Below are positions 1 through 64,000 of a stretch of DNA of 64,000 nt, in pieces (within the stretch, counting starts at the first letter, position 1; every line of letters starts with the position of its first letter). The position numbers and the translations under genes were made by a program. The stretch spans positions 69,882 to 133,881 of the forward strand of contig DCVE01000014.1 of assembly GCA_002328025.1 (NCBI GenBank), in the 5' to 3' direction. The notes under the pieces were generated by a model. That model made no database searches. It saw nothing but the letters and a program-made list of their open reading frames with translations, and was not told the DNA's origin. This DNA is from Patescibacteria group bacterium UBA2196. Lineage in GTDB: Bacteria > Patescibacteriota > Patescibacteriia > UBA2196.

Positions 1-2
1 GT

Positions 3-179
3 ATTACCAGTATGTTTTTTTTACAAATCATTATTAATATTGGTATGTCTTTGGGGTTATTGCCAGTTACTGGCTTACCTCTGCCATTCATTAGTTCGGG
101 CGGTAGCTTTTTAATTATCAGTTTAGTGGCAGTGGGTATTTTAGAAAGTATTTTAATGCGCAATAAGGGCGTAATCTAG
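3..179 (+). CDS. FtsW/RodA/SpoVE (SEDS) family cell-wall polymerase, C-terminal fragment (5' end outside window)
   Basis: Frame 3 reads ...GMSLGLLPVTGLPLPFISSGGSFLIISLVAVGILESILMRNKGVI*. The GLPLPFIS(Y/S)GGSS block is the conserved C-terminal SEDS motif. Stop at 177-179. Confidence 0.6.
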   Translation: MTSMFFLQIIINIGMSLGLLPVTGLPLPFISSGGSFLIISLVAVGILESILMRNKGVI

Positions 180-191
180 AAATTTTGTAAT

Positions 192-220
192 TTGACATTT
201 ATCTAGTTTACGCTTATAAT
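192..220 (+). promoter_or_regulatory. sigma70-like promoter for rplY (TTGACA-N17-TATAAT)
   Basis: TTGACA at 192-197, 17-nt spacer, TATAAT at 215-220, about 28 nt upstream of the rplY start. Confidence 0.5.
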
Positions 221-247
221 ATTTATAATCAGTTATAAATATTTTTT

Positions 248-901
248 ATGCAGAAAAAAATTGAATTACGAGCAGTCGCCAGAGTCGCTTTGGGCAAAGA
301 TAATGGTGGTTTAAGAACTGACAATTTAGTGCCGGCAGTTATTTATGGTCATGATTTTGCCAATCAAAACATTGCGGTGAAATATAGTGATTTAGAAAAA
401 GCTTACGCCGAGGGCGGTGAGTCTGTTTTGCTTGATTTAATAGTGGATGATGGTGTTAGTCATAAGGTTATCATTCATGCTATAGCCCGTGATCCTTTAA
501 AGGAACGTTTTATACACGTGGATTTTTATAAAGTCAAAATGGATGAAAAAATTAAAACCGATGTGGCCTTGGAATTCGTTGGTGAAGCCCCAGCTGTCAA
601 AGAGTTAGGTGGATCTTTGATTAAGGCCATGGATCATATAGAAATAGAATGTTTGCCTGGTGATTTAATACAAACTTTGGTTATTGATTTATCCAAGTTG
701 AAAAATTTTGGTGATTCAATTCGAGTCGCCGATCTTGATATCCCAGCCAACATCACCTTGTTATCAGCTAAAGACGCAACTATTGTTTTAGTTGAAGAAA
801 CCAAAGCAGCCACTCTTGAGGAAACTTCTACACCAACAGCTGCTCCGACAGGGGGTGAAAAAGTTGATGCTGTGGAAGAAGAAAAAAATAAAGAAAATTA
901 A
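248..901 (+). CDS. rplY: 50S ribosomal protein L25 / general stress protein Ctc
   Basis: 217 aa. N-terminal L25 5S-rRNA-binding beta-barrel (IELRAVARVALGK...NLVPAVIYG) plus the long acidic C-terminal tail typical of Ctc-type L25. Confidence 0.8.
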   Translation: MQKKIELRAVARVALGKDNGGLRTDNLVPAVIYGHDFANQNIAVKYSDLEKAYAEGGESVLLDLIVDDGVSHKVIIHAIARDPLKERFIHVDFYKVKMDEKIKTDVALEFVGEAPAVKELGGSLIKAMDHIEIECLPGDLIQTLVIDLSKLKNFGDSIRVADLDIPANITLLSAKDATIVLVEETKAATLEETSTPTAAPTGGEKVDAVEEEKNKEN

Positions 902-934
902 TTTTTATATCTTTTATTTTAGCTCACCCATCTT

Positions 935-1438
935 ATGTTGTTTGACAATAAAAAAAAATCCCGAGGGTTTACTCTAATTGAACTTTTGGTGGTTATTTCT
1001 ATTATGGGCTTGTTGTCTGTATTGGCCATGGCGGCTTTACAAAATGCACGACAAAAAAGTCGTGATGCACGCCGTTTGGGCGACATGAAACAAATTAAAA
1101 CTGCTATTGAGCTTTATTTTGATGCCAATGGTTTTTATCCTCAATGTGCTGGCAACAGTCTCTGCACCAGTACTGGCTATCAGGGAAATATTCAAGCGTT
1201 GGCCATAAGTCCTACCTATATGTTAAACATACCAATTGATCCAAAAAACAGCAGTACTGTTTATGGTTATTATTATGCTCGTGGTTATAAACAAACTGGC
1301 GCCACTTCTTTACAAGCCACAGGTTTAATTACAGATTATGTATTAGCCACTCGTCTGGAAATTCCAAACAGCGCTGCCACATTAATTCCAAATAATATTT
1401 GGGATAATGCTAGTCTAAATTTTTTGTTGGGAAATTAA
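935..1438 (+). CDS. type IV pilin / GspG-like pseudopilin with class III signal peptide
   Basis: Short basic leader then G|FTLIELLVVISIMGLL (prepilin peptidase site with Glu+5). Followed by the GspG/PilA-like block ...IELYFDANGFYP. Confidence 0.7.
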   Translation: MLFDNKKKSRGFTLIELLVVISIMGLLSVLAMAALQNARQKSRDARRLGDMKQIKTAIELYFDANGFYPQCAGNSLCTSTGYQGNIQALAISPTYMLNIPIDPKNSSTVYGYYYARGYKQTGATSLQATGLITDYVLATRLEIPNSAATLIPNNIWDNASLNFLLGN

Positions 1439-1449
1439 AATAAAAATCA

Positions 1450-1965
1450 ATGTCATTACAAGAACAAAACCGGTTAGCCGGTTTTAGGTTGCAGAAAGTT
1501 TTTGTTGCAGTAGTGATTGTCTTCCTAATGGTTTTATCAACCGCTTCTTTTGATGTTATACAAGCCAAAGTTCGAGATCAAAAACGTAAAGCTGATTTAC
1601 AACAAATCAGTCTGGCTTTACAGCTCTATTTTGATAATTATCAAAAATTTCCACCAGTTGAAGATAATGATTGGTCTGGTTGGGACTTAAGTTTTGAGTT
1701 TGATGGCTCCAAACAAACATTTTTAAGCAAACTTTCACAAACTGGTTACATTGATCGTGTTCCTGTTGACCCACTAAATAATTCCAGCTATCTCTATCGT
1801 TATAATTATTATCCGGCTGGTTCTTTTGGGTGTAGTAAAGCTTTTTTTATTTTGCAGGCGCTTAATTTTGAAGGAAGTGAAAAAAAACACGGTTCTGGTT
1901 TTTGTCCCGAGTATAATTTTGTTGACATGGCTTTTAATGGCTATACCATTCAAATCTTTGAATGA
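1450..1965 (+). CDS. pilin-like protein with degenerate prepilin motif (minor pilin/pseudopilin-like)
   Basis: Has ...LAG|FRLQKVFVAVVIVFLMVL plus QLYFDNYQKFPP, parallel to the upstream pilin, but Lys instead of Glu at +5. Ends with a Cys-containing C-terminus. Confidence 0.45.
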   Translation: MSLQEQNRLAGFRLQKVFVAVVIVFLMVLSTASFDVIQAKVRDQKRKADLQQISLALQLYFDNYQKFPPVEDNDWSGWDLSFEFDGSKQTFLSKLSQTGYIDRVPVDPLNNSSYLYRYNYYPAGSFGCSKAFFILQALNFEGSEKKHGSGFCPEYNFVDMAFNGYTIQIFE

Positions 1966-3041
1966 TTTATAAGATAATGAAAAATAATATTTTTAAAAAC
2001 AAAAAAAATATATTTGCCAGTCTTGGGCTGGTTTTTTTAATTTTAATTGGTGGAATTTTATTTTTTTATAATTTAAAACAAAAAACAACAGTCAACTTTG
2101 AAGTTTTAACCACGCAAAATAATGACGCAAAAGACTGTCAGATTAAAAATCAACTTAACGGAGTTTGTTGGTTGGAAGAACAAAAAAATCAATGGCCGGT
2201 GGCCATTATGATCGATAATCATCCTGACGCTTGGCCACAGTTTGGGCTAAGTAAGGCGTCCTTGGTTTACAGCACACTAGTTGAAGGTGGCGCCACTCGC
2301 ATTATGGCGGTTTTTTCTGTCACTGATGCCTTAAAAATTGGACCAGTTAGAAGCGCACGACCTTATTTTTTAACTTGGGCCAAAGAAATTGATGCTCTTT
2401 ACGGTCATTCTGGCGGTTCCTTTGAGGCTATTGAAAAAATAAAAAAATATGAAATTATTAATTTAGAAGAAGTCAGTAGTTATGGCCCTCTTTATTTTTA
2501 TCGAGATAAAAGTAAGACTGCCCCACACAATCTTTTTACAACCGCTAAAAATTTATATCTGGCGCTAAGTGATTTTAGTTTAGCCAGTTCCACACCGAGT
2601 TTTGTGGCCTGGAAATTTTTAACCGACGCCAATATGACTACACAGCCGACGTCAAATATTAATCTTGATTATTCCGCTCTAGATTTGTTTGATGTTGCTT
2701 ATAGTTACAACACCACGACTGATATGTATCTGCGTTTTCAAAATAAAAAACCACACCTTGATGCTTTGAATGACAAACAAATTGCGGCTCAAACAGTTAT
2801 CGTTCAGTTTGTACCAGAAGAAATACACCTGGATGCGGCTGACCGATTACAAATTGATACATTGGGAGAGGGCCGAGCTTTAATTTTTTATCACGGGAAA
2901 CAATTGGTTGCTCGTTGGAATAAAAAAACAGTTATTGATCGTACAATTTTTTATACCGAAAACAATACAGAAGTTGTTTTTCCACCGGGTAATATTTGGG
3001 TGGAAGTTGTACCAGGAAAAAGAGATGTCCGGGTGGATTAA
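1962..3041 (+). CDS. DUF3048-like (YerB family) membrane-anchored secreted protein
   Basis: N-terminal TM helix. The motif AIMIDNHPDAWPQFGLSKASLVY...GGATRIMAVF recalls the DUF3048 N-domain signature (...NxPxARPQSGL...). Recalled from memory, not verified. Confidence 0.4.
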   Translation: MIYKIMKNNIFKNKKNIFASLGLVFLILIGGILFFYNLKQKTTVNFEVLTTQNNDAKDCQIKNQLNGVCWLEEQKNQWPVAIMIDNHPDAWPQFGLSKASLVYSTLVEGGATRIMAVFSVTDALKIGPVRSARPYFLTWAKEIDALYGHSGGSFEAIEKIKKYEIINLEEVSSYGPLYFYRDKSKTAPHNLFTTAKNLYLALSDFSLASSTPSFVAWKFLTDANMTTQPTSNINLDYSALDLFDVAYSYNTTTDMYLRFQNKKPHLDALNDKQIAAQTVIVQFVPEEIHLDAADRLQIDTLGEGRALIFYHGKQLVARWNKKTVIDRTIFYTENNTEVVFPPGNIWVEVVPGKRDVRVD

Positions 3042-3055
3042 AAATCATTTTATTT

Positions 3056-3964
3056 TCACGATAATTCAATCATTGCCAGTCTTGTATGACCGGCCAGGTC
3101 AGGATAAAAGGAAAGTTTGGTTTGGCGAGTAGAAAAATTACGGCGGATAATTTTAAGCAGGCCGTTTTTTTGTTGAAAGCCAATTTCGCACAAAATAGTT
3201 TTTTTGTAGTTAGGAATTTTTTTTAACTGAGCAAATAATTGCTGATAAGCTTTTAACCCATCTTTACCGGCAAATAATGCTGTTTTTGGTTCAAATTTTA
3301 AACCAATTTCTTCTGGTCGCGCAGTTATTTTTTTGTCGGGTAAATAGGGTAAGTTGGCAGTAATTAATAGCTCCTCATTATTTGTCGTGGGGCTGGGGCG
3401 TATATATTTTATATTTTTTATTATCGGCCTTAAAAGATCACCTTTTAAAAATTTTATTTTTTTTTCAACTTTATGCAGTTTAGAATTTTTTTTAGCCACT
3501 TTTAAAGCTTGGTTAGAAATATCAACAGCATAAATTAGTAATCCGAGATCGTTTTTATATTTTTGTATGTTTTTTAAAATAGCAATTGGAATACAACCAG
3601 AGCCAGTTCCCAAATCAATTAAAGTATATTTTTTAGCTGGATTATTTTTAATAATTTCCAAAGTTTTTTCCACTAAAAGTTCTGTTTCGGGGCGGGGGAT
3701 TAAAACATTTTTATTTACCAAAAAATCAAGGCCATAAAATTTTTTATGACCAATCAAATAGGCAACCGGTTCGCCTTTAATTCGACGTCTAAGTAAGGCA
3801 TAAAATTTTTTTATTTGATCGTAAGTGGGTTTATTTTCTGGATGGGTAAAAATAAAAATTTTATCTTTTCTTAGGACAAAAGCTAAAATAACTTCAACAT
3901 CCAGCATTGAAAATTTATAACCAATTTTTTCTTCGATATTCAATAGAACGTCAGCAATCGTCAT
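3056..3964 (-). CDS. prmC: release-factor glutamine N5-methyltransferase PrmC (HemK)
   Basis: SAM-MTase motifs [15 protein letters not shown] and the substrate-binding NPPY-type motif (here NLPY). Overlaps the prfA stop by 4 nt, the classic prfA-prmC operon. Confidence 0.85.
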
Positions 3965-5001
3965 GTCTGGATTTTTTTTAATTCTTCAATTATTTTTTCT
4001 AAATTTCCATCCATAATGGTGGCGATATTGTGCCAGCTTTGCTTAATTCGATGATCAGTGACGCGATCTTGGGGAAAGTTATAGGTACGGATTTTTTCAC
4101 TTCTGTCACCACTACCGACCTGCGTTTTTCTTTCTGCGGATAAGGTTTGATGTTTTTTTTCTTCGTCTGCTGCCAAAATACGGGCGCGCAAAACTTGCAT
4201 GGCTTTATCTTTATTTTGTCCTTGTGAACGTTCGTCTTGACACGAGACAACAATACCGGTTGGAATATGTGTAATGCGCACCGCCGAATGGGTTGTATTG
4301 ACGCTCTGTCCGCCATGTCCGCCGGCGCAAAAAGTATCAATTTTTAAGTCTTTGATTTCAATTTTAACATCCACCTCCTCAGCTTCAGGCATGACCGCGA
4401 CCGTGACAGCTGAAGTATGAATGCGACCGGCTTTTTCTGTTTCCGGCACTCTTTGTACACGGTGAGTGCCACTTTCATATTTTAACCAACCATAAACATT
4501 TTGGCCCTTAACTTCAAATATAACTTCTTTAAAACCGCCAATGCAAATGCGATTGGCGGTTATGATGTCGGTTTTCCAATTCATTTTTTCTGCAAATCTG
4601 GCATACAGGCGAAACATTTCCGCCGCAAACAAAGCTGATTCATCACCACCAGTCCCAGCTCTAATTTCCATAATGACATCTTTTTTGTCGAGTGGATTTT
4701 TAGGATTTAAACACTCTTCAATTGTTTGGCGCAGGCTTTCATTTTCAAGTTCAAATTTTGAGTTTTCTTTTATGGCCAGATCTTTTAATTCAAGTTCATC
4801 ACTATTAATGATGTGGTTGTTTTCTTCTATACTAATAGTATTTTTTTCCAGTTGATTAATTTTTTCTATCACTTCTTTCATCTCAGAAAGTTTTTTTATG
4901 GTGTTAATATAGTTTTTTTGATCAGCTAAAACAGCCAGGTCATTAATGGCTCGTTCTAAATCTGCATATGTATCTCGTATTGGTTGATAGGGAGACAGCA
5001 T
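3961..5001 (-). CDS. prfA: peptide chain release factor 1
   Basis: GGQ motif ([11 protein letters not shown]) and RF1-type tripeptide region [18 protein letters not shown]. Sits upstream of prmC. Confidence 0.85.
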
Positions 5002-5100
5002 AATTTCTAATCTTCAATTTTTAATTTCTAAACAATGTATTAATTATCAAATTTATAAATTTGAAACATTAAAAATTAGGAATTGAGAATTAAATAAAAA
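5002..5100. repeat. ~100-bp AT-rich intergenic repeat, copy A (copy B at 15055-15155)
   Basis: Aligning both plus strands by eye gives about 85% identity over ~95 nt. Shared blocks aatttYtaatYttcaattt...aaacaatgtNttaattat...ttgaaacattaaaaatta. Copy A contains a perfect 16-bp palindrome CAAATTTATAAATTTG (5048-5063). Confidence 0.55.
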
Positions 5101-5149
5101 CCCTGCTTGATATTAATTATAGCAGAATTTTTTGGATAAATTAAAACAG

Positions 5150-5464
5150 TTATTTTTTGGTAGCCTTTTTTGTTGTTTTAATTACTTCGACATCTTTGGC
5201 TTTCTTGGCTTTTAAAGCCTGTCTTTTAGCTGTTTTACCTTTACTTTTACCGACCAGACTTTGAGTTTTAACAGATTTTTCTTTGAATTTTTCTACCCGT
5301 CTGGCTGTGTCAATTAATTTTTGATGACCAGTAAAAAAAGGATGACAAGCCGAACACAGCTCAACTTTAATTTCTTTTTGGGTGGAGCCAGTTTTAAAAG
5401 TATTGCCGCAAGCACAGACCACTACGGCGTCTTTATAATAGGTTGGATGAATGTCTTTTTTCAT
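5150..5464 (-). CDS. rpmE: 50S ribosomal protein L31 (Zn-ribbon type) with Lys-rich C-terminal extension
   Basis: [10 protein letters not shown]...VVCACGNTF...[12 protein letters not shown] matches the L31 CxxC...CxxC fold. Has an extra basic tail. Confidence 0.85.
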
Positions 5465-5665
5465 AAATAAAATAATTTTAACTATTTTTAATTATCATTA
5501 GTTTAACATGCTTTTTTAATCTTGACAAGAGGTGACTTTAAATGTTAGTGTTAATAAGTTAAAAAATTATTAATAAATCACACACTTAAGTTTTTTATCT
5601 TGGTTGTCCTGCCAAAATTAACCCAGATAATTTTTAGGCTTGAGTGGCGGAAAAAGGACACAATT

Positions 5666-6400
5666 ATGAAAAATGTTGAGCTAAAAAGCTTGATGCAAGC
5701 GGGTGTTCATTTTGGACACAAATCTGTTAACTGGAACCCTAAAATGGGCCCGTTTTTATATGGCACCAAAGCTGGCGTCCATATTTTTAATTTGGAAAAA
5801 ACAAAGTCACATTTAGAAGAGGCTTATGAGTTTATAAAAACAACGGTGGCTAATGGTGGTAATGTGTTATTTGTTGGCACCAAACCGCAAGCCAAGGACA
5901 TTGTCAGAAAATATGCCGAAGAGGCCGGCATGCCATTTGTAACTGAGCGTTGGTTAGGTGGTACTTTGACCAATTTTGCGGAAATTAATAAATTGGTTAA
6001 AAAATTAAGCCATCTCATTCAAAACTCAAATCATGAAGATTATGATCAAAAGTACACCAAAAAAGAACGTTTAATTTTTAGCGAAGAAATGATTGCGCTA
6101 GAAAAAACAATTGGTGGCATTGTAACTTTAGTAAAGTTACCAGACGTAATTTTTATTGCCAGTGTAAAGGCGGATAAAATTGCGGTTATTGAAGCCATAA
6201 AAACCAATGTTAAAATTGTAGGTATTTGTGATTCCAATACCAACCCCGACCGAGTTGATTATGTGGTGCCAGCCAATGATGATGCACTTAAATCTATTGA
6301 ACTCTTGGCAGCTTATTTTGCCGCCGCAGTTAAAGAAGGCAAAGAAGAAGCCTCACAAAAAAAACAAGAAGTTCAAATAGAAAACAAGAATGTTGAATAA
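5666..6400 (+). CDS. rpsB: 30S ribosomal protein S2
   Basis: MKNVELKSLMQAGVHFGHKSVNWNPKMGPFLYG is the S2 N-terminus. The ORF-track start at 5600 is probably an artefact. ATG 5666 is preceded by AAGGA. Confidence 0.9.
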   Translation: MKNVELKSLMQAGVHFGHKSVNWNPKMGPFLYGTKAGVHIFNLEKTKSHLEEAYEFIKTTVANGGNVLFVGTKPQAKDIVRKYAEEAGMPFVTERWLGGTLTNFAEINKLVKKLSHLIQNSNHEDYDQKYTKKERLIFSEEMIALEKTIGGIVTLVKLPDVIFIASVKADKIAVIEAIKTNVKIVGICDSNTNPDRVDYVVPANDDALKSIELLAAYFAAAVKEGKEEASQKKQEVQIENKNVE

Positions 6401-6440
6401 AAAAATAGTTTTAAAATTTTAAAATTAACAACAAAAAAAT

Positions 6441-7031
6441 ATGCCGATTGATTCCAAAATTATTCAAAAATTAAGAGCCGATACTGGCGCTGGTATTATG
6501 GATGTAAAAAAGGCCTTGGAAGAAGTGGCCGGTGACGAACAAAAAGCTTTGGAAATTTTAAGAATTAAAGGACAAAGGATTGCTGTTAAAAAACAGGAAG
6601 AGCGTGTAGCAAAAGAAGGGACCATCGCCTCTTATGTACACGCTAACGGTAAGGTGGCTACTTTGATCATGTTGGCCTGTGAAACTGATTTCGTGGCCAG
6701 AAATGAAGAATTTAAAAATTTGGCTCATGATATTGCCATGCAGGTGGCGGCCATGAATCCGCAATTTTTGACGGCCGATAAAGTGCCACAAGATGTCGTG
6801 GAAAAAGAAAAAGAAATTATGCGTGCTAGCTTACAAGATGAAAAGAAGCCCACCGCGGTTTTAGAAAAGATCTTAGCTGGCAAGATGCAGAAATTTTTTG
6901 AGGAAGTTTGTCTTTTGGAACAAAAATTTATCAAAGATGATACTAAAACTATTGCTGATTTAATTAATGAACAAACCGCTAAGTTGGGTGAAAAGATTGA
7001 AGTTAAAAAAATTGCTCGTTTAAGCTTATAA
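6441..7031 (+). CDS. tsf: elongation factor Ts (short form)
   Basis: UBA-like N-terminus IIQKLRADTGAGIMDVKKALEE and dimerisation core. In rpsB-tsf synteny. Confidence 0.9.
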   Translation: MPIDSKIIQKLRADTGAGIMDVKKALEEVAGDEQKALEILRIKGQRIAVKKQEERVAKEGTIASYVHANGKVATLIMLACETDFVARNEEFKNLAHDIAMQVAAMNPQFLTADKVPQDVVEKEKEIMRASLQDEKKPTAVLEKILAGKMQKFFEEVCLLEQKFIKDDTKTIADLINEQTAKLGEKIEVKKIARLSL

Positions 7032-7035
7032 TTTT

Positions 7036-7866
7036 TTGTCTATGTTGGTTGCTGAAGTCCAATTTACACCTTGGGATAAAGTTTATTGGTTTAATCCCGC
7101 TGGTTCTGATTTGTGTGTTGGTGATTATGCTGTTGTAAATACTGATTTGGGTATGGAATTGGGTGCAGTGATCAGTTTAAAAGAATTAACCGAAAGTGAA
7201 ATTGTTACGCGCGAAATTAAAAATATTGTTCGCAAAGCCAATTTATCAGATTTGGATAAGGCTAAAGAAAGAAATACACACAAAAAAGAAGTTTTAGACA
7301 CCTGTCGTCTGGCAGCGCAAAAAAATAATCTGGATATGAAATTAGTAGATGTGCATTTTTCCTTTGATGGCGGTCGCGTTACTTTTGCTTTTATTGCTGG
7401 TTCACGCTTGGATTTTCGTGGCTTAGTCAAGGATTTAACACATACTTTCCAAAAATCAATTCGCATGCAACAATTGGGTGTGCGTGATGAGGCTAAATAT
7501 TTAGGTAGTTGGGGCCCGTGTGGTCGCGGCCTGTGTTGTCAAAATTTTTTAAAAGACTTAGGTCAAGTTTCAGCCGAATACGTAGAGATTCAACAATTAA
7601 TGCATCGTGGTAGTGATCGTCTGTCTGGTATATGTGGACGTTTGCGCTGCTGTTTGCGTTATGAAAAAGAAACCTATGAAAAATTAACTGCCAGTTTACC
7701 AGCTATTGGCACCAAGGTGCGGACGGATCATGGTCGGGGTGTTATTATTGCACATAACATTTTACGTCAAAGTGTTAACGTGCAATTGGAGGGTGAGAGC
7801 GGTGCAAATGTTGAAATTCTAATTAAAGAAAATAACTCAAAAGAAGAAGCAAAAAAAGATGGTTAA
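7036..7866 (+). CDS. ricT: PSP1-domain protein, RicT/YaaT-like
   Basis: PSP1 C-terminal domain with the conserved Cys cluster GPCGRGLCCQNF...CGRLRCCLRYE seen in Bacillus YaaT/RicT. Confidence 0.65.
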   Translation: MSMLVAEVQFTPWDKVYWFNPAGSDLCVGDYAVVNTDLGMELGAVISLKELTESEIVTREIKNIVRKANLSDLDKAKERNTHKKEVLDTCRLAAQKNNLDMKLVDVHFSFDGGRVTFAFIAGSRLDFRGLVKDLTHTFQKSIRMQQLGVRDEAKYLGSWGPCGRGLCCQNFLKDLGQVSAEYVEIQQLMHRGSDRLSGICGRLRCCLRYEKETYEKLTASLPAIGTKVRTDHGRGVIIAHNILRQSVNVQLEGESGANVEILIKENNSKEEAKKDG

Positions 7867-7887
7867 AACCCATCTTCTTGCTTTTTT
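7853..7887 (+). terminator. rho-independent terminator after ricT
   Basis: Stem aaaaagatgg / ccatcttctt (10 bp, 1 mismatch), loop ttaaaac, then gcTTTTTT. The ricT stop codon lies in the loop. Confidence 0.5.
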
Positions 7888-7933
7888 AACAGGCATGGTA
7901 TAATAAAAATAATAAAAATTAAAATTATATTCT

Positions 7934-8977
7934 ATGCTCAATGATAAAAAGTTAGTTAAAAAATATAAGCACATTAAAATCGCTATTAATGGTTTTGGCC
8001 GCATTGGACGTCAATCTTTTAAAATTGCTCTAAAAAATAAAAAAGTTGAAGTTGTGGCAATAAATGATTTAGGCAGTATTGAAAGTTTGGCTTATTTATT
8101 AAAACATGATTCGGTTTATGGTTATTACCAGGAACAAATTTCTTTTGATAGTCAACACTTGATAGTTAATGGCAAAAAAATCATTGTCCTAAATGAAAAG
8201 GAACCCACAAAGCTTCCTTGGAAAAAAATGCAAGTGGATGTGGTTTTAGAATGCACTGGTTTTTTTACTGATGCGGTTGGAGCTGGACAACACCTTAAGG
8301 CTGGTGCTAAAAAGGTAGTTATTTCAGCACCGGGCAAGGATGATGTTGAGCACACTTATGTTTTAGGAACGCTAGAAACGCAGAAAAAAATTAAGCAAGG
8401 TAATATAATTTCCAATGCTTCTTGCACGACCAACTGTGTTGCACCAGTCATTCAGATTTTAGAAGATGTTTTTGGCATAGAAAAAGCCTTATTAAATACC
8501 TCGCATGCCTACACTGCTAGCCAAGGTTTGGTGGATGGTCCCAGTAGAAAAGATTTACGCGAAGGCAGGGCGGCAGCTATAAATCAAGTACCAGCGGCCA
8601 CTGGAGCTGCTAAAGCCACAGCCAAGGTCATTCCTGCTTTGAAGGGACTTTTTGACGGTATCGCTATTCGGGTGCCTGTGCTGTGTGGTTCAATTTCAGA
8701 TATAACTTGTGTGCTTAAAAAAGAGGTCACAGTTGAACAAATTAATAATGCTTTTCGTCAAGCAACAAAAAAACCATTATTTAAAGATATTTTAGCAGTT
8801 TCTGAAGAACCATTGGTTTCAACAGATATTCTTGGTGACACACACTCTGCTATTGTGGATTTGTCTTTAACCCGAGTGGTCGGTGGTAATTTAGTTAAAG
8901 TTATGGCTTGGTACGATAATGAATGGGGTTATTCTTGTCGTTTGGTTGAAATGGCGATTGCGGTGATGGGGAAGTAA
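7934..8977 (+). CDS. gap: glyceraldehyde-3-phosphate dehydrogenase
   Basis: NAD-binding INGFGRIGR and the catalytic SNASCTTNCVAP motif. Confidence 0.9.
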   Translation: MLNDKKLVKKYKHIKIAINGFGRIGRQSFKIALKNKKVEVVAINDLGSIESLAYLLKHDSVYGYYQEQISFDSQHLIVNGKKIIVLNEKEPTKLPWKKMQVDVVLECTGFFTDAVGAGQHLKAGAKKVVISAPGKDDVEHTYVLGTLETQKKIKQGNIISNASCTTNCVAPVIQILEDVFGIEKALLNTSHAYTASQGLVDGPSRKDLREGRAAAINQVPAATGAAKATAKVIPALKGLFDGIAIRVPVLCGSISDITCVLKKEVTVEQINNAFRQATKKPLFKDILAVSEEPLVSTDILGDTHSAIVDLSLTRVVGGNLVKVMAWYDNEWGYSCRLVEMAIAVMGK

Positions 8978-8989
8978 TAAATTAAAAAT

Positions 8990-9040
8990 AAAGCGGCTGG
9001 GATTAAAATACCAGCCGCTTATTAATTTTTTATTTTTTTA
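8990..9040. terminator. bidirectional terminator between gap (+) and the VanZ-like gene (-)
   Basis: Perfect 10-bp stem aagcggctgg / ccagccgctt with a 10-nt loop. A-run upstream and T-run downstream. Confidence 0.6.
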
Positions 9041-9156
9041 AATTAAATTCGCAGCCCCAATAATTTTGTTGGTAGAAGTTATAATTTTTGGCCAATTGGT
9101 TAGCTAAACTTGAGCCGTTATTTTGTTTCTAATCAAAATCATAAAATTTAACCTTT

Positions 9157-9507
9157 TTATTTTTTAAGGTAATAAATCGCTAAACCGGTCACAGTTCCCA
9201 CGCCATCCACTAGCCAGTCTAAAATACTGACCGAACGATTGGGAACAAAAGATTGATGCCATTCATCAGACAGAGCAAACACAAGGCAAAAGGTCAGCAC
9301 CACGAGCATTTTTTTAAAACTGTATTTTCCACCGGCTGCCATCAATAAATAACTTAAAATTAAAAACTCAAAAAAGTGCGCGATTGAGCCGTAGTCAAAC
9401 GCTTCTTTGGGATACTGGTCGCCAGGAATGGTGGACAGTAAAAAAATTATCAGCATCCAAATTATGGCCGGTAGAATTTTGGTAATGAATTTTCCATTTT
9501 TAAACAT
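9157..9507 (-). CDS. VanZ-like family membrane protein
   Basis: Four TM helices and the VanZ signature ...DEWHQSFVPNRS...DWLVDGVG. Confidence 0.65.
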   Translation of the reverse strand: MFKNGKFITKILPAIIWMLIIFLLSTIPGDQYPKEAFDYGSIAHFFEFLILSYLLMAAGGKYSFKKMLVVLTFCLVFALSDEWHQSFVPNRSVSILDWLVDGVGTVTGLAIYYLKK

Positions 9508-9611
9508 AGTGTTTTTAAGGTTAACACGTTTTCTACTCTTTTCAAAGTCTTTTAAAAATGCTATCTTTAATTTAAAGGTTAAAAATATTAATTCAATTTA
9601 ACATAAAATTT

Positions 9612-10385
9612 ATGGAAGAACAAAATTTAAGTTGCTGTGTTGAGTGGAAAAAACCAAAATTTATTCTTATGCTGGTTGGTATTTTGGTTTTAGGTGGGGT
9701 GATCATCGTTTCCATTCTACGCGATCGCATTGTCAATCAAAACATGAACCAAATTACCATTATAGGTCAGGCCAAGGTGGCTTACCAGCCTGATATTGCC
9801 ATGGTTAATTTGGGCGTGCAAATTGATAAGGCAGACAAGGCCGAAAACGCATTGTCGCAATTGAATGAGAAAGTTACCAAAATTATTACTGCCATCAAAG
9901 CAGTTGGTGTTGCCGAAGTCGATATCCAAACGCAAAATTATTCGCTCTATCCGCAGTATGATTATCAGGATAATGTTTCCCGGGTGTCGGGTTACAGTGC
10001 CAATCAACAATTGGTAATTAAGGTGCGTGGCATTGATAAAAATACGCAGCTAGTTAACAAGGTCATTGCCGATGCCAGTAAGGCCGGCGCCAATCAAATC
10101 AACGGCATAACTTTTGATGTTGCCAATGTGGATGATTTAAAACAGCAGGCTCGTTTAAAGGCCATTACTGATGCGCGTGTTAAAAGTGCAGATTTGGCCG
10201 CGGCTGCGGGCGTAACTTTAAAAGAAGTCGTTGGTTGGTATGAAAATATGTTGCAGGCTCCCACCAGTTATGATGCCGCTTATTATGGTGGTAAGGGCGG
10301 TGCCAGCGCTGGTGCCACGCCGCAAGTTACTGTGGGCAATCAGGAAATTATTGTAGAAATCGGGCTGAACTATAAAGTGCGGTAA
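9612..10385 (+). CDS. SIMPL-domain (DUF541/YggE-like) periplasmic/secreted protein
   Basis: N-terminal TM anchor then SIMPL-type segments (...ITIIGQAKVAYQPDIAMVNLGV...NGITFDVANVDDLKQQARLKAITDAR...). Confidence 0.6.
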   Translation: MEEQNLSCCVEWKKPKFILMLVGILVLGGVIIVSILRDRIVNQNMNQITIIGQAKVAYQPDIAMVNLGVQIDKADKAENALSQLNEKVTKIITAIKAVGVAEVDIQTQNYSLYPQYDYQDNVSRVSGYSANQQLVIKVRGIDKNTQLVNKVIADASKAGANQINGITFDVANVDDLKQQARLKAITDARVKSADLAAAAGVTLKEVVGWYENMLQAPTSYDAAYYGGKGGASAGATPQVTVGNQEIIVEIGLNYKVR

Positions 10386-10418
10386 GTTTTAGAATCAAAA
10401 AAAATTAAATAATTTAAA

Positions 10419-10452
10419 TGACTTCAAATCTTTTTGAGGTCATTTTTGTTTT
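10419..10452 (+). terminator. rho-independent terminator after the SIMPL gene
   Basis: Stem tgacttcaa / ttgaggtca (9 bp incl. one G-U), 6-nt loop, then TTTTTGTTTTTG. Confidence 0.5.
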
Positions 10453-10480
10453 TGACTAATTTAAAATAAAAAAGTATAAT
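10452..10480 (+). promoter_or_regulatory. consensus sigma70-like promoter for valS
   Basis: TTGACT (10452-10457), 17-nt spacer, TATAAT (10475-10480), 14 nt before the valS ATG. No room for a T-box leader. Confidence 0.55.
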
Positions 10481-10494
10481 AAATTCATAAAATT

Positions 10495-12993
10495 ATGCTA
10501 AAAGAAGGACCATACAACCCACAAGACCATGAAGAAAAAATTTACCAACTTTGGGAGCAAGGTGGTTTTTTTACACCAAGCATTGATCAAGATAAAAAAT
10601 CTTATAGTATTGTTTTGCCGCCACCTAACGTGACTGGTACTTTGCATATTGGACACGCCTTGATGTTGGCCATTGAAGATATTTTAATTCGTTATCACCG
10701 CATGCAAGGTCTTAGAACTTTGTGGTTACCAGGCACAGATCACGCGGCCATTGCCACCCAAAGCAAAGTGGAAAAAAAGATTTATAAAGAAGAGGGTAAG
10801 TCTCGTTATGATTTAGGTCGCGAAGATTTTTTAAAAAGAGTAGAAAAGTTTGCCCAGGAAAGTCATGATACAATTGTGCAACAAACTAAAAGAATGGGCG
10901 CGTCTTTGGATTGGAGCCGAGAGGCTTATACTTTGGATGAAGCGCGCAACAGAGCGGTGAATATGGCTTTTAAAACCATGCATGATGATGGATTAATTTA
11001 TCAGGGCGACAGAGTAATTAATTGGGATCCTAAAGGACAGACTACAATTTCGGATGATGAAGTTGTGCATGTAGAAAGAGAAGCTGCGCTTTACACTTTT
11101 AAATATAGCTCAGATTTTCCTTTTGCTATTGCCACCACTCGTCCAGAAACAAAATTAGGTGATACAGCAGTGGCAGTGCACCCCAATGATGAAAGGTATA
11201 AAAAATTTATTGGCCAAGAATATGATTTAGAATTTTGCAAAGAAAAATTGCATATAAAAATTATTGCTGATGAATCTGTTGATCCAGAATTTGGTACAGG
11301 AGCTCTTGGGGTTACACCAGCTCATAGTCATATTGATTGGGAAATTGCCCAAAGACATAATTTATCTTTAAAACAAATAATTGATGAGAAGACACGGATA
11401 ATTTCTGTTAATGAAAATCTGCAGGGCAAAAAAGTTGAAGAAGCCAGATCCATTATTGTTGAGTGGTTAAAAGAAAATAATCTTTTAATAAAAGAAGAAC
11501 CAATAAAACAAAATGTGGCCACCGCTGAAAGAACAGGAGCTTTAGTTGAACCATTGCCCAAAAAGCAATGGTTTGTGGCCGTGAATAAAGAATTTGTGAT
11601 GAAAGAATCTAAATTAAAAAATATAAAAACCGGTGAAAAGGTGACTTTAAAAAAGTTAATGCGTTCGGTGGTGGAATCTAGTGAAATAAAAATAATGCCC
11701 GAGCAGTTTGAAAAAATATATTTTCACTGGATTGATAATTTGCGTGACTGGTGTATATCAAGGCAAATTTGGTATGGACACCGGGTACCGGTTTACTATA
11801 AAGATCAAGAAATTTGTGTTGGTGCAGAAGCGCCGGTGGGCGACGGTTGGGAACAAGACCCTGACACTTTGGATACTTGGTTTTCTTCTGGCCTATGGAC
11901 TTTTTCCACTTTGGGCTGGCCGATTAATGAAGTGCGTCATTTTCACGAATCATTGGTTGATTTAATTATTAAAGGTGAAAAAGTAAAAACATATCGCTTT
12001 GATGATGAAAGTTACTGTGTTGGTCAGGTTTGGCAATTAGAAAATTCTCAAACACAAGAAAAGTTTGGCTATGCCAAAATCACTAAAGTCAGCCAAGCTA
12101 GATTTGGAGATATTGGATATGGCGCTGAAGGACATGAAAAATACGCTTCCCAAGAAGATATGTATGAAACTTTTAAAAGATACTACCCTGAGAAAGAAAT
12201 TACGGCCGATTCACTCACCTGGATTTATGAATTTGAGTATCAACAAAAGTCTGATTTAGAAACTTTTCACCCCACTGATGTTTTGGAAACCGGTTATGAT
12301 ATTTTATTTTTCTGGGTGGCCAGGATGATTTTGATGACAACGTATTTATTGGGTGACATTCCTTTTAAAACAGTTTATTTGCATGGCTTAATTCGCGATG
12401 CGGAAAGACAAAAAATGAGTAAATCCAAAGACAATGCCGTGGACCCGCTTAGTGTAATTGATGAGCAGGGCGCGGATGCTTTGCGTATGGCCATGGTTTT
12501 TGGCACTGGTCAAGGCAATGATGTGGTTATGACACCAGATAAAATTGTGGCGCAGAAAAAATTTGCCAATAAAATTTGGAATGCCAGCAAGTTTATTTTA
12601 AACAATTTAGGCCAAGAATTTAAACCCGCAGTGGTGAACATTGATCTGTTTAAAAATAGTGATGATAAAGACATTTTAGAAAAATTAGCAGCCACCGTTA
12701 AACAAACTGCCATCAATCTTGATAATTTTATGTTTCATGAGGCAGCTCAGGATATTTATCAATTTTTCTGGCATGATTTGTGTGATGTTTATTTAGAGTC
12801 GGTCAAATCCAGATTGTATGACGAAGAAGGGGAGAGCCAAGAAAATGCGCGCCAAGTTTTATACCACGTTTTGTTAAACAGTTTAAAACTTTTGCATCCA
12901 TTTATGCCGTTTATAACAGAAGTGGTTTATCAAGAATTACCTTATAAAAATAAACAAAGCTTGATTATTGAAGATTGGCCAGTGAATGTATAA
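10495..12993 (+). CDS. valS: valyl-tRNA synthetase carrying an inserted ASCH-like domain
   Basis: PPPNVTGTLHIGHAL (ValRS-type HIGH) and KMSKSKDN. A ~110-aa insertion lies between the conserved ...WFSSGLWTFSTLGWP and FHPTDVLETGYDILFFWVARM blocks. Confidence 0.9.
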   Translation: MLKEGPYNPQDHEEKIYQLWEQGGFFTPSIDQDKKSYSIVLPPPNVTGTLHIGHALMLAIEDILIRYHRMQGLRTLWLPGTDHAAIATQSKVEKKIYKEEGKSRYDLGREDFLKRVEKFAQESHDTIVQQTKRMGASLDWSREAYTLDEARNRAVNMAFKTMHDDGLIYQGDRVINWDPKGQTTISDDEVVHVEREAALYTFKYSSDFPFAIATTRPETKLGDTAVAVHPNDERYKKFIGQEYDLEFCKEKLHIKIIADESVDPEFGTGALGVTPAHSHIDWEIAQRHNLSLKQIIDEKTRIISVNENLQGKKVEEARSIIVEWLKENNLLIKEEPIKQNVATAERTGALVEPLPKKQWFVAVNKEFVMKESKLKNIKTGEKVTLKKLMRSVVESSEIKIMPEQFEKIYFHWIDNLRDWCISRQIWYGHRVPVYYKDQEICVGAEAPVGDGWEQDPDTLDTWFSSGLWTFSTLGWPINEVRHFHESLVDLIIKGEKVKTYRFDDESYCVGQVWQLENSQTQEKFGYAKITKVSQARFGDIGYGAEGHEKYASQEDMYETFKRYYPEKEITADSLTWIYEFEYQQKSDLETFHPTDVLETGYDILFFWVARMILMTTYLLGDIPFKTVYLHGLIRDAERQKMSKSKDNAVDPLSVIDEQGADALRMAMVFGTGQGNDVVMTPDKIVAQKKFANKIWNASKFILNNLGQEFKPAVVNIDLFKNSDDKDILEKLAATVKQTAINLDNFMFHEAAQDIYQFFWHDLCDVYLESVKSRLYDEEGESQENARQVLYHVLLNSLKLLHPFMPFITEVVYQELPYKNKQSLIIEDWPVNV

Positions 12994-13036
12994 AAAATAA
13001 AAATCCCCGCCCTGAAATAAAACTCAGAAACGGGGA
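12991..13036 (-). terminator. possible terminator for the GC-island gene
   Basis: On the minus strand an imperfect hairpin ccccg[ttt]ctga...tcag[gg]cgggg is followed by TTTTTATTTTTT. Confidence 0.3.
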
Positions 13037-13054
13037 CAAAGCAGGAGCAAATCC

Positions 13055-13597
13055 TCAGCCCTTGCGTCCTGCAATGTTAAGGACGAGGTTTCTGCGCCGC
13101 GATCCCGGTGGCAGAAAAAACTCCAGTACCATCATGCAGAACTCCCAGATCCAGTATTTCTTCTGGTACTGGTCTGGGCTGGAAAAGGTAAAAGTGTACC
13201 AGCCGTCTTTGTTTTCGGCTTTCCACTTTCTCTTTAGACGCAAGACCAAATGTGGCTTTAACGCCACAACGGTTAATTTTTTGAAGCCTCTTTCGCGGCA
13301 TATGCGGTTGGCCTCCGCAATTTCGTCCGCCGAGTCACGGGCGGCCATGTCCGCCCCCACTATAATTTTCACGTCGTAGTCCAGATTCATCATCCGCAGG
13401 GCCTCTTTTTTGTATATTTGGGCCTCAGACCGTGTGTCAGACGGGACAGTCCGCCCCACGGTCATGATAAGCGGACAGTAGCATTTCGTCCGGGCTTTTT
13501 TAATGCCCCAACGAAGCACATCAAGGCCTCTTGCTGGGACAATTGAGTCCTTTGGGCAATAGGTGTGCACCATAACCGCCTCGGTTACTCTCTTCAT
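13055..13597 (-). CDS. DUF218 (YdcF/SanA/ElyC-like) domain protein encoded on a GC-rich island
   Basis: The blocks PLIMTVGRT..., SEAQIYKKEALRMMNLDYDVKII and GADMAARDSADEIAEANRI...LTVVALKPHLVLRLK follow the order of E. coli YdcF motifs. Canonical SD GGAGGAtcacATG. Local GC is much higher than the flanks. Confidence 0.45.
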   Translation of the reverse strand: MKRVTEAVMVHTYCPKDSIVPARGLDVLRWGIKKARTKCYCPLIMTVGRTVPSDTRSEAQIYKKEALRMMNLDYDVKIIVGADMAARDSADEIAEANRICRERGFKKLTVVALKPHLVLRLKRKWKAENKDGWYTFTFSSPDQYQKKYWIWEFCMMVLEFFLPPGSRRRNLVLNIAGRKG

Positions 13598-13747
13598 GTG
13601 ATCCTCCCGGGCTTTTTTGCCTGATTTTCAAAATTCAATGTTCACAATTTATAACGCGATTATAGCTTATTATTATTATTATGTCAATGTTTAATAGGTT
13701 TTTTTTGCTATAATTAGCTTAATTAATCTTTTAGCCTGAAAATATAA

Positions 13748-13774
13748 TTAGCACTCTTGACACGAGAGTGCTAA
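13748..13774 (+). promoter_or_regulatory. CIRCE operator (HrcA binding site) overlapping the hrcA promoter
   Basis: TTAGCACTC-ttgacacga-GAGTGCTAA is a perfect 9-N9-9 CIRCE inverted repeat. The spacer carries TTGACA (13757-13762) and TATAAT follows 18 nt later (13781-13786). Confidence 0.85.
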
Positions 13775-13881
13775 TTTTTGTATAATTAAAACAATAATCT
13801 AAATCTGTATATAAATGGTTCTAAAAATATAAACCTGGTATATAAAATTTAGTTATATTTATTGCTAATATTAGCCAAAAT

Positions 13882-14556
13882 ATGTTATCGCGGCAGGATG
13901 AATTATTAAAAAGTATTGTTGAAGAATATCTAAAAACCGCTCAACCTGTGGGGTCCAAATTAATTGTGGATAAGTATTTAACTGATTTTTCTTCAGCCAC
14001 AGTTAGAAATGATATGGTTGAATTGGAGGAATTGGGCTTAATCTGTCAGCCGCACACTTCAGCCGGCCGTATCCCAACCGCCGAGGGTTATAAAAAATTT
14101 GTGGAAAATTATGTTGATTTTAACCAAGCTTTAAACATCAAAGAACAAGAAAAAATATTTACTTTGCTTTCTGCTAAAGAAGGTGAAGATAAAATTAAAC
14201 TCTTGGCCAAAATTTTGGCGGAAAAATCGGGTTTAGCGGTTTTTGTGGGTTTTAGCGCCAGTGATGTTTATTACACGGGTTTATCAAACATTTTTTCACA
14301 AAGCGAATTTAAAGATTTAAATTTGATTTATCACATTTCAACAGTGGTGGATCACCTTGATGAAGTTCTGCAGAAAATTTATAATAATAAGGGCGCGCCA
14401 GTTGAAATAAAAATTGGACATGAAAATCCCTTTGCGCGCGATTGCTCAACGGTTTTTGCTAAAATAAAAAATATTTTATTAGGTATTGTGGGACCCATGC
14501 GTATGGATTATCAAAAAAATGTCGAACTAATTAATTTTACTAGAAATATAATATAA
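13882..14556 (+). CDS. hrcA: heat-inducible transcription repressor HrcA (short form)
   Basis: N-terminal wHTH LLKSIVEEYLKTAQPVGSKLIVDKY...SSATVRNDMVELEELGL. CIRCE upstream and grpE-dnaK-dnaJ downstream. Confidence 0.85.
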   Translation: MLSRQDELLKSIVEEYLKTAQPVGSKLIVDKYLTDFSSATVRNDMVELEELGLICQPHTSAGRIPTAEGYKKFVENYVDFNQALNIKEQEKIFTLLSAKEGEDKIKLLAKILAEKSGLAVFVGFSASDVYYTGLSNIFSQSEFKDLNLIYHISTVVDHLDEVLQKIYNNKGAPVEIKIGHENPFARDCSTVFAKIKNILLGIVGPMRMDYQKNVELINFTRNII

Positions 14557-14562
14557 TTTTTT

Positions 14563-15054
14563 ATGACGGATAATAAAAAAGAGGAACAAGAAAAAAAAAA
14601 TAAGATTGTTACAGATTTGAAATTACAGGCTGAAGAAAATTTAAATGGTTGGAAAAGAGCTCGCGCTGATTATGACAATCTAAAAAAAGAAACCCAAAAA
14701 GAAAGAGAAGAATTTGTTAAATTTGCCAATTTAAATTTAGTCATTGGCCTAATTCCGGTTTATGATAATTTAAAACTTTCTTTTCAGCACTTGCCAGAAG
14801 AATTAACTGACAATAGTTGGGTCAAAGGCATTTTGCACATTAAAAATCAATTTAAAGAAGTTTTAAATTTTAATGCTGTGGAAGAAATTATACCAAAAAT
14901 AGGTGACGATTTTAACCCAGAGTTGCACGAAGCGGTTGATAAGCAGGTAACTGAAATAACCGAAAAAAATAGCAATAAAATTAAAGAAATTTTAAGCGAT
15001 GGCTACAAGTTAAATGGTCGTGTTTTTAAACCAGCCCGAGTGATAGTAGAATAA
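14563..15054 (+). CDS. grpE: nucleotide exchange factor GrpE
   Basis: Coiled-coil N-terminus then the GrpE core (...RARADYDNLKK...GYKLNGRVFKPARV). Confidence 0.85.
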   Translation: MTDNKKEEQEKKNKIVTDLKLQAEENLNGWKRARADYDNLKKETQKEREEFVKFANLNLVIGLIPVYDNLKLSFQHLPEELTDNSWVKGILHIKNQFKEVLNFNAVEEIIPKIGDDFNPELHEAVDKQVTEITEKNSNKIKEILSDGYKLNGRVFKPARVIVE

Positions 15055-15155
15055 TTTTTAATTTTCAATTTCTAATTCTCAAACAATGTCTTAATTATTC
15101 AATTTTTAATGATTGAAACATTAAAAATTAAGTTATTGGAAATTATTTAGAAATT
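15055..15155. repeat. intergenic repeat, copy B (see copy A at 5002-5100)
   Basis: Same element as copy A in the same plus-strand orientation. Here it lies between grpE and hsp20. Confidence 0.55.
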
Positions 15156-15202
15156 AAAAATTAGAGATTTATAATTAATTAATCTCTCCGAGTGGTCACA
15201 TT

Positions 15203-15655
15203 ATGACATCGGTGAGGTTCAAAGAATATATATATATGTCACTAGTTAAATGGACACCAATTTTACCAGATTCATTTGAAGATATGAATCATTGGTTTGA
15301 CTGGCCAACCTCAAAAATGTCTCTTAATTACGCACCAGCTATTGATATTTGGCAAGATCAAGACAATATCTATGCTGAATGTCCTTTGGTTGGAATTAAT
15401 CCCGCAGATGTATCAATCTCAATTGAAAACGATGTTTTAACCATCGAAGGTCAAAGTGAGAAAAAAAGTGAAGTTGATGAAAGAAATTATTATCGCAAAG
15501 AAGTACGCTATGGTTCTTTTCACCGTGTGGTGTCTTTGCCGGCAGCGGTTAATAGTGAACAGGCCAAGGCCGAGTACGAAAATGGTGTGTTAAAAGTTTC
15601 TATTCCTAAGGAAGCCAAAGCTAAACCCAAGACAGTCAAGGTAGAAGTCAAATGA
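15203..15655 (+). CDS. Hsp20/alpha-crystallin family small heat-shock protein
   Basis: Alpha-crystallin domain PAIDIWQDQDNIY...LTIEGQ...YYRKEVRYGSFHRVVSLP...ENGVLKVSIPK. The true start may be the internal Met (MSLVKW, about 15236). Confidence 0.85.
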   Translation: MTSVRFKEYIYMSLVKWTPILPDSFEDMNHWFDWPTSKMSLNYAPAIDIWQDQDNIYAECPLVGINPADVSISIENDVLTIEGQSEKKSEVDERNYYRKEVRYGSFHRVVSLPAAVNSEQAKAEYENGVLKVSIPKEAKAKPKTVKVEVK

Positions 15656-15727
15656 TAAATTGAAAATAAAATATTTTAATTTTACCATCCCGCAGTGTGA
15701 TTATTTAGTGTGGCTGTGGGATGGTAA

Positions 15728-16075
15728 GTGCCTTTTATGTCTAAAAAAAATATTACTGAATATGCATTAAAGTTAATAAAAAACTGTCCAGCCTGTGGAG
15801 TAGATTATAAAATAGAAAACATTAACACAGTGGAAGAAAATGATGAAGATTTTTTGGTTTGTTTTTCCTGCTCGGCCTGTCAAAGCTCGCTTTTATCCCG
15901 AGTGATGACCATGCCTTTTGGGTTGGTTGGCTCAGCCATTTTGACCGATTTAAAAGCTGAAGAGATTAATAAGTTTAAAGACAGTGAGCCAGTTACAGCT
16001 AATGATGTTTTAAGCATATATGAAAGACTTGAGTTTGGACGCAAAAAAAATAATAATTACAAAATAAACAGTTAA
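15728..16075 (+). CDS. small zinc-ribbon protein of unknown function inside the heat-shock operon
   Basis: CPAC...CFSCSAC four-Cys ribbon. No family recognised. The start may be the MSKKN Met about 9 nt downstream. Confidence 0.35.
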   Translation: MPFMSKKNITEYALKLIKNCPACGVDYKIENINTVEENDEDFLVCFSCSACQSSLLSRVMTMPFGLVGSAILTDLKAEEINKFKDSEPVTANDVLSIYERLEFGRKKNNNYKINS

Positions 16076-16105
16076 TCATATAAATAATTAATTAAAAATA
16101 ACTTT

Positions 16106-18010
16106 ATGTCAAAAATTCTCGGTATTGATCTTGGCACCACTAATTCCTGTATGGCCATTATGGAAGGTGGCGCGCCAAAAATTTTAGAAAATAAAGAAGG
16201 CAATCGCACCACGCCTTCCATTGTGGCCATTAATAAAGCCAATGAAAGACTGGTTGGTTTGTTAGCTAAACGTCAAGCAGTGACTAATCCAACCAACACA
16301 TTATTTTCCATTAAACGTTTAATTGGCCGACGTTTTGAGGATGAAGAAGTGCAAAGAGATTTAAAAAACATGCCTTTTAAAATCAAACAAGCTGGGGCGG
16401 GTGTTAAAATTGAGATGAGCGGCAAAGACTATACTCCACAAGAGATCTCAGCTATGGTTTTAGGAAAACTAAAAGCTGATGCGGAAGAAAAGTTAGGTGA
16501 AAAAATTATTGAAGCAGTGATTACTGTGCCAGCCTATTTTGATGATGCCCAAAGACAAGCCACCAAAGAAGCTGGCGAAATTGCTGGTTTGACTGTCAAG
16601 AGAATTATTAATGAGCCGACAGCTGCGGCATTGGCTTATGGCTTTGATAAAAAGAAAGGTCAGCAAATCGCTGTCTATGATTTGGGTGGTGGAACTTTTG
16701 ATATTTCCATATTAGATATTTCCGCTGATACTGTAGAAGTTAAATCAACCAATGGCGACACGCATTTGGGTGGTGACGATTTTGACCAAAGAATTATGAC
16801 TTGGATTTTGGATGAATTTAAAAAACAAGAGGGCATTGATATTTCTAAAGATCCGATGGCTTTACAAAGAGTTAAAGAAGCAGCAGAAAAAGCCAAGATT
16901 GAGCTGTCCACTGCTGGTGATACTGAAATTAACCAACCATTTATTACTTCTGGTGCCGAAGGGCCAAAACATTTATTATTAAAAATGTCTCGCGCTAAAC
17001 TTGAAGAATTAGTCGGCGATTTGGTGCAGAGTACTTTAGAGCCAACAAAAAAAGCCTTGGCTGACGCAGGTTTGAAAGTTTCAGATATTGAAGAAGTGGT
17101 CATGGTTGGTGGAATGACTAGAATGCCTTTGGTCCAGCAAACAGTAGAAAAGTTTTTTGGCAAAAAACCCAACATGACTGTTAATCCTGATGAAGTGGTG
17201 GCAGCTGGCGCCGCTGTACAAGCCGGTGTTTTACAAGGCGATGTTAAGGACGTTTTACTTTTAGACGTGACGCCCTTAACTTTAGGTATTGAAACTTTGG
17301 GTGGCGTGGCTACACCCTTGATTGATAGAAATACCACCATTCCAACTTCAAAATCGCAAGTCTTTTCCACTGCTGCTGATAATCAACCTAGTGTTGAAAT
17401 TCATATTTTACAAGGTGAGCGTCCTATGGCCACGGATAATAAAACTTTGGGTAGATTTATTTTAGATGGTATTCCACCAGCTCCACGTGGCATTCCACAG
17501 GTGGAAGTTAGTTTTGATATTGATGCTAATGGTATTTTAAATGTCAAAGCTAAAGATAAAGCGACTGGTAAAGAACAAAAAATTACCATCACTGCTTCCA
17601 CTGGACTTTCAAAAGATGAAGTGGAAAGAATGAAAAAGGAAGCTGAGTCACACGCCGAAGAAGACAAAAAAAAGAAAGAACAGATTGAAATTAAAAATAT
17701 GGCGGAAACTCTTTACTACACCACAGAAAAAACACTAAAAGACAATGCAGATAAAATTGATACCAACATCAAAAAAGATGTGGAAGAAAAATTAGAAGTT
17801 TTAAAAAAAATCAAAGATACTGATGATGTAGAAGCAATTAAAAAAGCCACCGAAGAATTATCTACCTCTGCGCAAAAAATTGGGGAAGCCATGTATAAAG
17901 CTTCGCAAGCCGGCTCAAACCCAGAGGGTCAGCCAGCGGGTGATGAAGAACCCGCCTCCTCAGCTGATAAAAAGCCAGAAGAAGCTCAGTATGAAGAAGT
18001 TAAAAAATAA
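16106..18010 (+). CDS. dnaK: molecular chaperone DnaK (Hsp70)
   Basis: [19 protein letters not shown], the substrate-binding domain and a C-terminal ...EEVKK-type tail. Confidence 0.95.
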
Positions 18011-18028
18011 TTTATAATTTGAATTTTA

Positions 18029-18058
18029 GGGACAGGTTTTAAACCTGTCCTTATAATC
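18029..18058 (+). terminator. rho-independent terminator after dnaK
   Basis: ggacagg-ttttaaa-cctgtcc hairpin followed by ttataat. Confidence 0.55.
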
Positions 18059-18075
18059 ATAATAAAATAAAATTT

Positions 18076-18357
18076 ATGTCAAACCCAACCCCACAAGAAA
18101 TCAAAATTCAAGACAATTTTCCTGGTGGCGAATATGCCAATGCTATGCAAGTTTCTCATAACAAAGAGGAATTTATTTTAACGTTTTTAAATATTTTACC
18201 GCCCTCTGGCCGCGTGGCTGGAAAAATTATTACCAATCCAGGCCACATGAAAAGAATGGTCGCCGCTTTAAAAGAAAATTTAGAAAAATATGAAACGCAA
18301 TTTGGAAAAATTGAAGAAGCTCAAGCACCGGAAAAAGAGCTTGGATTTAAGGGATAG
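18076..18357 (+). CDS. DUF3467-like small protein
   Basis: 93 aa. GEYANAMQVSHNKEEFILTFLNI recalls the DUF3467 core (...YAN...SHS..EF.LDF). Recalled from memory only. Confidence 0.35.
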   Translation: MSNPTPQEIKIQDNFPGGEYANAMQVSHNKEEFILTFLNILPPSGRVAGKIITNPGHMKRMVAALKENLEKYETQFGKIEEAQAPEKELGFKG

Positions 18358-18534
18358 GTAAAATTTTAAAATCCAAATTTTAAATTTTAAAATAAATCCA
18401 AAATCAAAATTTTAAAATCCAAGACAATGATATGTAAATAAACGTAGATTAATTAGGTTGTCTTTAAATTTAAAATTGAATATTTAAAATTATTTTAAAA
18501 TTTGAGTTTTAAAATTTAAAATTAAAGCGTTTAT

Positions 18535-19656
18535 ATGCCCAACAAAGACTACTACGAATTACTTGGCGTTTCCAAATCTGCTTCTCAAGAAGAAATCAAA
18601 AAAGCATTTCGTAAGCTGGCCCATGAACATCATCCAGATAAAAAATCTGGCGATGAAGCCAAGTTTAAAGAAATCAACGAAGCTTATCAAGTTATAGGCA
18701 GTGAAGAAAAAAGAAAACAATATGATCAATTTGGTTCGGCTTATAATTCTGCCGGCGGTTTTAATGCTGGCCAAGGTTTTGGCGGAGGATTTAACTGGCA
18801 AGATTTTGCGCGTCAAAATTCTAGTGGAGGATTTTCTTTTAATAGTGAAGATATAGATTTAGGCGATATTTTTGGTGATGTTTTTGGTTTTGGTGGGGGG
18901 CGCAGTCGTGCTGGTCGCGCCAGAACTTCGGTGGGTGAGGATATTGAAATTGTTTTAACCATTGACTTTAAAGAAGCGATTTTTGGCGCGGAAAAATTAA
19001 TTTATTTAGAAAAAAATGATACTTGTGACGGTTGTCAGGGCTCTGGTGCCGAAGCAGGCAGTAAAATTTCCACTTGTCCAGAATGTAAAGGAGCTGGCCA
19101 AATTCGCCAAACGCAAAGAACAATTTTTGGCAATATTGCCACCAATGTGGTTTGTGGAACTTGTCATGGTGCAGGAGAAAAACCAGAAAAATTTTGTTCC
19201 AAATGCCACGGTTCTGGCCGTGTAAAAAATAAAAAAGAAATTAAAATTTCCATTCCAGCTGGTATTGATGAAAATCAACAAATAAAAATTTCCGGCGCCG
19301 GTCACGCAGGTGAGAAAAAAATTAGAGCCGGGGATTTGTATGTTTCTTTTAAAATTAATCCTGATAAGAAATTTGTGCGTCAAGGTCAAAATATTTTAAC
19401 CAAATTAAGTATTGATTTTGTCCAAGCTGCTTTGGGTGATAAAATTGAAATTGAAACTTTAGATGGAGTGGTTAGTTTAAAAATTCCTGAAGGCACGCAA
19501 ACAGGCAAGGTTTTATCTTTAAGTAATAAAGGTGTACCAGAATTAAATCGACCCAATCGTCGTGGAGATATGTTGGTAGAAGTTGTTGTTAAAACTCCAG
19601 AAAGAATTTCTCGTCAGGGTAAAAAATTACTAGAAGAATTAAAAAATGAATTATAA
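18535..19656 (+). CDS. dnaJ: chaperone DnaJ
   Basis: J-domain DYYELLGV...HPDK, G/F-rich linker, four CxxCxGxG zinc-finger repeats and C-terminal domains. Confidence 0.95.
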   Translation: MPNKDYYELLGVSKSASQEEIKKAFRKLAHEHHPDKKSGDEAKFKEINEAYQVIGSEEKRKQYDQFGSAYNSAGGFNAGQGFGGGFNWQDFARQNSSGGFSFNSEDIDLGDIFGDVFGFGGGRSRAGRARTSVGEDIEIVLTIDFKEAIFGAEKLIYLEKNDTCDGCQGSGAEAGSKISTCPECKGAGQIRQTQRTIFGNIATNVVCGTCHGAGEKPEKFCSKCHGSGRVKNKKEIKISIPAGIDENQQIKISGAGHAGEKKIRAGDLYVSFKINPDKKFVRQGQNILTKLSIDFVQAALGDKIEIETLDGVVSLKIPEGTQTGKVLSLSNKGVPELNRPNRRGDMLVEVVVKTPERISRQGKKLLEELKNEL

Positions 19657-19665
19657 AAAAAATAA

Positions 19666-19692
19666 TAGCTGCACATTTGTGCAGTTATTATA
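19666..19692. terminator. bidirectional terminator between dnaJ (+) and corA (-)
   Basis: agctgcac-attt-gtgcagtt hairpin flanked by A-runs and T-runs. Confidence 0.45.
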
Positions 19693-19714
19693 AATTAAAA
19701 ATAAAATTATTTTT

Positions 19715-20698
19715 TTAAATCCATTTTTTGTGTTTAAAATAAGATATCATACCTAGCATGGCCAGGATCATAATAGCTATAATAAACCAAAAGCCGTAAG
19801 GGCTATTAATAAACGGCATGGAATCAATGGTGTTCATTCCAAACACGGAGGCAAAAAGCGTTAATGGAAAAACCACCACCGAAAAAATTGTTAAAGTTTT
19901 AATAATTTGATTTAGGTGTTGTGAAACCAATGACTCGTGCGTTTCGTGCAAAGCATTAATGGTGTCTTTATAATTTTCTAAAAAATCCCAGATATCTTTG
20001 GTGTGATTGACTAAATTATTATAATAAACCTGTAATTTGTGGGTGGCGAAAAGTTTTTCAGAGCGATTGATCAATTTTTGAATAATACTTTTGTGGGCCT
20101 GCATGGCTTTACGAAAATAAACAATATTGTGCTTGATGCGCATAATTTCGCGAATGATGTCAATTTTGTTGTGATCAATATTAAAAATTCGTGTTTCAAC
20201 CGCATCAATGTCTTGATTGATGTGATTAAGTATTGGGAAACAATAATGTAATAAATCGTTAAGTATCTCGTATAAAAGCACAGCTGGGTGTTCGCCTAAG
20301 TGATTGCCCGTTTCTTTTTTCTTTTTGGCGTTGTATTTGCGGAATAATTCATTAATGGGCGGTAGTTGATTATTATGAACTGTAATTAAAAAATTACGTC
20401 CAATAAAGAAATCAATTTCTGAAGCTTCAATTTCGCCCGTTGCACTACTGTAGTGTGGAAATTGTAAGATCATAAAAATGTAATCATCATATTCTGTCAA
20501 TTTTGGCCGTTGACTGGACGGCAAACAATCAGTTAAATCCAATTCATTGAAAGCAAAGTTTTGTTTTAGCCAGTCAATTTGTTTTTGTTCTGTGGCATCA
20601 ATACACACCCACCTTAGGCCGGTGACAAAATCAATATTTTTTATATGTTTTTCTGCTGGCATATTTTTATATTTGTGTGGATAATTATATTGTATCAT
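19715..20698 (-). CDS. corA: CorA-family Mg2+/Co2+ transporter
   Basis: Two C-terminal TM helices with the GMN motif (FGMNTIDSMPF) and a CorA-like cytoplasmic funnel domain. Confidence 0.8.
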   Translation of the reverse strand: MIQYNYPHKYKNMPAEKHIKNIDFVTGLRWVCIDATEQKQIDWLKQNFAFNELDLTDCLPSSQRPKLTEYDDYIFMILQFPHYSSATGEIEASEIDFFIGRNFLITVHNNQLPPINELFRKYNAKKKKETGNHLGEHPAVLLYEILNDLLHYCFPILNHINQDIDAVETRIFNIDHNKIDIIREIMRIKHNIVYFRKAMQAHKSIIQKLINRSEKLFATHKLQVYYNNLVNHTKDIWDFLENYKDTINALHETHESLVSQHLNQIIKTLTIFSVVVFPLTLFASVFGMNTIDSMPFINSPYGFWFIIAIMILAMLGMISYFKHKKWI

Positions 20699-20741
20699 TT
20701 TTTTGTCTTTTCTACAAAAAAATAGTATAATAGTATAAGTT

Positions 20742-21239
20742 ATGTCCTTAACTTTATTTATGCCCCCTTTTATTCAACGCAATCCAACTGAAATTAATCC
20801 TAGTGATAAATTGGAACATGATTTAGCTGGCATCGAAACAACCACCGTTTTAACTCCAGAAACCAATCAATTAGAGCCAACCACGCAAAGTGACCAGGTT
20901 TTAGTATCGGCTGTTTCTGATATAAATGATGTTCAAAATCAATCTGGAGTTAGTTATAATAAAGATCCTTTACATGTGGCGGTGGAAGATATTTTGGAAG
21001 AAAATTTAGCCAACCTGTATGTGTCTTTAAGTCCAGCTGAACAAATTAATTTTAAAAAGAAAGGTGATGAGACGGCTGGTAAAATTATAAATCTTTTAGC
21101 CACCACCCAGGCCACCTTTAAAAAGATTTTTAATTTTATTCTAATGTGGCTTAAAACAATTCCGGGTGTTAATAAATTTTTTTTGGAACAAGAAGCCAAG
21201 ATCAAGGCTGATAAAATTATGCAACTAAAAATAAACTAA
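20742..21239 (+). CDS. hypothetical protein, immediately upstream of the T4CP-like ATPase
   Basis: 165 aa with an amphipathic C-terminus. No recognisable motifs. The 4-nt gap to the next gene suggests co-transcription. Confidence 0.35.
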   Translation: MSLTLFMPPFIQRNPTEINPSDKLEHDLAGIETTTVLTPETNQLEPTTQSDQVLVSAVSDINDVQNQSGVSYNKDPLHVAVEDILEENLANLYVSLSPAEQINFKKKGDETAGKIINLLATTQATFKKIFNFILMWLKTIPGVNKFFLEQEAKIKADKIMQLKIN

Positions 21240-21244
21240 TTTTT

Positions 21245-23815
21245 ATGTCTCCCTATGTTCCAAACTCACCATTAGAATTAGCTGGTCAGAGTTTTTTTAA
21301 TAGTCCATCTTTTTATGTTGGGCTTTTTTTAATGGCTTTTGTTTTTTTAGCTGTGGTTTTTCTTTTTATTTATCGCGCCCATGCAAGACGTAATTATAAA
21401 TTACCAGCCAAGTACCATCAGGTGGTTTTGTTGGTTTCAATGCCCAAGGAAGCGTTGTCTGATAAAGAGGGTGGCAATGTAAATTCTATTGAAAAAATCC
21501 GTGAACAAATTTCTTGGGCAGAAAATTTATGGGCACAGGTGGGTGGTTTAAAAGCAGAAAAGGGATTCAAAGTTTGGTTGTATGGCCGCCATGACCACAT
21601 ATCTTTAGAAATTGTAGCGCATCAAAAAGTAATTTATTTTTATATCGCAGTACCAAAATATTTGCAAGCCTATCTTGAACAGCAACTACAAGCGCAATAC
21701 TCATATGCTCAAGTTGAAGAAGTTCCTGATTACAATATTTTTTCGCCCGCTGCAACCGTTGTCTGTGCCAGTGTTAAACTTGAAAAACAAAACATGCTTC
21801 AAATTAAAACCTATAAGGAATTTGACGCTGATCCATTAAATTCATTAACTAACATTTTAAGTAAACTTGGGTCTGATGACAGTGCTGCCATTCAGTTTGT
21901 GGTGCGTTCGGCCCATAAAAAATGGCGTACAGTCGGACTAAAAATTGCCGCAGCCATGCAGCAGGGTAAATCTTTAAGAGATGCTTTAAAAGCTAATAAT
22001 AAAGATTTATTAACAATTTTAAGTAAGGGATATAATGCGGTGTTTAGTCAAGAAGACGATAAAAAAAAAGATCAGGATAAAAAAGACGGTTTAACCCCAG
22101 GCAGTTATCGTCTTTCGGCCAAAGAAGAAGAGTTAGTCAAAAAAATTCAAGAAAAAAGCTCCAAAGCTGGTTTAGATGTTAACATCCGTGTGGTTATTAC
22201 TGCGCAAAATTTACCACTAGCTGATGCCTACTTAGCCAATGTTTTAAATTCTTTTGCCCAATATAATGTTTATGAATTTGGCAACGCTTTTAAGGTAGCT
22301 AAAAATAGCGGTGATGATAAAAATATTTCCGCCTTTATTCATCGAATTTTTAATGATAAAAATGGTTTTGTTTTAAATACTGAAGAATTGGCCTCGGTTT
22401 TTCATTTTCCATTACCTTCTTGTGAAACACCCAATATTCACTGGTTGGGTGCACGTAAGGCTGCGGCACCGATTAATATTCCGACCGAAGGTATTGTAAT
22501 TGGTAAAAACATTTTTCGTGGTGGTGAAACACTCATCCGCATGAAACAGGAAGATCGTATGCGTCATACATATATCATTGGTATGACCGGTGCTGGCAAA
22601 TCAGTTTTAATGGAAGAAATGGCCAAACAAGACATTGCGGCTGGTCGGGGAGTTTGTTTTATTGATCCGCACGGTACAGCCATCGATCGCATCATGCCTT
22701 GTATTCCCAAAGAAAGGCTTGAGGATGTTATATACCTTGATCCCTCTGATACAGAACGGCCAATCGGTTTAAATATGTTGGAAGCCAAAACTCAGCAGGA
22801 AATGGATTTTGCCACTTCAGAAATGATTAGTATTTTTTACAAACTTTTACCCGATCCGGCCATGGCTGGACCAATGTTTGAACATTATATGCGCAATGCC
22901 TTGTTGGCTTTAATGGCCGATCAAGATGATCCCGGAACTTTGGTGGAATTGGGACGCATTTTTACTGATGAAGATTATCGTAAGAAAAAGTTACATTATG
23001 TGCGGGATATTTTGGTGAAAGATTTTTGGGAAAGAGAATATACAGCTTCTCAGCGCGGCTCTATGGCTTCAGATATGCTTTCGTATGTCATTTCAAAAAC
23101 GGGTCGTTTTGTTGAAAATGAAATGATGCGTAACATTATTGGTCAATCTATTTCCGGTTTTAACTTTCGCCAAGTCATGGATGAGGGTAAAATTTTGCTA
23201 GTCAATTTATCCAAGGGTAAGATTGGTGAAACCAACAGTAGTCTTTTGGGTCTAATCATTGTTTCAAAATTACAGATGGCCGCCATGGCACGAGCTGATT
23301 TACCGGAAGAAAAAAGAAAAGATTTTATGTTATATATTGATGAGTTTCAAAATTATACCACTGATTCCATGGCCATTATTTTGGCTGAAGCCAGAAAATA
23401 CCGTTTGGCGCTGATCATGGCCCACCAGTATATTACGCAATTAGTCAAAGGTCAAGACACTTCCATTCGAGACGCTGTTTTTGGTAATGTTGGCAGCATG
23501 ATTATTTTCCGTATTGGCGTAGAAGATGCGGAAGTGATTGCCAAACAATTTGCGCCAGTCTTTAATCAACAAGATTTAATTAATATTGAAAAACGCAATG
23601 CCTATGTTAGACTCTTGATTGATGGTACGGTCAGTCGTCCGTTTAACATGGAGTCCATGCCTTGGACATTTGGTGATGAAAAAATTGTAACTGCCATACG
23701 CGAACTTTCTCGTCTAAAATATGGTCGTCCCAAAAATGGGGTTGAAGCGGAAATCATCCGACGGTCTAAAATAGGTGCTTTAAGTAAGGCTGCACTACAC
23801 AATAATGCCGAATAA
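21245..23815 (+). CDS. membrane-anchored FtsK/HerA-superfamily ATPase, TrwB/TraD/VirD4-like (T4CP-like), fused N-module + ATPase
   Basis: N-terminal TM segment (FYVGLFLMAFVFLAVVFLFIY) and a ~380-aa N-module ending ...EELASVFHFP. Walker A IIGMTGAGKS followed by GRGVCFIDPHG...DVIYLDPSDTERPIGLNMLE, which parallels the TrwB block RGDRMVIVDPNGD...DIILNPYDQR...FNEI. Walker B LYIDEFQNY. Arginine-finger/Q block AEARKYRLALIMAHQYITQL. Confidence 0.6.
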   Translation: MSPYVPNSPLELAGQSFFNSPSFYVGLFLMAFVFLAVVFLFIYRAHARRNYKLPAKYHQVVLLVSMPKEALSDKEGGNVNSIEKIREQISWAENLWAQVGGLKAEKGFKVWLYGRHDHISLEIVAHQKVIYFYIAVPKYLQAYLEQQLQAQYSYAQVEEVPDYNIFSPAATVVCASVKLEKQNMLQIKTYKEFDADPLNSLTNILSKLGSDDSAAIQFVVRSAHKKWRTVGLKIAAAMQQGKSLRDALKANNKDLLTILSKGYNAVFSQEDDKKKDQDKKDGLTPGSYRLSAKEEELVKKIQEKSSKAGLDVNIRVVITAQNLPLADAYLANVLNSFAQYNVYEFGNAFKVAKNSGDDKNISAFIHRIFNDKNGFVLNTEELASVFHFPLPSCETPNIHWLGARKAAAPINIPTEGIVIGKNIFRGGETLIRMKQEDRMRHTYIIGMTGAGKSVLMEEMAKQDIAAGRGVCFIDPHGTAIDRIMPCIPKERLEDVIYLDPSDTERPIGLNMLEAKTQQEMDFATSEMISIFYKLLPDPAMAGPMFEHYMRNALLALMADQDDPGTLVELGRIFTDEDYRKKKLHYVRDILVKDFWEREYTASQRGSMASDMLSYVISKTGRFVENEMMRNIIGQSISGFNFRQVMDEGKILLVNLSKGKIGETNSSLLGLIIVSKLQMAAMARADLPEEKRKDFMLYIDEFQNYTTDSMAIILAEARKYRLALIMAHQYITQLVKGQDTSIRDAVFGNVGSMIIFRIGVEDAEVIAKQFAPVFNQQDLINIEKRNAYVRLLIDGTVSRPFNMESMPWTFGDEKIVTAIRELSRLKYGRPKNGVEAEIIRRSKIGALSKAALHNNAE

Positions 23816-23829
23816 TAAAATATATTCTT

Positions 23830-24414
23830 ATGTTAGAAAAACTTTTTGGTTCTCGAACTAGAATAAAACTTCTGAAACTTTTTTTAACGGACAAAAATAG
23901 TAAATTTTTTGTACGTGAAATTACACGACTGACTGGTGAAAAAATAAATTCAATTCGTCGAGAATTAGAAAATTTATCAGAACTTGGTTTACTTGAGGTG
24001 GTTGAAGAAATTCCACTTGATAAAAAAGAAGAAAATAAAAAATTTTATCGTGTTAATAATAATTTTCCTTTATTGTCAGCTTTGCAAGAAATTTTGCTTA
24101 AATCTAGACTTTTGGTGGAAAAAGGTTTAGCAGTCAAGATTGATAAAATAGGTTATGTAAAGTTTTTGGCGCTAAGTGGTTTTTTTGTGAACGATCCACA
24201 GGCTCCCACTGATTTTTTAATTGTTGGGCAGGTGGATAAAAAAAAATTAGCACGTCTGATCAATCAAATTTCCAAAGAGTTTGGACAGGAATTACGCTAT
24301 ACCTGTTTTTCAACTCAAGAATTTAATTATCGTAATAAAATAACGGATAAATTTTTATTTGAAGTTTTGGAGGGTAAAAAAATAGTTGTGCTTGATATTT
24401 TGAGTAAAGAGTAG
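23830..24414 (+). CDS. winged-helix DNA-binding protein fused to a nucleotidyltransferase-like domain
   Basis: N-terminal wHTH (RTRIKLLKLFLTD...VREITRLTGEKINSIRRELENLSELGLL). The C-terminal ...LALSGFF...TDFLIVGQVD resembles a degenerate GS...DxD Pol-beta NTase fold. Confidence 0.4.
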   Translation: MLEKLFGSRTRIKLLKLFLTDKNSKFFVREITRLTGEKINSIRRELENLSELGLLEVVEEIPLDKKEENKKFYRVNNNFPLLSALQEILLKSRLLVEKGLAVKIDKIGYVKFLALSGFFVNDPQAPTDFLIVGQVDKKKLARLINQISKEFGQELRYTCFSTQEFNYRNKITDKFLFEVLEGKKIVVLDILSKE

Positions 24415-24421
24415 CAAAATT

Positions 24422-25102
24422 ATGTTGGAAAGGATACAAAAAATTTTATCACGTCACGGTATAGCTTCTCGTCGTCGGGCCGAGGAGCTAATTTTAGCTG
24501 GAGCTGTTTTTGTTAATGGGCAGGTTGTTAAATTGGGTGATAAGGCTGATGAAGAAAGTGATAGTATAGTGGTTAGGGGTAAAAAAATAACAATAGCGGA
24601 AAAAAATAATTTTGTTTACTATCTTTTAAATAAACCCATAGGTTACGAGTGTTCCCTAAAGGGTCACAATAAAAATACTCAACTGGCAGTTGATTTGGTG
24701 CCCAAAAATCCTCGCGTGTGGACCGTGGGACGTTTGGATAAAGACTCTTCTGGACTTCTGGTTTTGACCAACGATGGACAGTTGACCAATCAATTAACTC
24801 ATCCTAAATTTAAACATGAAAAAGAATATCTTGTTAAAGTCAATAAAAAAATAGAGCCAACTTTTTTAATGGGCTTAAAAAAAGGCGTACACTTGACTGA
24901 AGGTTTGGCCAAAGCGGATGAGGTGCGTCAGGTCACTAAAGATTCTTTTAGTATAATTTTACACCAGGGTTGGAAACGACAAATTAGACGCATGTGTTAT
25001 GCTTTGGGTTACAACGTTCTAACTTTAAACAGGATTAGAATTGGACACTGGCAGTTGGGAAATTTAAAAGTGGGGGAGTATAGGATAATTTCAAATTTAT
25101 AA
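24422..25102 (+). CDS. RsuA/RluB-family rRNA pseudouridine synthase (S4 domain + PUS)
   Basis: S4 domain (RIQKILSRHGIASRRRAEELILAGAVFVNGQ) and the catalytic GRLDKDSSGLLVLTNDG. Confidence 0.8.
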   Translation: MLERIQKILSRHGIASRRRAEELILAGAVFVNGQVVKLGDKADEESDSIVVRGKKITIAEKNNFVYYLLNKPIGYECSLKGHNKNTQLAVDLVPKNPRVWTVGRLDKDSSGLLVLTNDGQLTNQLTHPKFKHEKEYLVKVNKKIEPTFLMGLKKGVHLTEGLAKADEVRQVTKDSFSIILHQGWKRQIRRMCYALGYNVLTLNRIRIGHWQLGNLKVGEYRIISNL

Positions 25103-25122
25103 TTTTCTTTTTTTAAAACTAT

Positions 25123-25578
25123 ATGTATCTTTACTTAAACACAGCTGACTATAAATTTATGACTTTAGGTTTGATTAATATTCAGGGCCAGGTTTTATAT
25201 TTAGAAAAAATAAAAGCTGAGTATCAACAAGCAGAAAAATTATTACTCAATTTGGAGAAAATACTTTTAAATCAAGACAAAAAATGGCGTCTAAGTCTTA
25301 AGGGCGTTATTGCGGTTTTGGGTCCGGGTGGTTTTACATCACTCCGAATTGGTATTGCCACTGCCAATGCTCTGGCTTGGTCTTTGCAAATCCCCATCTG
25401 CGGTGTTAAATTAAAATTTAAAGAAGGCATTATGCCAGAGAAATTACAAGACGGACAATTAATAGGTATAGGTGTTACTAAGTTAAAAAAAATAAAAAAG
25501 TTTAAACAAATACTGCCGTTTTATGGCAGTGGGCCGCATATAACCATAAAAAAACGTCTTGACACACAATCGTTATAG
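25123..25578 (+). CDS. tsaB: TsaB (YeaZ)-like tRNA t6A protein, N-terminal domain only
   Basis: ...IAVLGPGGFTSLRIGIATANALAWSLQIPICGV matches the TsaB/Kae1-fold N-lobe. Much shorter than typical TsaB. Confidence 0.5.
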   Translation: MYLYLNTADYKFMTLGLINIQGQVLYLEKIKAEYQQAEKLLLNLEKILLNQDKKWRLSLKGVIAVLGPGGFTSLRIGIATANALAWSLQIPICGVKLKFKEGIMPEKLQDGQLIGIGVTKLKKIKKFKQILPFYGSGPHITIKKRLDTQSL

Positions 25579-25615
25579 CGATAAAATAAGTATAAATTAA
25601 TTTAAAAGTATTTTT

Positions 25616-27283
25616 ATGAGTTTATCAACCAAATCACAGAACCGCTATAAGTTGGCTGGTATTATTGTTTTAGCCATTTTTTGCGCGCTGATTGTTTATC
25701 CAAAAGTTCCCACCAGTACTCCATTGGAAAGTTTTTGGAATAAGTTTAAATTTCGTTTAGGCCTTGACTTGCAGGGCGGAGCGCATTTGGTCTATCAGGC
25801 TGACACCAGCCAGGTTGATGGGCGCGATCAAGCTTCAGCCGTGGCTGGTGTACGCGATGTTATTGAAAGACGTGTGAATGCTTTTGGGGTTTCTGAGCCA
25901 GTGGTGCAAACAAACATGGTTGGTAATGATTACCGTGTAATTGTAGAATTGGCTGGTGTTAAAGATGTTGATCAAGCTATTCAGATGATTGGTGAAACAC
26001 CTCTTTTAGAATTTAAAACTCAAAATCCAAACTATTCCGACGAGTTGACGAATACTCAAAAAACAGAATTAGAAAAATATAATAGTGCACAAAAAAACAA
26101 AGCCGAAGAAGTTTTAAAAGAAGCTCTGGTAAAAAATGTTAACTTTGAAAATTTAGCTAAACAATATTCTGAAGATCCAGGCTCAAAAGATCAGGGCGGT
26201 GATTTGGGTTGGGCCAAAAGAGGCATGTTTGTTAAGGAATTTGAAGATGAAATTTTTGATATTTTACAACCTGGTCAAACCTCACAAATTTTAGTTAAAA
26301 CCAGTTTTGGTTATCATGTTATTAAGAAAATTGCAGTGCGCGGCGAGGGTGCGGATTTAGAAGTTCATGCGCAACATATTTTATTTAAAACACGAAATGA
26401 AGCCGATATTGTTTCTGTTGCTAATCAGTGGCTTAATACTCAACTATCAGGCAAGAACTTAACGCGCGCTCAGGTGCAGTTTGATACGCAATCCGGCGAA
26501 CCTCAGGTAGGCCTAGAATTTAATGATGAGGGTAAAACATTGTTTGCCGAAATTACCGAACAAAATGTTGGCAAACCTGTGGCTATTTTTTTGGATGGCC
26601 AGCCCATTTCTGTGCCCAGAGTTGACGAGCCCATTAAAGAAGGCAAAGCGGTTATTAGTGGCCGTTTTAATATTAAAGAAGCCAAACAATTGGTGGAACG
26701 TTTAAATGCCGGTGCTTTACCAGTCCCAATCACTTTGATTTCGCAAGAAACAGTTGGTGCCTCGCTGGGGCAGGAATCTTTGGATAAAAGCTTATTTGCT
26801 GGTGTTGTTGGTTTAATTGCCGTGGCCTTGTTTATGCTATTTTTTTATCGTCTGCCTGGCTTAATTTCAGTGTTTGCCTTAATTATTTATGCTTTAATTA
26901 ACTTAACGCTTTATAAAACCTTATCTCTAACCCTAACTTTGGCTGGTATCGCTGGCTTTATTCTGTCAGTTGGAATGGCAGTTGATGCTAACGTGTTAAT
27001 TTTTGAACGTCTAAAAGAAGAGTTAAAAGCCGGTCGCGAAGTTGCCTCAGCGGTTGATGAGGGTTTTAAAAGAGCTTGGACTTCCATTCGTGATTCAAAT
27101 ATTTCATCGCTCATAACTTGTGTTATTTTGTATTGGATAGGTACTTCAATGGTTAAGGGTTTTGCTTTAACCTTGGCATTGGGTGTTTTAATTTCTTTAT
27201 TTTCTGCCATTACTGTCACCAGAACCTTTTTAAAACTTTTCTTAATTAAATCTTTTAAAGATAAAAAATGGCTTTTCGGCTAA
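25616..27283 (+). CDS. secD: protein translocase subunit SecD with an inserted parvulin-type PPIase domain
   Basis: TM1, then LGLDLQGGAHLVYQ, ...IGETPLLEFK, and the C-terminal 6-TM SecD core. A PpiC-like segment sits between the P1 blocks (NFENLAKQYSEDPGSKDQGGDLGWAKRGMFVKEFEDEIFDILQPGQTSQILVKTSFGYHVIKK). Confidence 0.85.
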   Translation: MSLSTKSQNRYKLAGIIVLAIFCALIVYPKVPTSTPLESFWNKFKFRLGLDLQGGAHLVYQADTSQVDGRDQASAVAGVRDVIERRVNAFGVSEPVVQTNMVGNDYRVIVELAGVKDVDQAIQMIGETPLLEFKTQNPNYSDELTNTQKTELEKYNSAQKNKAEEVLKEALVKNVNFENLAKQYSEDPGSKDQGGDLGWAKRGMFVKEFEDEIFDILQPGQTSQILVKTSFGYHVIKKIAVRGEGADLEVHAQHILFKTRNEADIVSVANQWLNTQLSGKNLTRAQVQFDTQSGEPQVGLEFNDEGKTLFAEITEQNVGKPVAIFLDGQPISVPRVDEPIKEGKAVISGRFNIKEAKQLVERLNAGALPVPITLISQETVGASLGQESLDKSLFAGVVGLIAVALFMLFFYRLPGLISVFALIIYALINLTLYKTLSLTLTLAGIAGFILSVGMAVDANVLIFERLKEELKAGREVASAVDEGFKRAWTSIRDSNISSLITCVILYWIGTSMVKGFALTLALGVLISLFSAITVTRTFLKLFLIKSFKDKKWLFG

Positions 27284-27315
27284 ATTTTTGTACTAAAGAA
27301 AAAATAAATTAAAAA

Positions 27316-28254
27316 TTGTTTACTATGAATTTACACATCGTTAAAAATCGCAATTATTTTTTCATTTTTTCCGGAATTATTGTATTTGCCAGTTTGTTAA
27401 GTTTATATTTTTGGGGTTTAAAACCAGGTATTGATTTTACGGGTGGTTCTTTTTTAGAAATTAAATTAAACAATCAAAATCAAGTTAATGCTCAAGAAAT
27501 GGCCGCTCAAATTCAGAGTACCCTGCCAGATATTGGTGAGGTGCGTATACAGTCGACCACCAATGGTTTTATCGCGCGTTCTCGTCACCTAACAGAAACC
27601 CAGCATCAAACCATATTAGCCATTGTGGCTAAATTATATCCACCTAACGAGAAAGATAACGTGCAGGTTTGGGAAGAAACAAGATTTGAATCAGTTGGAC
27701 CCATGATTGGGGTTGAATTAAAAAACAAAGCCATCTGGGCATTGGCGTTAGCCATGGTGGCTATAATTTTATACATCGCTTGGTCATTCCGCAAGGTGTC
27801 GCGACCGGTGGCTTCTTGGAAATACGGCGTTGGTGCGGTGATCGCTCTGATGCACGATTTAATAATTGTGGCCGGTGCGTTTGCTATTTTTGGACATTTT
27901 TTTGGCTATGAAATTGATTTATTATTTGTTTCAGCTCTGCTCACCATCCTTGGCTTTTCCGTGCATGATACAATTGTGGTGTATGATCGTACGCGCGAAA
28001 ATTTGATTTATAGTCCACAAAAAACTTTTGATGAAACTTTAAATAAAGCCATAAATGAAACCATACATCGTTCTATTAATACCTCTTTAACCGTGTTTTT
28101 GGTGCTTCTATCCCTTTATATTTTAGGTGGCGTGTCAACACAAAATTTTGTTTTAGCTTTAATGATTGGTGTGATTATTGGTACTTACTCGTCAATTTTT
28201 GTCGCTTCAAATTTATTGATTGTTTGGCAGCGTTTGGGAAGTCAAAAAAATTAA
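27316..28254 (+). CDS. secF: protein translocase subunit SecF
   Basis: N-terminal TM, a small periplasmic domain and a 5-TM SecF core (...IDLLFVSALLTILGFSVHDTIVVYDR...). Confidence 0.85.
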   Translation: MFTMNLHIVKNRNYFFIFSGIIVFASLLSLYFWGLKPGIDFTGGSFLEIKLNNQNQVNAQEMAAQIQSTLPDIGEVRIQSTTNGFIARSRHLTETQHQTILAIVAKLYPPNEKDNVQVWEETRFESVGPMIGVELKNKAIWALALAMVAIILYIAWSFRKVSRPVASWKYGVGAVIALMHDLIIVAGAFAIFGHFFGYEIDLLFVSALLTILGFSVHDTIVVYDRTRENLIYSPQKTFDETLNKAINETIHRSINTSLTVFLVLLSLYILGGVSTQNFVLALMIGVIIGTYSSIFVASNLLIVWQRLGSQKN

Positions 28255-28298
28255 TTATATTAAATTTTTTGAGTTGGGCTTGTTTAAATAAGCTAAGT

Positions 28299-28335
28299 GG
28301 TGGGCAGGTTTTATACCTGCCCACCTTGTTTATTT
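28299..28335 (+). terminator. rho-independent terminator after secF
   Basis: 11-bp stem ggtgggcaggt / acctgcccacc, 5-nt loop, then TTGTTTATTT. Confidence 0.6.
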
Positions 28336-28362
28336 GACATACTAAAATAAATCTGTTATACT
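28334..28362 (+). promoter_or_regulatory. sigma70-like promoter (TTGACA-N17-TATACT)
   Basis: TTGACA 28334-28339 and TATACT 28357-28362, about 50 nt upstream of the 28413 gene. Confidence 0.45.
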
Positions 28363-28412
28363 AATTTTATAATCTTAAATTTTAAATAAAATTAGCTAAA
28401 ATAAGTAAAAAT

Positions 28413-29540
28413 ATGACTGATATTTTGGATAAAGTTATCTCTTCAGCCGATTTTAAAGAGAAAACAGCCATTTCGTGGATAGAGGTTGTAAATTCTTTAT
28501 TGGCTTTAATTAAGGCGCGTGAGGCCGAAATTTTGCGTTTACGTTCTGGGTTATATGAAAACAAAGAACATACATTGGAAGAAATCGGACGTAAAATGAA
28601 TTTGACTCGCGAACGAGTGCGTCAATTGGAGAAAAACGCCAAGGAAGACATTAAAGCGCATAAAAATTTTGATGGTATTATAGCACCGGCTAAAAATGCG
28701 GTAGAACGGGCTTTAAATGAACATGGTGGTCTCTCCACCAAAGAAAGGATTTTACAGACTGTTCTTATTAATTATGAAATAGAGGACAATAAAAAGTTTT
28801 TGCAATTTTTAATTGATAATTTTATTGATAAAGCGCAAGATGTTAAAAATGATCAGTTTGGTGAGGGGTGGCATTTAAATGCACAATATTTAAATTTGGC
28901 AGCCGAAGTTTTGGAGCAGATTAAAATTTTAATCGAAACTAAAAATAATTTAGTGCAAGAAGATGAATTGCTGGAAAATTTTCAAAAAACAGATTTTTAT
29001 AAAAATAATCAAGATAAATTTTTAAATTTTTTAAGCAAAAACGGTAATGATTTAAGAAAGGTTTTAACTTCTTATTTGGATTTATCGCATGAATTTGACA
29101 AGACCCCCTTTAAACAGTGGGGCAAAGCTGATTGGCGTACTATCACTCCACGCAGAATTAATGATAAAATTTATTCAATTTTGGATTGGTATAAACAACC
29201 AATGCATTTTCGTGATATTGCTGACAAAATTAATGCCGCCAAGTTTGATAAAAAAATCGCACATTCGGCCACCATTCATAATGACCTAATTGCTGACGAA
29301 CGTTTTGTTTTAATTGGACGCGGTGTCTATGCGTTAAAAGATTGGGGTTATAAAAGCGGTGTGGTGGCTGATTTAATTGAACAGATTATTGAAAATGCTG
29401 AACAGCCTTTAAATAAAGAAGAAATTGTTGCTGAGGTTTTAAAACAAAGAGACGTTAAAGCTAACACTGTTTTATTAGCGCTTAATAAAGACGGTCGTTT
29501 TGAAAAGACTATTACTGGCGGATTTAAGATAAAGGCATAA
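28413..29540 (+). CDS. sigma-70 region-4-like HTH domain protein (not a complete sigma factor)
   Basis: ...AREAEILRLRSGLYENKEHTLEEIGRKMNLTRERVRQLEKNA is a textbook sigma70 region 4.2 HTH. No regions 2 or 3 are detectable. A long C-terminal region of unknown function follows. Confidence 0.5.
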   Translation: MTDILDKVISSADFKEKTAISWIEVVNSLLALIKAREAEILRLRSGLYENKEHTLEEIGRKMNLTRERVRQLEKNAKEDIKAHKNFDGIIAPAKNAVERALNEHGGLSTKERILQTVLINYEIEDNKKFLQFLIDNFIDKAQDVKNDQFGEGWHLNAQYLNLAAEVLEQIKILIETKNNLVQEDELLENFQKTDFYKNNQDKFLNFLSKNGNDLRKVLTSYLDLSHEFDKTPFKQWGKADWRTITPRRINDKIYSILDWYKQPMHFRDIADKINAAKFDKKIAHSATIHNDLIADERFVLIGRGVYALKDWGYKSGVVADLIEQIIENAEQPLNKEEIVAEVLKQRDVKANTVLLALNKDGRFEKTITGGFKIKA

Positions 29541-29548
29541 TTTTTTAA

Positions 29549-29592
29549 AAACACCCACTCCAATAATTATTGGGGTAGGTGTTTTTATTTTG
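29549..29592 (+). terminator. rho-independent terminator
   Basis: Hairpin acacccactcc-aataatt-attggggtaggtgt (inner perfect palindrome ccaataattattgg) followed by TTTTTATTTT. Confidence 0.5.
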
Positions 29593-29658
29593 TATATTTT
29601 ATGATATTATGTATTATATATATTCTTTATCCAATTTATAATATAATTCATATTATAT

Positions 29659-31071
29659 ATGGAATTTATTTTGAGTTTATTTAATTTAGACATTGTTAGC
29701 CTATCTGCTTTGGGTGCGCATAATCCTTTTTATCTAATTTGGTTTTTCTTTATTCACGGCGGTTGGGTGCTTTTTATTATCACTTTTATATTTCTTAGCC
29801 CAGTTCTATGGATGGACTGGCGTCAGGGATTGTATGCCAAGACCATTAAGTGGGTTTTTTTAGCCATTGATGTTCCAAGAAATAACGAACAATCACCCAA
29901 GGCAATAGAACAAATTTTTAATCAAATTTGGGGCTCTATAACCGATTATACACTTTGGGCTAAGTTATGGCAGGGTAAATTTATGCCAAGTTTCAGTCTG
30001 GAATTAGTTTCTATTGATGGTTATATACAATATATTATTCGTACACCCAAACAGTGGCGTGATTTAATTGAGTCAGCTGTCTATGCGCAATATCCAGACG
30101 CTGAAATAGCCGAAATTGAAGATTATACCAAAGACTTTACACCAAATAATTTTATAGAAAAAGGTTATGATTTGTGGGGTACGCAATTGCAATTGACCAA
30201 TCTGGAATACTATCCCATTCGAACCTATCCTTTTTTTGAACATTCCATTGCCAAAAAAATAGTTGATCCTATGTCGGCTTTACTCGAAATGATGAGCAAA
30301 TTAGGTCGCGGCGAACAATTGTGGTACCAGATTATAATTAAACCGGTTGGTGATGATGTCTGGAAAATCAATGCTGAAAAATTAGTTAAGAAATTAATTG
30401 GTGCCGAAACCAAAGAAGAAGCCCAGACTATTCTGGATAATATTTTTAGCCGGCTTTATAATACCACTAATTTTTTATTACCCTTGCAAAGCACCGAACA
30501 AAAAAAAGAACAAAAATTACCTTCCAAAGTTCTTTACATGTCGAAGGGTGAGTTGGAAACGGTGGCGGCCATTGAGATGAAAGCTTCCAAGACCGGTTTT
30601 AAGACCAAAATGCGCATGATTTATATTGGCAAAAAAGACGCATTTTTTAAACCACGTGGTTTGTCACCGTTTTTTGGTGCTTTGCGACAATATGCCGGAA
30701 CTAACGGTTTTAAACCAGCCGGTAAAACAGCCACCAAAGCTGAGTATTTTTTTATTAAACCGCGCCTGTTGTATAAACAAAAGAGAATTTTGAAGCACTA
30801 TAAATCACGAGCATTAGATGCGGGGGTCAAAGAAGACGGTTATCTCTTAAATGTGGAAGAATTAGCTTCTGTCTACCACTTTCCTAGTATTGAAGTACCA
30901 ACCAAGATGGTGCACACTTCTTTAAGTAAAAAGGTTCAAGCACCCATGAACATTCCTTTTGATGATTTTTCCGAACCAGAAATTTTTATTAAAAAAGAAC
31001 CCCAGTCTCCAGAGAATGATACAAATAATACTGGATCAACCATGGCTCCGCCTCCAAATTTACCCATTTAA
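29659..31071 (+). CDS. membrane N-module homologous to the N-terminal half of the 21245-23815 ATPase (split-gene partner)
   Basis: TM helices (YLIWFFFIHGGWVLFIITFIFLSPVLW). A soluble domain ends ...VEELASVYHFPSIEVPT...APMNIPFDDF, colinear with ...TEELASVFHFPLPSCETP...APINIPTEG of the fused paralog. Confidence 0.5.
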   Translation: MEFILSLFNLDIVSLSALGAHNPFYLIWFFFIHGGWVLFIITFIFLSPVLWMDWRQGLYAKTIKWVFLAIDVPRNNEQSPKAIEQIFNQIWGSITDYTLWAKLWQGKFMPSFSLELVSIDGYIQYIIRTPKQWRDLIESAVYAQYPDAEIAEIEDYTKDFTPNNFIEKGYDLWGTQLQLTNLEYYPIRTYPFFEHSIAKKIVDPMSALLEMMSKLGRGEQLWYQIIIKPVGDDVWKINAEKLVKKLIGAETKEEAQTILDNIFSRLYNTTNFLLPLQSTEQKKEQKLPSKVLYMSKGELETVAAIEMKASKTGFKTKMRMIYIGKKDAFFKPRGLSPFFGALRQYAGTNGFKPAGKTATKAEYFFIKPRLLYKQKRILKHYKSRALDAGVKEDGYLLNVEELASVYHFPSIEVPTKMVHTSLSKKVQAPMNIPFDDFSEPEIFIKKEPQSPENDTNNTGSTMAPPPNLPI

Positions 31072-31080
31072 TTTTTTTGT

Positions 31081-33036
31081 ATGATTGTCTACGACCACGA
31101 TCATGATCGTGAAATAACATATTTCGCTGCCACAAATTTCCGCAATCAAATGCTAAAATTTGGCATAAAAACCGAAGATCGTCGGAGGCATGTTTATATT
31201 CTTGGTAAAACCGGCAGTGGTAAAACGACTCTGGAAGCCAATATGGCTCTGCAAGATATTGAGCGCGGTCATGGCATGTGTTTGGTGGATCCACATGGTG
31301 ATGTTTTAAATTCTGTTTTGGATTACATTCCATCTCATCGTGTTAATGATGTAATCTATTTTAATCCATCCGATACTGCTTACCCCATTGCTTTTAATAT
31401 TTTAGAAAACATCAATCCTGAACATAAGCATTTGGTGGCTTCTGGTTTAATGAGCGTCTTTAAAAAGATTTGGGCCAATCTGTGGTCGGCGCGTATGGAA
31501 TATATTTTAAATAATTGTATTTTGGCTCTTTTAGATTCACCCGGCAATACATTATTAGGCATTATGCGCATACTTACAGATAAAGATTTCCGTCGTAAAA
31601 TTGTGGATAACATTAAAGATCCAGTGGTTAAATCTTTTTGGGTCAATGAATATGCTAATTATCAGGATCGATTTCGTCAGGAAGCTATTGCGCCAATTCA
31701 AAATAAAGTTGGACAATTTTTATCTTCGGCTGTCATTCGTAACATTGTTGGCCAAACCAAATCTACCATTGAACCCAGAAAAATAATTGATGAGGGAAAA
31801 ATTTTACTGCTTGACTTAGCTAAGGGTAAGATTGGTGAAGACAATTCTTCTTTGTTAGGAGCCATGATGATTACTAAGATTTGGTTGGCTGCCATGTCAC
31901 GTGTGGATGTGCCGGAAAGTGAACGGCTTGATTTTTATTTATACGTGGATGAATTTCAGAATTTTGCCACTGAATCTTTTGCTGACATTTTGTCTGAAGC
32001 CAGAAAATATCGTTTAAATTTAACTGTGGCGCATCAATATATTGCTCAACTTGTTTCGCCAGATTCCACCCGTGTTAAAGATGCGGTTTTTGGCAACGTG
32101 GGTACTATAATTTGTTTTCGTGTTGGCGGCGGCGACGCTAAAGAGTTAATTAAAGAATTTGAACCGACTTTTTTGGAAGAAGATCTAGTTAATATTGGTA
32201 AACACGAAATATTTTTAAAACTAATGATTGATGGTATGGCCTCGGCGCCTTTTAGCGCCAAAACTTTACCGCCACTTTCCACTGGTCGTGAAAATAAAAA
32301 TCGTGAAAAAATTGTTCGTATTTCGCGTGAACGTTATTCTAACACCAAAGAAGAAGTTGAAGAAAAAATTATGCGTTGGTCGGGTGTAGAAGAAATGTTT
32401 AAAGAAACTGCCAAAGCCGAATATGTGGATGAAGAAAAGATGGTCTATAAAGAAGCTGAAATTAAAACCAATAATTCAAGTAATATAAAAAAAATAGCTG
32501 AAACAAAATCTGCGGCAGTACGGGAAGTTCAGACAGATGACAAAAAATATTTGGATGCTTTTTGTGACAATTGCGGTCAACCAACTCGCATTAACTTTTT
32601 ACCAGATTTAAGTAAAGCAATTTTTTGCCGCAATTGCTTGAAAGAATTTAAAAAAGGCAGTATTGATCCACATAAATTAAAATCTAAGAACAGTCATCTT
32701 TTGGACACCGTTAAACAACAACAGATGGGTGCAGCGACAACCTTAATACCCCCAGAAGTGACTATTTTATCCACTCAAAACACAAAAGTCTTGGAAAAAA
32801 GTTTGGTATCTGCTAAAGTTATAACATCCATATCACCTGATCAGGTTTTAACAGCTAAAACCAAAAAGGCAAAAATAAACTTTTTGGACAGTCTAAAATA
32901 TAAGCCGGAAGAAAAAAGTCAACCAACCGTTGACTTAGATGCTTTAAAAGATATAAATCAAGTGGTGCCTTTTAATAAATTTGGAACAAAAAAGGAACCT
33001 CAAAAGATTAATCCCGGGCAGGTGATAAGGTTTTAA
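31081..33036 (+). CDS. TrwB/TraD/VirD4-like (T4CP-like) ATPase, stand-alone, with a C-terminal zinc-ribbon extension
   Basis: Walker A ILGKTGSGKT, then GHGMCLVDPHGD...DVIYFNPSDTAYPIAFNILE. Walker B LYVDEFQNF. SEARKYRLNLTVAHQYIAQL. GNVGTIICFRVGG. The extra ~250-aa tail contains CDNCGQPTRINF...IFCRNCL. Confidence 0.6.
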   Translation: MIVYDHDHDREITYFAATNFRNQMLKFGIKTEDRRRHVYILGKTGSGKTTLEANMALQDIERGHGMCLVDPHGDVLNSVLDYIPSHRVNDVIYFNPSDTAYPIAFNILENINPEHKHLVASGLMSVFKKIWANLWSARMEYILNNCILALLDSPGNTLLGIMRILTDKDFRRKIVDNIKDPVVKSFWVNEYANYQDRFRQEAIAPIQNKVGQFLSSAVIRNIVGQTKSTIEPRKIIDEGKILLLDLAKGKIGEDNSSLLGAMMITKIWLAAMSRVDVPESERLDFYLYVDEFQNFATESFADILSEARKYRLNLTVAHQYIAQLVSPDSTRVKDAVFGNVGTIICFRVGGGDAKELIKEFEPTFLEEDLVNIGKHEIFLKLMIDGMASAPFSAKTLPPLSTGRENKNREKIVRISRERYSNTKEEVEEKIMRWSGVEEMFKETAKAEYVDEEKMVYKEAEIKTNNSSNIKKIAETKSAAVREVQTDDKKYLDAFCDNCGQPTRINFLPDLSKAIFCRNCLKEFKKGSIDPHKLKSKNSHLLDTVKQQQMGAATTLIPPEVTILSTQNTKVLEKSLVSAKVITSISPDQVLTAKTKKAKINFLDSLKYKPEEKSQPTVDLDALKDINQVVPFNKFGTKKEPQKINPGQVIRF

Positions 33037-33044
33037 ATCGTAGT

Positions 33045-34970
33045 ATGCCCAACCTTTTTGTCATTGAAGAAAAACCGCAAAAAATTAAAAATAACAAACT
33101 TGGTTTTTATAATCAGCAAATAAGCAGTGAATCTTTTGATTTTGATTCAAAAAAAGAAGCACTTAAAGTAACCATTAATCAGACCAGAGTGGTTATTTTT
33201 TTTGTTTTTATTATTTTGTTTTTATTAATTTTTATTTATAGAGCTTTTTATTTACAGATTTTAAAAGGGGATTATTGGTATGGTGTCGCCGAGGGTAATA
33301 GAATAAGAATTGAAAAACAAGTGCCGCCGCGGGGTGTAATTTTTGATCGCAATTTAAAATCCCTAGTTAATAATTCGCCAGATTTTATTTTATCTTTCGT
33401 GCCTTTTGATTTGGTTAATGATGCGACAGAAATTAGTCGGATAGTGACTTTTTTACAACAAGAAAAAATAATTTTTTCTGTTGACGAGTTGTATGAAAAG
33501 ATAAAAAAAACTGACCACCAATCCATTGAGCCAGTTGAAATTATTGATCAGATTAGTTACGAACAAGCCTTAAAATTAATGATGCAAATAGAAAATTTTC
33601 CAGCTTTACGTTTGAATTATATTAATAAACGTAATTATATTGATGCACGTTATGGCCTGGCGCACGTTTTGGGTTATATGGGTAAAATGGATGAAAACTC
33701 TTGGCGAAGCATGCAAAAAAAAGATTATCTTTTAATTGATTGGATTGGTAAAAGCGGTTTGGAAAAAGTTTACGAAGAAAAATTACGTGGTGTGGTTGGA
33801 AGAAAAGAAGTTGAAGTTAACGCACGCGGCGAAATCAAAAAAAACATTAGCAATAAAAAAATAGTCAAGGGTAGTAGTTTAATTTTAGGTGTTGATGCAG
33901 ATTTTAATGCTTTTTTGGCTGATAAACTGTGTACAGCGGCCAATTTTTACAGTGCTAAGGCCGCTGCTTTGGCCACTAATCCACAAAATGGCGAGATATT
34001 GGCTCTGGTGTCCTGTCCTATATATAATAATAATTATTTTAATAATACATTACTTTACAAAGCAGAAATTGAAAATTTATTAGGAGATAAAAAACAGCCG
34101 CTTTTTAATCGCGCAGTACAGGGCAAATATCCAGCTGGTTCAATTTTTAAATTAGCGATGGCTGCGGCTGGTTTACAAGAAAAAATAATTACTAAAGACA
34201 CAAAAATAAATTCTACGGGTGGTCTTAGTATTGGACAGTGGTTTTTTCCAGACTGGAAAGCCGGTGGTCACGGCCCAACAAATGTTACCAAGGCTATTGC
34301 TGAATCTGTAAATACCTTTTTTTATTATGTGGGTGGAGGCTTTGGTGACGAATTTGCTGGTTTGGGGTTAGAAAGAATAGTTAGTTATGCCAATAAATTT
34401 TATTTTAATCATACATTAGGCATCGATTTGCCGGCTGAAGCCAGTGGTTTTTTACCCAGCCAAGAGTGGAAAAAGAAAAATACTGGTGAAGATTGGTATA
34501 TTGGCGATACCTACCATCTTTCTATTGGTCAAGGTGATTTAACCGTTACGCCTTTACAAATTTTGGCATTGACCAGTTATTTTGCCAACGGCGGTACATT
34601 GTACCAACCACACCTTTTAAAAGGTTTGATCGATGGTAAAAACATTACCACCTATGTGGAAGCAAAAGTTTTAGCAAAAAATATTATTGATAGCAATAAT
34701 ATTGAACTTGTGCGTCAGGGTATGCGCCAGGCAGTCTTATCCGGTTCGGCCAGCTCATTACAAGATTTACCCGTGACCTCCGCTGCTAAAACTGGGACTG
34801 CTCAATCTGGTAATAACCAACAACCGCATGCTTGGTTTACTGTTTTTGCACCTTTTGAAAATCCAGAAATAGCCATTACAATTTTGATTGAAAATGGCGT
34901 GGAGGGTAGTACCACGGCTTTACCAATCGCCAAAGATGCCTTAAGCTGGTATTTTACGCGACCAAAATAA
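33045..34970 (+). CDS. mrdA: penicillin-binding protein 2 (peptidoglycan D,D-transpeptidase, MrdA/FtsI family)
   Basis: N-terminal TM, dimerisation domain and transpeptidase motifs SIFK (SxxK), SVN and KTGTA. Lies near mreBCD. The symbol is tentative: it could be FtsI-like. Confidence 0.8.
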   Translation: MPNLFVIEEKPQKIKNNKLGFYNQQISSESFDFDSKKEALKVTINQTRVVIFFVFIILFLLIFIYRAFYLQILKGDYWYGVAEGNRIRIEKQVPPRGVIFDRNLKSLVNNSPDFILSFVPFDLVNDATEISRIVTFLQQEKIIFSVDELYEKIKKTDHQSIEPVEIIDQISYEQALKLMMQIENFPALRLNYINKRNYIDARYGLAHVLGYMGKMDENSWRSMQKKDYLLIDWIGKSGLEKVYEEKLRGVVGRKEVEVNARGEIKKNISNKKIVKGSSLILGVDADFNAFLADKLCTAANFYSAKAAALATNPQNGEILALVSCPIYNNNYFNNTLLYKAEIENLLGDKKQPLFNRAVQGKYPAGSIFKLAMAAAGLQEKIITKDTKINSTGGLSIGQWFFPDWKAGGHGPTNVTKAIAESVNTFFYYVGGGFGDEFAGLGLERIVSYANKFYFNHTLGIDLPAEASGFLPSQEWKKKNTGEDWYIGDTYHLSIGQGDLTVTPLQILALTSYFANGGTLYQPHLLKGLIDGKNITTYVEAKVLAKNIIDSNNIELVRQGMRQAVLSGSASSLQDLPVTSAAKTGTAQSGNNQQPHAWFTVFAPFENPEIAITILIENGVEGSTTALPIAKDALSWYFTRPK

Positions 34971-34999
34971 ATTTTTATATTTAATTTCACAAATAAAAA

Positions 35000-35029
35000 T
35001 TGCGATTTTTTAAGTTGGTGTGCTATAAT
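35000..35029 (+). promoter_or_regulatory. promoter with extended -10 (TGcTATAAT)
   Basis: TTGCGA-N18-TATAAT with TGn upstream of the -10, 25 nt before the GH1 gene. Confidence 0.4.
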
Positions 35030-35053
35030 AAAAGCAAATAATGGTTATTTTTT

Positions 35054-36304
35054 ATGTCAAAATTAAAACAAGAACCAAAAAATAAAACTTTAAAATTTCC
35101 CAAAGAGTTTTTATGGGGTACAGCCACCGCCGCTCATCAAATTGAGGGCATTAATATCAATTCTGACTGGTGGCACTGGGAAGAAATTGGCGTCATAAAA
35201 CACAAATCTGGTCAGGCTTGTGATAGTTATCAACGCTACCTAGATGATCACGAAATAATTGAGAAAATAAATAACAACGCATATCGTTTTTCCATTGAGT
35301 GGGCGCGTATAGAACCAGTTTGTGGGCACTTTGATCGTGAGGTTATGCAACATTATTTAGCGGTTGTAGCGGATCTAAAAAAAAGAGGTATTAAAATAAT
35401 GCTGACCTTGCATCATTTTACCAATCCCGAGTGGTTTGCAAATAAGGGAGGGTGGACAAGTATAAAAAGTGCTTGGTATTTTAAACGTTATGTTACCTTT
35501 GTGGCTGAAAATCTTGGTGGTTTGGTTGATTTTTGGGTTACCATTAACGAGCCAGAGGTTTATGCCGACATGTGTTATCATAAAGCCGTTTGGCCGCCAC
35601 AAGAAAAAAATAATAAAAAAGCCTTACGAACTTATTTGAATATGGCTTTGGCCCATCGGTTGGTGTATAATTTTTTACATAAAAAATTAAAAAATCCCCA
35701 GGTGGGTTTTGCTATGAATGTCATATCATTTGCTTCTTATCGTAAGCATCGTCTTTTGGAACTTCTTTATGTGCATTTGGCGGATCGTTTTTTTAATCAT
35801 TCTTTTTATGATTTGACAAAAAATAAACATGACTTTTTAGGTATTAATTATTATTTTCGTGTCCGTTTAAAACAAAGAGATGATAGTTGGTTGCCGGAAA
35901 CTGAAGGCATTACGGAAGGTGAGCGCGATAAATCTGATGTGGGTTGGGTTATTTATCCGCACGGTATTTTTGATGTCTTGATGGATCTATCAGATTTTAA
36001 TCTTCCAATTTATATCACTGAAAACGGCGTGGCTGCCCAAGACGATCGCAAACGTGAAAAATTTATCGTCGACCACTTGGTTGAAATTTACCATGCTCTA
36101 AAAGCCGGAGTGGATGTCAGGGGTTATTTTCACTGGTCACTTTTGGATAATTTTGAATGGGAAAAGGGCTTTGAAGCAAAATTTGGATTGGTTGATGTCG
36201 ATTTAAAAAATTTTAAAAGAACAATTAAACCCAGTGGTGAGCTGTATGCTAAAATTGCCAAAAACAATGCCGTCCTGGGTGAAATGAGAGAGCTGTTTGA
36301 GTAG
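35054..36304 (+). CDS. glycoside hydrolase family 1 beta-glucosidase
   Basis: FLWGTATAAHQIEG N-terminal signature, TINEP (acid/base Glu) and ITENG (nucleophile Glu). Confidence 0.85.
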   Translation: MSKLKQEPKNKTLKFPKEFLWGTATAAHQIEGININSDWWHWEEIGVIKHKSGQACDSYQRYLDDHEIIEKINNNAYRFSIEWARIEPVCGHFDREVMQHYLAVVADLKKRGIKIMLTLHHFTNPEWFANKGGWTSIKSAWYFKRYVTFVAENLGGLVDFWVTINEPEVYADMCYHKAVWPPQEKNNKKALRTYLNMALAHRLVYNFLHKKLKNPQVGFAMNVISFASYRKHRLLELLYVHLADRFFNHSFYDLTKNKHDFLGINYYFRVRLKQRDDSWLPETEGITEGERDKSDVGWVIYPHGIFDVLMDLSDFNLPIYITENGVAAQDDRKREKFIVDHLVEIYHALKAGVDVRGYFHWSLLDNFEWEKGFEAKFGLVDVDLKNFKRTIKPSGELYAKIAKNNAVLGEMRELFE

Positions 36305-36331
36305 AAATTGAAAATTAGAAATTAAATTTTT

Positions 36332-37300
36332 ATGACTTGGCTAATAGTTGCTTTGGTGGCTTATTTTTTAAATGCCATCGCCATGGTTATTGATAAGACT
36401 TTGTTAAAAAAAGGCGGGATTGAAAGTCCGGTTGTCTATACTTTTTATATTGCCGCGCTAGGCTCAGTGTTAATGCTGTTTGTTATTCCTTTTGGTTTTA
36501 GCGTGCCTGCGCCTTTCGTGGTATTAGTTTCTTTAATTGCCGGCGCGGTTTTTGTGTGGGCGCTTATTTTACAGTTTAAAGCTTTAGCTAAGGATGATGC
36601 TACGCGTGTCATTTCTTCTATCGGTGGTCTGGTGCCAGTGTTTGTTTTTATCTTAGCTTGGTTTGTTTTGGAAGAAAATTTTTCTAGGTATGAATTTTGT
36701 GGTGGCATTCTTTTGGTCGCCGGTTCATTTCTAATCTCTTTGGATTTTCACGAACGTGGTGGTGCCTGGACCTGGTTAAAGAAAAAAATGGGCTATACAA
36801 AATTTGCTCTCCCACACATTCGTCAGACTTTATGGCTAGCTTTGCCTTCCGCATTGCTTTATGCCATTTCCAGCATCTTGACGAAATTTGTTTATAACAA
36901 TACAACTTTTTTGAATGGTTTTATTTGGACGCGGCTAGGTTCTTTATTGGCAGTTTTATCACTTTTGTTAATTGCTAAAAATCGTCACGACATCAAAAGC
37001 AGCTTGCAGAAAGGTAAGCAAAACAATAGCAATCAAAAAAATCAACGTTTTCGTTTTCTATTCGGTCAAGCCTGTGGTGGATCTTCGGCGCTTCTGCAAC
37101 AGTATGCCATTTTTTTGGGCTCGGTAGTTTTAGTCAATGCTTTGCAAGGCACTCAGTATGCTTTTGTTTTTGTGTTAGTTATTATCTTAACTTTATTCGC
37201 GCCAAAATTGCTAAAAGAAAAAATTACCCAAGAAATTGTTATCCAAAAAATTATTTCTATTATTTTAATTGCAGTTGGTTTGTATTTAGTGACAGTCTAG
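36332..37300 (+). CDS. polytopic membrane protein, DMT/EamA-like
   Basis: About 10 predicted TM helices in two halves. No catalytic motifs. The family call is weak. Confidence 0.35.
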   Translation: MTWLIVALVAYFLNAIAMVIDKTLLKKGGIESPVVYTFYIAALGSVLMLFVIPFGFSVPAPFVVLVSLIAGAVFVWALILQFKALAKDDATRVISSIGGLVPVFVFILAWFVLEENFSRYEFCGGILLVAGSFLISLDFHERGGAWTWLKKKMGYTKFALPHIRQTLWLALPSALLYAISSILTKFVYNNTTFLNGFIWTRLGSLLAVLSLLLIAKNRHDIKSSLQKGKQNNSNQKNQRFRFLFGQACGGSSALLQQYAIFLGSVVLVNALQGTQYAFVFVLVIILTLFAPKLLKEKITQEIVIQKIISIILIAVGLYLVTV

Positions 37301-37312
37301 GTTTTATTTCTT

Positions 37313-38044
37313 ATGAACTATCAAAATCCAAAGACCTCAATTATTATTAGAACTAGAAATGAAGATAATACTTTTGAAGAAGTTTTGTCTTGTATAGAAA
37401 AACAAACGTATCAAGATTTTGAAATTATTGTTGTAGATGATAATTCAACGGATAAAACACAGCAAATTGCTAAAGAACACGACTGTAAAATTGTGCTGAT
37501 ACCAGAAGGAAAATTTTCACACCCATACTCATGCAACTTGGGCGCTCAAAATGCACAAGGTAAATATCTGGTGTATCTTAATGGTCACGCACTGCCAATT
37601 TCTGACACCTGGTTGGCTGATGGTTTAAAAAATTTTAAAGATAAAAAAATAGCTGGCATCTATGCTTTTGTTATAGCCAGAAAAAATAGTACTTTAGCTG
37701 ATAAGATACTTTATGATGTTGTGGGTAGAACCATTGGTGCATTAAAATTTAAAGCCAATAAAAAAATGACTGGTGTTCTAGGCACAACCAACGCCATTAT
37801 TAGGAAAGATTTATGGAATCAATATCATTTCAATGAAAAATTTAATAGCGGTTGGGGCGGTGAAGACACAAATTGGGCCCGATATTTTATGGAACGTGGA
37901 TATTGTATAGTTCACGAACCAAAGTTTAGAGTTAGGCATTCACACAATTTAAGCTGGAAAGATTTTTTTTGGCAATTAAAAAATTGGCTAAAAATGGCTT
38001 ATCCGGTTCTTGGTATTCCTGAGAAACAAAGAAAGAATGTATAA
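37313..38044 (+). CDS. family 2 glycosyltransferase
   Basis: ...IIIRTRNE...FEIIVVDDNSTDKT (GT-A fold DxD region). Confidence 0.7.
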   Translation: MNYQNPKTSIIIRTRNEDNTFEEVLSCIEKQTYQDFEIIVVDDNSTDKTQQIAKEHDCKIVLIPEGKFSHPYSCNLGAQNAQGKYLVYLNGHALPISDTWLADGLKNFKDKKIAGIYAFVIARKNSTLADKILYDVVGRTIGALKFKANKKMTGVLGTTNAIIRKDLWNQYHFNEKFNSGWGGEDTNWARYFMERGYCIVHEPKFRVRHSHNLSWKDFFWQLKNWLKMAYPVLGIPEKQRKNV

Positions 38045-38050
38045 AAAGCA

Positions 38051-39049
38051 ATGAAAATTCACTACAAAATTTTTATTGGTGTGCTAATTATTTTTACTAT
38101 TTTTTTAATAATAGCCAATTTTAATTTTGGTTCTGATAATAAAATAATTTGGGGTGCTACATTTTCTAAACTGCAAGCCGAAGAATTGGGCATAAACTGG
38201 GTAATTGCCTATGGCGCCATGATTGATGAATTAAATTTAAAAACTGTCCGTTTGCCAGTCTATTGGCCGGATGTAGAAAAAAGCCCAGGAGTTTTTGATT
38301 TTTCAGCCTATGATTGGATGATTGAAAAGGCTTTAAAAAATGATGTTGAAATAGTGCCGGTATTGGGTCGGCGCGTGCCGCGTTGGCCAGAATGTCATAC
38401 GCCAGAGATGTATAAAAATCTAACCGCAGATGAAATAAAAATAAAAATTTTCGCTTTGCTTAAAGCTGAGGTGGAACATTTTAAAAAATATTCCAATATC
38501 AAAAAATGGCAGCTTGATAATGAACCGTTTGCCGATTTTTTTGGTCAGTGTCCTTTGGGCGAAGAAAGCTTGGTACGCGAAGAAGTGGCCTTGGTGCGTT
38601 CGCTTGATAAGCGTCCAGTTATGATTACCGAATCTGGTGAACTTTCCTTATGGTTTAAAGGTGCAAAAATTGGTGATTTTTTAGGTGTTTCCATGTATCG
38701 ACAAACTTGGAATAAAAGGTGGGGCTGGTTTAACTATCCTTTGCCACCAGCTTTTTATTATTTTAAAGCCAAAATAGTAAAACTTTTTACACCCGTTAAA
38801 AAAATTATCAACACTGAGCTGCAAGTGGAGCCCTGGGCCATTGATAATAATTTAACAAAGATGGACTTATTTGATCAATTTTATTCCATGGATTTAGCTC
38901 AAGTAAAAAGCAATGTCAAGTTTGCCCGCTCTGCTGGATTGGATGAAATTTATCTTTGGGGTGTGGAATGGTGGTGGTGGTTGGGTGAAAAAAAGGGGGA
39001 TTGGAGTTTTTGGGAATATGGTAAAACAATAAGTTCAGATAATTTTTAA
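38051..39049 (+). CDS. clan GH-A (GH5/cellulase-like TIM-barrel) glycoside hydrolase, membrane-anchored
   Basis: N-terminal TM, ...WQLDNEP (the NEP acid/base motif of GH-A enzymes) and ...VMITESG (candidate nucleophile Glu). Confidence 0.45.
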   Translation: MKIHYKIFIGVLIIFTIFLIIANFNFGSDNKIIWGATFSKLQAEELGINWVIAYGAMIDELNLKTVRLPVYWPDVEKSPGVFDFSAYDWMIEKALKNDVEIVPVLGRRVPRWPECHTPEMYKNLTADEIKIKIFALLKAEVEHFKKYSNIKKWQLDNEPFADFFGQCPLGEESLVREEVALVRSLDKRPVMITESGELSLWFKGAKIGDFLGVSMYRQTWNKRWGWFNYPLPPAFYYFKAKIVKLFTPVKKIINTELQVEPWAIDNNLTKMDLFDQFYSMDLAQVKSNVKFARSAGLDEIYLWGVEWWWWLGEKKGDWSFWEYGKTISSDNF

Positions 39050-39079
39050 TTAAATAGATAAAATAATTACATAATACGG

Positions 39080-39120
39080 GACAAAAATAAAACACCCCCG
39101 AAAAGATTGATGGGGGTGTC
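39080..39120 (-). terminator. terminator for the minus-strand GC-island gene
   Basis: Stem acaccccc / gggggtgt (8 bp). On the minus strand it is followed by TTTTATTTTTGT. Confidence 0.5.
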
Positions 39121-39156
39121 GTTGTTTTATGGTTAGAACGGAACGGGTAGTTGTAG

Positions 39157-39552
39157 CTACATCATTGGGTTTGCCCAGCCAGTGATTTCAACCTTCCAGC
39201 CGTGTAGTTCTATAACGACTGGAAACTTCTTTTGAAAACCCTCGGGCGTGGTGTAAGCAAAGTAATTGCTATACACCTCCAATATCACCAGACTCTCTGT
39301 GAGCCGGTGGACGTTGGCATAGTCACGGGCCACCAGATGCCCGTTTTTCAAAATATTCACCATACCGCTGCCGTCACAACAGGCGGTGACTGGCACAGGG
39401 ACCTCCATGGTGATGTACCACCCTATATTAACGTGGAGACTGAGCTCATTGAACCCAGCCTTAGTAATCGGGGTGGTGGCAGTGGTTTGGGCATTGGGGG
39501 CGGCCACGAATAGAGCCAGCAGCAGAACACACAACAATGCGAATTTTTTCAT
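39157..39552 (-). CDS. small secreted protein of unknown function on a GC-rich island next to tRNA-Pro
   Basis: Signal peptide MKKFALLCVLLLALFVAAPNAQ. 131 aa with vicinal Cys (TACCDG). Canonical SD GGAGGatgtcATG. Local GC is far above the flanks. Confidence 0.45.
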   Translation of the reverse strand: MKKFALLCVLLLALFVAAPNAQTTATTPITKAGFNELSLHVNIGWYITMEVPVPVTACCDGSGMVNILKNGHLVARDYANVHRLTESLVILEVYSNYFAYTTPEGFQKKFPVVIELHGWKVEITGWANPMM

Positions 39553-39766
39553 GACATCCTCCGAACAAATAGATTATGCAACGATTCCACGAATTATCTT
39601 TAGAATAACAGAGAGAGAGATTTGTCAAGAGTAGTTGGTAATGTGCACACACAATTGAGATTTTGTGTAAAATTAGATAAATTTTGGATATTGGTGATGT
39701 TTTAAAAACACATAAAACTAGTTTGTTTTTTTTAATAAATTAAGGTAAAATTTAAAGGTAAATTAA

Positions 39767-39840
39767 CGGGATATAGCGCAGTTGGCTAGCGCGCGTCGTT
39801 CGGGACGACGAGGTCGCCGGTTCGAGTCCGGCTATCCCGA
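39767..39840 (+). tRNA. tRNA-Pro (anticodon CGG)
   Basis: Manual cloverleaf: acceptor CGGGATA/TATCCCG, D-arm GCGC-AGTTGGCTA-GCGC, anticodon arm CGTCG-TTCGGGA-CGACG (CGG at 34-36), variable loop AGGTC, T-arm GCCGG-TTCGAGT-CCGGC, discriminator A. 74 nt, no encoded CCA. Confidence 0.85.
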
Positions 39841-39910
39841 TAAAACTGTTTAATATAATTAATCTTGCTAAAAATATTTTTTAAATTTTTTGGCAAGAAC
39901 AAAGATACAT

Positions 39911-40048
39911 ATGGAAGATGAACAAAAAAAATGCACAGCCTGTGGTACCATAATTACTGACGAAACAAAATGCACCTGTAGTGAAAACTTGTGCGCTGGT
40001 TGTTGCACTTGTGACCCAGATTGCGCTTGTGGTTGTCAGGATAAATAG
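39911..40048 (+). CDS. 45-aa cysteine-rich (metallothionein-like) small protein
   Basis: MEDEQKKCTACGTIITDETKCTCSENLCAGCCTCDPDCACGCQDK: 11 Cys in 45 aa as CxxC, CxC, CxxCCxC and CxCxC clusters. Ends 7 nt before rarA. Not in the ORF track (<60 aa). Overlaps an antisense track ORF. Confidence 0.4.
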   Translation: MEDEQKKCTACGTIITDETKCTCSENLCAGCCTCDPDCACGCQDK

Positions 40049-40054
40049 ATTTCT

Positions 40055-41311
40055 ATGGATCTTTTTGACGAACACTATCAAAAAGACTTAGCCGCAAAAG
40101 CGCCGCTGGCCGATCGTCTTCGTCCAGCGGCGCTAGTTGATTATGTGGGTCAAGAGGAAATTGTCGGTCCAGGTTCTTTGTTGCGGCAAGCCATAGAAAA
40201 CGACGAATTACCATCCATGATTTTGTGGGGCCCGCCCGGCAGCGGCAAAACCACCCTGGCGCGTATCATTGCTCAATTTACCAACTCTTTTTTTGTAGAA
40301 ATTTCTGCTGTTACTTCTGGTGTTAAAGATTTGCGCGAAATAATTACTCAAGCAACTAATAAACGTAAACTTAATAATCAACGCACCATTCTTTTTGTTG
40401 ATGAAATCCATCGCTGGAACAAGGCTCAGCAAGATGGGCTTTTGCCCTTGGTAGAGAAGGGAATTATTACTTTAATTGGCGCCACCACTGAAAACCCATC
40501 TTTTGAAGTCATTGCACCTTTATTATCACGCTCACGAGTATATGTATTAAAGCCACTATCAATACCCAATCTGCAAACAATTATTAAACGGGCTTTAAGT
40601 AATTCAGAAAAAGGATTGGCCGAGTATCAAGCACAGTTGGATCCGCAAGCTGAAGTATTTTTATTGCAATCCAGTAATGGTGATGCGCGTGTTATTTTAA
40701 ATGCTTTAGAAATTGCTGTTAAAAATACCAACCCCAATTCTCAAGGAAAAAGACTAGTTAATAAAAAAATAATCGCTGAAGCATTACAGCAGCAAACCAT
40801 GCTCTATGACCGTGCGGGCGAAGAACACTACAATATTATTTCTGCTTTACATAAATCCATGCGCGGCAATAATCCGCACGCAGCTGTTTATTGGTTAGCT
40901 AGAATGTTAGAAGCTGGGGAAGATCCATTATATATCGCACGGCGTTTGGTGCGTTTTGCTGCCGAAGATGTGGGATTGGCTGACAATTTTGCTGTCGTTT
41001 TAGCCAACGCTATTTTTGATGCTTGTCATAAACTGGGTATGCCAGAATGTAATGTTCATCTCACTCAGTTGGTTATTTATTTAGCACAAGCTAAAAAAAG
41101 CATCACAACTTATCAAGCTTATGGCGCTGCACAAAAGGACGTCAAAGAATTAGGCTATTTGCCCGTGCCACTGCATTTGCGCAATGCTCCAACCAAACTA
41201 ATGAAAGACCTAAATTACGGTAAAGATTATAAATATACCCCCCTGGAAAATTCACCAGACCAAGAGTATTTCCCAGAAGAATTAAAGGGTAGAAAATATT
41301 ACAGTGAATAA
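40055..41311 (+). CDS. rarA: replication-associated recombination protein A (AAA+ ATPase RarA/MgsA)
   Basis: ILWGPPGSGKTTLARIIA Walker A, LFVDEIHRWNKAQQD Walker B/sensor, and the MgsA C-terminal domains. Confidence 0.9.
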   Translation: MDLFDEHYQKDLAAKAPLADRLRPAALVDYVGQEEIVGPGSLLRQAIENDELPSMILWGPPGSGKTTLARIIAQFTNSFFVEISAVTSGVKDLREIITQATNKRKLNNQRTILFVDEIHRWNKAQQDGLLPLVEKGIITLIGATTENPSFEVIAPLLSRSRVYVLKPLSIPNLQTIIKRALSNSEKGLAEYQAQLDPQAEVFLLQSSNGDARVILNALEIAVKNTNPNSQGKRLVNKKIIAEALQQQTMLYDRAGEEHYNIISALHKSMRGNNPHAAVYWLARMLEAGEDPLYIARRLVRFAAEDVGLADNFAVVLANAIFDACHKLGMPECNVHLTQLVIYLAQAKKSITTYQAYGAAQKDVKELGYLPVPLHLRNAPTKLMKDLNYGKDYKYTPLENSPDQEYFPEELKGRKYYSE

Positions 41312-41397
41312 TTTTTGAATTAAAAGGACAATATTAAGGGATAAAATGGCTTTAAAAGGCTGTTTTTTGTTTCTACAACCCATGTGGATAAGTATCA

Positions 41398-41426
41398 TTG
41401 ACATAATTAGCTATATGTGATATTAT
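41398..41426 (+). promoter_or_regulatory. sigma70-like promoter (TTGACA-N17-TATTAT) for the GT4 gene
   Basis: TTGACA 41398-41403 and TATTAT 41421-41426. Confidence 0.4.
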
Positions 41427-41466
41427 TTTATATTACTAATTATAAATAATAATAATTCATTAGCAT

Positions 41467-42675
41467 ATGTTAAAAATCGCTTATATTGGTCAAAAAGGTA
41501 TTCTTAACCCTTCTGGTGGAGGTGTAGAAACTCATGTGGAAGAACTTAGCGTACGTATGGCTAAGAAGGGTTTTGATGTCTTTTTATATACTCGACCGCA
41601 CTACACACCCAAAGAATACAAAAAATATGAAGGCGTTAATTTAATTAGCTTACCTTCTATATACACCAAACACCTGGACGCTGGTTCGCATACTTTTTTA
41701 GCTATTTTGCATGCTATAAAAAATAAAGTTGATATAATTCATATTCACGGTATTGGACCGGCTTGGCTTTGTTTTATTCCCAGAATAATTGCTCCCAAAA
41801 TTAAAGTTATAGTCACTGCTCACAGTGAAGATTGGGAACATAAAAAATGGGGTGTTTTTGCTCAGTTTATGCTTAAGTTTGGCGCGCTGATGTCGGCTGT
41901 TTTTGCCCACGAAGTTATTACTGTTTCCAAAAAATTGCAAAAAAGATATCTAACATTATATAAACGTTCCATAACTTTAATTCCCAACGGTGTGACTACG
42001 CGTCAAAACAGCGATATAGATGATCGTTTAATTAAACAATTCAATTTAACCAGAGAAAAATATATTTTGACAGTTTCGCGTCTGGTGAGACACAAGGGTA
42101 TCCACTATTTAGTTGAGGCTTTTAAAAAAGTTAAACTTAATCCCGAATTTGCTGATTTTAAATTAGTCATTGTTGGTCAAACCTCTTTTACAGATGATTA
42201 TTACGAATTTTTAAAAAGTTTAGTTAATGGTCGCAATGACATAATTTTTACCGGTGGCCAACGTGGTGAAATGTTGGAACAATTGTATACTCATAGCTAC
42301 ATGTATGTTTCTCCATCTCAATCTGAGGGCCTTTCCATCTCTCTTTTGGAAGCTATGGCTTATGCTAAACCAGTTTTAGTATCTGATATCTCAGCCAATG
42401 CTGATTTGGTGGCTGGTGATGCTAGTTTGGGTGGGGTGGGTTTTATTTTTCGCAACACGGATATTAATGATTTAACTTATAAAATGGTTTTACTTTTAAC
42501 GCACGCACAGGTGGCTAGAAAGGTTGGCAAGAAAGCTAGAAGTTATGTTAAAACTTATTATAATTGGGAAGATGTTGTGGATAGAATTACCAAGATTTAC
42601 AAAAGCTTGGTTTTAATTAAAGATAAAACCAAAAAGATAAAATCCGTCAGTTCTGAAAAGGTAGCCTGGGCTTAA
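41467..42675 (+). CDS. family 4 (GT-B) glycosyltransferase
   Basis: The N-terminus ...IGQKGILNPSGGGVETHVEEL and the C-terminal EX7E-type region (SQSEGLSISLLEAMAY) fit the GT4 fold. Confidence 0.75.
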   Translation: MLKIAYIGQKGILNPSGGGVETHVEELSVRMAKKGFDVFLYTRPHYTPKEYKKYEGVNLISLPSIYTKHLDAGSHTFLAILHAIKNKVDIIHIHGIGPAWLCFIPRIIAPKIKVIVTAHSEDWEHKKWGVFAQFMLKFGALMSAVFAHEVITVSKKLQKRYLTLYKRSITLIPNGVTTRQNSDIDDRLIKQFNLTREKYILTVSRLVRHKGIHYLVEAFKKVKLNPEFADFKLVIVGQTSFTDDYYEFLKSLVNGRNDIIFTGGQRGEMLEQLYTHSYMYVSPSQSEGLSISLLEAMAYAKPVLVSDISANADLVAGDASLGGVGFIFRNTDINDLTYKMVLLLTHAQVARKVGKKARSYVKTYYNWEDVVDRITKIYKSLVLIKDKTKKIKSVSSEKVAWA

Positions 42676-42702
42676 TGTATTAATTTGTATTTTTTCTAAA
42701 AA

Positions 42703-42740
42703 ATAACCACTTATTTTATGTGGTTATTTTTTTATTTTAT
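42703..42740 (+). terminator. rho-independent terminator after the GT4 gene
   Basis: Stem ataaccac / gtggttat, 9-nt loop, then TTTTTTTATTTT. Confidence 0.5.
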
Positions 42741-42798
42741 ATTAGACAAAAAAGTATCTTAGTGCTAAACTTTAGGTACTAAAATAGTCATTATTATT

Positions 42799-43839
42799 AT
42801 GTTTAAAGCTGTTTTTGTTAAGTTTTCACACGATCTAGGAATTGATTTAGGCACTACTAATACCCTGGTTTATGTGCGTGGTAAAGGCATTATTATTAAT
42901 CAACCCTCAGTGGTTGCCATTAACACTAAAACAGATAGAATTTTAGCGGTTGGTGATGAGGCTAGAAAAATGTTAGGTAAAACCCCACCGCACATCATTG
43001 TTTCCAAACCCCTGGTTAATGGAATTATTTCTGATTTTGAAGTAACAGAAAAGATGCTCAAATATTTTATTGATCAGGTGCATCGCCAAGCCTATAGTGT
43101 TTTATCACGCCCCCGTGTAGTAATAGGTATTCCGCTTGAAATTACCGAAGTTGAAAAAAAAGCTGTTGAAGATGCGGCACTTTCAGCTGGAGCCAGAGAG
43201 GTTTTTTTAGTCGAAGAGCCAATGGCGGCTGCCATTGGCGCTCGTTTGCCCATTCAAGAGGCCGTGGGGAATATGGTGGTTGATATTGGTGGCGGCACCA
43301 CACAAATTGCCGTCATGTCTTTGGGTGGGGTAGTCGCCAGCAAGTCTTTACCCATTGGTGGTGATGAGTTTAATGTTGATATTATTCAATATGTGCGCGA
43401 TAAGTTTAATTTATACATCGGTGAGATGACGGCTGAAGAAATAAAAATTAAAATTGGCTCGGTAATTTATGAAGATCGTGGTTTAGAAATGGAAGTTCGG
43501 GGTCGCGACGTACTTTCTGGCTTGCCACGTATCAATAAAATTTCCAGTGCTCATATTCGTGAAGCTATTTTTAAACCCATTCGTACAATTATTGAAAACA
43601 TCAAATACACAGTCGAAAACACACCCCCAGAATTGGTTTCGGAAATCTATGAGCGGGGTATTCTTTTAACTGGCGGTGGAGCTCTTTTTCGCGGGTTACC
43701 AGATTTAATTAAAGAAGAAACAAAAATTCCAACCCAAGTTTTGGATGATCCCCTAACTTCAGTGGTGCGTGGCGCTGGAATTATTTTGGAAGATCTTGAG
43801 GGTTTATCCAATATTTTGGTACCCACAATGAAGGATTAA
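42799..43839 (+). CDS. mreB: rod shape-determining protein MreB
   Basis: Actin-fold motifs [14 protein letters not shown], ...VDIGGGTTQIAV and LTGGGALFRGL. Confidence 0.9.
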   Translation: MFKAVFVKFSHDLGIDLGTTNTLVYVRGKGIIINQPSVVAINTKTDRILAVGDEARKMLGKTPPHIIVSKPLVNGIISDFEVTEKMLKYFIDQVHRQAYSVLSRPRVVIGIPLEITEVEKKAVEDAALSAGAREVFLVEEPMAAAIGARLPIQEAVGNMVVDIGGGTTQIAVMSLGGVVASKSLPIGGDEFNVDIIQYVRDKFNLYIGEMTAEEIKIKIGSVIYEDRGLEMEVRGRDVLSGLPRINKISSAHIREAIFKPIRTIIENIKYTVENTPPELVSEIYERGILLTGGGALFRGLPDLIKEETKIPTQVLDDPLTSVVRGAGIILEDLEGLSNILVPTMKD

Positions 43840-43842
43840 AAT

Positions 43843-44640
43843 ATGGCTCAAAAGTTTTATAAAAAAAGTTTTTTCTTTTTGGTGGTAATATTTTTTTTTA
43901 TCCTGTTGTATTATATTGGGTTATTTAAACCGCTCAGAACCACCACTGGTCAAATTTTAAAACATCCTTTAAGTTGGTCCTATTCGGTTGGTCGGCGAGT
44001 TTCTTCTTTTTTTGATATTTTTAAGAATAATTCCTCTTTAATTAAAAACAACCAAGCATTGAGTGATAAGTTGGTTATTTTAGAACAAGAAAATATTGAC
44101 TTAAAAAAAATTATTGAGCAAAAATACGTTAGTGATGAGGAGTTGGCATATTTGAGTCAACAAAATATTAAAGCTGTGACTGCCAAAATTATTTCTCGGG
44201 GTATATCTGGTAATATTAACACCATAATTATAAACAGAGGCCAAGCTGATGGTTTGCAAGCGGGGATGGTAATCACAGCAAAAAATGGCTTGGTTTTAGG
44301 TAAAATAATAAAAGTTGAAGATAAGCTGGCACATGTATTACTTCTAACCGATTCAAATTCGCGTCTCAGCGCGGCCAGTAATAGTGATAAAACATTGGTT
44401 GGTATAATCCGTGGTAATTTTGATTTAAGTTTAAAATTAGAATACATTTTAAGGGATAAAAACATTGCAGTCAATGATTTAATCATCACTTCTGGCCAAG
44501 AAGAATTGGTTCCATCTGGTCTTATTATTGGTACTGTGGATGAGATTTTTGAAGATTCTCGTGAACTTTTTAAAACAGCACGTATTGTGCAACCGGAAAC
44601 TATTTCTAATATTGATATTGTGAATGTAATTGTGCCTTAA
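43843..44640 (+). CDS. mreC: rod shape-determining protein MreC
   Basis: N-terminal TM, a coiled coil (LVILEQENIDLKKIIE) and a beta-rich core (...GMVITAKNGLVLGKIIKV...). Confidence 0.75.
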   Translation: MAQKFYKKSFFFLVVIFFFILLYYIGLFKPLRTTTGQILKHPLSWSYSVGRRVSSFFDIFKNNSSLIKNNQALSDKLVILEQENIDLKKIIEQKYVSDEELAYLSQQNIKAVTAKIISRGISGNINTIIINRGQADGLQAGMVITAKNGLVLGKIIKVEDKLAHVLLLTDSNSRLSAASNSDKTLVGIIRGNFDLSLKLEYILRDKNIAVNDLIITSGQEELVPSGLIIGTVDEIFEDSRELFKTARIVQPETISNIDIVNVIVP

Positions 44641-44645
44641 AAACT

Positions 44646-45152
44646 ATGTTTAAAAAAATATTTATTAACATTATTTTAATTTTAATTGTTTATTTTTTTT
44701 GTGTTTCTTTTTTATCATCTTTTTGGCCGTTCACTAACTTGTTTTTACCGCTATTGGTTTTTGTGTTAATGTTTTTTGAAAATCGTTTAGCCATACTGTG
44801 GTCATGCGGAGCTGGATTTTTATTAGACGTGATTTCACCCCTTCCGTTTGGTTCATATTTGTTATTTTTTTGTTTAATTTATTTAATTTTAAAATATCTA
44901 AATCAAAATTTTTTTACCAATCAGTCTCTGAATACTTTTTTTGTCCTTACTCTAGTGGGTAATACTTTTTTATTATTTTTTTTATTTTTAGAAAAAAATA
45001 TTTTAGCGCTTTTCGATAATAATTTTTTTATTGTTTTTTATTTTTGGCAAATAGCCATGCAACTAGTTTTAAATTTTTTAGTTTGTATCATCTTATTTTT
45101 TACTCTTCGTTTTTTTACCAATCGCTTACGTCTCGATTTATTACCGCGTTAA
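44646..45152 (+). CDS. mreD: probable MreD (polytopic membrane protein following mreBC)
   Basis: 168 aa and very hydrophobic. The call rests on position after mreC rather than on motifs. Confidence 0.45.
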   Translation: MFKKIFINIILILIVYFFCVSFLSSFWPFTNLFLPLLVFVLMFFENRLAILWSCGAGFLLDVISPLPFGSYLLFFCLIYLILKYLNQNFFTNQSLNTFFVLTLVGNTFLLFFLFLEKNILALFDNNFFIVFYFWQIAMQLVLNFLVCIILFFTLRFFTNRLRLDLLPR

Positions 45153-45155
45153 TCT

Positions 45156-46253
45156 ATGTTGAATAAACAACAAAAAATTTTAGTTGCTATGTCTGGCGGA
45201 GTTGATTCGGCTGTTGCTGCCGCACTACTAAAACAACAAGGCTTTGACGTTACGGGTGTTTTTATGATTAATTGGCATGAAAAAAACGAATTAATACCAA
45301 TCGGCACTTGCGCATGGGAACAAGATCAGGCTGATGTCCGTCGAGTGGCTGAAATTTTGGGTATCAAGATTTATACCTGGGATTTTAGTGTGGCCTATCA
45401 AAAATATATTTTCTCATATTTCTTGCAGGCTTATGAGCAAGGATTAACTCCCAATCCAGATACTTTATGCAATAAATATATTAAATTTGGTTTATTTTTA
45501 GAACAAGCCAAACAATTGGGTTTTGATAAAATTGCCACCGGACATTATGCCAAAATAATTAAAAAAAACGACTACAAACTAATAACTGCTAAAGACAAAA
45601 ATAAAGATCAAACCTATTTTCTTTATGAATTGGGCCAAAAAGAATTAGCCCAAGTTATGTTTCCACTAGCTGATTTAAAAAAAGAAAAAGTTCGTCGCTT
45701 AGCACGGAATTTAAATTTGCCGGTGTGTTATAAAAAAGATAGTTATGGTATTTGTTATATTGGTGAAAAAAAAATGAAAGATTTTTTAGCCCCATTTATT
45801 AAAGAAAATCCAGGTGAGATTGTCGATGAAAACAACCATCTTTTAGGCCAGCATACTGGTTTGTTTAATTATACTCTGGGCCAACGGCAGGGCATCGGTG
45901 TTGGTGGTGGTAGGGGTCCATTTTTTGTCTTAAAAAAGGACCAACTAAATAATCGTTTGATAGTTACTAATAATACTCACCACCCCGATTTTTATACTTG
46001 TCATATTAAACTTAAGCAGGTAAACTGGATAATCGGTTTTCAACCAACTTTACCTTTAAGGTGTTGGGGACGTTTTCGTCATTTACAGAGCTTGTTCCCC
46101 TTAACTATAGAGGAAAATAAAAACGCAAACTTGGTGGTTAAATTCAAACAACCACAAAAGGCTGTCGCAAGTGGGCAGGTTTTGGTTTTTTATCAACCAC
46201 TCAATCTGTGGCGCAGAAATTATCAGGTTATGGGTGGTGGCATAATAGCCTGA
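45156..46253 (+). CDS. mnmA: tRNA-specific 2-thiouridylase MnmA
   Basis: PP-loop VAMSGGVDSAV and the catalytic Cys regions (CNKYIKFG, ...GICYIGE). Confidence 0.9.
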   Translation: MLNKQQKILVAMSGGVDSAVAAALLKQQGFDVTGVFMINWHEKNELIPIGTCAWEQDQADVRRVAEILGIKIYTWDFSVAYQKYIFSYFLQAYEQGLTPNPDTLCNKYIKFGLFLEQAKQLGFDKIATGHYAKIIKKNDYKLITAKDKNKDQTYFLYELGQKELAQVMFPLADLKKEKVRRLARNLNLPVCYKKDSYGICYIGEKKMKDFLAPFIKENPGEIVDENNHLLGQHTGLFNYTLGQRQGIGVGGGRGPFFVLKKDQLNNRLIVTNNTHHPDFYTCHIKLKQVNWIIGFQPTLPLRCWGRFRHLQSLFPLTIEENKNANLVVKFKQPQKAVASGQVLVFYQPLNLWRRNYQVMGGGIIA

Positions 46254-46283
46254 CCGTGTGATTGATATTATAAATTTATTACT

Positions 46284-47789
46284 ATGTTAACAACGACAAA
46301 ATATCGTCTCTTAGAGATTATTCCTGGCGCAACATTGTGGCTAAGTTTTTTATTAGTTATTAGTTTGTCTTTTGTCAAGCCTTTGTGGATTATCTATTTT
46401 ATCTTGGTTTATGATTTGTATTGGTTTATTAGGATTGCCTATTTTGTGCTCTATTTGTTTATTTCTCTAAGACGTTATCGCGCGGTTAATAAAATTAACT
46501 GGCTGGATGAAGTAAAAAAAATTGGTAATTATGAAAAATATTATCATGTAGTTATTATGGCTACTTACAGAGAAAATTATAAAGTTTTACATACCACCAT
46601 GCAGGGTTTGGTTAATTCAAATTATGATACCAAAAAATTAATAATTATTTTTACTAGAGAATGTGGGCAACGTGCCGGGCAGGCTTTTGAAGAAGAATTT
46701 CATCAATCAATGCGCAAGATAAAACAAGAATTTGATGGCAAATTTTATAATATTTTAGGCTATATTCATCCTTTACCTCCTCCAGATGAATTACAAGGAA
46801 AGGGTTCTAACTGCACTTGGGCTATGAAAAAATTTAAAGCAGAAGTGGTTGATGCAGAAAATATTCCTGTAGAAGATATCGTTGTTTCCAATTTTGATTC
46901 AGATACTTATATTTATCCACAATATTTTGCCAGATTAACCTATCTTTGGCTAACCGCGGATAATCCCCATAAACATTCCTATCAACCATTAACTTTATAC
47001 AATAATAATATTTGGGATGCGCCGTCTTTTGCCAGGGTTGTGGCTAGCTCTACCACCTTTTGGCTTATGGCTGATAAAGCCAGGCCTGAAAGGTTGTTTA
47101 CATTTTCTTCCCACTCCATGAGTTTTAAAACTTTAATAGAGGTTGGCTATTGGGAAACAAATATTGTAACAGAAGATTCACGGATTTTTTTACAGTGTTT
47201 TGTGCATTTTAATGGTGATTATTCCACCATTCCTATGCACGTGCCAATTTCTATGGATACAGTTATGGGCGAAACTTTGTGGCAGACAATAAAGGGACAA
47301 TATAAACAAATGCGCCGTTGGGCTTGGTCAGTAGAACATTTTCCTTGGATGATCACTAGATTTTTTAATAATAAAAACATTCCTTGGTTAAAAAAATTTA
47401 GATATTTATTTAATCAAACTGAGGGGCAATTTTCTTGGGCGACCGGTCCAATATTTATGTTAGTTTTGGGACGCCTGCCTTTGTATGTTGCTTCATATAG
47501 ACACATGGAAAGTGCTTTAGTACAAAACGCGCCTTTTATTATGGAATTTATTATGGTCCTAGCTATGGCGGGCGTGGTTTTTTCCGCGGTTATTAATGTT
47601 TTTTTTCTACCAGACAGACCGGCAAAATATAAAAAAATAAAATGGCTAGCCATGATTTTGCAATGGTTCCTTCTACCTATAACCATGATTGCTTTTGGCT
47701 CTATTCCAGCCACCGATGCTCAAACTCGTTTAATGTTGGGTGGTAAATTTAGATTGGGGTTTGATGTTACTCAAAAACACAGAAGATAA
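46284..47789 (+). CDS. membrane-embedded processive family-2 glycosyltransferase (CesA/chitin-synthase-like)
   Basis: N-terminal TMs. A GT-A core with ...NFDSDTYI (DxD) and the processive-GT2 Q(Q/R)xRW motif (GQYKQMRRWAWS). C-terminal TMs. Confidence 0.6.
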   Translation: MLTTTKYRLLEIIPGATLWLSFLLVISLSFVKPLWIIYFILVYDLYWFIRIAYFVLYLFISLRRYRAVNKINWLDEVKKIGNYEKYYHVVIMATYRENYKVLHTTMQGLVNSNYDTKKLIIIFTRECGQRAGQAFEEEFHQSMRKIKQEFDGKFYNILGYIHPLPPPDELQGKGSNCTWAMKKFKAEVVDAENIPVEDIVVSNFDSDTYIYPQYFARLTYLWLTADNPHKHSYQPLTLYNNNIWDAPSFARVVASSTTFWLMADKARPERLFTFSSHSMSFKTLIEVGYWETNIVTEDSRIFLQCFVHFNGDYSTIPMHVPISMDTVMGETLWQTIKGQYKQMRRWAWSVEHFPWMITRFFNNKNIPWLKKFRYLFNQTEGQFSWATGPIFMLVLGRLPLYVASYRHMESALVQNAPFIMEFIMVLAMAGVVFSAVINVFFLPDRPAKYKKIKWLAMILQWFLLPITMIAFGSIPATDAQTRLMLGGKFRLGFDVTQKHRR

Positions 47790-47864
47790 AAAATAAAACT
47801 TGAATTTAAAGTAAAAAAGAGCTAGAATTATAATTAATAAAACAAAAAGTAAAACGGGTATTAT

Positions 47865-48035
47865 GTGGGCCCAATTTGTTTTGATGGATTGGTTTATTTA
47901 ATCCTAGCCATTGGCGCTGAACTTGGTGGTTGGCTAGTAAAATGGTACGGTTTTAATATGGTTTTCTTAATTATGGCCATCCTTTCTTTTTTAGCCGGAT
48001 TTTTTATTTTATTTTTACCTAGAAAGGTACTTTAA
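47865..48035 (+). pseudogene. relic of an MFS transporter C-terminus (last ~2 TM helices only)
   Basis: Reads (V)GPICFDGLVYLILAIGAELGGWLVKWYGFNMVFLIMAILSFLAGFFILFLPRKVL*, resembling MFS TM11-12. An in-frame stop lies immediately upstream (47850-47852). No N-terminal part is present. Confidence 0.35.
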
Positions 48036-48040
48036 TATAT

Positions 48041-50779
48041 ATGTCAATTTTAACTAAAATTTTTGGTGATGCCAATGAGCGCGTTATTAAAAATTTAAAA
48101 AATACAGTTTTAGTGGTTAATGATTTAGAGTCCAAGGTCAAACTTTTTAGTATTGATGATTTTAAAAATAAAACCATTCTTTACAAAAAAAAGCTAGCCG
48201 ATAAAACTTTTGCAGAACAACAAATAATTTTAAATGAAATTTTACCAGAAGCTTTTGCTTTGGTGCGTGAGGCAGCGCACAGAACTTTGGGACAACGCCA
48301 TTATGATGTCCAGCTTTTGGCCAGCATGGTTTTACACCAAGGTAATATAGCTGAAATGCGGACTGGTGAAGGTAAAACTTTGGCTGCTACGTCTGCGGTT
48401 TATTTAAATGCCTTAACTGGTCGTGGAGTGCATGTCATTACAGTTAATGACTATTTATCTCGTCGTGATGCTATCTGGATGGGACAAGTCTATAATTATT
48501 TAGGTCTGTCAACTGGGTGTTTAAACCATGAGACGGCTTTTTTATATGACAGCAATTATCATGAATTGGGTAATCTTGATAATGAACGTGATAATGTTGG
48601 TTCTTTTAAAATATTAGATAAATTTTTACGACCGGTGTCACGCCAAGAAGCCTATTTGGCTGATATAACTTATGGCACCAATAATGAATTTGGTTTTGAT
48701 TATTTGCGTGATAATATGGTGCAAAGTTTAAATGAAAAGGTGCAGCGCGAATTGCATTATGCCGTGGTGGATGAAGTGGATTCAATTTTAATTGATGAAG
48801 CGCGTACGCCTCTCATTATTTCCGCGCCCGACATGGAATCCACCGACAAATATCGTCAATTTGCTGAATTGGTTGAACGATTGCGGGAAAACGAAGATTA
48901 CAATATTGATGAAAAAATGAAGGCCTCAACCTTAACCGAAGCTGGAATTGCTAAAATGGAAAAATGGTTAAATGTTGAAAATATTTATACCGATCGTGGT
49001 GTGCGTGATGTACATCACATTGAGCAAGCATTGCGTGCTAAAGTTTTATTTAAAAAAGACAAAGATTATGTAATTAAAGATGGAGAAATTCTCATTGTTG
49101 ATGAATTTACTGGTCGACTTATGGTTGGACGTCGTTATTCAGATGGTTTGCATCAAGCCATTGAGGCCAAAGAAAACGTGGCAGTTAAACAAGAATCAGT
49201 TACCATGGCCACCATCACTTTTCAAAATTATTTTCGCATGTATCAAAAACTAGCCGGCATGACTGGTACGGCCGCGACCGAAGCTGAAGAGTTGTCCAAA
49301 ATTTATCAACTAGATGTGGTTGTGGTGCCAACCAATAAAAACATGATTCGTCATGATTTATCCGATGTTATTTTTAAAACTGAACAGGAAAAATACACAG
49401 CCATTGTTAAAGAAATTAAAACCCGACACAAGCTTGGTCAACCGCTTTTAGTAGGCACCATATCTATTCAAAATAATGAACATTTATCGCAACTTTTATC
49501 TTTGCAGGGCATTGAACATAAAGTTTTAAATGCCAAATTTCACGAACAAGAAGCTGAAATAATTGCTCAGGCTGGTCGCGAAAACGCAGTGACTATTGCC
49601 ACCAATATGGCTGGTCGTGGCGTGGATATTATTTTGGGTGGCAATCCGCCAGATACTGCTAGCCAGGAAGCTGTTAAAAAAACCGGCGGTTTACATGTTA
49701 TTGGTACTGAACGCCACGAATCACGTCGTATTGATAATCAATTACGTGGTCGTGCTGGACGCCAAGGTGATCCTGGTTCATCACAATTTTTTGTTTCCAT
49801 GGAAGATGATTTAATGCGTATTTTTGGTGGTGAAAAAATGAAAAATATGTTAAACACGCTGGGTTTACCAGATAATGAACCCATTGAAACAAAAATTATT
49901 TCCAGTGCTATTGAAAAAGCCCAAAGAAAAGTTGAAGGTCATAATTTTGATATCAGAAAACACCTAGTTGAATATGACGACGTAATCAACAAACACCGTG
50001 AAGTTATTTACAAAAAAAGAAATGAGATTTTGGCTGCCAACAACAGCGGTCAAGACATGCAAAACGTCATCTTAGATTTTTTACAAGCAGAGTTAGAAAC
50101 TGTGGTTAATTTTCATACACAAAACGAGGATGAAAATCAATGGAATCTTGATGAAATTTATGAAGTCGTGGATACTATTTTTCCAGCGCCACTCCCGGTG
50201 CGTATTAAAATTGAAGATATCAAAGACACGGCCGGTGACATAAAACAAGATTTTTTGGCTCGAGAGCAACTCGTTAACTATCTCTTTACTTTGGGTAAAG
50301 CTGCCTACCAAGACTTAGAAGAAAAAATAAATTCTGACGAAAAAATAAAAGCCCAGCTAGCCAGCGAACTGGAACCCATGCGCGCCGTGGAACGTGCTAT
50401 GTTATTACGTTCCATTGACACTTTGTGGGTTGAACACATTGACGCCATGGATCACATGCGTGAGGGTATTGGTTTAACCGGTTATGGCCAAAAAGATCCA
50501 TTGGTAGAATATAAAAAAGAAGCTCATCGTATGTTTTCTGAACTTATGGCTAATATCCGTAAACAGGTTGTTTATACAATTTTTAAAATTGGTTTTGTAA
50601 ATACTGGCAGTCAAACAACCTCTCAGACCAACCCCAGTTTAATAATTAAAAACCAGTCAGAAAGTACCTACATCGGTTCTGAAAAAGATAAATCCACTTA
50701 TAATAAAGAAAAAATTGGCCGCAATGATTTTTGTCCCTGCGGTAGTGGTTTAAAATTTAAAAAATGTCACGGGAAATAA
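48041..50779 (+). CDS. secA: preprotein translocase ATPase SecA
   Basis: DEAD-like motor motifs (MRTGEGKTL, ...VDEVDSILIDEART...), a preprotein cross-linking domain and the C-terminal zinc motif CPCGSGLKFKKCHG. Confidence 0.95.
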   Translation: MSILTKIFGDANERVIKNLKNTVLVVNDLESKVKLFSIDDFKNKTILYKKKLADKTFAEQQIILNEILPEAFALVREAAHRTLGQRHYDVQLLASMVLHQGNIAEMRTGEGKTLAATSAVYLNALTGRGVHVITVNDYLSRRDAIWMGQVYNYLGLSTGCLNHETAFLYDSNYHELGNLDNERDNVGSFKILDKFLRPVSRQEAYLADITYGTNNEFGFDYLRDNMVQSLNEKVQRELHYAVVDEVDSILIDEARTPLIISAPDMESTDKYRQFAELVERLRENEDYNIDEKMKASTLTEAGIAKMEKWLNVENIYTDRGVRDVHHIEQALRAKVLFKKDKDYVIKDGEILIVDEFTGRLMVGRRYSDGLHQAIEAKENVAVKQESVTMATITFQNYFRMYQKLAGMTGTAATEAEELSKIYQLDVVVVPTNKNMIRHDLSDVIFKTEQEKYTAIVKEIKTRHKLGQPLLVGTISIQNNEHLSQLLSLQGIEHKVLNAKFHEQEAEIIAQAGRENAVTIATNMAGRGVDIILGGNPPDTASQEAVKKTGGLHVIGTERHESRRIDNQLRGRAGRQGDPGSSQFFVSMEDDLMRIFGGEKMKNMLNTLGLPDNEPIETKIISSAIEKAQRKVEGHNFDIRKHLVEYDDVINKHREVIYKKRNEILAANNSGQDMQNVILDFLQAELETVVNFHTQNEDENQWNLDEIYEVVDTIFPAPLPVRIKIEDIKDTAGDIKQDFLAREQLVNYLFTLGKAAYQDLEEKINSDEKIKAQLASELEPMRAVERAMLLRSIDTLWVEHIDAMDHMREGIGLTGYGQKDPLVEYKKEAHRMFSELMANIRKQVVYTIFKIGFVNTGSQTTSQTNPSLIIKNQSESTYIGSEKDKSTYNKEKIGRNDFCPCGSGLKFKKCHGK

Positions 50780-50792
50780 ATATATAAATATT

Positions 50793-51212
50793 ATGACTAA
50801 GAATGATTTTTTTCAACAAGTCAGAGATTTGAATTTACCATTAGGCAAGTATGCAATATTTGGCAGTGCGCCAATGGTGGTTAGAGGATTAAAAGAATAT
50901 CGTGACATAGATATGGTTGTTTCTGAAGATATTTGGGAAGAACTTAGTAAAAAAGGCTGGCCTATTAAATATTCTGAATTTGGCAATCCATTTCTTTGTT
51001 ATAAAGAAATGGAAATAGGCAAAGATTTTTGGCAGCCTGGCGTCTGGAATATGAGAGAATTAATTAATGAGGCAGATGTTATTGAAGGCTTGCCATTTGT
51101 TAAATTAGAGAGAGTGTTGGAATATAAAAAAATGCTTGGCAGAGAAAAAGATTTGGAAGATGTAAAAAAAATAGAAAATTTTTTACAAGCGCAGAATTTA
51201 ATTAATAAATAA
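50793..51212 (+). CDS. small Pol-beta-superfamily nucleotidyltransferase (Lnu/ANT-like)
   Basis: hG[GS]x(9-13)DhDh signature: AIFGSAPMVVRGLKEYRDIDMVV. Size and motif recall lincosamide/aminoglycoside nucleotidyltransferases. Confidence 0.4.
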   Translation: MTKNDFFQQVRDLNLPLGKYAIFGSAPMVVRGLKEYRDIDMVVSEDIWEELSKKGWPIKYSEFGNPFLCYKEMEIGKDFWQPGVWNMRELINEADVIEGLPFVKLERVLEYKKMLGREKDLEDVKKIENFLQAQNLINK

Positions 51213-51232
51213 AAAGCCTGCTAGGCAGGCTT
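51203..51232 (-). terminator. hairpin terminator oriented for the minus strand
   Basis: Stem aagcctgc / gcaggctt (8 bp, 3-nt loop). The T-run (TTTTTATTTATT) is on the minus strand only. Confidence 0.4.
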
Positions 51233-51340
51233 AAGCGGGTGGTGGAACATTTTAAATCAATCCCAACCTTTGGGCAGCGACTTCCCATTCCCGCGGTGTC
51301 GGTTTAGACTTTTTTGCCATAATTCCTCCACATTAATGGG

Positions 51341-51469
51341 ATGGAATTTAGAGTAATCTCAATTGATACTCCAATTGCAAAAAGCCTGCTTGGAAAAAAA
51401 GTTTATGAGGACGTAGAAATTAAAATTCCGAGCAGTAATTATTTTGTTAAAATTATTGAAATTAATTAA
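51341..51469 (+). pseudogene. GreA/GreB C-terminal (FKBP-like) domain fragment
   Basis: MEFRVISIDTPIAKSLLGKKVYEDVEIKIPSSNYFVKIIEIN parallels the intact greA C-terminus in this window (ESPLGKAFLGHKVGETITVSLPKGVIEYEIVEIK). There is no N-terminal coiled-coil region. Confidence 0.35.
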
Positions 51470-51473
51470 TTTT

Positions 51474-52252
51474 ATGATGAATATTGTTTTATTAGGTACT
51501 GGTGCGGCTTATCCAGACGCAGATAGAAATGCGCCGGCTTTTGTATTACAGCATGAAAATGAAAATTATTTAATTGATTGTGGGGGGGTGTTGTTCATCA
51601 GTTAATGAAATATGGTATTCATCCATCAAAACTAAAGTATATTTTTTTAACCCATATCCACATTGATCACTGTGTTGAATTACCCGCATTGATTTTTGGA
51701 GCATATCTTACAGGTAAGGAGGGTGAATTTTGTGTCTTCGGTCCGCAAGGGATAAAACACCTTACCGATAGTATTTTTGATACAACTTATGATTTTGCGA
51801 GAGAAATGATGTTTAAATTAAGAAAAAAGACAATTGACATCAACGCAACAACAATTGACAAGGGCGAGATATTAAAAAATAATGGTTTGGTGATTGAGAC
51901 AATTCCCGTAGAACATGGTTTTCCAACCAATGCCTTTGTTTTTAAAGCTGATGGAAAGAAGATTGTTTTTAGTGGAGACACGGCACCTTGTAAGAATATA
52001 ATTGATATTTCTACTGACGCTGATTTGCTAGTTATTGAGTGTTCTTTTCCAGAAGAATTTGGTCCAATACCAGGACACTTAATTCCCTCACAGGTGGCTC
52101 AAATAGCGCAAGAAGCGCAGGCTAAAAAGATTATTTTAGTTCACTTATTTCCAATGTGTAAGGGGAAGGAGATTGAAATTTTAGAAGAAATTAAAAAAAT
52201 ATATTCTGGTGATGTTCAAATAGAATATGATCTACAAGAAATTAAAGTATAA
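51474..52252 (+). pseudogene. MBL-fold metallo-hydrolase (RNase Z/beta-lactamase-like) disrupted by a frameshift in a G7 run
   Basis: Frame 0 gives MMNIVLLGTGAAYPDADRNAPAFVLQHENENYLIDCGG then stops at 51603-51605. The other frame continues from the G-run: GVVHQLMKYGIHPSKLKYIFLTHIHIDHC... (HxHxDH metal motif). G7 is at 51582-51588. Five or eight Gs would restore one ORF. Confidence 0.6.
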
Positions 52253-52305
52253 CCGCTAACTATTGTATATTAGCCAAGCTTTAAAAAAACAGGTAAAATA
52301 AAGGC

Positions 52306-52848
52306 ATGAATAATAATAAAAAAATTCTAGTTTTTCCCGGTGCGTTTCAGGTAGCGAATAAATACGGAGACTATGAAGGTGTAGACATTTGGTTAAAAGC
52401 AAACTCTGAACAAGAAATTCCCGCCGGTGATTATTTGATTGGGCATAGTTTAGGCGCCAGTTTTGCCCTTGCGCATTATAATTCTAATCAAAATTGTAAA
52501 TTTATTTTAATCAATCCTTTGGTTAAAAAAAGAAGTGCTCTAATTTTTTGGCGCTGGCTTAAATTTATTATTTTTGAAAGAATAAAGACAGAAAAAATAA
52601 TTCCGAAAAGTGATTGGTTATATGCATTCAAAAAAGCAATTAAATTACTTAATGTTGATATATTAAATGTTATTCAAAAAATACCTAAAGAAAATTTAAT
52701 TATTATTAGAGGCAAGCAAGATATTTTTTTCTGCGATAGCGAAGCAGTAAAAGTTATTCAAGAAAATAATATTGCCTTAGTTGAAGTAGAAGCAGGGCAC
52801 GATTGGAATGATAAAATTGCCAACACCGTTAAAGAAATAATAAAATAA
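52306..52848 (+). CDS. alpha/beta-fold serine hydrolase (esterase-like)
   Basis: GxSxG nucleophile elbow LIGHSLGASFAL. A late His (GHDW) is a candidate triad residue. Confidence 0.5.
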   Translation: MNNNKKILVFPGAFQVANKYGDYEGVDIWLKANSEQEIPAGDYLIGHSLGASFALAHYNSNQNCKFILINPLVKKRSALIFWRWLKFIIFERIKTEKIIPKSDWLYAFKKAIKLLNVDILNVIQKIPKENLIIIRGKQDIFFCDSEAVKVIQENNIALVEVEAGHDWNDKIANTVKEIIK

Positions 52849-52859
52849 AAAATAATATT

Positions 52860-53435
52860 ATGAAAAAGATAAAAATTCCAGTTGAAGTTTCTGCGCGTCA
52901 CATACACTTGAGTCAAAAAGATTTGGATAAACTTTTTGGTAAAAATTATACTTTACATAAATTAAAAGATTTATCGCAGGTGGGGGATTTTGCTGCTAAA
53001 GAAAAAGTTGCCTTGGTTAAAACAAACACATGCGTGCATGGTTTAAGAATTGTTGGGCCAACGCGGACTGAAAGCCAAATTGAACTATCTTTTACCGATG
53101 CTGTGCATTTAGGAATAGATGCTCCAGTGGTGTTATCTGGCAAACTGGAAAATGTAAAAACTTTTTTGGAAGTTAAGGGACCCAAAGGAAAAACCAAAGT
53201 TAAGGTTATCGTGCCTGAACGTCATTTGCATTGTTCACCACAAGAAGCTAAAAAATATAATCTTAAAAATGGACAAAAGGTTGGTGTAGAAATTATTGGT
53301 AATAGGGGATTGATTTTTAATAATATAAATGTACGAATTGGTGCCGATTTTAAAATGGCTTGTCATCTTGATACCGACGAAGCCAATGCCTGCGGATTAA
53401 ATAAAGTTTGTGGTGTGGGGATGTTAATTTTATAA
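52860..53435 (+). CDS. pduL: PduL-type phosphate acyltransferase (phosphotransacetylase)
   Basis: Two PduL repeats, each with the RH(I/L)H signature (VSARHIHLS..., PERHLHCS...). Directly upstream of acetate kinase. Confidence 0.7.
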   Translation: MKKIKIPVEVSARHIHLSQKDLDKLFGKNYTLHKLKDLSQVGDFAAKEKVALVKTNTCVHGLRIVGPTRTESQIELSFTDAVHLGIDAPVVLSGKLENVKTFLEVKGPKGKTKVKVIVPERHLHCSPQEAKKYNLKNGQKVGVEIIGNRGLIFNNINVRIGADFKMACHLDTDEANACGLNKVCGVGMLIL

Positions 53436-53453
53436 AATAAAATTATAAATTTT

Positions 53454-54536
53454 ATGTCCACAATTTTAATTTTAAATATCGGTTCCACTTCATTTAAATA
53501 CGAATTTTTTAATACAAAAAATTTAGACTCCCTTCACAAAGGCGAGTTTAAAATTTTAGAACACAAAAAAGATGACTTAGAAGAAAACATTAAACATCTT
53601 TTTCGTAATATGGTTAGAGAAATTGGTAATCTTGATGAATTAGTCGCCATTGGACACCGTGTCGTACACGGTGGTGAAAAATTTAAAGCTACCCGTCAAA
53701 TAACAGCTCAGGAGATTTTTGAATTAGAACAATCCAACGGTTTGGCTCCTCTACATAATCCATACAATTTGGCTGGTATCAAGGCGGCTTTAGAATATTT
53801 TCCAGCCGTTGCTAATTATGCTGTTTTTGATACAGCTTTCTTTAGTGCTCTACCAACTGCGGCTAAAACCTATCCCATTCCATATCAATATTATGAAGAA
53901 TTTGGCATCAAAAAATATGGCTTTCACGGAATTTCGCATCGCTATGCTTTAGAAGAAACAGCGCGTTTAATTAAAAAACCAATCACAGAGATTAACGTTA
54001 TTACCGTGCATTTGGGTGGTGGCTGTTCCGTAACTGCCGTGCGCCAAGGTCAACCCATTGATACTTCCATGGGCTACACTCCGCTTGAAGGTTTGATGAT
54101 GCAAACCAGAAGTGGAGATCTTGATCCTGGTGTCATAATGCAAATACTTACCAACTTATCGGTTACACACACCACCACACCTTCGCTATTAGAAAAATTA
54201 AACCAAATTTTAAATTTTGAATCAGGCTTAAAAGGCATCGCTGGAAAAAGTGATTATTTAGAACTTTTACAGGCCATGGAATGGGGTGAAGAAAAAGCAG
54301 TTCTGGCTTTTGAAATGTTTACTAATCGTATTAAAAAATATATTGGTGCCTATTTATTTTTGCTTGATCGTGTCGACGCCATAACCTTTACAGGAAAAAT
54401 TGGAGCTGGTAATCCTGTGACGCGCAAGAAAATTTGTGCTAAAATGAATTTGTTAAAAAACATTCCTATTTTGAGCGTTGAAACACACGAAGAGTTAGCC
54501 ATAGCTAGGGAAGTAAAAACGGTTTTAAATTTTTAA
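53454..54536 (+). CDS. ackA: acetate (propionate) kinase
   Basis: ASKHA N-terminus ILILNIGSTSFKYEFF, ...GHRVVHGGEKF and ...YGFHGISHRY. Confidence 0.85.
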   Translation: MSTILILNIGSTSFKYEFFNTKNLDSLHKGEFKILEHKKDDLEENIKHLFRNMVREIGNLDELVAIGHRVVHGGEKFKATRQITAQEIFELEQSNGLAPLHNPYNLAGIKAALEYFPAVANYAVFDTAFFSALPTAAKTYPIPYQYYEEFGIKKYGFHGISHRYALEETARLIKKPITEINVITVHLGGGCSVTAVRQGQPIDTSMGYTPLEGLMMQTRSGDLDPGVIMQILTNLSVTHTTTPSLLEKLNQILNFESGLKGIAGKSDYLELLQAMEWGEEKAVLAFEMFTNRIKKYIGAYLFLLDRVDAITFTGKIGAGNPVTRKKICAKMNLLKNIPILSVETHEELAIAREVKTVLNF

Positions 54537-54539
54537 TTT

Positions 54540-56279
54540 ATGGATAAATTGACTATAAAAATAGTTGGTCCGGCCGGCTTTGGTATAAAAGTCACTGGCA
54601 TGATGTTGGCCAAATACTTTTTAAGAAGTGACTGTTTTGTATTTGCCTATACCGAATATCCATCTTTAATTCGTGGTGGTCACAACACCTTTCAAGTTGA
54701 TATAGCAAAAAAAGAAATCAATTCCGCGGCTGAAAAATGCAATGTCTTAATTGCTTTAAACAAAGACAGTTTAATTCAAGAATTAAAAAATATTAATACC
54801 AATGCTTTGGTTATTTATGATGAACAAATAGAAAATAATTTTTCTTTACCAAAAAATATAAATCTTTTACCAGCCCCTTTAATGGAAATTGCCAAAAACA
54901 ATGGCGGCGATTTAATGAAAAACACAGTTGCTTTAGGAGTTCTATTAGGAGCTTTGGATTTATCTTTGGAGGTTTTGAATAAAATTTTAGCCGAAACATT
55001 TGGACACAAGGGTTCAATGGCAGAACAAAACAAAAAAGCTCTTCAGACTGGTTTTGAGTGGATAAAAAATAAGCAAATTAGTTCAAAAAACATTATACAA
55101 TTTACAGGGCTAATAAATAGCCAAGGTCCCAAACAAGATAATATGTTTATCTCTGGCAATCAAGCCTGTGCTTTGGGGGCCATAGCCGCTGATTGTCAGC
55201 TTTATTCAGCCTATCCCATGACCCCAGCCAGTGAAATTTTGCATTATTTGGTCTCTAAACAGCAGGAAAGCGGTATGTTGGTCCATCAGCCAGAAGATGA
55301 AATTGCAGCCGTCCACGTGGCTCTGGGAGCCTCATTTGCGGGTATTAGGGCTGCCTGTGGCACTTCTGGCGGCGGTTTTGCTCTTATGAACGAAGGTTTA
55401 TCACTTTCTGGTATGTTAGAGTTGCCACTGGTAATTTTTGAAGTCATGCGTCCAGCTCCAGCGACTGGTTTGCCTACCTGGACTGAACAGGGCGATTTAA
55501 TGTATGTGGTTCATGGTGGTCATGGCGATTTTCCGCGTCTTGTATTGGCGCCCGGAAATCCATCCGAGTGTTTTTCATTAACTCAGCAAGCTTTTAATCT
55601 GGCTGATAAATATCAAATTCCAGCCATTGTTTTGTTTGATAAATTTTTAGCCGAATCAACTTATACAGTTGAAAAAAATATATTTTCTAAAATAAAAAAG
55701 AAATCGCGCGGAAAAATTTTAATGCTAAATCAAAAACAACTAACTGAAAATAAAACTTTATTTGCGCGTTATAAAAACGAAAAAGACGGGGTTTCGTTGC
55801 GTCCTATCCCCGGAATTTTAAATGGAGAATACGTTGCCAATTCTGATGAGCATGATGAGTTTGGTCTAACTAATGAATCAGCCATTAGCCGAACTGAGCA
55901 GATGAAAAAAAGAATGTGTAAGATGACTAATTTAAAAAAAGAAATTCCTTTACCAAAAATTTATGGCCCTAAAAAAGCCCCTGTCACTCTGGTTTGTTGG
56001 GGTTCAACGTTAGGCCCGGCTTTGGATGCTATGTATGAAATTAATAAAGCCAAAACACAAATAAATTTAATTCATTTTAGTTATCTTTGGCCACTGCCTT
56101 TGGGTTTGGATAAATTTTTAAAACAATTTAAAAAATTAATTTTAGTAGAAAATAATTTTTCTGCCCAACTTGGTAATCTTATTCGTCAAGAAACCGGCAT
56201 TGAAATAAAAGATAAAATTTTAAAATACGACGGTCGTCCCTTTTGGCAAGAAGAAATAATAAAAGCCATAAAAAAATAA
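54540..56279 (+). CDS. 2-oxoacid:ferredoxin oxidoreductase, fused gamma-alpha subunit (pyruvate/2-oxoglutarate type)
   Basis: N-terminal gamma-like domain (IKIVGPAGFGIKVTGMML) fused to the alpha subunit core (...SAYPMTPASEI..., domains I-II). Confidence 0.75.
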   Translation: MDKLTIKIVGPAGFGIKVTGMMLAKYFLRSDCFVFAYTEYPSLIRGGHNTFQVDIAKKEINSAAEKCNVLIALNKDSLIQELKNINTNALVIYDEQIENNFSLPKNINLLPAPLMEIAKNNGGDLMKNTVALGVLLGALDLSLEVLNKILAETFGHKGSMAEQNKKALQTGFEWIKNKQISSKNIIQFTGLINSQGPKQDNMFISGNQACALGAIAADCQLYSAYPMTPASEILHYLVSKQQESGMLVHQPEDEIAAVHVALGASFAGIRAACGTSGGGFALMNEGLSLSGMLELPLVIFEVMRPAPATGLPTWTEQGDLMYVVHGGHGDFPRLVLAPGNPSECFSLTQQAFNLADKYQIPAIVLFDKFLAESTYTVEKNIFSKIKKKSRGKILMLNQKQLTENKTLFARYKNEKDGVSLRPIPGILNGEYVANSDEHDEFGLTNESAISRTEQMKKRMCKMTNLKKEIPLPKIYGPKKAPVTLVCWGSTLGPALDAMYEINKAKTQINLIHFSYLWPLPLGLDKFLKQFKKLILVENNFSAQLGNLIRQETGIEIKDKILKYDGRPFWQEEIIKAIKK

Positions 56280-56282
56280 ATT

Positions 56283-57125
56283 ATGTCAGATTCAAATAAA
56301 ATTACTCTCGCATCTTTTAATACCAACTACCAACCCACTTGGTGCCCGGGTTGTGGTGATTTTGGTATTTGGACAGCTTTAAAAATGGCTTTGGTTGATT
56401 TACAAATTCCAACTCACCAGTTAGCCATTGTCTATGGCATCGGCTGTGGTGGTAATATGGCTTCAACTATAAAATGTTATGGTTTTCATTCTTTGCACGG
56501 TCGAACACTGCCGGTTGCTTTGGGAATCAAATTGGCTAATAAAAATTTAACAGTCATCGCCATTACTGGTGATGGAGATCAATACAGTGAAGGCACCAAT
56601 CACTTAATTCATTTGGCGCGTTATAATGCCAATCTAACTTTAATTGTTTGCAATAATCAACTTTTTTCTTTAACCACCGGTCAAACCTCGCCAACCTCTG
56701 ATCAAGGAATTATTTCCAAAACAACCCCCAAAGGCGAGGTAAAACAACCCCTCAATCCTTTGGCCTTATCATTAATTTCTGGCGCCACTTTTGTGGCACG
56801 TGGTGCGGCTTTTGAAATTCAACAATTAAAAGAATTGATTAAAAAAGCCATCATGCATCAGGGTTTTGCTCATCTTGACGTTCTACAACAGTGTGTAACT
56901 TTTAATAAAATTAATACTGTTGATTGGTATAAAGAAAAAATATATTCTTTGGAACAAGCCAAACACCCAACAAGTGATTTTAAAATGGCTATAGAAAAAA
57001 GCCAAGAACACGCAAAGTTACCACTTGGAATTTTTTATCAAACACAAAAGCCAACTTACGAAAAAGAGATAACTAACGTACCAATAGTTTTTGATTTTAA
57101 AAAAGCACTGGCTGAATTTATTTAA
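56283..57125 (+). CDS. 2-oxoacid:ferredoxin oxidoreductase beta subunit (TPP-binding)
   Basis: The N-terminal Cys (TWCPGCGDFGI) and TPP motif (GDGD...N) are typical of KorB/PorB-like subunits. Confidence 0.75.
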   Translation: MSDSNKITLASFNTNYQPTWCPGCGDFGIWTALKMALVDLQIPTHQLAIVYGIGCGGNMASTIKCYGFHSLHGRTLPVALGIKLANKNLTVIAITGDGDQYSEGTNHLIHLARYNANLTLIVCNNQLFSLTTGQTSPTSDQGIISKTTPKGEVKQPLNPLALSLISGATFVARGAAFEIQQLKELIKKAIMHQGFAHLDVLQQCVTFNKINTVDWYKEKIYSLEQAKHPTSDFKMAIEKSQEHAKLPLGIFYQTQKPTYEKEITNVPIVFDFKKALAEFI

Positions 57126-58908
57126 TTTTTATAAAGTGAAAGATAAATCTTTAGTTCATCAAAAAAAATGGCGTCTAAAGTCGCCATGCCCAAAAGAATT
57201 TATTGAAAATTTTCCCGCCTACAGTGGGATTGTTTTGCAATTACTTTACGATCGTGGTTTAGATACACAAGAAAAGATTGATGAGTTTTTTAATCCGGAT
57301 TATAGTCAAGGCATTCATGACCCGTTTTTATTTTTGGACATGCAAAAAGCCGTAACTCGTATTGAGGCTGCTATAAAAAATAAAGAAAAAATTTTAATTC
57401 ACGGCGATTATGACGCAGACGGCGTAACCGCCACTGTGGTTTTAGAAAAAACTTTAAAAAAGTTAGGTGCCAAAAATGTTTATTTTTTCATTCCACATCG
57501 CGACATTGATGGTTATGGATTAAGTATAAAAAACGCGGAAAACTTTATCGCTCAAGGAATAAATTTAGTCATTACTGTTGATTGTGGTATTACAAATTTT
57601 GAACCCATAAAATTCTTAAAAGAAAAAAATATTGATACCATAATTGTCGATCATCATTTGGAGCTGGAAAATTTACCAGACGCCTATGCAATTTTAAATT
57701 GTTCCCTAAAAAGAGAAATTTACCCTTATAAAAAATTAGCTGGTGTGGGGATGGTGTTTAAATTAGCTCAGGCACTATTTTTACAGCAAAAAGACCCCGA
57801 GCAGTACGCGGCTTTTGAAAAATGGCTCTTGGACTTAGTGACCATTGGTACCATTGGTGATGTTTCGCCAATTTTGGGTGAAAACAGAACTTTGGTCAAA
57901 TACGGTTTAATGGTTCTAAACAAAACACCACGCAGAGGTTTACAAGAATTAATTAGTGTTGCCAGTCTTTCAAGTGGTGAAGAATTAAAAGGCCTGCCTT
58001 TGGGTAGTGATTTATATAATTTAAATGTCCGTAATATCAGTTTTCAAATTGTGCCGCGTTTAAATGCTGCTGGCCGTATTGACCACGCCAGCTTGGCGTA
58101 TAATCTTTTAACCACCGAAGATGAGATGACTGCCATTGCCTTAGCTCAAGATATTCAAAATAAAAATCTTAAACGACAAAAAATTGCTGAACAGATGCTA
58201 ACAGAAGCTAAGCAACAGTTTGATAAAGTAAACGATAAAAATAAAATATTGATTGCTTGTCAAGAAAATTGGACGCCTGGTTTGGTTGGTTTGGTGGCCG
58301 GTAAACTTAAAGATGAATTTTTTCGACCAGTAATCTTGTTTGCTCGTCAAAAAGATGGTTATGTTGGTTCTGGACGCAGTATCAGTGAATTTAACATTAC
58401 TGAAGCCCTGCAAACCACCAGCGCTTTTTTAGAGCGTTTTGGAGGGCATTCGCAGGCCTGTGGGCTATCAATTAAAGGTGAAAAAAATTATCAAAATTTT
58501 TTAAAAAAAATAATTTTAGAAGCCAATAAAAAATTAGAAAACATTGATTTAAAACCAGCCATTGATGTTGATGTCGAAGTAAAACTGGCTGATCTAAACT
58601 GGGAACTTTATGATCAACTCGAGCAGTTTGAACCTTTTGCTGAAGCTAATCCTATGCCATTATTTTTAATTAAAAAACTAAAGATAGAGCAGGTAGAATT
58701 AGTTGGAAAAGATAATAAACATTTACGTTTTTATTTATCACAGAATAATTTGAGTCGCAAAGCCATTTCTTTTGGTATGGCTGAAGAATGGGGAGGTGTG
58801 TTAAAAATTGGCGATTTTATTGATGCAGTGGTAGAATTTGGAATTAATGAATGGAATGGTAATCGCGAGCTGCAACTAAAAATCATAGATATAAGAACAA
58901 ACTCTTAA
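57091..58908 (+). CDS. recJ: single-stranded-DNA-specific exonuclease RecJ
   Basis: DHH motifs (IHGDYDADGVTAT, ...VDHH) and DHHA1 (GGHSQACG). The track start overlaps the previous gene; the true start is probably an internal Met (e.g. near 57168). Confidence 0.8.
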   Translation: MILKKHWLNLFNFYKVKDKSLVHQKKWRLKSPCPKEFIENFPAYSGIVLQLLYDRGLDTQEKIDEFFNPDYSQGIHDPFLFLDMQKAVTRIEAAIKNKEKILIHGDYDADGVTATVVLEKTLKKLGAKNVYFFIPHRDIDGYGLSIKNAENFIAQGINLVITVDCGITNFEPIKFLKEKNIDTIIVDHHLELENLPDAYAILNCSLKREIYPYKKLAGVGMVFKLAQALFLQQKDPEQYAAFEKWLLDLVTIGTIGDVSPILGENRTLVKYGLMVLNKTPRRGLQELISVASLSSGEELKGLPLGSDLYNLNVRNISFQIVPRLNAAGRIDHASLAYNLLTTEDEMTAIALAQDIQNKNLKRQKIAEQMLTEAKQQFDKVNDKNKILIACQENWTPGLVGLVAGKLKDEFFRPVILFARQKDGYVGSGRSISEFNITEALQTTSAFLERFGGHSQACGLSIKGEKNYQNFLKKIILEANKKLENIDLKPAIDVDVEVKLADLNWELYDQLEQFEPFAEANPMPLFLIKKLKIEQVELVGKDNKHLRFYLSQNNLSRKAISFGMAEEWGGVLKIGDFIDAVVEFGINEWNGNRELQLKIIDIRTNS

Positions 58909-58913
58909 TCTTT

Positions 58914-59336
58914 ATGTACAAAAAAATAATAATTTTTACCGATGGGGGAGCCAGAAACAATCCAGGTCCAGCCGGGATTGGAGTGGTATTTTTTATTGCC
59001 GAAAATTTAACTAAACCCTTGGCAACTCATAAAAAATATATTGGTTTAACCACCAATAATCAAGCTGAATATAAAGCTGTGGTGTTGGCCTTAGAGGAAG
59101 CTAAAAAAATAAAAGCTCAGGAAATCGAAGTAAGACTTGATTCGGAATTGGTTTGCAATCAAATTAATGGTCAATTTAAATTAAAAAATAAAGATTTCCA
59201 GGATAGTTTTATTAAAATATGGAATTTAAGACAAGGCTTTAAAAAATCAATTTTTAAACATATTCCACGTGAACAAAATAAGTTAGCTGATAAACTGGTC
59301 AACCAAGCCATTGATGAAGCTAATATAAATTATTGA
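58914..59336 (+). CDS. rnhA: ribonuclease HI
   Basis: IIIFTDGGARNNPGPAGIGVV... DSELVCNQI matches the RNase H DEDD core. Confidence 0.85.
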   Translation: MYKKIIIFTDGGARNNPGPAGIGVVFFIAENLTKPLATHKKYIGLTTNNQAEYKAVVLALEEAKKIKAQEIEVRLDSELVCNQINGQFKLKNKDFQDSFIKIWNLRQGFKKSIFKHIPREQNKLADKLVNQAIDEANINY

Positions 59337-59388
59337 CAAAAAAATATATTCACTGTATTCTATACAATATTAATTTTTATTTATTTAT

Positions 59389-59859
59389 ATGTCTGGTAAA
59401 CAAACCTACATCACTCTTGAGGGTTTAGAAAGACTTAAACAAGAACTTATAACCCTAAAAAATACCAAGCGCAAAGACGTTCTTGAGCGTATTCAAATTG
59501 CCAAAGAATATGGCGATTTATCAGAAAATGCCGAATATACTGATGCTAGAGACGAACAAGCTTTTGTTGAGGGTCGTATTGCCGAACTGGAAGAATTCAT
59601 GAAAAATGCCATTATTATCAAAGAACAAAATAAAAATATTGGTGTTAATATTGGTAATATTGTAAAAATAAAGGACAAGAGTAATAAGACAGTCAAAGAA
59701 TATGAAATTGTTGGTTCACAAGAGTCCGATCCAATGTCTGGAAAAATATCAAACGAATCACCTTTAGGTAAGGCTTTTTTAGGCCACAAAGTTGGAGAAA
59801 CCATAACAGTTAGTTTGCCTAAAGGCGTGATAGAATATGAAATAGTTGAAATAAAATAA
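59389..59859 (+). CDS. greA: transcription elongation factor GreA
   Basis: N-terminal coiled coil with acidic tip (ITLEGLERLKQEL...DLSENAEY) and the C-terminal FKBP-like domain. Confidence 0.9.
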   Translation: MSGKQTYITLEGLERLKQELITLKNTKRKDVLERIQIAKEYGDLSENAEYTDARDEQAFVEGRIAELEEFMKNAIIIKEQNKNIGVNIGNIVKIKDKSNKTVKEYEIVGSQESDPMSGKISNESPLGKAFLGHKVGETITVSLPKGVIEYEIVEIK

Positions 59860-59873
59860 AATTTTAAACATAA

Positions 59874-59907
59874 AAATACAGGGACTTCCAACCTGTATTT
59901 TTATTTG
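59874..59907 (+). terminator. rho-independent terminator after greA
   Basis: Stem aaatacagg / cctgtattt (9 bp), 9-nt loop, then TTTTATTTG. Confidence 0.55.
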
Positions 59908-60017
59908 CCGTCTTTATCAAATAATATTATAATTTAGAGACGAAAAAAAAATTTAAATATTTTTTAAAAAGGTGGTATAATATATTTATCCACAGATTAA
60001 AATTAATTTAAAAAAAT

Positions 60018-61310
60018 ATGTCTAAAAAACTCTTTCTTTTCTCATTTGTGCTGGCCATAATATTTGCTGGCGCTCTACTTATCTCGAATGTTCACGCCGC
60101 TACTACTGTGGGCGCTAATATAAATACCGGTGGCACCCTGACCGTAACTGGCAATATTCTGCAAGGCGCCAATAGTGCTATTTATCAAAATGATTTGCAA
60201 GTCTTTGTGGCTAGTTCGACCAATTATTCTGTCTTAGTCGGGACAGAAGCAGGTAAGAATTTAACTAATACAGGCACGTACAATGTTTTTATGGGTTATC
60301 AGGCTGGTTATACTGCAACCAGTAGTGTGAATTCTAATGTGGCAATTGGTTATCAGTCCATGTATGACGCCGGCAGCAATGGTGGGTGGGATTATGCTTT
60401 AAGTAATGTAGCGATTGGTTACAAAAGTCTTCATTCTGGGGTGTATCCTTTTTCTAATGTTGCTATTGGATATGAATCAATGTATTCTAATACAACTGGT
60501 TATGAAAACACAGCGGTGGGCAGTTATTCATTGCATAGTAATATCACTGGTAATTATAATACAGTTGTTGGGGATTATGCTGGCCAAGGTATTACTACCG
60601 GCGAATATAATGTTGCTTTGGGTTATCAGAGTAATTATTATAATACCTCGGGTTCTGAAAATACAACGGTTGGTAGCGGTTCGTTTGGATATTCAACAGA
60701 AGGATCTTGGAATTCAATATTAGGTTCGTCCGCTTATAATAAAGCCGTTAGATCGTTTGCCAACACAGCGGTTGGTTATCAAGCTGGTTATGGTGGCTCT
60801 AGTCCTAGTAATGCTTCCAGTACCTGGATTGGTTACCAAGCTGGCAAAGCCGTGACCTCGGGTAGTAGTAATATTGGCGTTGGTTATAAAGCAGGTGATA
60901 ATCTTACTACTGGCTCAAATAATATTGTGATTGGCTATGATATTGACGCTCCTTCAGCTACTGGCTCGAACAACATGACCATTGGTAATATTTTATTTGG
61001 TCGAAATATTGATGGCACAGGCACTTCAATTTCGAGTGGGGCGATTGGTATTGCCACCACCACACCTGGCGGTTGGTACGGTGAAAGATTGACAGTTGTT
61101 GGTAATACCTATATCCGCGGTACAGCCACCACCACTGGTAATTTTATCATTGGTGATGGCAATCCTACGGCCACTTCGACATTAGAAATTGGTGATATAG
61201 ATACAGCCGGTTGTTTAAAAATTCGTGATGCTGACGCTGATGCTTGGACATACTGTTATACAGATGATGGCACACTGGTCTGCACCGCTACTGATGTTTG
61301 CGGCAAATAG
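60018..61310 (+). CDS. secreted beta-solenoid repeat protein with YadA-head (Hep_Hag)-like 17-residue repeats and a Cys-rich C-terminus
   Basis: Signal peptide, then at least 11 tandem units N-x-[AV]-[IVL]-G-Y-x-[AS]-x-x-x-x-x-[TS]-G-x-x (NVAIGYQSMY..., NVAIGYKSLH..., NTAVGSYSLH..., NTVVGDYAGQ..., NVALGYQSNY..., ...). Ends ...CLKIRDADADAWTYCYTDDGTLVCTATDVCGK. Confidence 0.55.
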   Translation: MSKKLFLFSFVLAIIFAGALLISNVHAATTVGANINTGGTLTVTGNILQGANSAIYQNDLQVFVASSTNYSVLVGTEAGKNLTNTGTYNVFMGYQAGYTATSSVNSNVAIGYQSMYDAGSNGGWDYALSNVAIGYKSLHSGVYPFSNVAIGYESMYSNTTGYENTAVGSYSLHSNITGNYNTVVGDYAGQGITTGEYNVALGYQSNYYNTSGSENTTVGSGSFGYSTEGSWNSILGSSAYNKAVRSFANTAVGYQAGYGGSSPSNASSTWIGYQAGKAVTSGSSNIGVGYKAGDNLTTGSNNIVIGYDIDAPSATGSNNMTIGNILFGRNIDGTGTSISSGAIGIATTTPGGWYGERLTVVGNTYIRGTATTTGNFIIGDGNPTATSTLEIGDIDTAGCLKIRDADADAWTYCYTDDGTLVCTATDVCGK

Positions 61311-61334
61311 TTAAAACAAATTATATTTTTAATT

Positions 61335-61370
61335 CCCCTTGTCTTGTTTGCAAGATAGGGGGTTTTGTTT
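61335..61370 (+). terminator. rho-independent terminator after the repeat-protein gene
   Basis: ccccttgtcttg-tttg-caagataggggg imperfect hairpin followed by TTTTGTTTT. Confidence 0.5.
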
Positions 61371-61384
61371 TATAATAACTGTAT

Positions 61385-62863
61385 ATGGAATACCAAAACG
61401 AATATCAAACAAGACAACAAAAATTAGCTAAAATTAAAGAGCTGGGCATTAATCCTTATCCAGCTAGGTTTGCTAAAAAAAATCAAGTTTCTGATATAAA
61501 AAATTTGACTGATGGAGGGAAAATAGTTACGGCTGGCCGGATTTTAACCATTCGTATCATGGGTAAATTAGCTTTTGCACATCTGCAAGATTGGTCTGGC
61601 AAGGCACAAGTGGCTATTAAATCTGATGAAGTTGGCGAAGAACAATTTAAATTATTTCAAGATTTGTTTGATATGGGGGATTTTATTGGGGTGACAGGCG
61701 AAGTTTTTACCACGCATAAAGGTGAAAAAACATTATTAGTTAAAAAATTTGAATTTTTAGGTAAAGCTTTAAGGCCTTTACCAGAAAAATGGCATGGACT
61801 TAAAGATGAAGAAGCTTGTTATCGCCAAAGATATTTAGATTTGATTGCCAGTGAGGAAACTCGCCAAAGATTTAAATTTAGAAGTAATTTTATCAAAGCA
61901 CTGCGGGAATTTTATTGGCAGGAAGGTTTTACTGAAGTGGAAACACAAACCTTGATGCATTCTCCCACAGGGGCTTCAGCCAAACCCTATAAAACTCATA
62001 ATAATGGGCTGGATATTGATGTCTTTTTGCGCATTTCTCTCGAGTTGCCCTTAAAAGAGTTAATCGTCGGCGGGTATGAAAAAGTTTTTGAATTGGGCAA
62101 AGTTTTTCGCAATGAAGGTTTTGATCCGTCACATTTGCCAGAACATATGAGTTTGGAGCATTACAGCGCCTATTGGAATTTTGAAGATAATATGACTTTT
62201 GCTGAAAAAATGTTTGATTATTTGTTTGCCACATTAAAATTAAATAAAAAAATAAATATTATTGGTAAAGATGGTAAAGAGAGAGAGGTCAATTTTCAGA
62301 CACCCTGGAAAAGAGTAGATTTTGTGGAAATGATCAAAAAAGATGCGGGTATTGATATTGAAAAAATAAAAGAAGTGAAGGAGCTAAAAAAAGAAATCAA
62401 GAATAAAAAAATAGAAATTGAAGAAATAGAACATATGGGTTATGGCAGTTTGGTGGATGCGCTTTTTAAGAAAATTTCTCGGTCAAATATTGTTGGGCCA
62501 GTATTTTTGTATAATTATCCAGTGGAACTGCAACCGCTGGCGAGGAGAAGTGATGTTGACCAAAGCAAAGTAGAACAGTTTCAATTACTAATAAATGGTT
62601 GGGAAATCGTCAAGGCGTATTCAGAGCTTGTTGATCCGGCCGATCAAGCGGAAAGATTTAAAGAACAAGCTGAAGCGGCCAAAAAAGGCGATGAAGAAGC
62701 CCAAGCTGGCGATGATGACTATATTTTGGCTATGGAATATGGTATGCCACCAATTTCCGGCTTTGGGTTGGGTGTGGAAAGATTAATTACGCTTTTGACT
62801 GGGCAGACCAATTTGCGGAATGTGGTTTTGTTTCCGTTGATGAGACCGCAAGAAAAAGTATAA
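61385..62863 (+). CDS. lysS: lysyl-tRNA synthetase (class II)
   Basis: N-terminal OB anticodon-binding domain (...RIMGKLAFAHLQD...) and class II motifs (motif 2 ...FRNEGFDPSHLPEH, motif 3 GFGLGVERL). Confidence 0.9.
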   Translation: MEYQNEYQTRQQKLAKIKELGINPYPARFAKKNQVSDIKNLTDGGKIVTAGRILTIRIMGKLAFAHLQDWSGKAQVAIKSDEVGEEQFKLFQDLFDMGDFIGVTGEVFTTHKGEKTLLVKKFEFLGKALRPLPEKWHGLKDEEACYRQRYLDLIASEETRQRFKFRSNFIKALREFYWQEGFTEVETQTLMHSPTGASAKPYKTHNNGLDIDVFLRISLELPLKELIVGGYEKVFELGKVFRNEGFDPSHLPEHMSLEHYSAYWNFEDNMTFAEKMFDYLFATLKLNKKINIIGKDGKEREVNFQTPWKRVDFVEMIKKDAGIDIEKIKEVKELKKEIKNKKIEIEEIEHMGYGSLVDALFKKISRSNIVGPVFLYNYPVELQPLARRSDVDQSKVEQFQLLINGWEIVKAYSELVDPADQAERFKEQAEAAKKGDEEAQAGDDDYILAMEYGMPPISGFGLGVERLITLLTGQTNLRNVVLFPLMRPQEKV

Positions 62864-62902
62864 CAAACAACAAATAACAAAGTATTTAAATAAATATTTT
62901 TT

Positions 62903-63385
62903 ATGTCACTTAATAAAGAAGAAATTAAAAAAAGAACTTTTATTTATTTTTTTATTTTTGGTTTAATACTTTTTTTAATCACCGTTTTTAACAATACGTT
63001 GTTTACTGAGCATGGCCCCAGACAAGGCGAGGTTGTAAGTACCTTTTTAACACCGATAGCTTTTTTTTTACTTAAAACCAATTTACCAGTTGTAGTAATT
63101 TTTTTAATATTACTTTTATCGTCTTTTATTATAGCTTCTGCACTGTGTTTAGTTCTTTTTATGATTTTTAAAGTTAAGATTGGTGAATTTTTTAAATTAA
63201 TTTTTATCGATTTTAAATCATTGTCTTTAATTAAAAAAATTAAAATAATAATTTTTGTATTATGCGGTTCTTACTTGGCATGGCTAATGTTTAACCTTTT
63301 TTTATACGATAGTTCCCCAAAATATTTAAACTCAATGAGTAATGGTTTTATAACCAGCTTAGAAAATATGGGCGTATTAAGATAG
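62903..63385 (+). CDS. hypothetical polytopic membrane protein
   Basis: 160 aa with about 4 hydrophobic helices. Extremely AT-rich. No motifs. Confidence 0.3.
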   Translation: MSLNKEEIKKRTFIYFFIFGLILFLITVFNNTLFTEHGPRQGEVVSTFLTPIAFFLLKTNLPVVVIFLILLLSSFIIASALCLVLFMIFKVKIGEFFKLIFIDFKSLSLIKKIKIIIFVLCGSYLAWLMFNLFLYDSSPKYLNSMSNGFITSLENMGVLR

Positions 63386-63390
63386 TTTTT

Positions 63391-63984
63391 ATGTTTTTAT
63401 CTGTTTTAAATATTTCTCGTGAGACGTGTTTGAAGCTAGTAGAAAAATATGTCAGTCCGGAAGGGCAGAAGCATTTGTTTAACGTGGAGGTGGCGATGAG
63501 GGCGCTGGCCAAATATTTTAATGAGATAAAGCCGGGAAGCGAAGACGAGCACACTTGGGCGATGTGTGGATTGTTACACGATATTGATTATGAACAAATT
63601 ACTGGTAAAGAAAATATGGAGGCACACATGCAAGAACATAGTGGACCGCTAACGCAAAAATTTTTGAAAGAAATAGATTTTCCAGATGATTTGATTCGCG
63701 CCATTCAATCGCACAATGAAGTGCAAAATATTCCGAGGGATTCACAATTGGCCAAAGCGTTATTTGCAGTTGATGGCTTGACGGGTTTTATTGTGGCCGT
63801 GTCTAAGGTCATGCCGGATAAAAAAGTGGCTTCAGTAAAAATTGAATCAGTTTTAAAAAGATTTAAAGAAGCGCGCTTTGCCGCGGCAGTGAATCGAGAA
63901 AACATTTTTACCTGCGAGAGTGAACTTGGGATTTCGAGGGAGAAGTTTGTGGAGATCGTTTTAGAGAGCATGAAGAAGATTTAA
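63391..63984 (+). CDS. HD-domain phosphohydrolase
   Basis: H...HD metal motif (...HTWAMCGLLHDIDYE...). GC and codon usage are noticeably higher than in the upstream neighbour. Confidence 0.55.
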   Translation: MFLSVLNISRETCLKLVEKYVSPEGQKHLFNVEVAMRALAKYFNEIKPGSEDEHTWAMCGLLHDIDYEQITGKENMEAHMQEHSGPLTQKFLKEIDFPDDLIRAIQSHNEVQNIPRDSQLAKALFAVDGLTGFIVAVSKVMPDKKVASVKIESVLKRFKEARFAAAVNRENIFTCESELGISREKFVEIVLESMKKI

Positions 63985-64000
63985 GATCTAAGAATTATTT

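Follow-up and report, generated by a model that had tools for sequence, protein, structure and literature searches.

The secD gene described here raises the question of whether a parvulin-type foldase can be built into the Sec machinery itself, and what it might do there. How exported chains are passed on to folding helpers after the Sec channel is still debated on the basis of crosslinks, low-resolution maps and docking with AlphaFold. A fusion of the two, judged from the sequence, would attach a folding helper to the secretion machine itself. The original prediction placed a parvulin-type PPIase domain in the periplasmic P1 head of SecD, and we followed it up in the window, that is, the whole 64-kb stretch of DNA that was analysed, and in related loci and homologues.

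The gene (25616..27283, + strand, 555 aa in the ORF list) encodes the housekeeping SecD of a bacterium from the Parcubacteria-type Patescibacteria (candidate phyla radiation). The NCBIfam model TIGR01129 (secD) matches the whole protein over model positions 1-397 with 395 bits (cutoff 244.4). The SecD layout of TM1, a large extracytoplasmic P1 with base and head, and five further TM helices is recovered by Pfam, AlphaFold2 and Foldseek, the last of which matches the full-length protein to the SecDF structures 3aqp and 5xan. TM1 (25652..25699, + strand, residues 13-28) was read from the sequence as the hydrophobic stretch LAGIIVLAIFCALIVY; AlphaFold2 gives a helix over residues 5-27, and the segment aligns with TM1 of T. 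thermophilus SecDF (TtSecDF). Since TM1 is present, all SecD sequence up to TM2 lies outside the cytoplasm. This region includes the Pfam Sec_GG match (residues 44-65), the N-terminal (base) block of P1 (SecD_1st, PF21760, E 4e-17; 25850..26026, + strand, residues 79-137), which ends in IGETPLLEFK and aligns with TtSecDF residues 6-119, and the P1 head subdomain (SecDF_P1_head, PF22599, E 4.7e-30, profile 18-114; 26435..26725, + strand, residues 274-370), which aligns with TtSecDF from residue 159 onward. The membrane core with TM2-6 follows (SecD_SecF_C, PF02355; 26729..27235, + strand, residues 372-540); its AVDANV motif aligns with AVDGNV of TtSecDF (3aqp), and D457 is invariant in 85 sequences, so that the membrane-embedded Asp of the proton path is present. 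The next ORF (27316..28254, + strand) encodes the partner subunit SecF (Pfam SecD_SecF_C, E 5.6e-59), with a TTG start at 27316 in the ORF list and an ATG start at 27325 in public gene calls (309 aa). The secD-secF pair is also found on public contigs, and an identical SecD protein occurs in independent assemblies (ENA ERZ27315072; Logan SRR943329 and SRR942941), hence the fusion is not an assembly chimera.

A parvulin-type domain of ~100 residues is inserted in the extracytoplasmic P1 of this protein, at the junction of base block and head. Both Rotamase-family profiles on which the original prediction depended match well above their cutoffs: Rotamase_3 (PF13616) at residues 153-239 with E 5.9e-23 (82 bits, cutoff 22.5, profile 30-113 of 116) and Rotamase (PF00639) at residues 146-238 with E 9.7e-20 (72 bits, cutoff 21.7, profile 5-95 of 97). 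They fall between the SecD_1st and SecDF_P1_head matches, and in the alignment residues 138-275 take the place of TtSecDF residues 120-158, a net insertion of ~99 residues. The predicted placement in P1 is thus supported by Pfam and PDB matches, with the correction that the domain sits at the base-head junction and not in the head. The interval originally assigned to it, 26040-26460 (residues ~142-282), is the insert, and the peptide strings quoted for it are present. Among PDB sequences the insert matches PrsA and SurA parvulins with E 1e-15 to 1e-17 (PrsA 6vj6, 9e-17; PrsA 6xd8, 1e-15), whereas E. coli PpiC is matched at 1e-5. A PpiC-type match therefore exists, but the earlier wording 'near-identical' to E. 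coli PpiC was overstated. Foldseek with the isolated domain returns PrsA 6xd8 (82 columns, rmsd 2.7 Å, 48% identity) and also a Bacteroides SurA-like PPIase. In AlphaFold2 models the insert has a pLDDT of 91-96 within full-length SecD, a model with a pTM of only 0.58, too low to fix where the parvulin lies relative to head and base; the isolated domain reaches a pLDDT of 91.4 and a pTM of 0.83. Over the two models the parvulin core has a pLDDT of 91-98.

The resemblance to PrsA and SurA is confined to the parvulin itself. Pfam finds no PrsA/SurA chaperone module (SurA_N-like, PrsA NC) in SecD, and the NCBIfam models of PrsA and SurA reach just 38-70 bits, against cutoffs of 303-394, in matches limited to the parvulin region. 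The domain lies between TM1 and TM2 of SecD and is not a separate polypeptide with its own signal peptide, lipobox or anchor. It may work like the PrsA, SurA and PpiD foldases, yet it stands outside that family. NCBIfam and PDB alignments to PrsA reach SecD residues 100-152, and a captured part of the PrsA N-domain was considered as their explanation; it was rejected because residues 100-137 belong to the universal SecD_1st and PrsA beta1 has no counterpart there.

The order of the structural elements departs from that of a canonical parvulin, beta1-alpha1-alpha2-alpha3-beta2-alpha4-beta3-beta4: all elements are present, but beta1 comes after beta4. The core without beta1 (26051..26341, + strand, residues 146-242; Pfam, PDB and AlphaFold2) consists of a long alpha1 (146-171), alpha2 (177-184), beta2 (196-201), alpha4 (207-216), beta3 and beta4 (232-242). 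A hairpin loop, GEGADL in the AlphaFold2 secondary structure (26342..26359, + strand, residues 243-248), leads to the permuted strand beta1', EVHAQHILFK (26360..26389, + strand, residues 249-258), and the connector TRNEADIVSVANQWL (26390..26434, + strand, residues 259-273; pLDDT ~71) returns to SecD. The A-x-HIL-x-K motif was noted early on as lying behind the core, and H254-I255-L256 (26375-26383) do follow beta4. This had been explained as a circular permutation or a second partial copy, and several lines of evidence now bear that out. In native order the N-terminal beta1 part of the parvulin profile is unmatched by Pfam. In a de-permuted construct, with residues 246-260 placed before the core and core residues 153-242 retained, the Rotamase_3 score rises from 83.9 to 93.2 bits (+9.3; profile coverage 14-113) and that of Rotamase by 6.4 bits (coverage 1-95); with a shortened alpha1 the gain is only 2.5 bits. 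When the domain is concatenated in tandem, a Pfam match crosses the junction, covering profile positions 4-113. Both segments are also found, in reversed order, in the match to H. pylori HP0175, whose N-terminal EAHARHILVKTEDEA aligns at beta1', and the SurA P1 core, P1-P2 linker and first strand of P2 align collinearly with the insert.

Structure prediction and covariation agree with this. In the isolated AlphaFold2 model beta1' is called a strand directly after beta4, which is the order that the original prediction had proposed to check, with a pLDDT of 97-98. Mean-field DCA on 168 fused sequences places 12 of the top 45 couplings on the beta1' segment, with partners in beta4, beta2, alpha4 and alpha1 (for example Q159-F257, R242-E249, D196-H251, I213-A252, I239-Q253, A240-H251 and K237-Q253). 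The K237-Q253 coupling appears again, together with beta1-beta2 couplings, when canonical parvulins are aligned to the de-permuted model. The connector is coupled to the start of alpha1 (K149-E262, L152-D264, L152-I265). Together with the conservation of the active-site tetrad, the de-permutation scores, the reversed HP0175 match, the AlphaFold2 strand and the couplings show, at the sequence level, that beta1' after the core is a circular permutation of the parvulin fold. On this reading beta1' would replace the normal N-terminal strand and would probably bring the first active-site histidine beside H234; by the couplings the beta4/beta1' register is uncertain, with i+j of 490-492 against 488 if the histidines were directly opposed.

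One could instead read the HIL strand as a vestige of a lost second parvulin lying outside the fold, or suppose that the whole insert is decaying or is an artefact of assembly or annotation. There probably was once a second copy, given that KTRNEAD at the start of the connector looks, in the HP0175 alignment, like the opening turn of another alpha1. Against a mere vestige, among 85 aligned homologues H254 is found in 84, I255 in all and L256 in 83, the motif is invariant across nine sequences of 42-55% identity, and the linker before it varies from 6 to >50 residues among homologues and in sequence. Nothing else in the core, moreover, is a candidate for the central strand, and the confident strand assignment and the couplings to beta4, beta2, alpha4 and alpha1 place beta1' in the fold. 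Decay or artefact is countered by the identity of the gene in independent assemblies and its conservation in at least 80 species. We regard these readings as largely refuted and would give them hardly any credence.

The fusion is widespread among relatives, occurring in all 120 best SecD homologues, in ~60 of the best 150 clusters (50% identity) and in the best 80 GTDB species loci, from Parcubacteria-type Patescibacteria. The insert had been expected to persist in close relatives, and the homologues and GTDB loci confirm that it does. Variants exist, including two-unit forms and SecDF-fused forms, and the beta4-beta1' loop is an apparent insertion site in relatives. The two-unit relatives always have one unit with both histidines, and their outer unit is degenerate. 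This pattern suggests, at the level of sequence, a second canonical parvulin nested in the first; two permuted units in series fit it less well. The permuted domain itself probably derives from a tandem-parvulin fragment, either captured or generated from a tandem array, a suggestion that comes from the insert looking like the core of one parvulin plus a linker and the first strand of the next. Among the closest non-SecD multi-parvulin proteins, one record is from Eremiobacterota.

The active site is conserved throughout the family. D187 (26174-26176, + strand), T229 (26300-26302, + strand), H234 (26315-26317, + strand) and the first active-site histidine H254 (26375-26377, + strand) are what we take to be the counterparts of the Par14 tetrad D74/T118/H123/H42, and in 85 aligned homologues D187, H234 and T/S229 are each kept in 85 and H254 in 84. 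The hydrophobic proline pocket (L197, F209 and F231) is conserved at 82/85 for each residue. M204, presumably equivalent to Pin1 M130, is variable among the 85. The retention of tetrad and pocket across family members makes it most likely that we are dealing with an active PPIase that is non-phospho-specific and has, in addition, an affinity for unfolded chains. For activity, tetrad conservation is nevertheless only suggestive, given that the parvulin domains of the translocon-associated SurA P1 and PpiD are catalytically inactive.

Those examples are also an argument for seeing the domain as a non-catalytic holdase, a substrate-binding extension of the P1 head that enlarges the polypeptide-gripping surface of SecD. 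Inactive parvulins are common in translocon- and envelope-associated chaperones, and SurA P1 and the parvulin domain of PpiD have been proposed to use their parvulin surface only for binding unfolded chains. In one homologue (P0149) the active site is degenerate, with the histidines lost, and the domain is retained there, as it is in the outer unit of the two-unit relatives; the variability of M204 points the same way. Binding alone, however, would not need D187, H234, H254 and T/S229 to be kept in 84-85 of 85 single-unit sequences, and two-unit relatives always preserve one unit with both histidines. We consider a pure holdase unlikely.

We think it probable that the domain is an active foldase tethered to SecD, a permuted parvulin that aids emerging secretory proteins. 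In the accepted model of SecDF, the mobile P1 head takes hold of the polypeptide as it emerges, and its movement follows the flow of protons. In the fused protein the chain would enter the parvulin at alpha1, run through beta2, alpha4, beta3 and beta4, hairpin into beta1' and return to SecD. Tethered beside the mobile head, the parvulin would encounter secretory proteins at their exit from SecYEG and could speed or safeguard the folding of exported chains, perhaps coupled to the proton-driven movement of the head. By analogy, it would be the covalent counterpart of what PrsA, PpiD-YfgM, SurA and Mycoplasma Mpn444 do in trans.

The insertion point also invites a different view, in which the parvulin acts on the machine itself, either isomerising a proline of SecD, SecF or a partner, or serving as a rigid strut or latch that adjusts the hinge between base and head, and through it the proton-driven cycle. 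The domain does sit exactly at the base-to-head connection, and its flanks stay in contact, as shown by the couplings G126-W272 and E127-K280. Against this, no conserved proline emerged as a candidate target. The linkers on both sides are flexible and of lower confidence in AlphaFold2, and relatives tolerate long extra inserts and even a whole second domain, both of which speak against a precise mechanical strut. Such a role seems to us improbable.

A more ambitious form of the tethered-foldase proposal, a 'powered foldase', adds that the parvulin lies in series with the base-head connection, so that the proton-driven swing of the P1 head would present the chain to the isomerase and withdraw it, that the domain was born from a tandem fragment, that its beta4-beta1' loop later received a second, canonical parvulin in the two-unit relatives, and that in these reduced genomes this is the sole extracytoplasmic parvulin, replacing PrsA-type foldases. 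As a package we hold this to be possible but doubtful. The original prediction had likewise put forward that translocation is coupled to prolyl isomerisation and that stand-alone PrsA/PpiD are replaced, and both proposals are conjectural. No stand-alone parvulin is found in the 64-kb window, nor in the 0.55 Mb formed by the window and 80 related loci, which represents secD neighbourhoods only.

No description of a SecD-parvulin fusion was found in the searchable literature, in keeping with the initial view that the architecture is uncharacterised; no description of a circular permutation of a parvulin was found there either, and the permutation reported here appears undescribed. The widely conserved joining of a parvulin to SecD P1 constitutes 'Rosetta-stone' evidence for a functional foldase-SecD contact and offers a single-polypeptide system in which this contact can be studied by structure and mutagenesis. 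A permuted parvulin with plausible tandem and nested intermediates is useful to studies of fold evolution and to domain-insertion engineering. The fusion also points to an economy of envelope proteostasis in the very small genomes of Patescibacteria.

Compared with known systems, the SecD part is conventional. It shares TM1, the P1 base and head, the six-helix core, the AVD(A/G)NV motif and SecF with T. thermophilus 3AQP and D. radiodurans 5XAN, and differs in having 138 residues where canonical SecD has ~39; to our knowledge, no solved SecDF carries a parvulin. For the inserted domain, the nearest parvulin, in sequence as well as in fold, is PrsA, the foldase lipoprotein of Bacillus and Listeria. 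It has the same Asp-type, non-phospho-specific site, belongs to cells that have no outer membrane, and works there beyond the cell membrane on proteins that emerge from the Sec channel. PrsA is, however, a separate lipoprotein dimer with normal strand order and an N/C chaperone module, whereas the SecD insert is permuted and has no such module. Membrane-tethered parvulins at the translocon exit are also known from PpiD-YfgM, which is located at the Sec translocon (PMC9643414), and from Mpn444/Mpn436 of Mycoplasma pneumoniae, likewise a reduced-genome bacterium, in which the parvulin lipoprotein Mpn444 crosslinks to SecD (bioRxiv 10.1101/2024.09.05.611430); each of these is a polypeptide of its own, anchored independently of SecD and equipped with additional chaperone domains. 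SurA, which occurs in diderms, is soluble in the periplasm and combines an N/C chaperone core with complete parvulin units in canonical order, and no sign of an outer-membrane pathway is seen within the window. The stretch of SurA from the P1 core to the first strand of P2 is nonetheless collinear with the SecD insert, and AlphaFold models place SurA P1 and P2 on the SecDF P1 head (PMC9987972), a modelled contact that is covalent in the fused SecD.

The window is low in G+C (about 35%) and its gene content is also typical of Patescibacteria. Its secD gene encodes a protein of 555 aa (window 25616–27283, + strand, from the ORF list) that is a SecD on all tested criteria, scoring 395 bits with NCBIfam TIGR01129 (cutoff 244) and giving Pfam matches to Sec_GG (SecD residues 44–65), SecD_1st (79–137), SecDF_P1_head (274–370) and SecD_SecF_C (372–540). 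TM1 (residues 13–28) puts P1, which comprises the SecD_1st base block and the head, outside the cytoplasm. Pfam also finds Rotamase_3 (residues 153–239, E 5.9e-23) and Rotamase (146–238, E 9.7e-20), confirming the original prediction of a parvulin within SecD; its span, window 26040–26460 (SecD residues ~142–282), brackets the insert exactly, and the peptides quoted for it are found in the SecD sequence. The near-identity to E. coli PpiC claimed at the same time is overstated: PpiC matches with an E of only 1e-5, and PrsA/SurA parvulins are closer (1e-15 to 1e-17). The flanks align to Thermus thermophilus SecDF (13–137 with its residues 6–119, 276–541 with 159–424), leaving 138 residues here versus 39 in T. 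thermophilus at the same place, hence one additional domain of ~100 residues. The parvulin is joined where the base block (ending LLEFK) passes to the head, through linkers that have lower AlphaFold2 confidence on both sides.

By ORF list and Pfam, the next gene after secD is secF, starting at TTG 27316 in the ORF list (27316–28254, +) and at ATG 27325 in public calls on identical contigs (309 aa). Directly downstream of it, a 375-aa protein (28413–29540, +) has an unusual pairing of N-terminal Sigma70 region 4 with HARE-HTH, and immediately upstream of secD lies a short TsaB-like protein of 151 aa (25123–25578, +), whose match is limited to positions 30–87 of 264 of the TsaD profile. Genes for VirD4/TrwB-like coupling-protein ATPases (TrwB_AAD_bind, TraG-D_C) stand on both sides of the secDF operon (21245–23815 and 31081–33036, +), each preceded by an ORF without a Pfam match (20742–21239 and 29659–31071); the 856-aa coupling protein has a membrane segment at its N-terminus. 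A tRNA-Pro(CGG) (39767–39840, +) is the sole RNA gene detected in the 64 kb.

The originally suggested circular permutation, which probably descends from a second partial copy, is supported by profiles, alignments, structure prediction and couplings alike. In native order the Rotamase_3 profile is matched only from position 30 of 116 and Rotamase from 5 of 97, and β1, the bearer of the first active-site His, is absent ahead of helix α1. The segment EVHAQHILFKTRNEAD, 20 residues past the β4 His, is by several tests a genuine β1. Setting residues 246–260 ahead of 153–242 raised the Rotamase_3 score from 83.9 to 93.2 bits (profile coverage from 34–113 to 14–113) and Rotamase from 73.9 to 80.3 bits (15–95 to 1–95); a first, badly joined construct gained 2.5 bits. 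In a head-to-tail concatenate of the insert, profile positions 4–113 were matched through the junction. Segment order is reversed relative to Helicobacter pylori HP0175, whose N-terminal EAHARHILVKTEDEA (126–142) pairs with the post-core strand of the insert and whose β4 (202–222) pairs with the earlier β4. E. coli SurA is collinear with the insert through its P1 core, P1–P2 linker and first P2 strand (compared with GYHVIKKIAVRGEGADLEVHAQHILFK), a pattern that would be expected if the insert stemmed from tandem parvulins and the cut was offset by one strand; duplication and truncation is the classical route to circular permutation. On profile score and active-site residues the insert is a parvulin, and with its non-canonical element order it is a permuted variant.

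AlphaFold2, run on an alignment of 85 sequences, gave the insert a pLDDT of 91–96 in full-length SecD and modelled the isolated domain with pLDDT 91.4 and pTM 0.83. The isolated model has α1 at 146–171, α2 at 177–184, β2 at 196–201, α4 at 207–216 and β4 at 232–242, followed by a six-residue loop and the permuted strand β1' at 249–258 (pLDDT 97–98). In Foldseek it matched the Bacillus anthracis PrsA parvulin over 82 columns (2.7 Å, 48% identity), and the longest matches, 117–125 columns, were to a SurA-like Bacteroides PPIase. Mean-field direct coupling analysis of 168 fused sequences put the β1' segment in 12 of the 45 top pairs, linking it to β4 (R242–E249, A240–H251, I239–Q253, K237–Q253), to β2 and its flank (D196–H251, F205–H251), to α4 (I213–A252) and to the start of α1 (Q159–F257, the top pair, Y155–F257 and N156–T259). 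Canonical parvulins aligned with the de-permuted model gave the same K237–Q253 pair, β1–β2 couplings and the H254–H234 pair. The coupling data are noisy and leave the exact β4/β1' register uncertain; the strand packing is our inference.

Among 85 homologues at 57–94% identity, D187, H234 and T/S229 are present in all and H254 in 84; by comparison with Par14 and Pin1, these four map to the hydrogen-bond tetrad D74/H42/H123/T118. In the pocket, L197, F209 and F231 are each kept in 82, and M204 is variable. The H, I and L of β1' are invariant in nine of nine sequences only 42–55% identical to the window SecD, while the β4–β1' loop varies between 6 and upwards of 50 residues, often with acidic or low-complexity sequence, a combination that speaks against a vestigial strand and argues for a retained catalytic site. 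The same protein, identical, occurs on independently assembled contigs, so the fusion is not a chimera, and a vestigial or artefactual insert is effectively excluded. A purely binding, non-catalytic insert is plausible, given that the parvulin domains SurA P1 and PpiD are catalytically inactive, but it leaves the near-invariant tetrad unexplained. In five relatives the loop (window 26342–26359) is replaced by 25–55 acidic or low-complexity residues and is evidently a permissive insertion site.

Both PF00639 and PF13616 lie inside SecD in 120 of the 120 best matches from a collection of 5.8 billion proteins, where the named proteins are only 'protein translocase subunit SecD' from Patescibacteria, including Kuenen-, Komeili- and Buchananbacteria. 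A junction-spanning query found 32 clusters at E <= 1e-30 in a 50%-identity clustered library, with SecD flanks in ~60 of the best 150 clusters. In GTDB contigs (one genome per species) the query is covered in full at each of the best 80 loci. Uhr-, Falkow-, Nomura- and Moranbacteria and other Parcubacteria appear among the titles, several of which are evidently wrong. Many GTDB records with a Patescibacteria-type fused SecD carry 'uncultured Gammaproteobacteria bacterium ... binchicken' titles, and Bathyarchaeia or Endomicrobiaceae appear in those of single contigs; such titles seem to be placeholders or to stem from mis-binned contigs. One relative (P0138, 905 aa) is a single-chain SecDF with the insert, and in another (P0149) the site is degenerate (GYYIVQ / GRYIFF). 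Others form a two-unit class of ~655–705 aa, in which the β4 His of the first core is lost in all examined, the His of the between-core strand and of the second core is almost always kept, and the last-strand His is mostly lost (R, A or G; three exceptions). Because loss thus follows the first-core/last-strand pairing and retention the middle-strand/second-core pairing, the pattern suggests nesting, with an intact canonical parvulin set into the hairpin loop of a permuted and degenerate outer one, which would account for it better than a series of two permuted units. A conserved Cys pair at the start of the inner unit (HILICYxGAxxC, 269–285 in P0046, one of this class) may form an extracytoplasmic disulfide. 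That the insert braces the hinge, or isomerises the SecDF machine itself, is less likely and fits poorly with the flexible linkers and the tolerance of big extra inserts.

Full-text literature searches found no description of a SecD–parvulin fusion or a circularly permuted parvulin, in keeping with the original view that the architecture is uncharacterised; the Pfam pair is present in precomputed annotations, in proteins named simply SecD. Specialists on Sec and on PPIases should find the fusion moderately surprising, and with it chaperone hand-over at SecDF can be put to a direct test. According to the accepted model of SecDF (Tsukazaki 2011, as outlined in PMC6028853), P1 binds the polypeptide as it emerges and, driven by the proton gradient, carries it off from the SecY pore. 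We propose that the insert is a foldase or holdase tethered at the translocon, which would encounter secretory proteins, still unfolded, at the exit, bind their Xaa-Pro segments and isomerise them. The analysis establishes the domain's identity, its place in SecD, the permutation at sequence level, the conservation and the distribution; the activity, the cargo and any coupling to the proton cycle we infer.

No other parvulin ORF was found in the 64-kb window or in 0.55 Mb of secD neighbourhoods, a set made up of the window and 80 related loci. Such a foldase role is filled in trans by PrsA in monoderms and by PpiD–YfgM at SecYEG (PMC9643414), whereas here the parvulin is covalently part of SecD. 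The Mycoplasma parvulin lipoprotein Mpn444 was crosslinked to SecD (bioRxiv 10.1101/2024.09.05.611430), and all five AlphaFold models of Troman et al. (PMC9987972) seat the P1 and P2 parvulins of SurA on the P1 head of SecDF. Set beside these foldases acting in trans, the fusion is a Rosetta stone for foldase–SecDF contact. The fused SecD has neither an N/C chaperone module nor a separate anchor and is therefore not a member of the PrsA, SurA or PpiD families, but its parvulin probably works as theirs do.

Follow-up and report, generated by a model that had tools for sequence, protein, structure and literature searches.

A Shine-Dalgarno-led, GC-rich gene cassette near tRNA-Pro(CGG) of a Patescibacteria genome is probably an old acquisition encoding a predicted exported protein

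Positions 39078 to 39628 on the minus strand of the window, that is, the whole 64,000-nt stretch of DNA analyzed here, hold a self-contained monocistronic gene cassette with its own putative promoter, Shine-Dalgarno (SD) sequence, coding sequence (CDS), and terminator-like hairpin (Table 1). We regard this unit as probably an anciently acquired single-gene islet that encodes a Sec-exported protein of the binding type and has been kept by vertical descent. The window has a GC content of 35.5% and carries nearly all of its genes on the plus strand; tRNA-Pro(CGG) is the sole tRNA found in it (ARAGORN; Rfam 66 bits). The minus-strand 131-aa protein that an earlier note on this DNA had read from the sequence was recovered as an ORF between this tRNA and the gene of a 332-aa, membrane-anchored, GH-like protein, with which the 131-aa gene is convergent. 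The window sequence is also present on one 281-kb ENA contig and three Logan contigs. Its conserved neighbour gene assigns it to the Patescibacteria (CPR). Its closest GTDB species representative is L006 ('bacterium AMR_MDS_2570'), with 92% aa identity in a flanking gene, followed by L007, a Candidatus Kuenenbacteria MAG (63%), and L008, a 'Patescibacteria group' MAG (61%).

Table 1. Features of the 131-aa gene unit and its tRNA side in the window
Feature	Position	Strand	Remarks
Terminator-like hairpin + T-run	39078..39119	-	intrinsic-terminator type; between 332-aa gene and 131-aa gene
CDS, 131-aa precursor	39157..39552	-	ATG 39552..39550, TAG 39159..39157
Mature domain, ~110 aa	39160..39489	-	12.3 kDa, pI ~6, predicted all-beta
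Predicted Sec signal peptide MKKFALLCVLLLALFVAAPNA	39490..39552	-	cleavage presumably before Q22
AT-rich spacer, 214 bp	39553..39766		5' UTR + promoter of gene; unusually conserved
Shine-Dalgarno GGAGG	39558..39562	-	5 nt before ATG; kept in all three orthologous loci
Putative promoter	39600..39628	-	TTGACA 39628..39623, 17-nt spacer, TTCTAA 39605..39600
Divergent candidate tRNA promoter	39723..39751	+	TTGTTT, 17 nt, TAAAAT; inside 214-bp spacer
tRNA-Pro(CGG)	39767..39840	+	uninterrupted, unduplicated; 100% identical in L006

Neither the promoter nor the terminator was called by a consensus scan; with a poor -10 element and an over-long loop, both assignments rest on direct reading and conservation. 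The promoter is putative because of its weak -10 element, and the promoter block is identical or nearly so in L006 and in L001, a contig from a further sister species. The terminator-like hairpin (39119..39092; ACACCCCC, a 12-nt loop, GGGGGTGT) has an 8-bp G+C stem and a dG of -17 kcal/mol (RNAfold), runs directly into the T-run TTTATTTTTG at 39091..39082 on the minus strand, and is identical in L001 and L006, which bears out the earlier reading of a terminator belonging to the gene itself; the scan missed it because its loop exceeds 8 nt. The 214-bp spacer is 95.6% identical to that of L006; the rarA-GT4 intergenic region reaches only 76%, and flanking DNA as a whole 82-86%. Indeed, the promoter, UTR, and terminator flanks are all conserved above the CDS, and such non-coding conservation argues for regulated, functional expression.

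The base composition of the gene was evaluated within the set of 61 window ORFs that do not overlap one another and encode 90 aa or more. The ORF has 50.5% GC (0.52, 0.38, and 0.62 at the three codon positions), and its GC3 of 0.621 stands against 0.289 +/- 0.047 in 59 other ORFs (z = 7.0) and 0.25-0.35 in its neighbours. GC3 exceeds 0.6 in only two of the 61 ORFs, this one and 13055..13597 (-). The strong enrichment described earlier was thus confirmed (50.5% GC in the CDS vs 35.5% in the window), but the GC-rich block spans ~470 bp (~39092..39562) rather than ~650 bp, and the AT-rich spacer (14-38% GC) keeps it from abutting the tRNA. GC is raised in C- and G-ending codons alike, and the genes for DnaK, SecA, MreB, and ValRS show native codon usage, which together argues against a simple expression-linked codon bias.

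The translation signals deviate likewise. GGAGG occurs at -20..-4 in a mere two of the 61 ORFs, both GC-rich and on the minus strand, and any 4-mer SD core in only five. The leaders of native genes are rich in A/T, and many have a TATAAT-like box only 10-20 nt ahead of the start, a short distance that suggests very short or leaderless native mRNAs. The native genes of the window appear to lack SD sequences, as do those of L006, L007, and L008, which were also inspected; L006, L008, and the contigs L020 and L030 show the same contrast, with SD on orphan genes only. Literature searches yielded nothing relevant to the locus, either on how CPR use SD sequences or on imported GC-rich genes in them. 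The canonical GGAGG noted earlier is real and rare, and the 131-aa gene is a genuine outlier in composition and translation signals, consistent with the foreign origin that had been proposed for it.

Protein searches among 5.8e9 clusters and 1.8e9 representatives retrieved only four family members, none matching a known family: the window protein, P0002 (61% identity; L001), P0005 (58%; L006 and many contigs), and the distant P0003 (28-30%; L020). The searches covered proteins, JGI metagenomes, IMG/VR, phages, and plasmids, and the JGI scan added one more copy of P0005 and nothing else. P0002 and P0005 come from sister species and occupy the same slot as the window gene, between the 332-aa gene and tRNA-Pro; their genes have 46% and 49% GC (GC3 0.53 and 0.61), whereas the loci around them have 34-35%. 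L007 and L008 lack the gene, although both have the flanking gene. The synteny comparison proposed earlier thus placed the gene in the same slot in two relatives and found it missing from the next two. The same gene, at the same locus and with similar GC, in several relatives had been named as an argument against foreignness if there were no compositional anomaly; the recurrence was found, and so was the anomaly.

Synonymous divergence of the 131-aa gene (dS 0.64-0.89) resembles that of the flanking genes (0.27-0.84), so vertical descent since the common ancestor suffices as an explanation, in keeping with the old insertion suggested before. Its dN/dS of 0.27-0.30, vs 0.03-0.13 for most neighbours, reveals purifying selection about fivefold weaker than on those genes. 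The protein is 58-62% identical between species and the neighbouring proteins 90-94%; the EamA neighbour evolves similarly fast. Polarisation of changes on the L001 and L006 branches with the window as outgroup, by parsimony, which is unreliable at such divergence, yielded 34 GC>AT vs 22 AT>GC changes in the 131-aa gene and 22 vs 38 in a neighbour gene (Fisher p = 0.015). This modest GC>AT excess fits slow amelioration. By a rough two-state estimate, however, the observed GC3 excess appears greater than neutral decay over such dS would leave: amelioration by neutral change alone does not readily explain a GC3 of ~0.6 after dS ~0.6-0.9, and GC may therefore be selected.

According to the explanation that we favor, a small clade of Kuenenbacteria-like Patescibacteria would owe the cassette to a lateral transfer into one of its ancestors, the donor being an unsampled, GC-richer, SD-using source, and the cassette would then have been inherited vertically under slow amelioration. 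It keeps a foreign-type GC3 (0.53-0.62 vs ~0.29) and a GGAGG SD among SD-less native genes. Since neither a donor lineage nor a homolog outside AT-rich contigs was found, transfer is deduced from composition and signals only. The gene shares with ameliorating lateral ORFans a narrow distribution, deviant GC3, a fast-evolving protein, and the GC>AT excess; unlike them, it retains its high GC3 at that divergence and its SD in an SD-less genome, and conservation is higher in its regulatory flanks than in the CDS.

On a rival view, which we judge unlikely, the gene would be native, its GC-rich codons, SD, and flanks being under selection for very high or specially regulated expression. This view gains from the GC3 of 0.53-0.66 maintained in all four family members despite a long stay in AT-rich genomes, from the strong conservation of promoter, UTR, SD, and terminator, and from the modest size of the GC>AT excess. 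On the other hand, the genes for DnaK, SecA, and MreB, taken as proxies for well-expressed genes, have AT-rich codons and no SD; G-ending codons are enriched as well as C-ending ones; the gene is missing from the next relatives, L007 and L008; and the SD is common to unrelated orphans, namely the gene at 13055..13597 (-), the gene of a 447-aa protein in L020, and the ORFs in the L008 slot described below. The P0003 gene combines a GC3 of 0.66, vs 0.25-0.27 in the other genes of its contig, with a perfect TTGACA-N17-TATAAT promoter and an SD; a GC-rich member in yet another AT-rich contig fits repeated import or selection. P0003's other neighbours are not homologs of those in the window.

The location of the gene had earlier been taken to point to integration at the tRNA, a classic target of mobile elements. 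The gene lies on the 5' side of tRNA-Pro, 214 bp away, and no direct-repeat family involving the tRNA (39767..39840) was detected within 37500..41500, a local form of the genome-wide repeat search that the earlier note had proposed. The interval from the 332-aa gene to rarA contains no integrase or recombinase ORF in any of four loci (window, L001, L006, and L008), in line with the earlier impression that neither integrase nor repeats are evident; Pfam annotation of the called neighbouring genes revealed no recombinase family, and no mobile-element homologs were confirmed in IMG/VR, INPHARED phages, or PLSDB. In L008, the flanks are kept (332-like gene, tRNA-Pro, small Cys-rich ORF, rarA), and the slot holds 1.9 kb of unrelated ORFs that include a 140-aa signal-peptide protein and small basic proteins, with a strong SD on three ORFs and on a further 79-aa ORF. 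These slot ORFs have GC3 below that of native L008 genes and no Pfam or PHROG match, and the 140-aa secreted protein, considered as a candidate relative of the 131-aa protein, is not a homolog. L007 has neither the 131-aa gene nor a tRNA after the 332-aa gene. Such differing content marks the slot as a site of gene turnover.

These data bear on the possibility that the gene is a remnant of an integrase-mediated island in tRNA-Pro, from which integrase and att repeats have since been lost. As in tRNA-associated islands such as pathogenicity islands and ICEs, composition is atypical, a tRNA adjoins, and slot occupancy varies, with different SD-bearing orphan ORFs in L008. Unlike those islands, which target the 3' end of tRNAs, the unit is a single gene of ~0.55 kb on the 5' side, separated from the tRNA by a conserved 214-bp spacer and inherited vertically across three species; it comes with no integrase or recombinase ORF in any of the four slots examined, no mobility genes, no att repeat or direct repeat involving the tRNA, and no phage, plasmid, or viral-contig homologs. 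We consider an island remnant distinctly unlikely and retain the acquired islet as the preferred reading. As a separate observation in L008, ~120-150 nt just upstream of tRNA-Pro (~8740..8862, +) have 52-57% GC and end in a hairpin plus T-run; this segment, which contains no ORF of at least 50 aa and matched nothing in Rfam at E <= 0.1, may represent a small RNA of a kind not yet described.

The N-terminus of the 131-aa protein (MKKFALLCVLLLALFVAAPNA, followed by Q) is signal-peptide-like by inspection, as the earlier note had held: a Lys-Lys n-region precedes a 15-residue hydrophobic core and a small-x-small motif (PNA before Q). The aligned cleavage place reads ANA before Q in the orthologs and ATA before A in P0003, and the signal-peptide pattern is common to all four family members despite low identity. 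No lipobox, C-terminal or membrane anchor, or sorting motif is visible in the 131 residues; the Cys at position 8 lies outside a lipobox context and is not conserved. The mature domain is conserved in its C-terminal third (YS[ND]YF...P...G...ITGW) and variable in the middle, as revealed by alignments. The vicinal cysteines highlighted earlier are indeed present, but their positions are not conserved (L001 has CC 20 residues later, L006 two separated Cys, and P0003 none), so that a functional role is not supported; the pair sits in a lower-confidence loop of the structural model.

AlphaFold2 (AF2) modeling with the four mature sequences predicted seven strands and one short helix (pLDDT 83, pTM 0.75), while a run with the full-length protein plus two sequences was unusable (pLDDT 45). 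Foldseek retrieved no convincing analog of the model: the best TM scores were 0.40 (PDB) and 0.43 (BFVD), all E values exceeded 0.03, and the top matches were generic Ig-like sandwiches (TEAD, IrmA, MHC-like). Scans of the protein and its homologs with Pfam, NCBIfam, PHROGs, and PADLOC gave nothing meaningful, the only PHROG match being to the signal-peptide region (E 0.003), and a PDB sequence profile search returned signal-peptide noise alone. The 131-aa protein resembles small secreted proteins with an Ig-like/FNIII-like beta-sandwich, such as Escherichia coli IrmA (PDB 5ek5), in its size (~110 aa), its predicted signal peptide, and its predicted all-beta, sandwich-like fold. Nevertheless, the TM score to IrmA and to the TEAD YAP-binding domain is only 0.3-0.4 with E > 0.03, short of 0.5, and low TM together with no sequence similarity does not support membership in this class. 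A weak HMM match (E 4.9e-4) joined the family to a 1720-aa repeat protein, presumably Cna_B-like, through a shared V-x-L-x-x-dG-K-x-V. Cna_B/prealbumin-like domains are parts of Gram-positive surface proteins, and the likeness to them is confined to this weak motif; the assignment was rejected, given an hhalign probability of 2.9% over 11 residues and no Pfam Cna_B in any of the four members.

From these features we propose that the precursor would leave the cytoplasm by the Sec route and lose its first 21 residues to signal peptidase I, and that cleavage would release a soluble, beta-sandwich-like domain of ~12 kDa outside the cell. There the domain might serve in binding, whether on the cell surface or at the host/environment interface, the conserved C-terminal core supporting a fast-changing central surface. 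The identification of the 131-aa protein as an extracellular binding module is thus a tentative prediction, with the chances leaning against it. The effector-like role raised in the earlier note found neither support nor contradiction. Being small, predicted to be secreted, and fast-evolving, with variable cysteines and a gene convergent with that of the membrane-anchored GH-like protein, the product could, instead of serving in binding or adhesion, be a toxin, a bacteriocin, or an inhibitor of enzymes. We find this improbable: the gene is monocistronic, with no adjacent immunity, processing, or export gene; PADLOC, Pfam, and NCBIfam offer no match; and no homolog of the 332-aa protein adjoins P0003. 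For want of such a homolog among the neighbours of P0003, a functional tie to the GH-like protein was likewise rejected.

The 131-codon ORF is a real protein-coding gene under purifying selection. Its annotated frame has the lowest dN/dS of the six (0.30, vs 0.41-0.55 for the mirror antisense frame and 1.16-1.57 for the remaining four), and indels relative to the two orthologs are all multiples of three (3, 6, and 12 nt). GC-rich segments of AT-rich genomes are often RNA genes, and long shadow ORFs occur here on both strands, which would suit a structured non-coding RNA or a non-functional ORF; the frame and indel patterns, the lack of any Rfam match to the block even at E <= 1, and a signal-peptide architecture kept in a homolog of only 28-30% identity make this very improbable. 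An assembly chimera or a contaminating fragment from a GC-richer organism is scarcely credible, even for metagenome-derived sequence in which several contigs break at the tRNA, because at least four independent assemblies contain the gene and its flanks in identical form (ENA, Logan, and JGI assemblies carry it), same-slot orthologs occur in many others, and the gene is joined on either side to contiguous, conserved AT-rich DNA.

CPR/Patescibacteria are thought to be host-attached, yet of the factors that they secrete or display on the surface, few are known. With few relatives, conserved, regulated, and predicted to be exported, the 131-aa protein is a candidate factor for the CPR-host interface. 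An SD on imported but not on native genes could furthermore serve as a simple marker of foreign genes in CPR genomes. A laterally acquired orphan gene is of an ordinary kind; the SD/GC contrast and the conserved flanks make follow-up reasonable, not urgent. A much bolder view, to which we give little credence, is that SD-less Patescibacteria carry a distinct class of imported cassettes (consensus -35/-10, GGAGG SD, deviant CDS, terminator), inserted without integrase into preferred slots, for example 5' of tRNA-Pro(CGG), whose deviance would be kept for privileged translation; the 131-aa protein would then be a secreted episymbiosis factor with a new fold.

Several further elements were observed in the window and on related contigs. 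The second GC-rich orphan gene, 13055..13597 (-), encodes 180 or 172 aa without a signal peptide. It shares with the 131-aa gene a high GC3 (0.63), a GGAGGAT SD (GGGAGGAT), and the minus strand, in line with what the earlier note said of a 13 kb island, and has a perfect TTGACA-N17-TATAAT promoter (~13657..13685) and a terminator-like hairpin. Its product lacks Pfam, NCBIfam, PHROG, and PADLOC matches, and a search of 5.8e9 proteins turned up a single homolog, P0007 (58% identity), encoded in another context (L030) by a gene that likewise has an SD, with a consensus-like promoter before it and a terminator-like hairpin after it. A third minus-strand GGAGG plus ATG lies at 51212..51329, in a gap between plus-strand genes, where a 22-aa ORF (MAKKSKPTPREWEVAAQRLGLI) is followed by a GC hairpin and a T-run.

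Following the P0003 gene on L020, positions 651..1994 (+) are SD-led and GC-enriched (46.5%, vs ~30% for other genes of the contig) and encode a secreted protein of 447 aa that contains FlgD_ig and, for type IX secretion (T9SS), a C-terminal sorting domain; one would not expect a T9SS tail in a genome of the CPR type. The ortholog-bearing contigs L001, L023-L026, and L028 stop ~215-260 nt upstream of the gene, the first bases of L001 being tRNA-Pro; as the window and L006 have this tRNA in 100% identical form, the contigs probably end where assembly broke at a repeat that co-occurring strains have in common. In the cell-envelope cluster near the locus, which is otherwise collinear, the GT2 glycosyltransferase at 37313..38044 (+) of the window is replaced in both sister species by an unrelated 211-aa SAM methyltransferase (L001 1755..2390, L006 5357..5992), a clean gene swap. 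Directly after tRNA-Pro and before rarA, a 47-aa ORF (39905..40048, +) contains 13 Cys with CxxC-type spacing; it gave no Pfam match, is kept in L006 (93% aa identity, dN/dS 0.03) and recognisable in L008, and may encode a small metal-binding protein.
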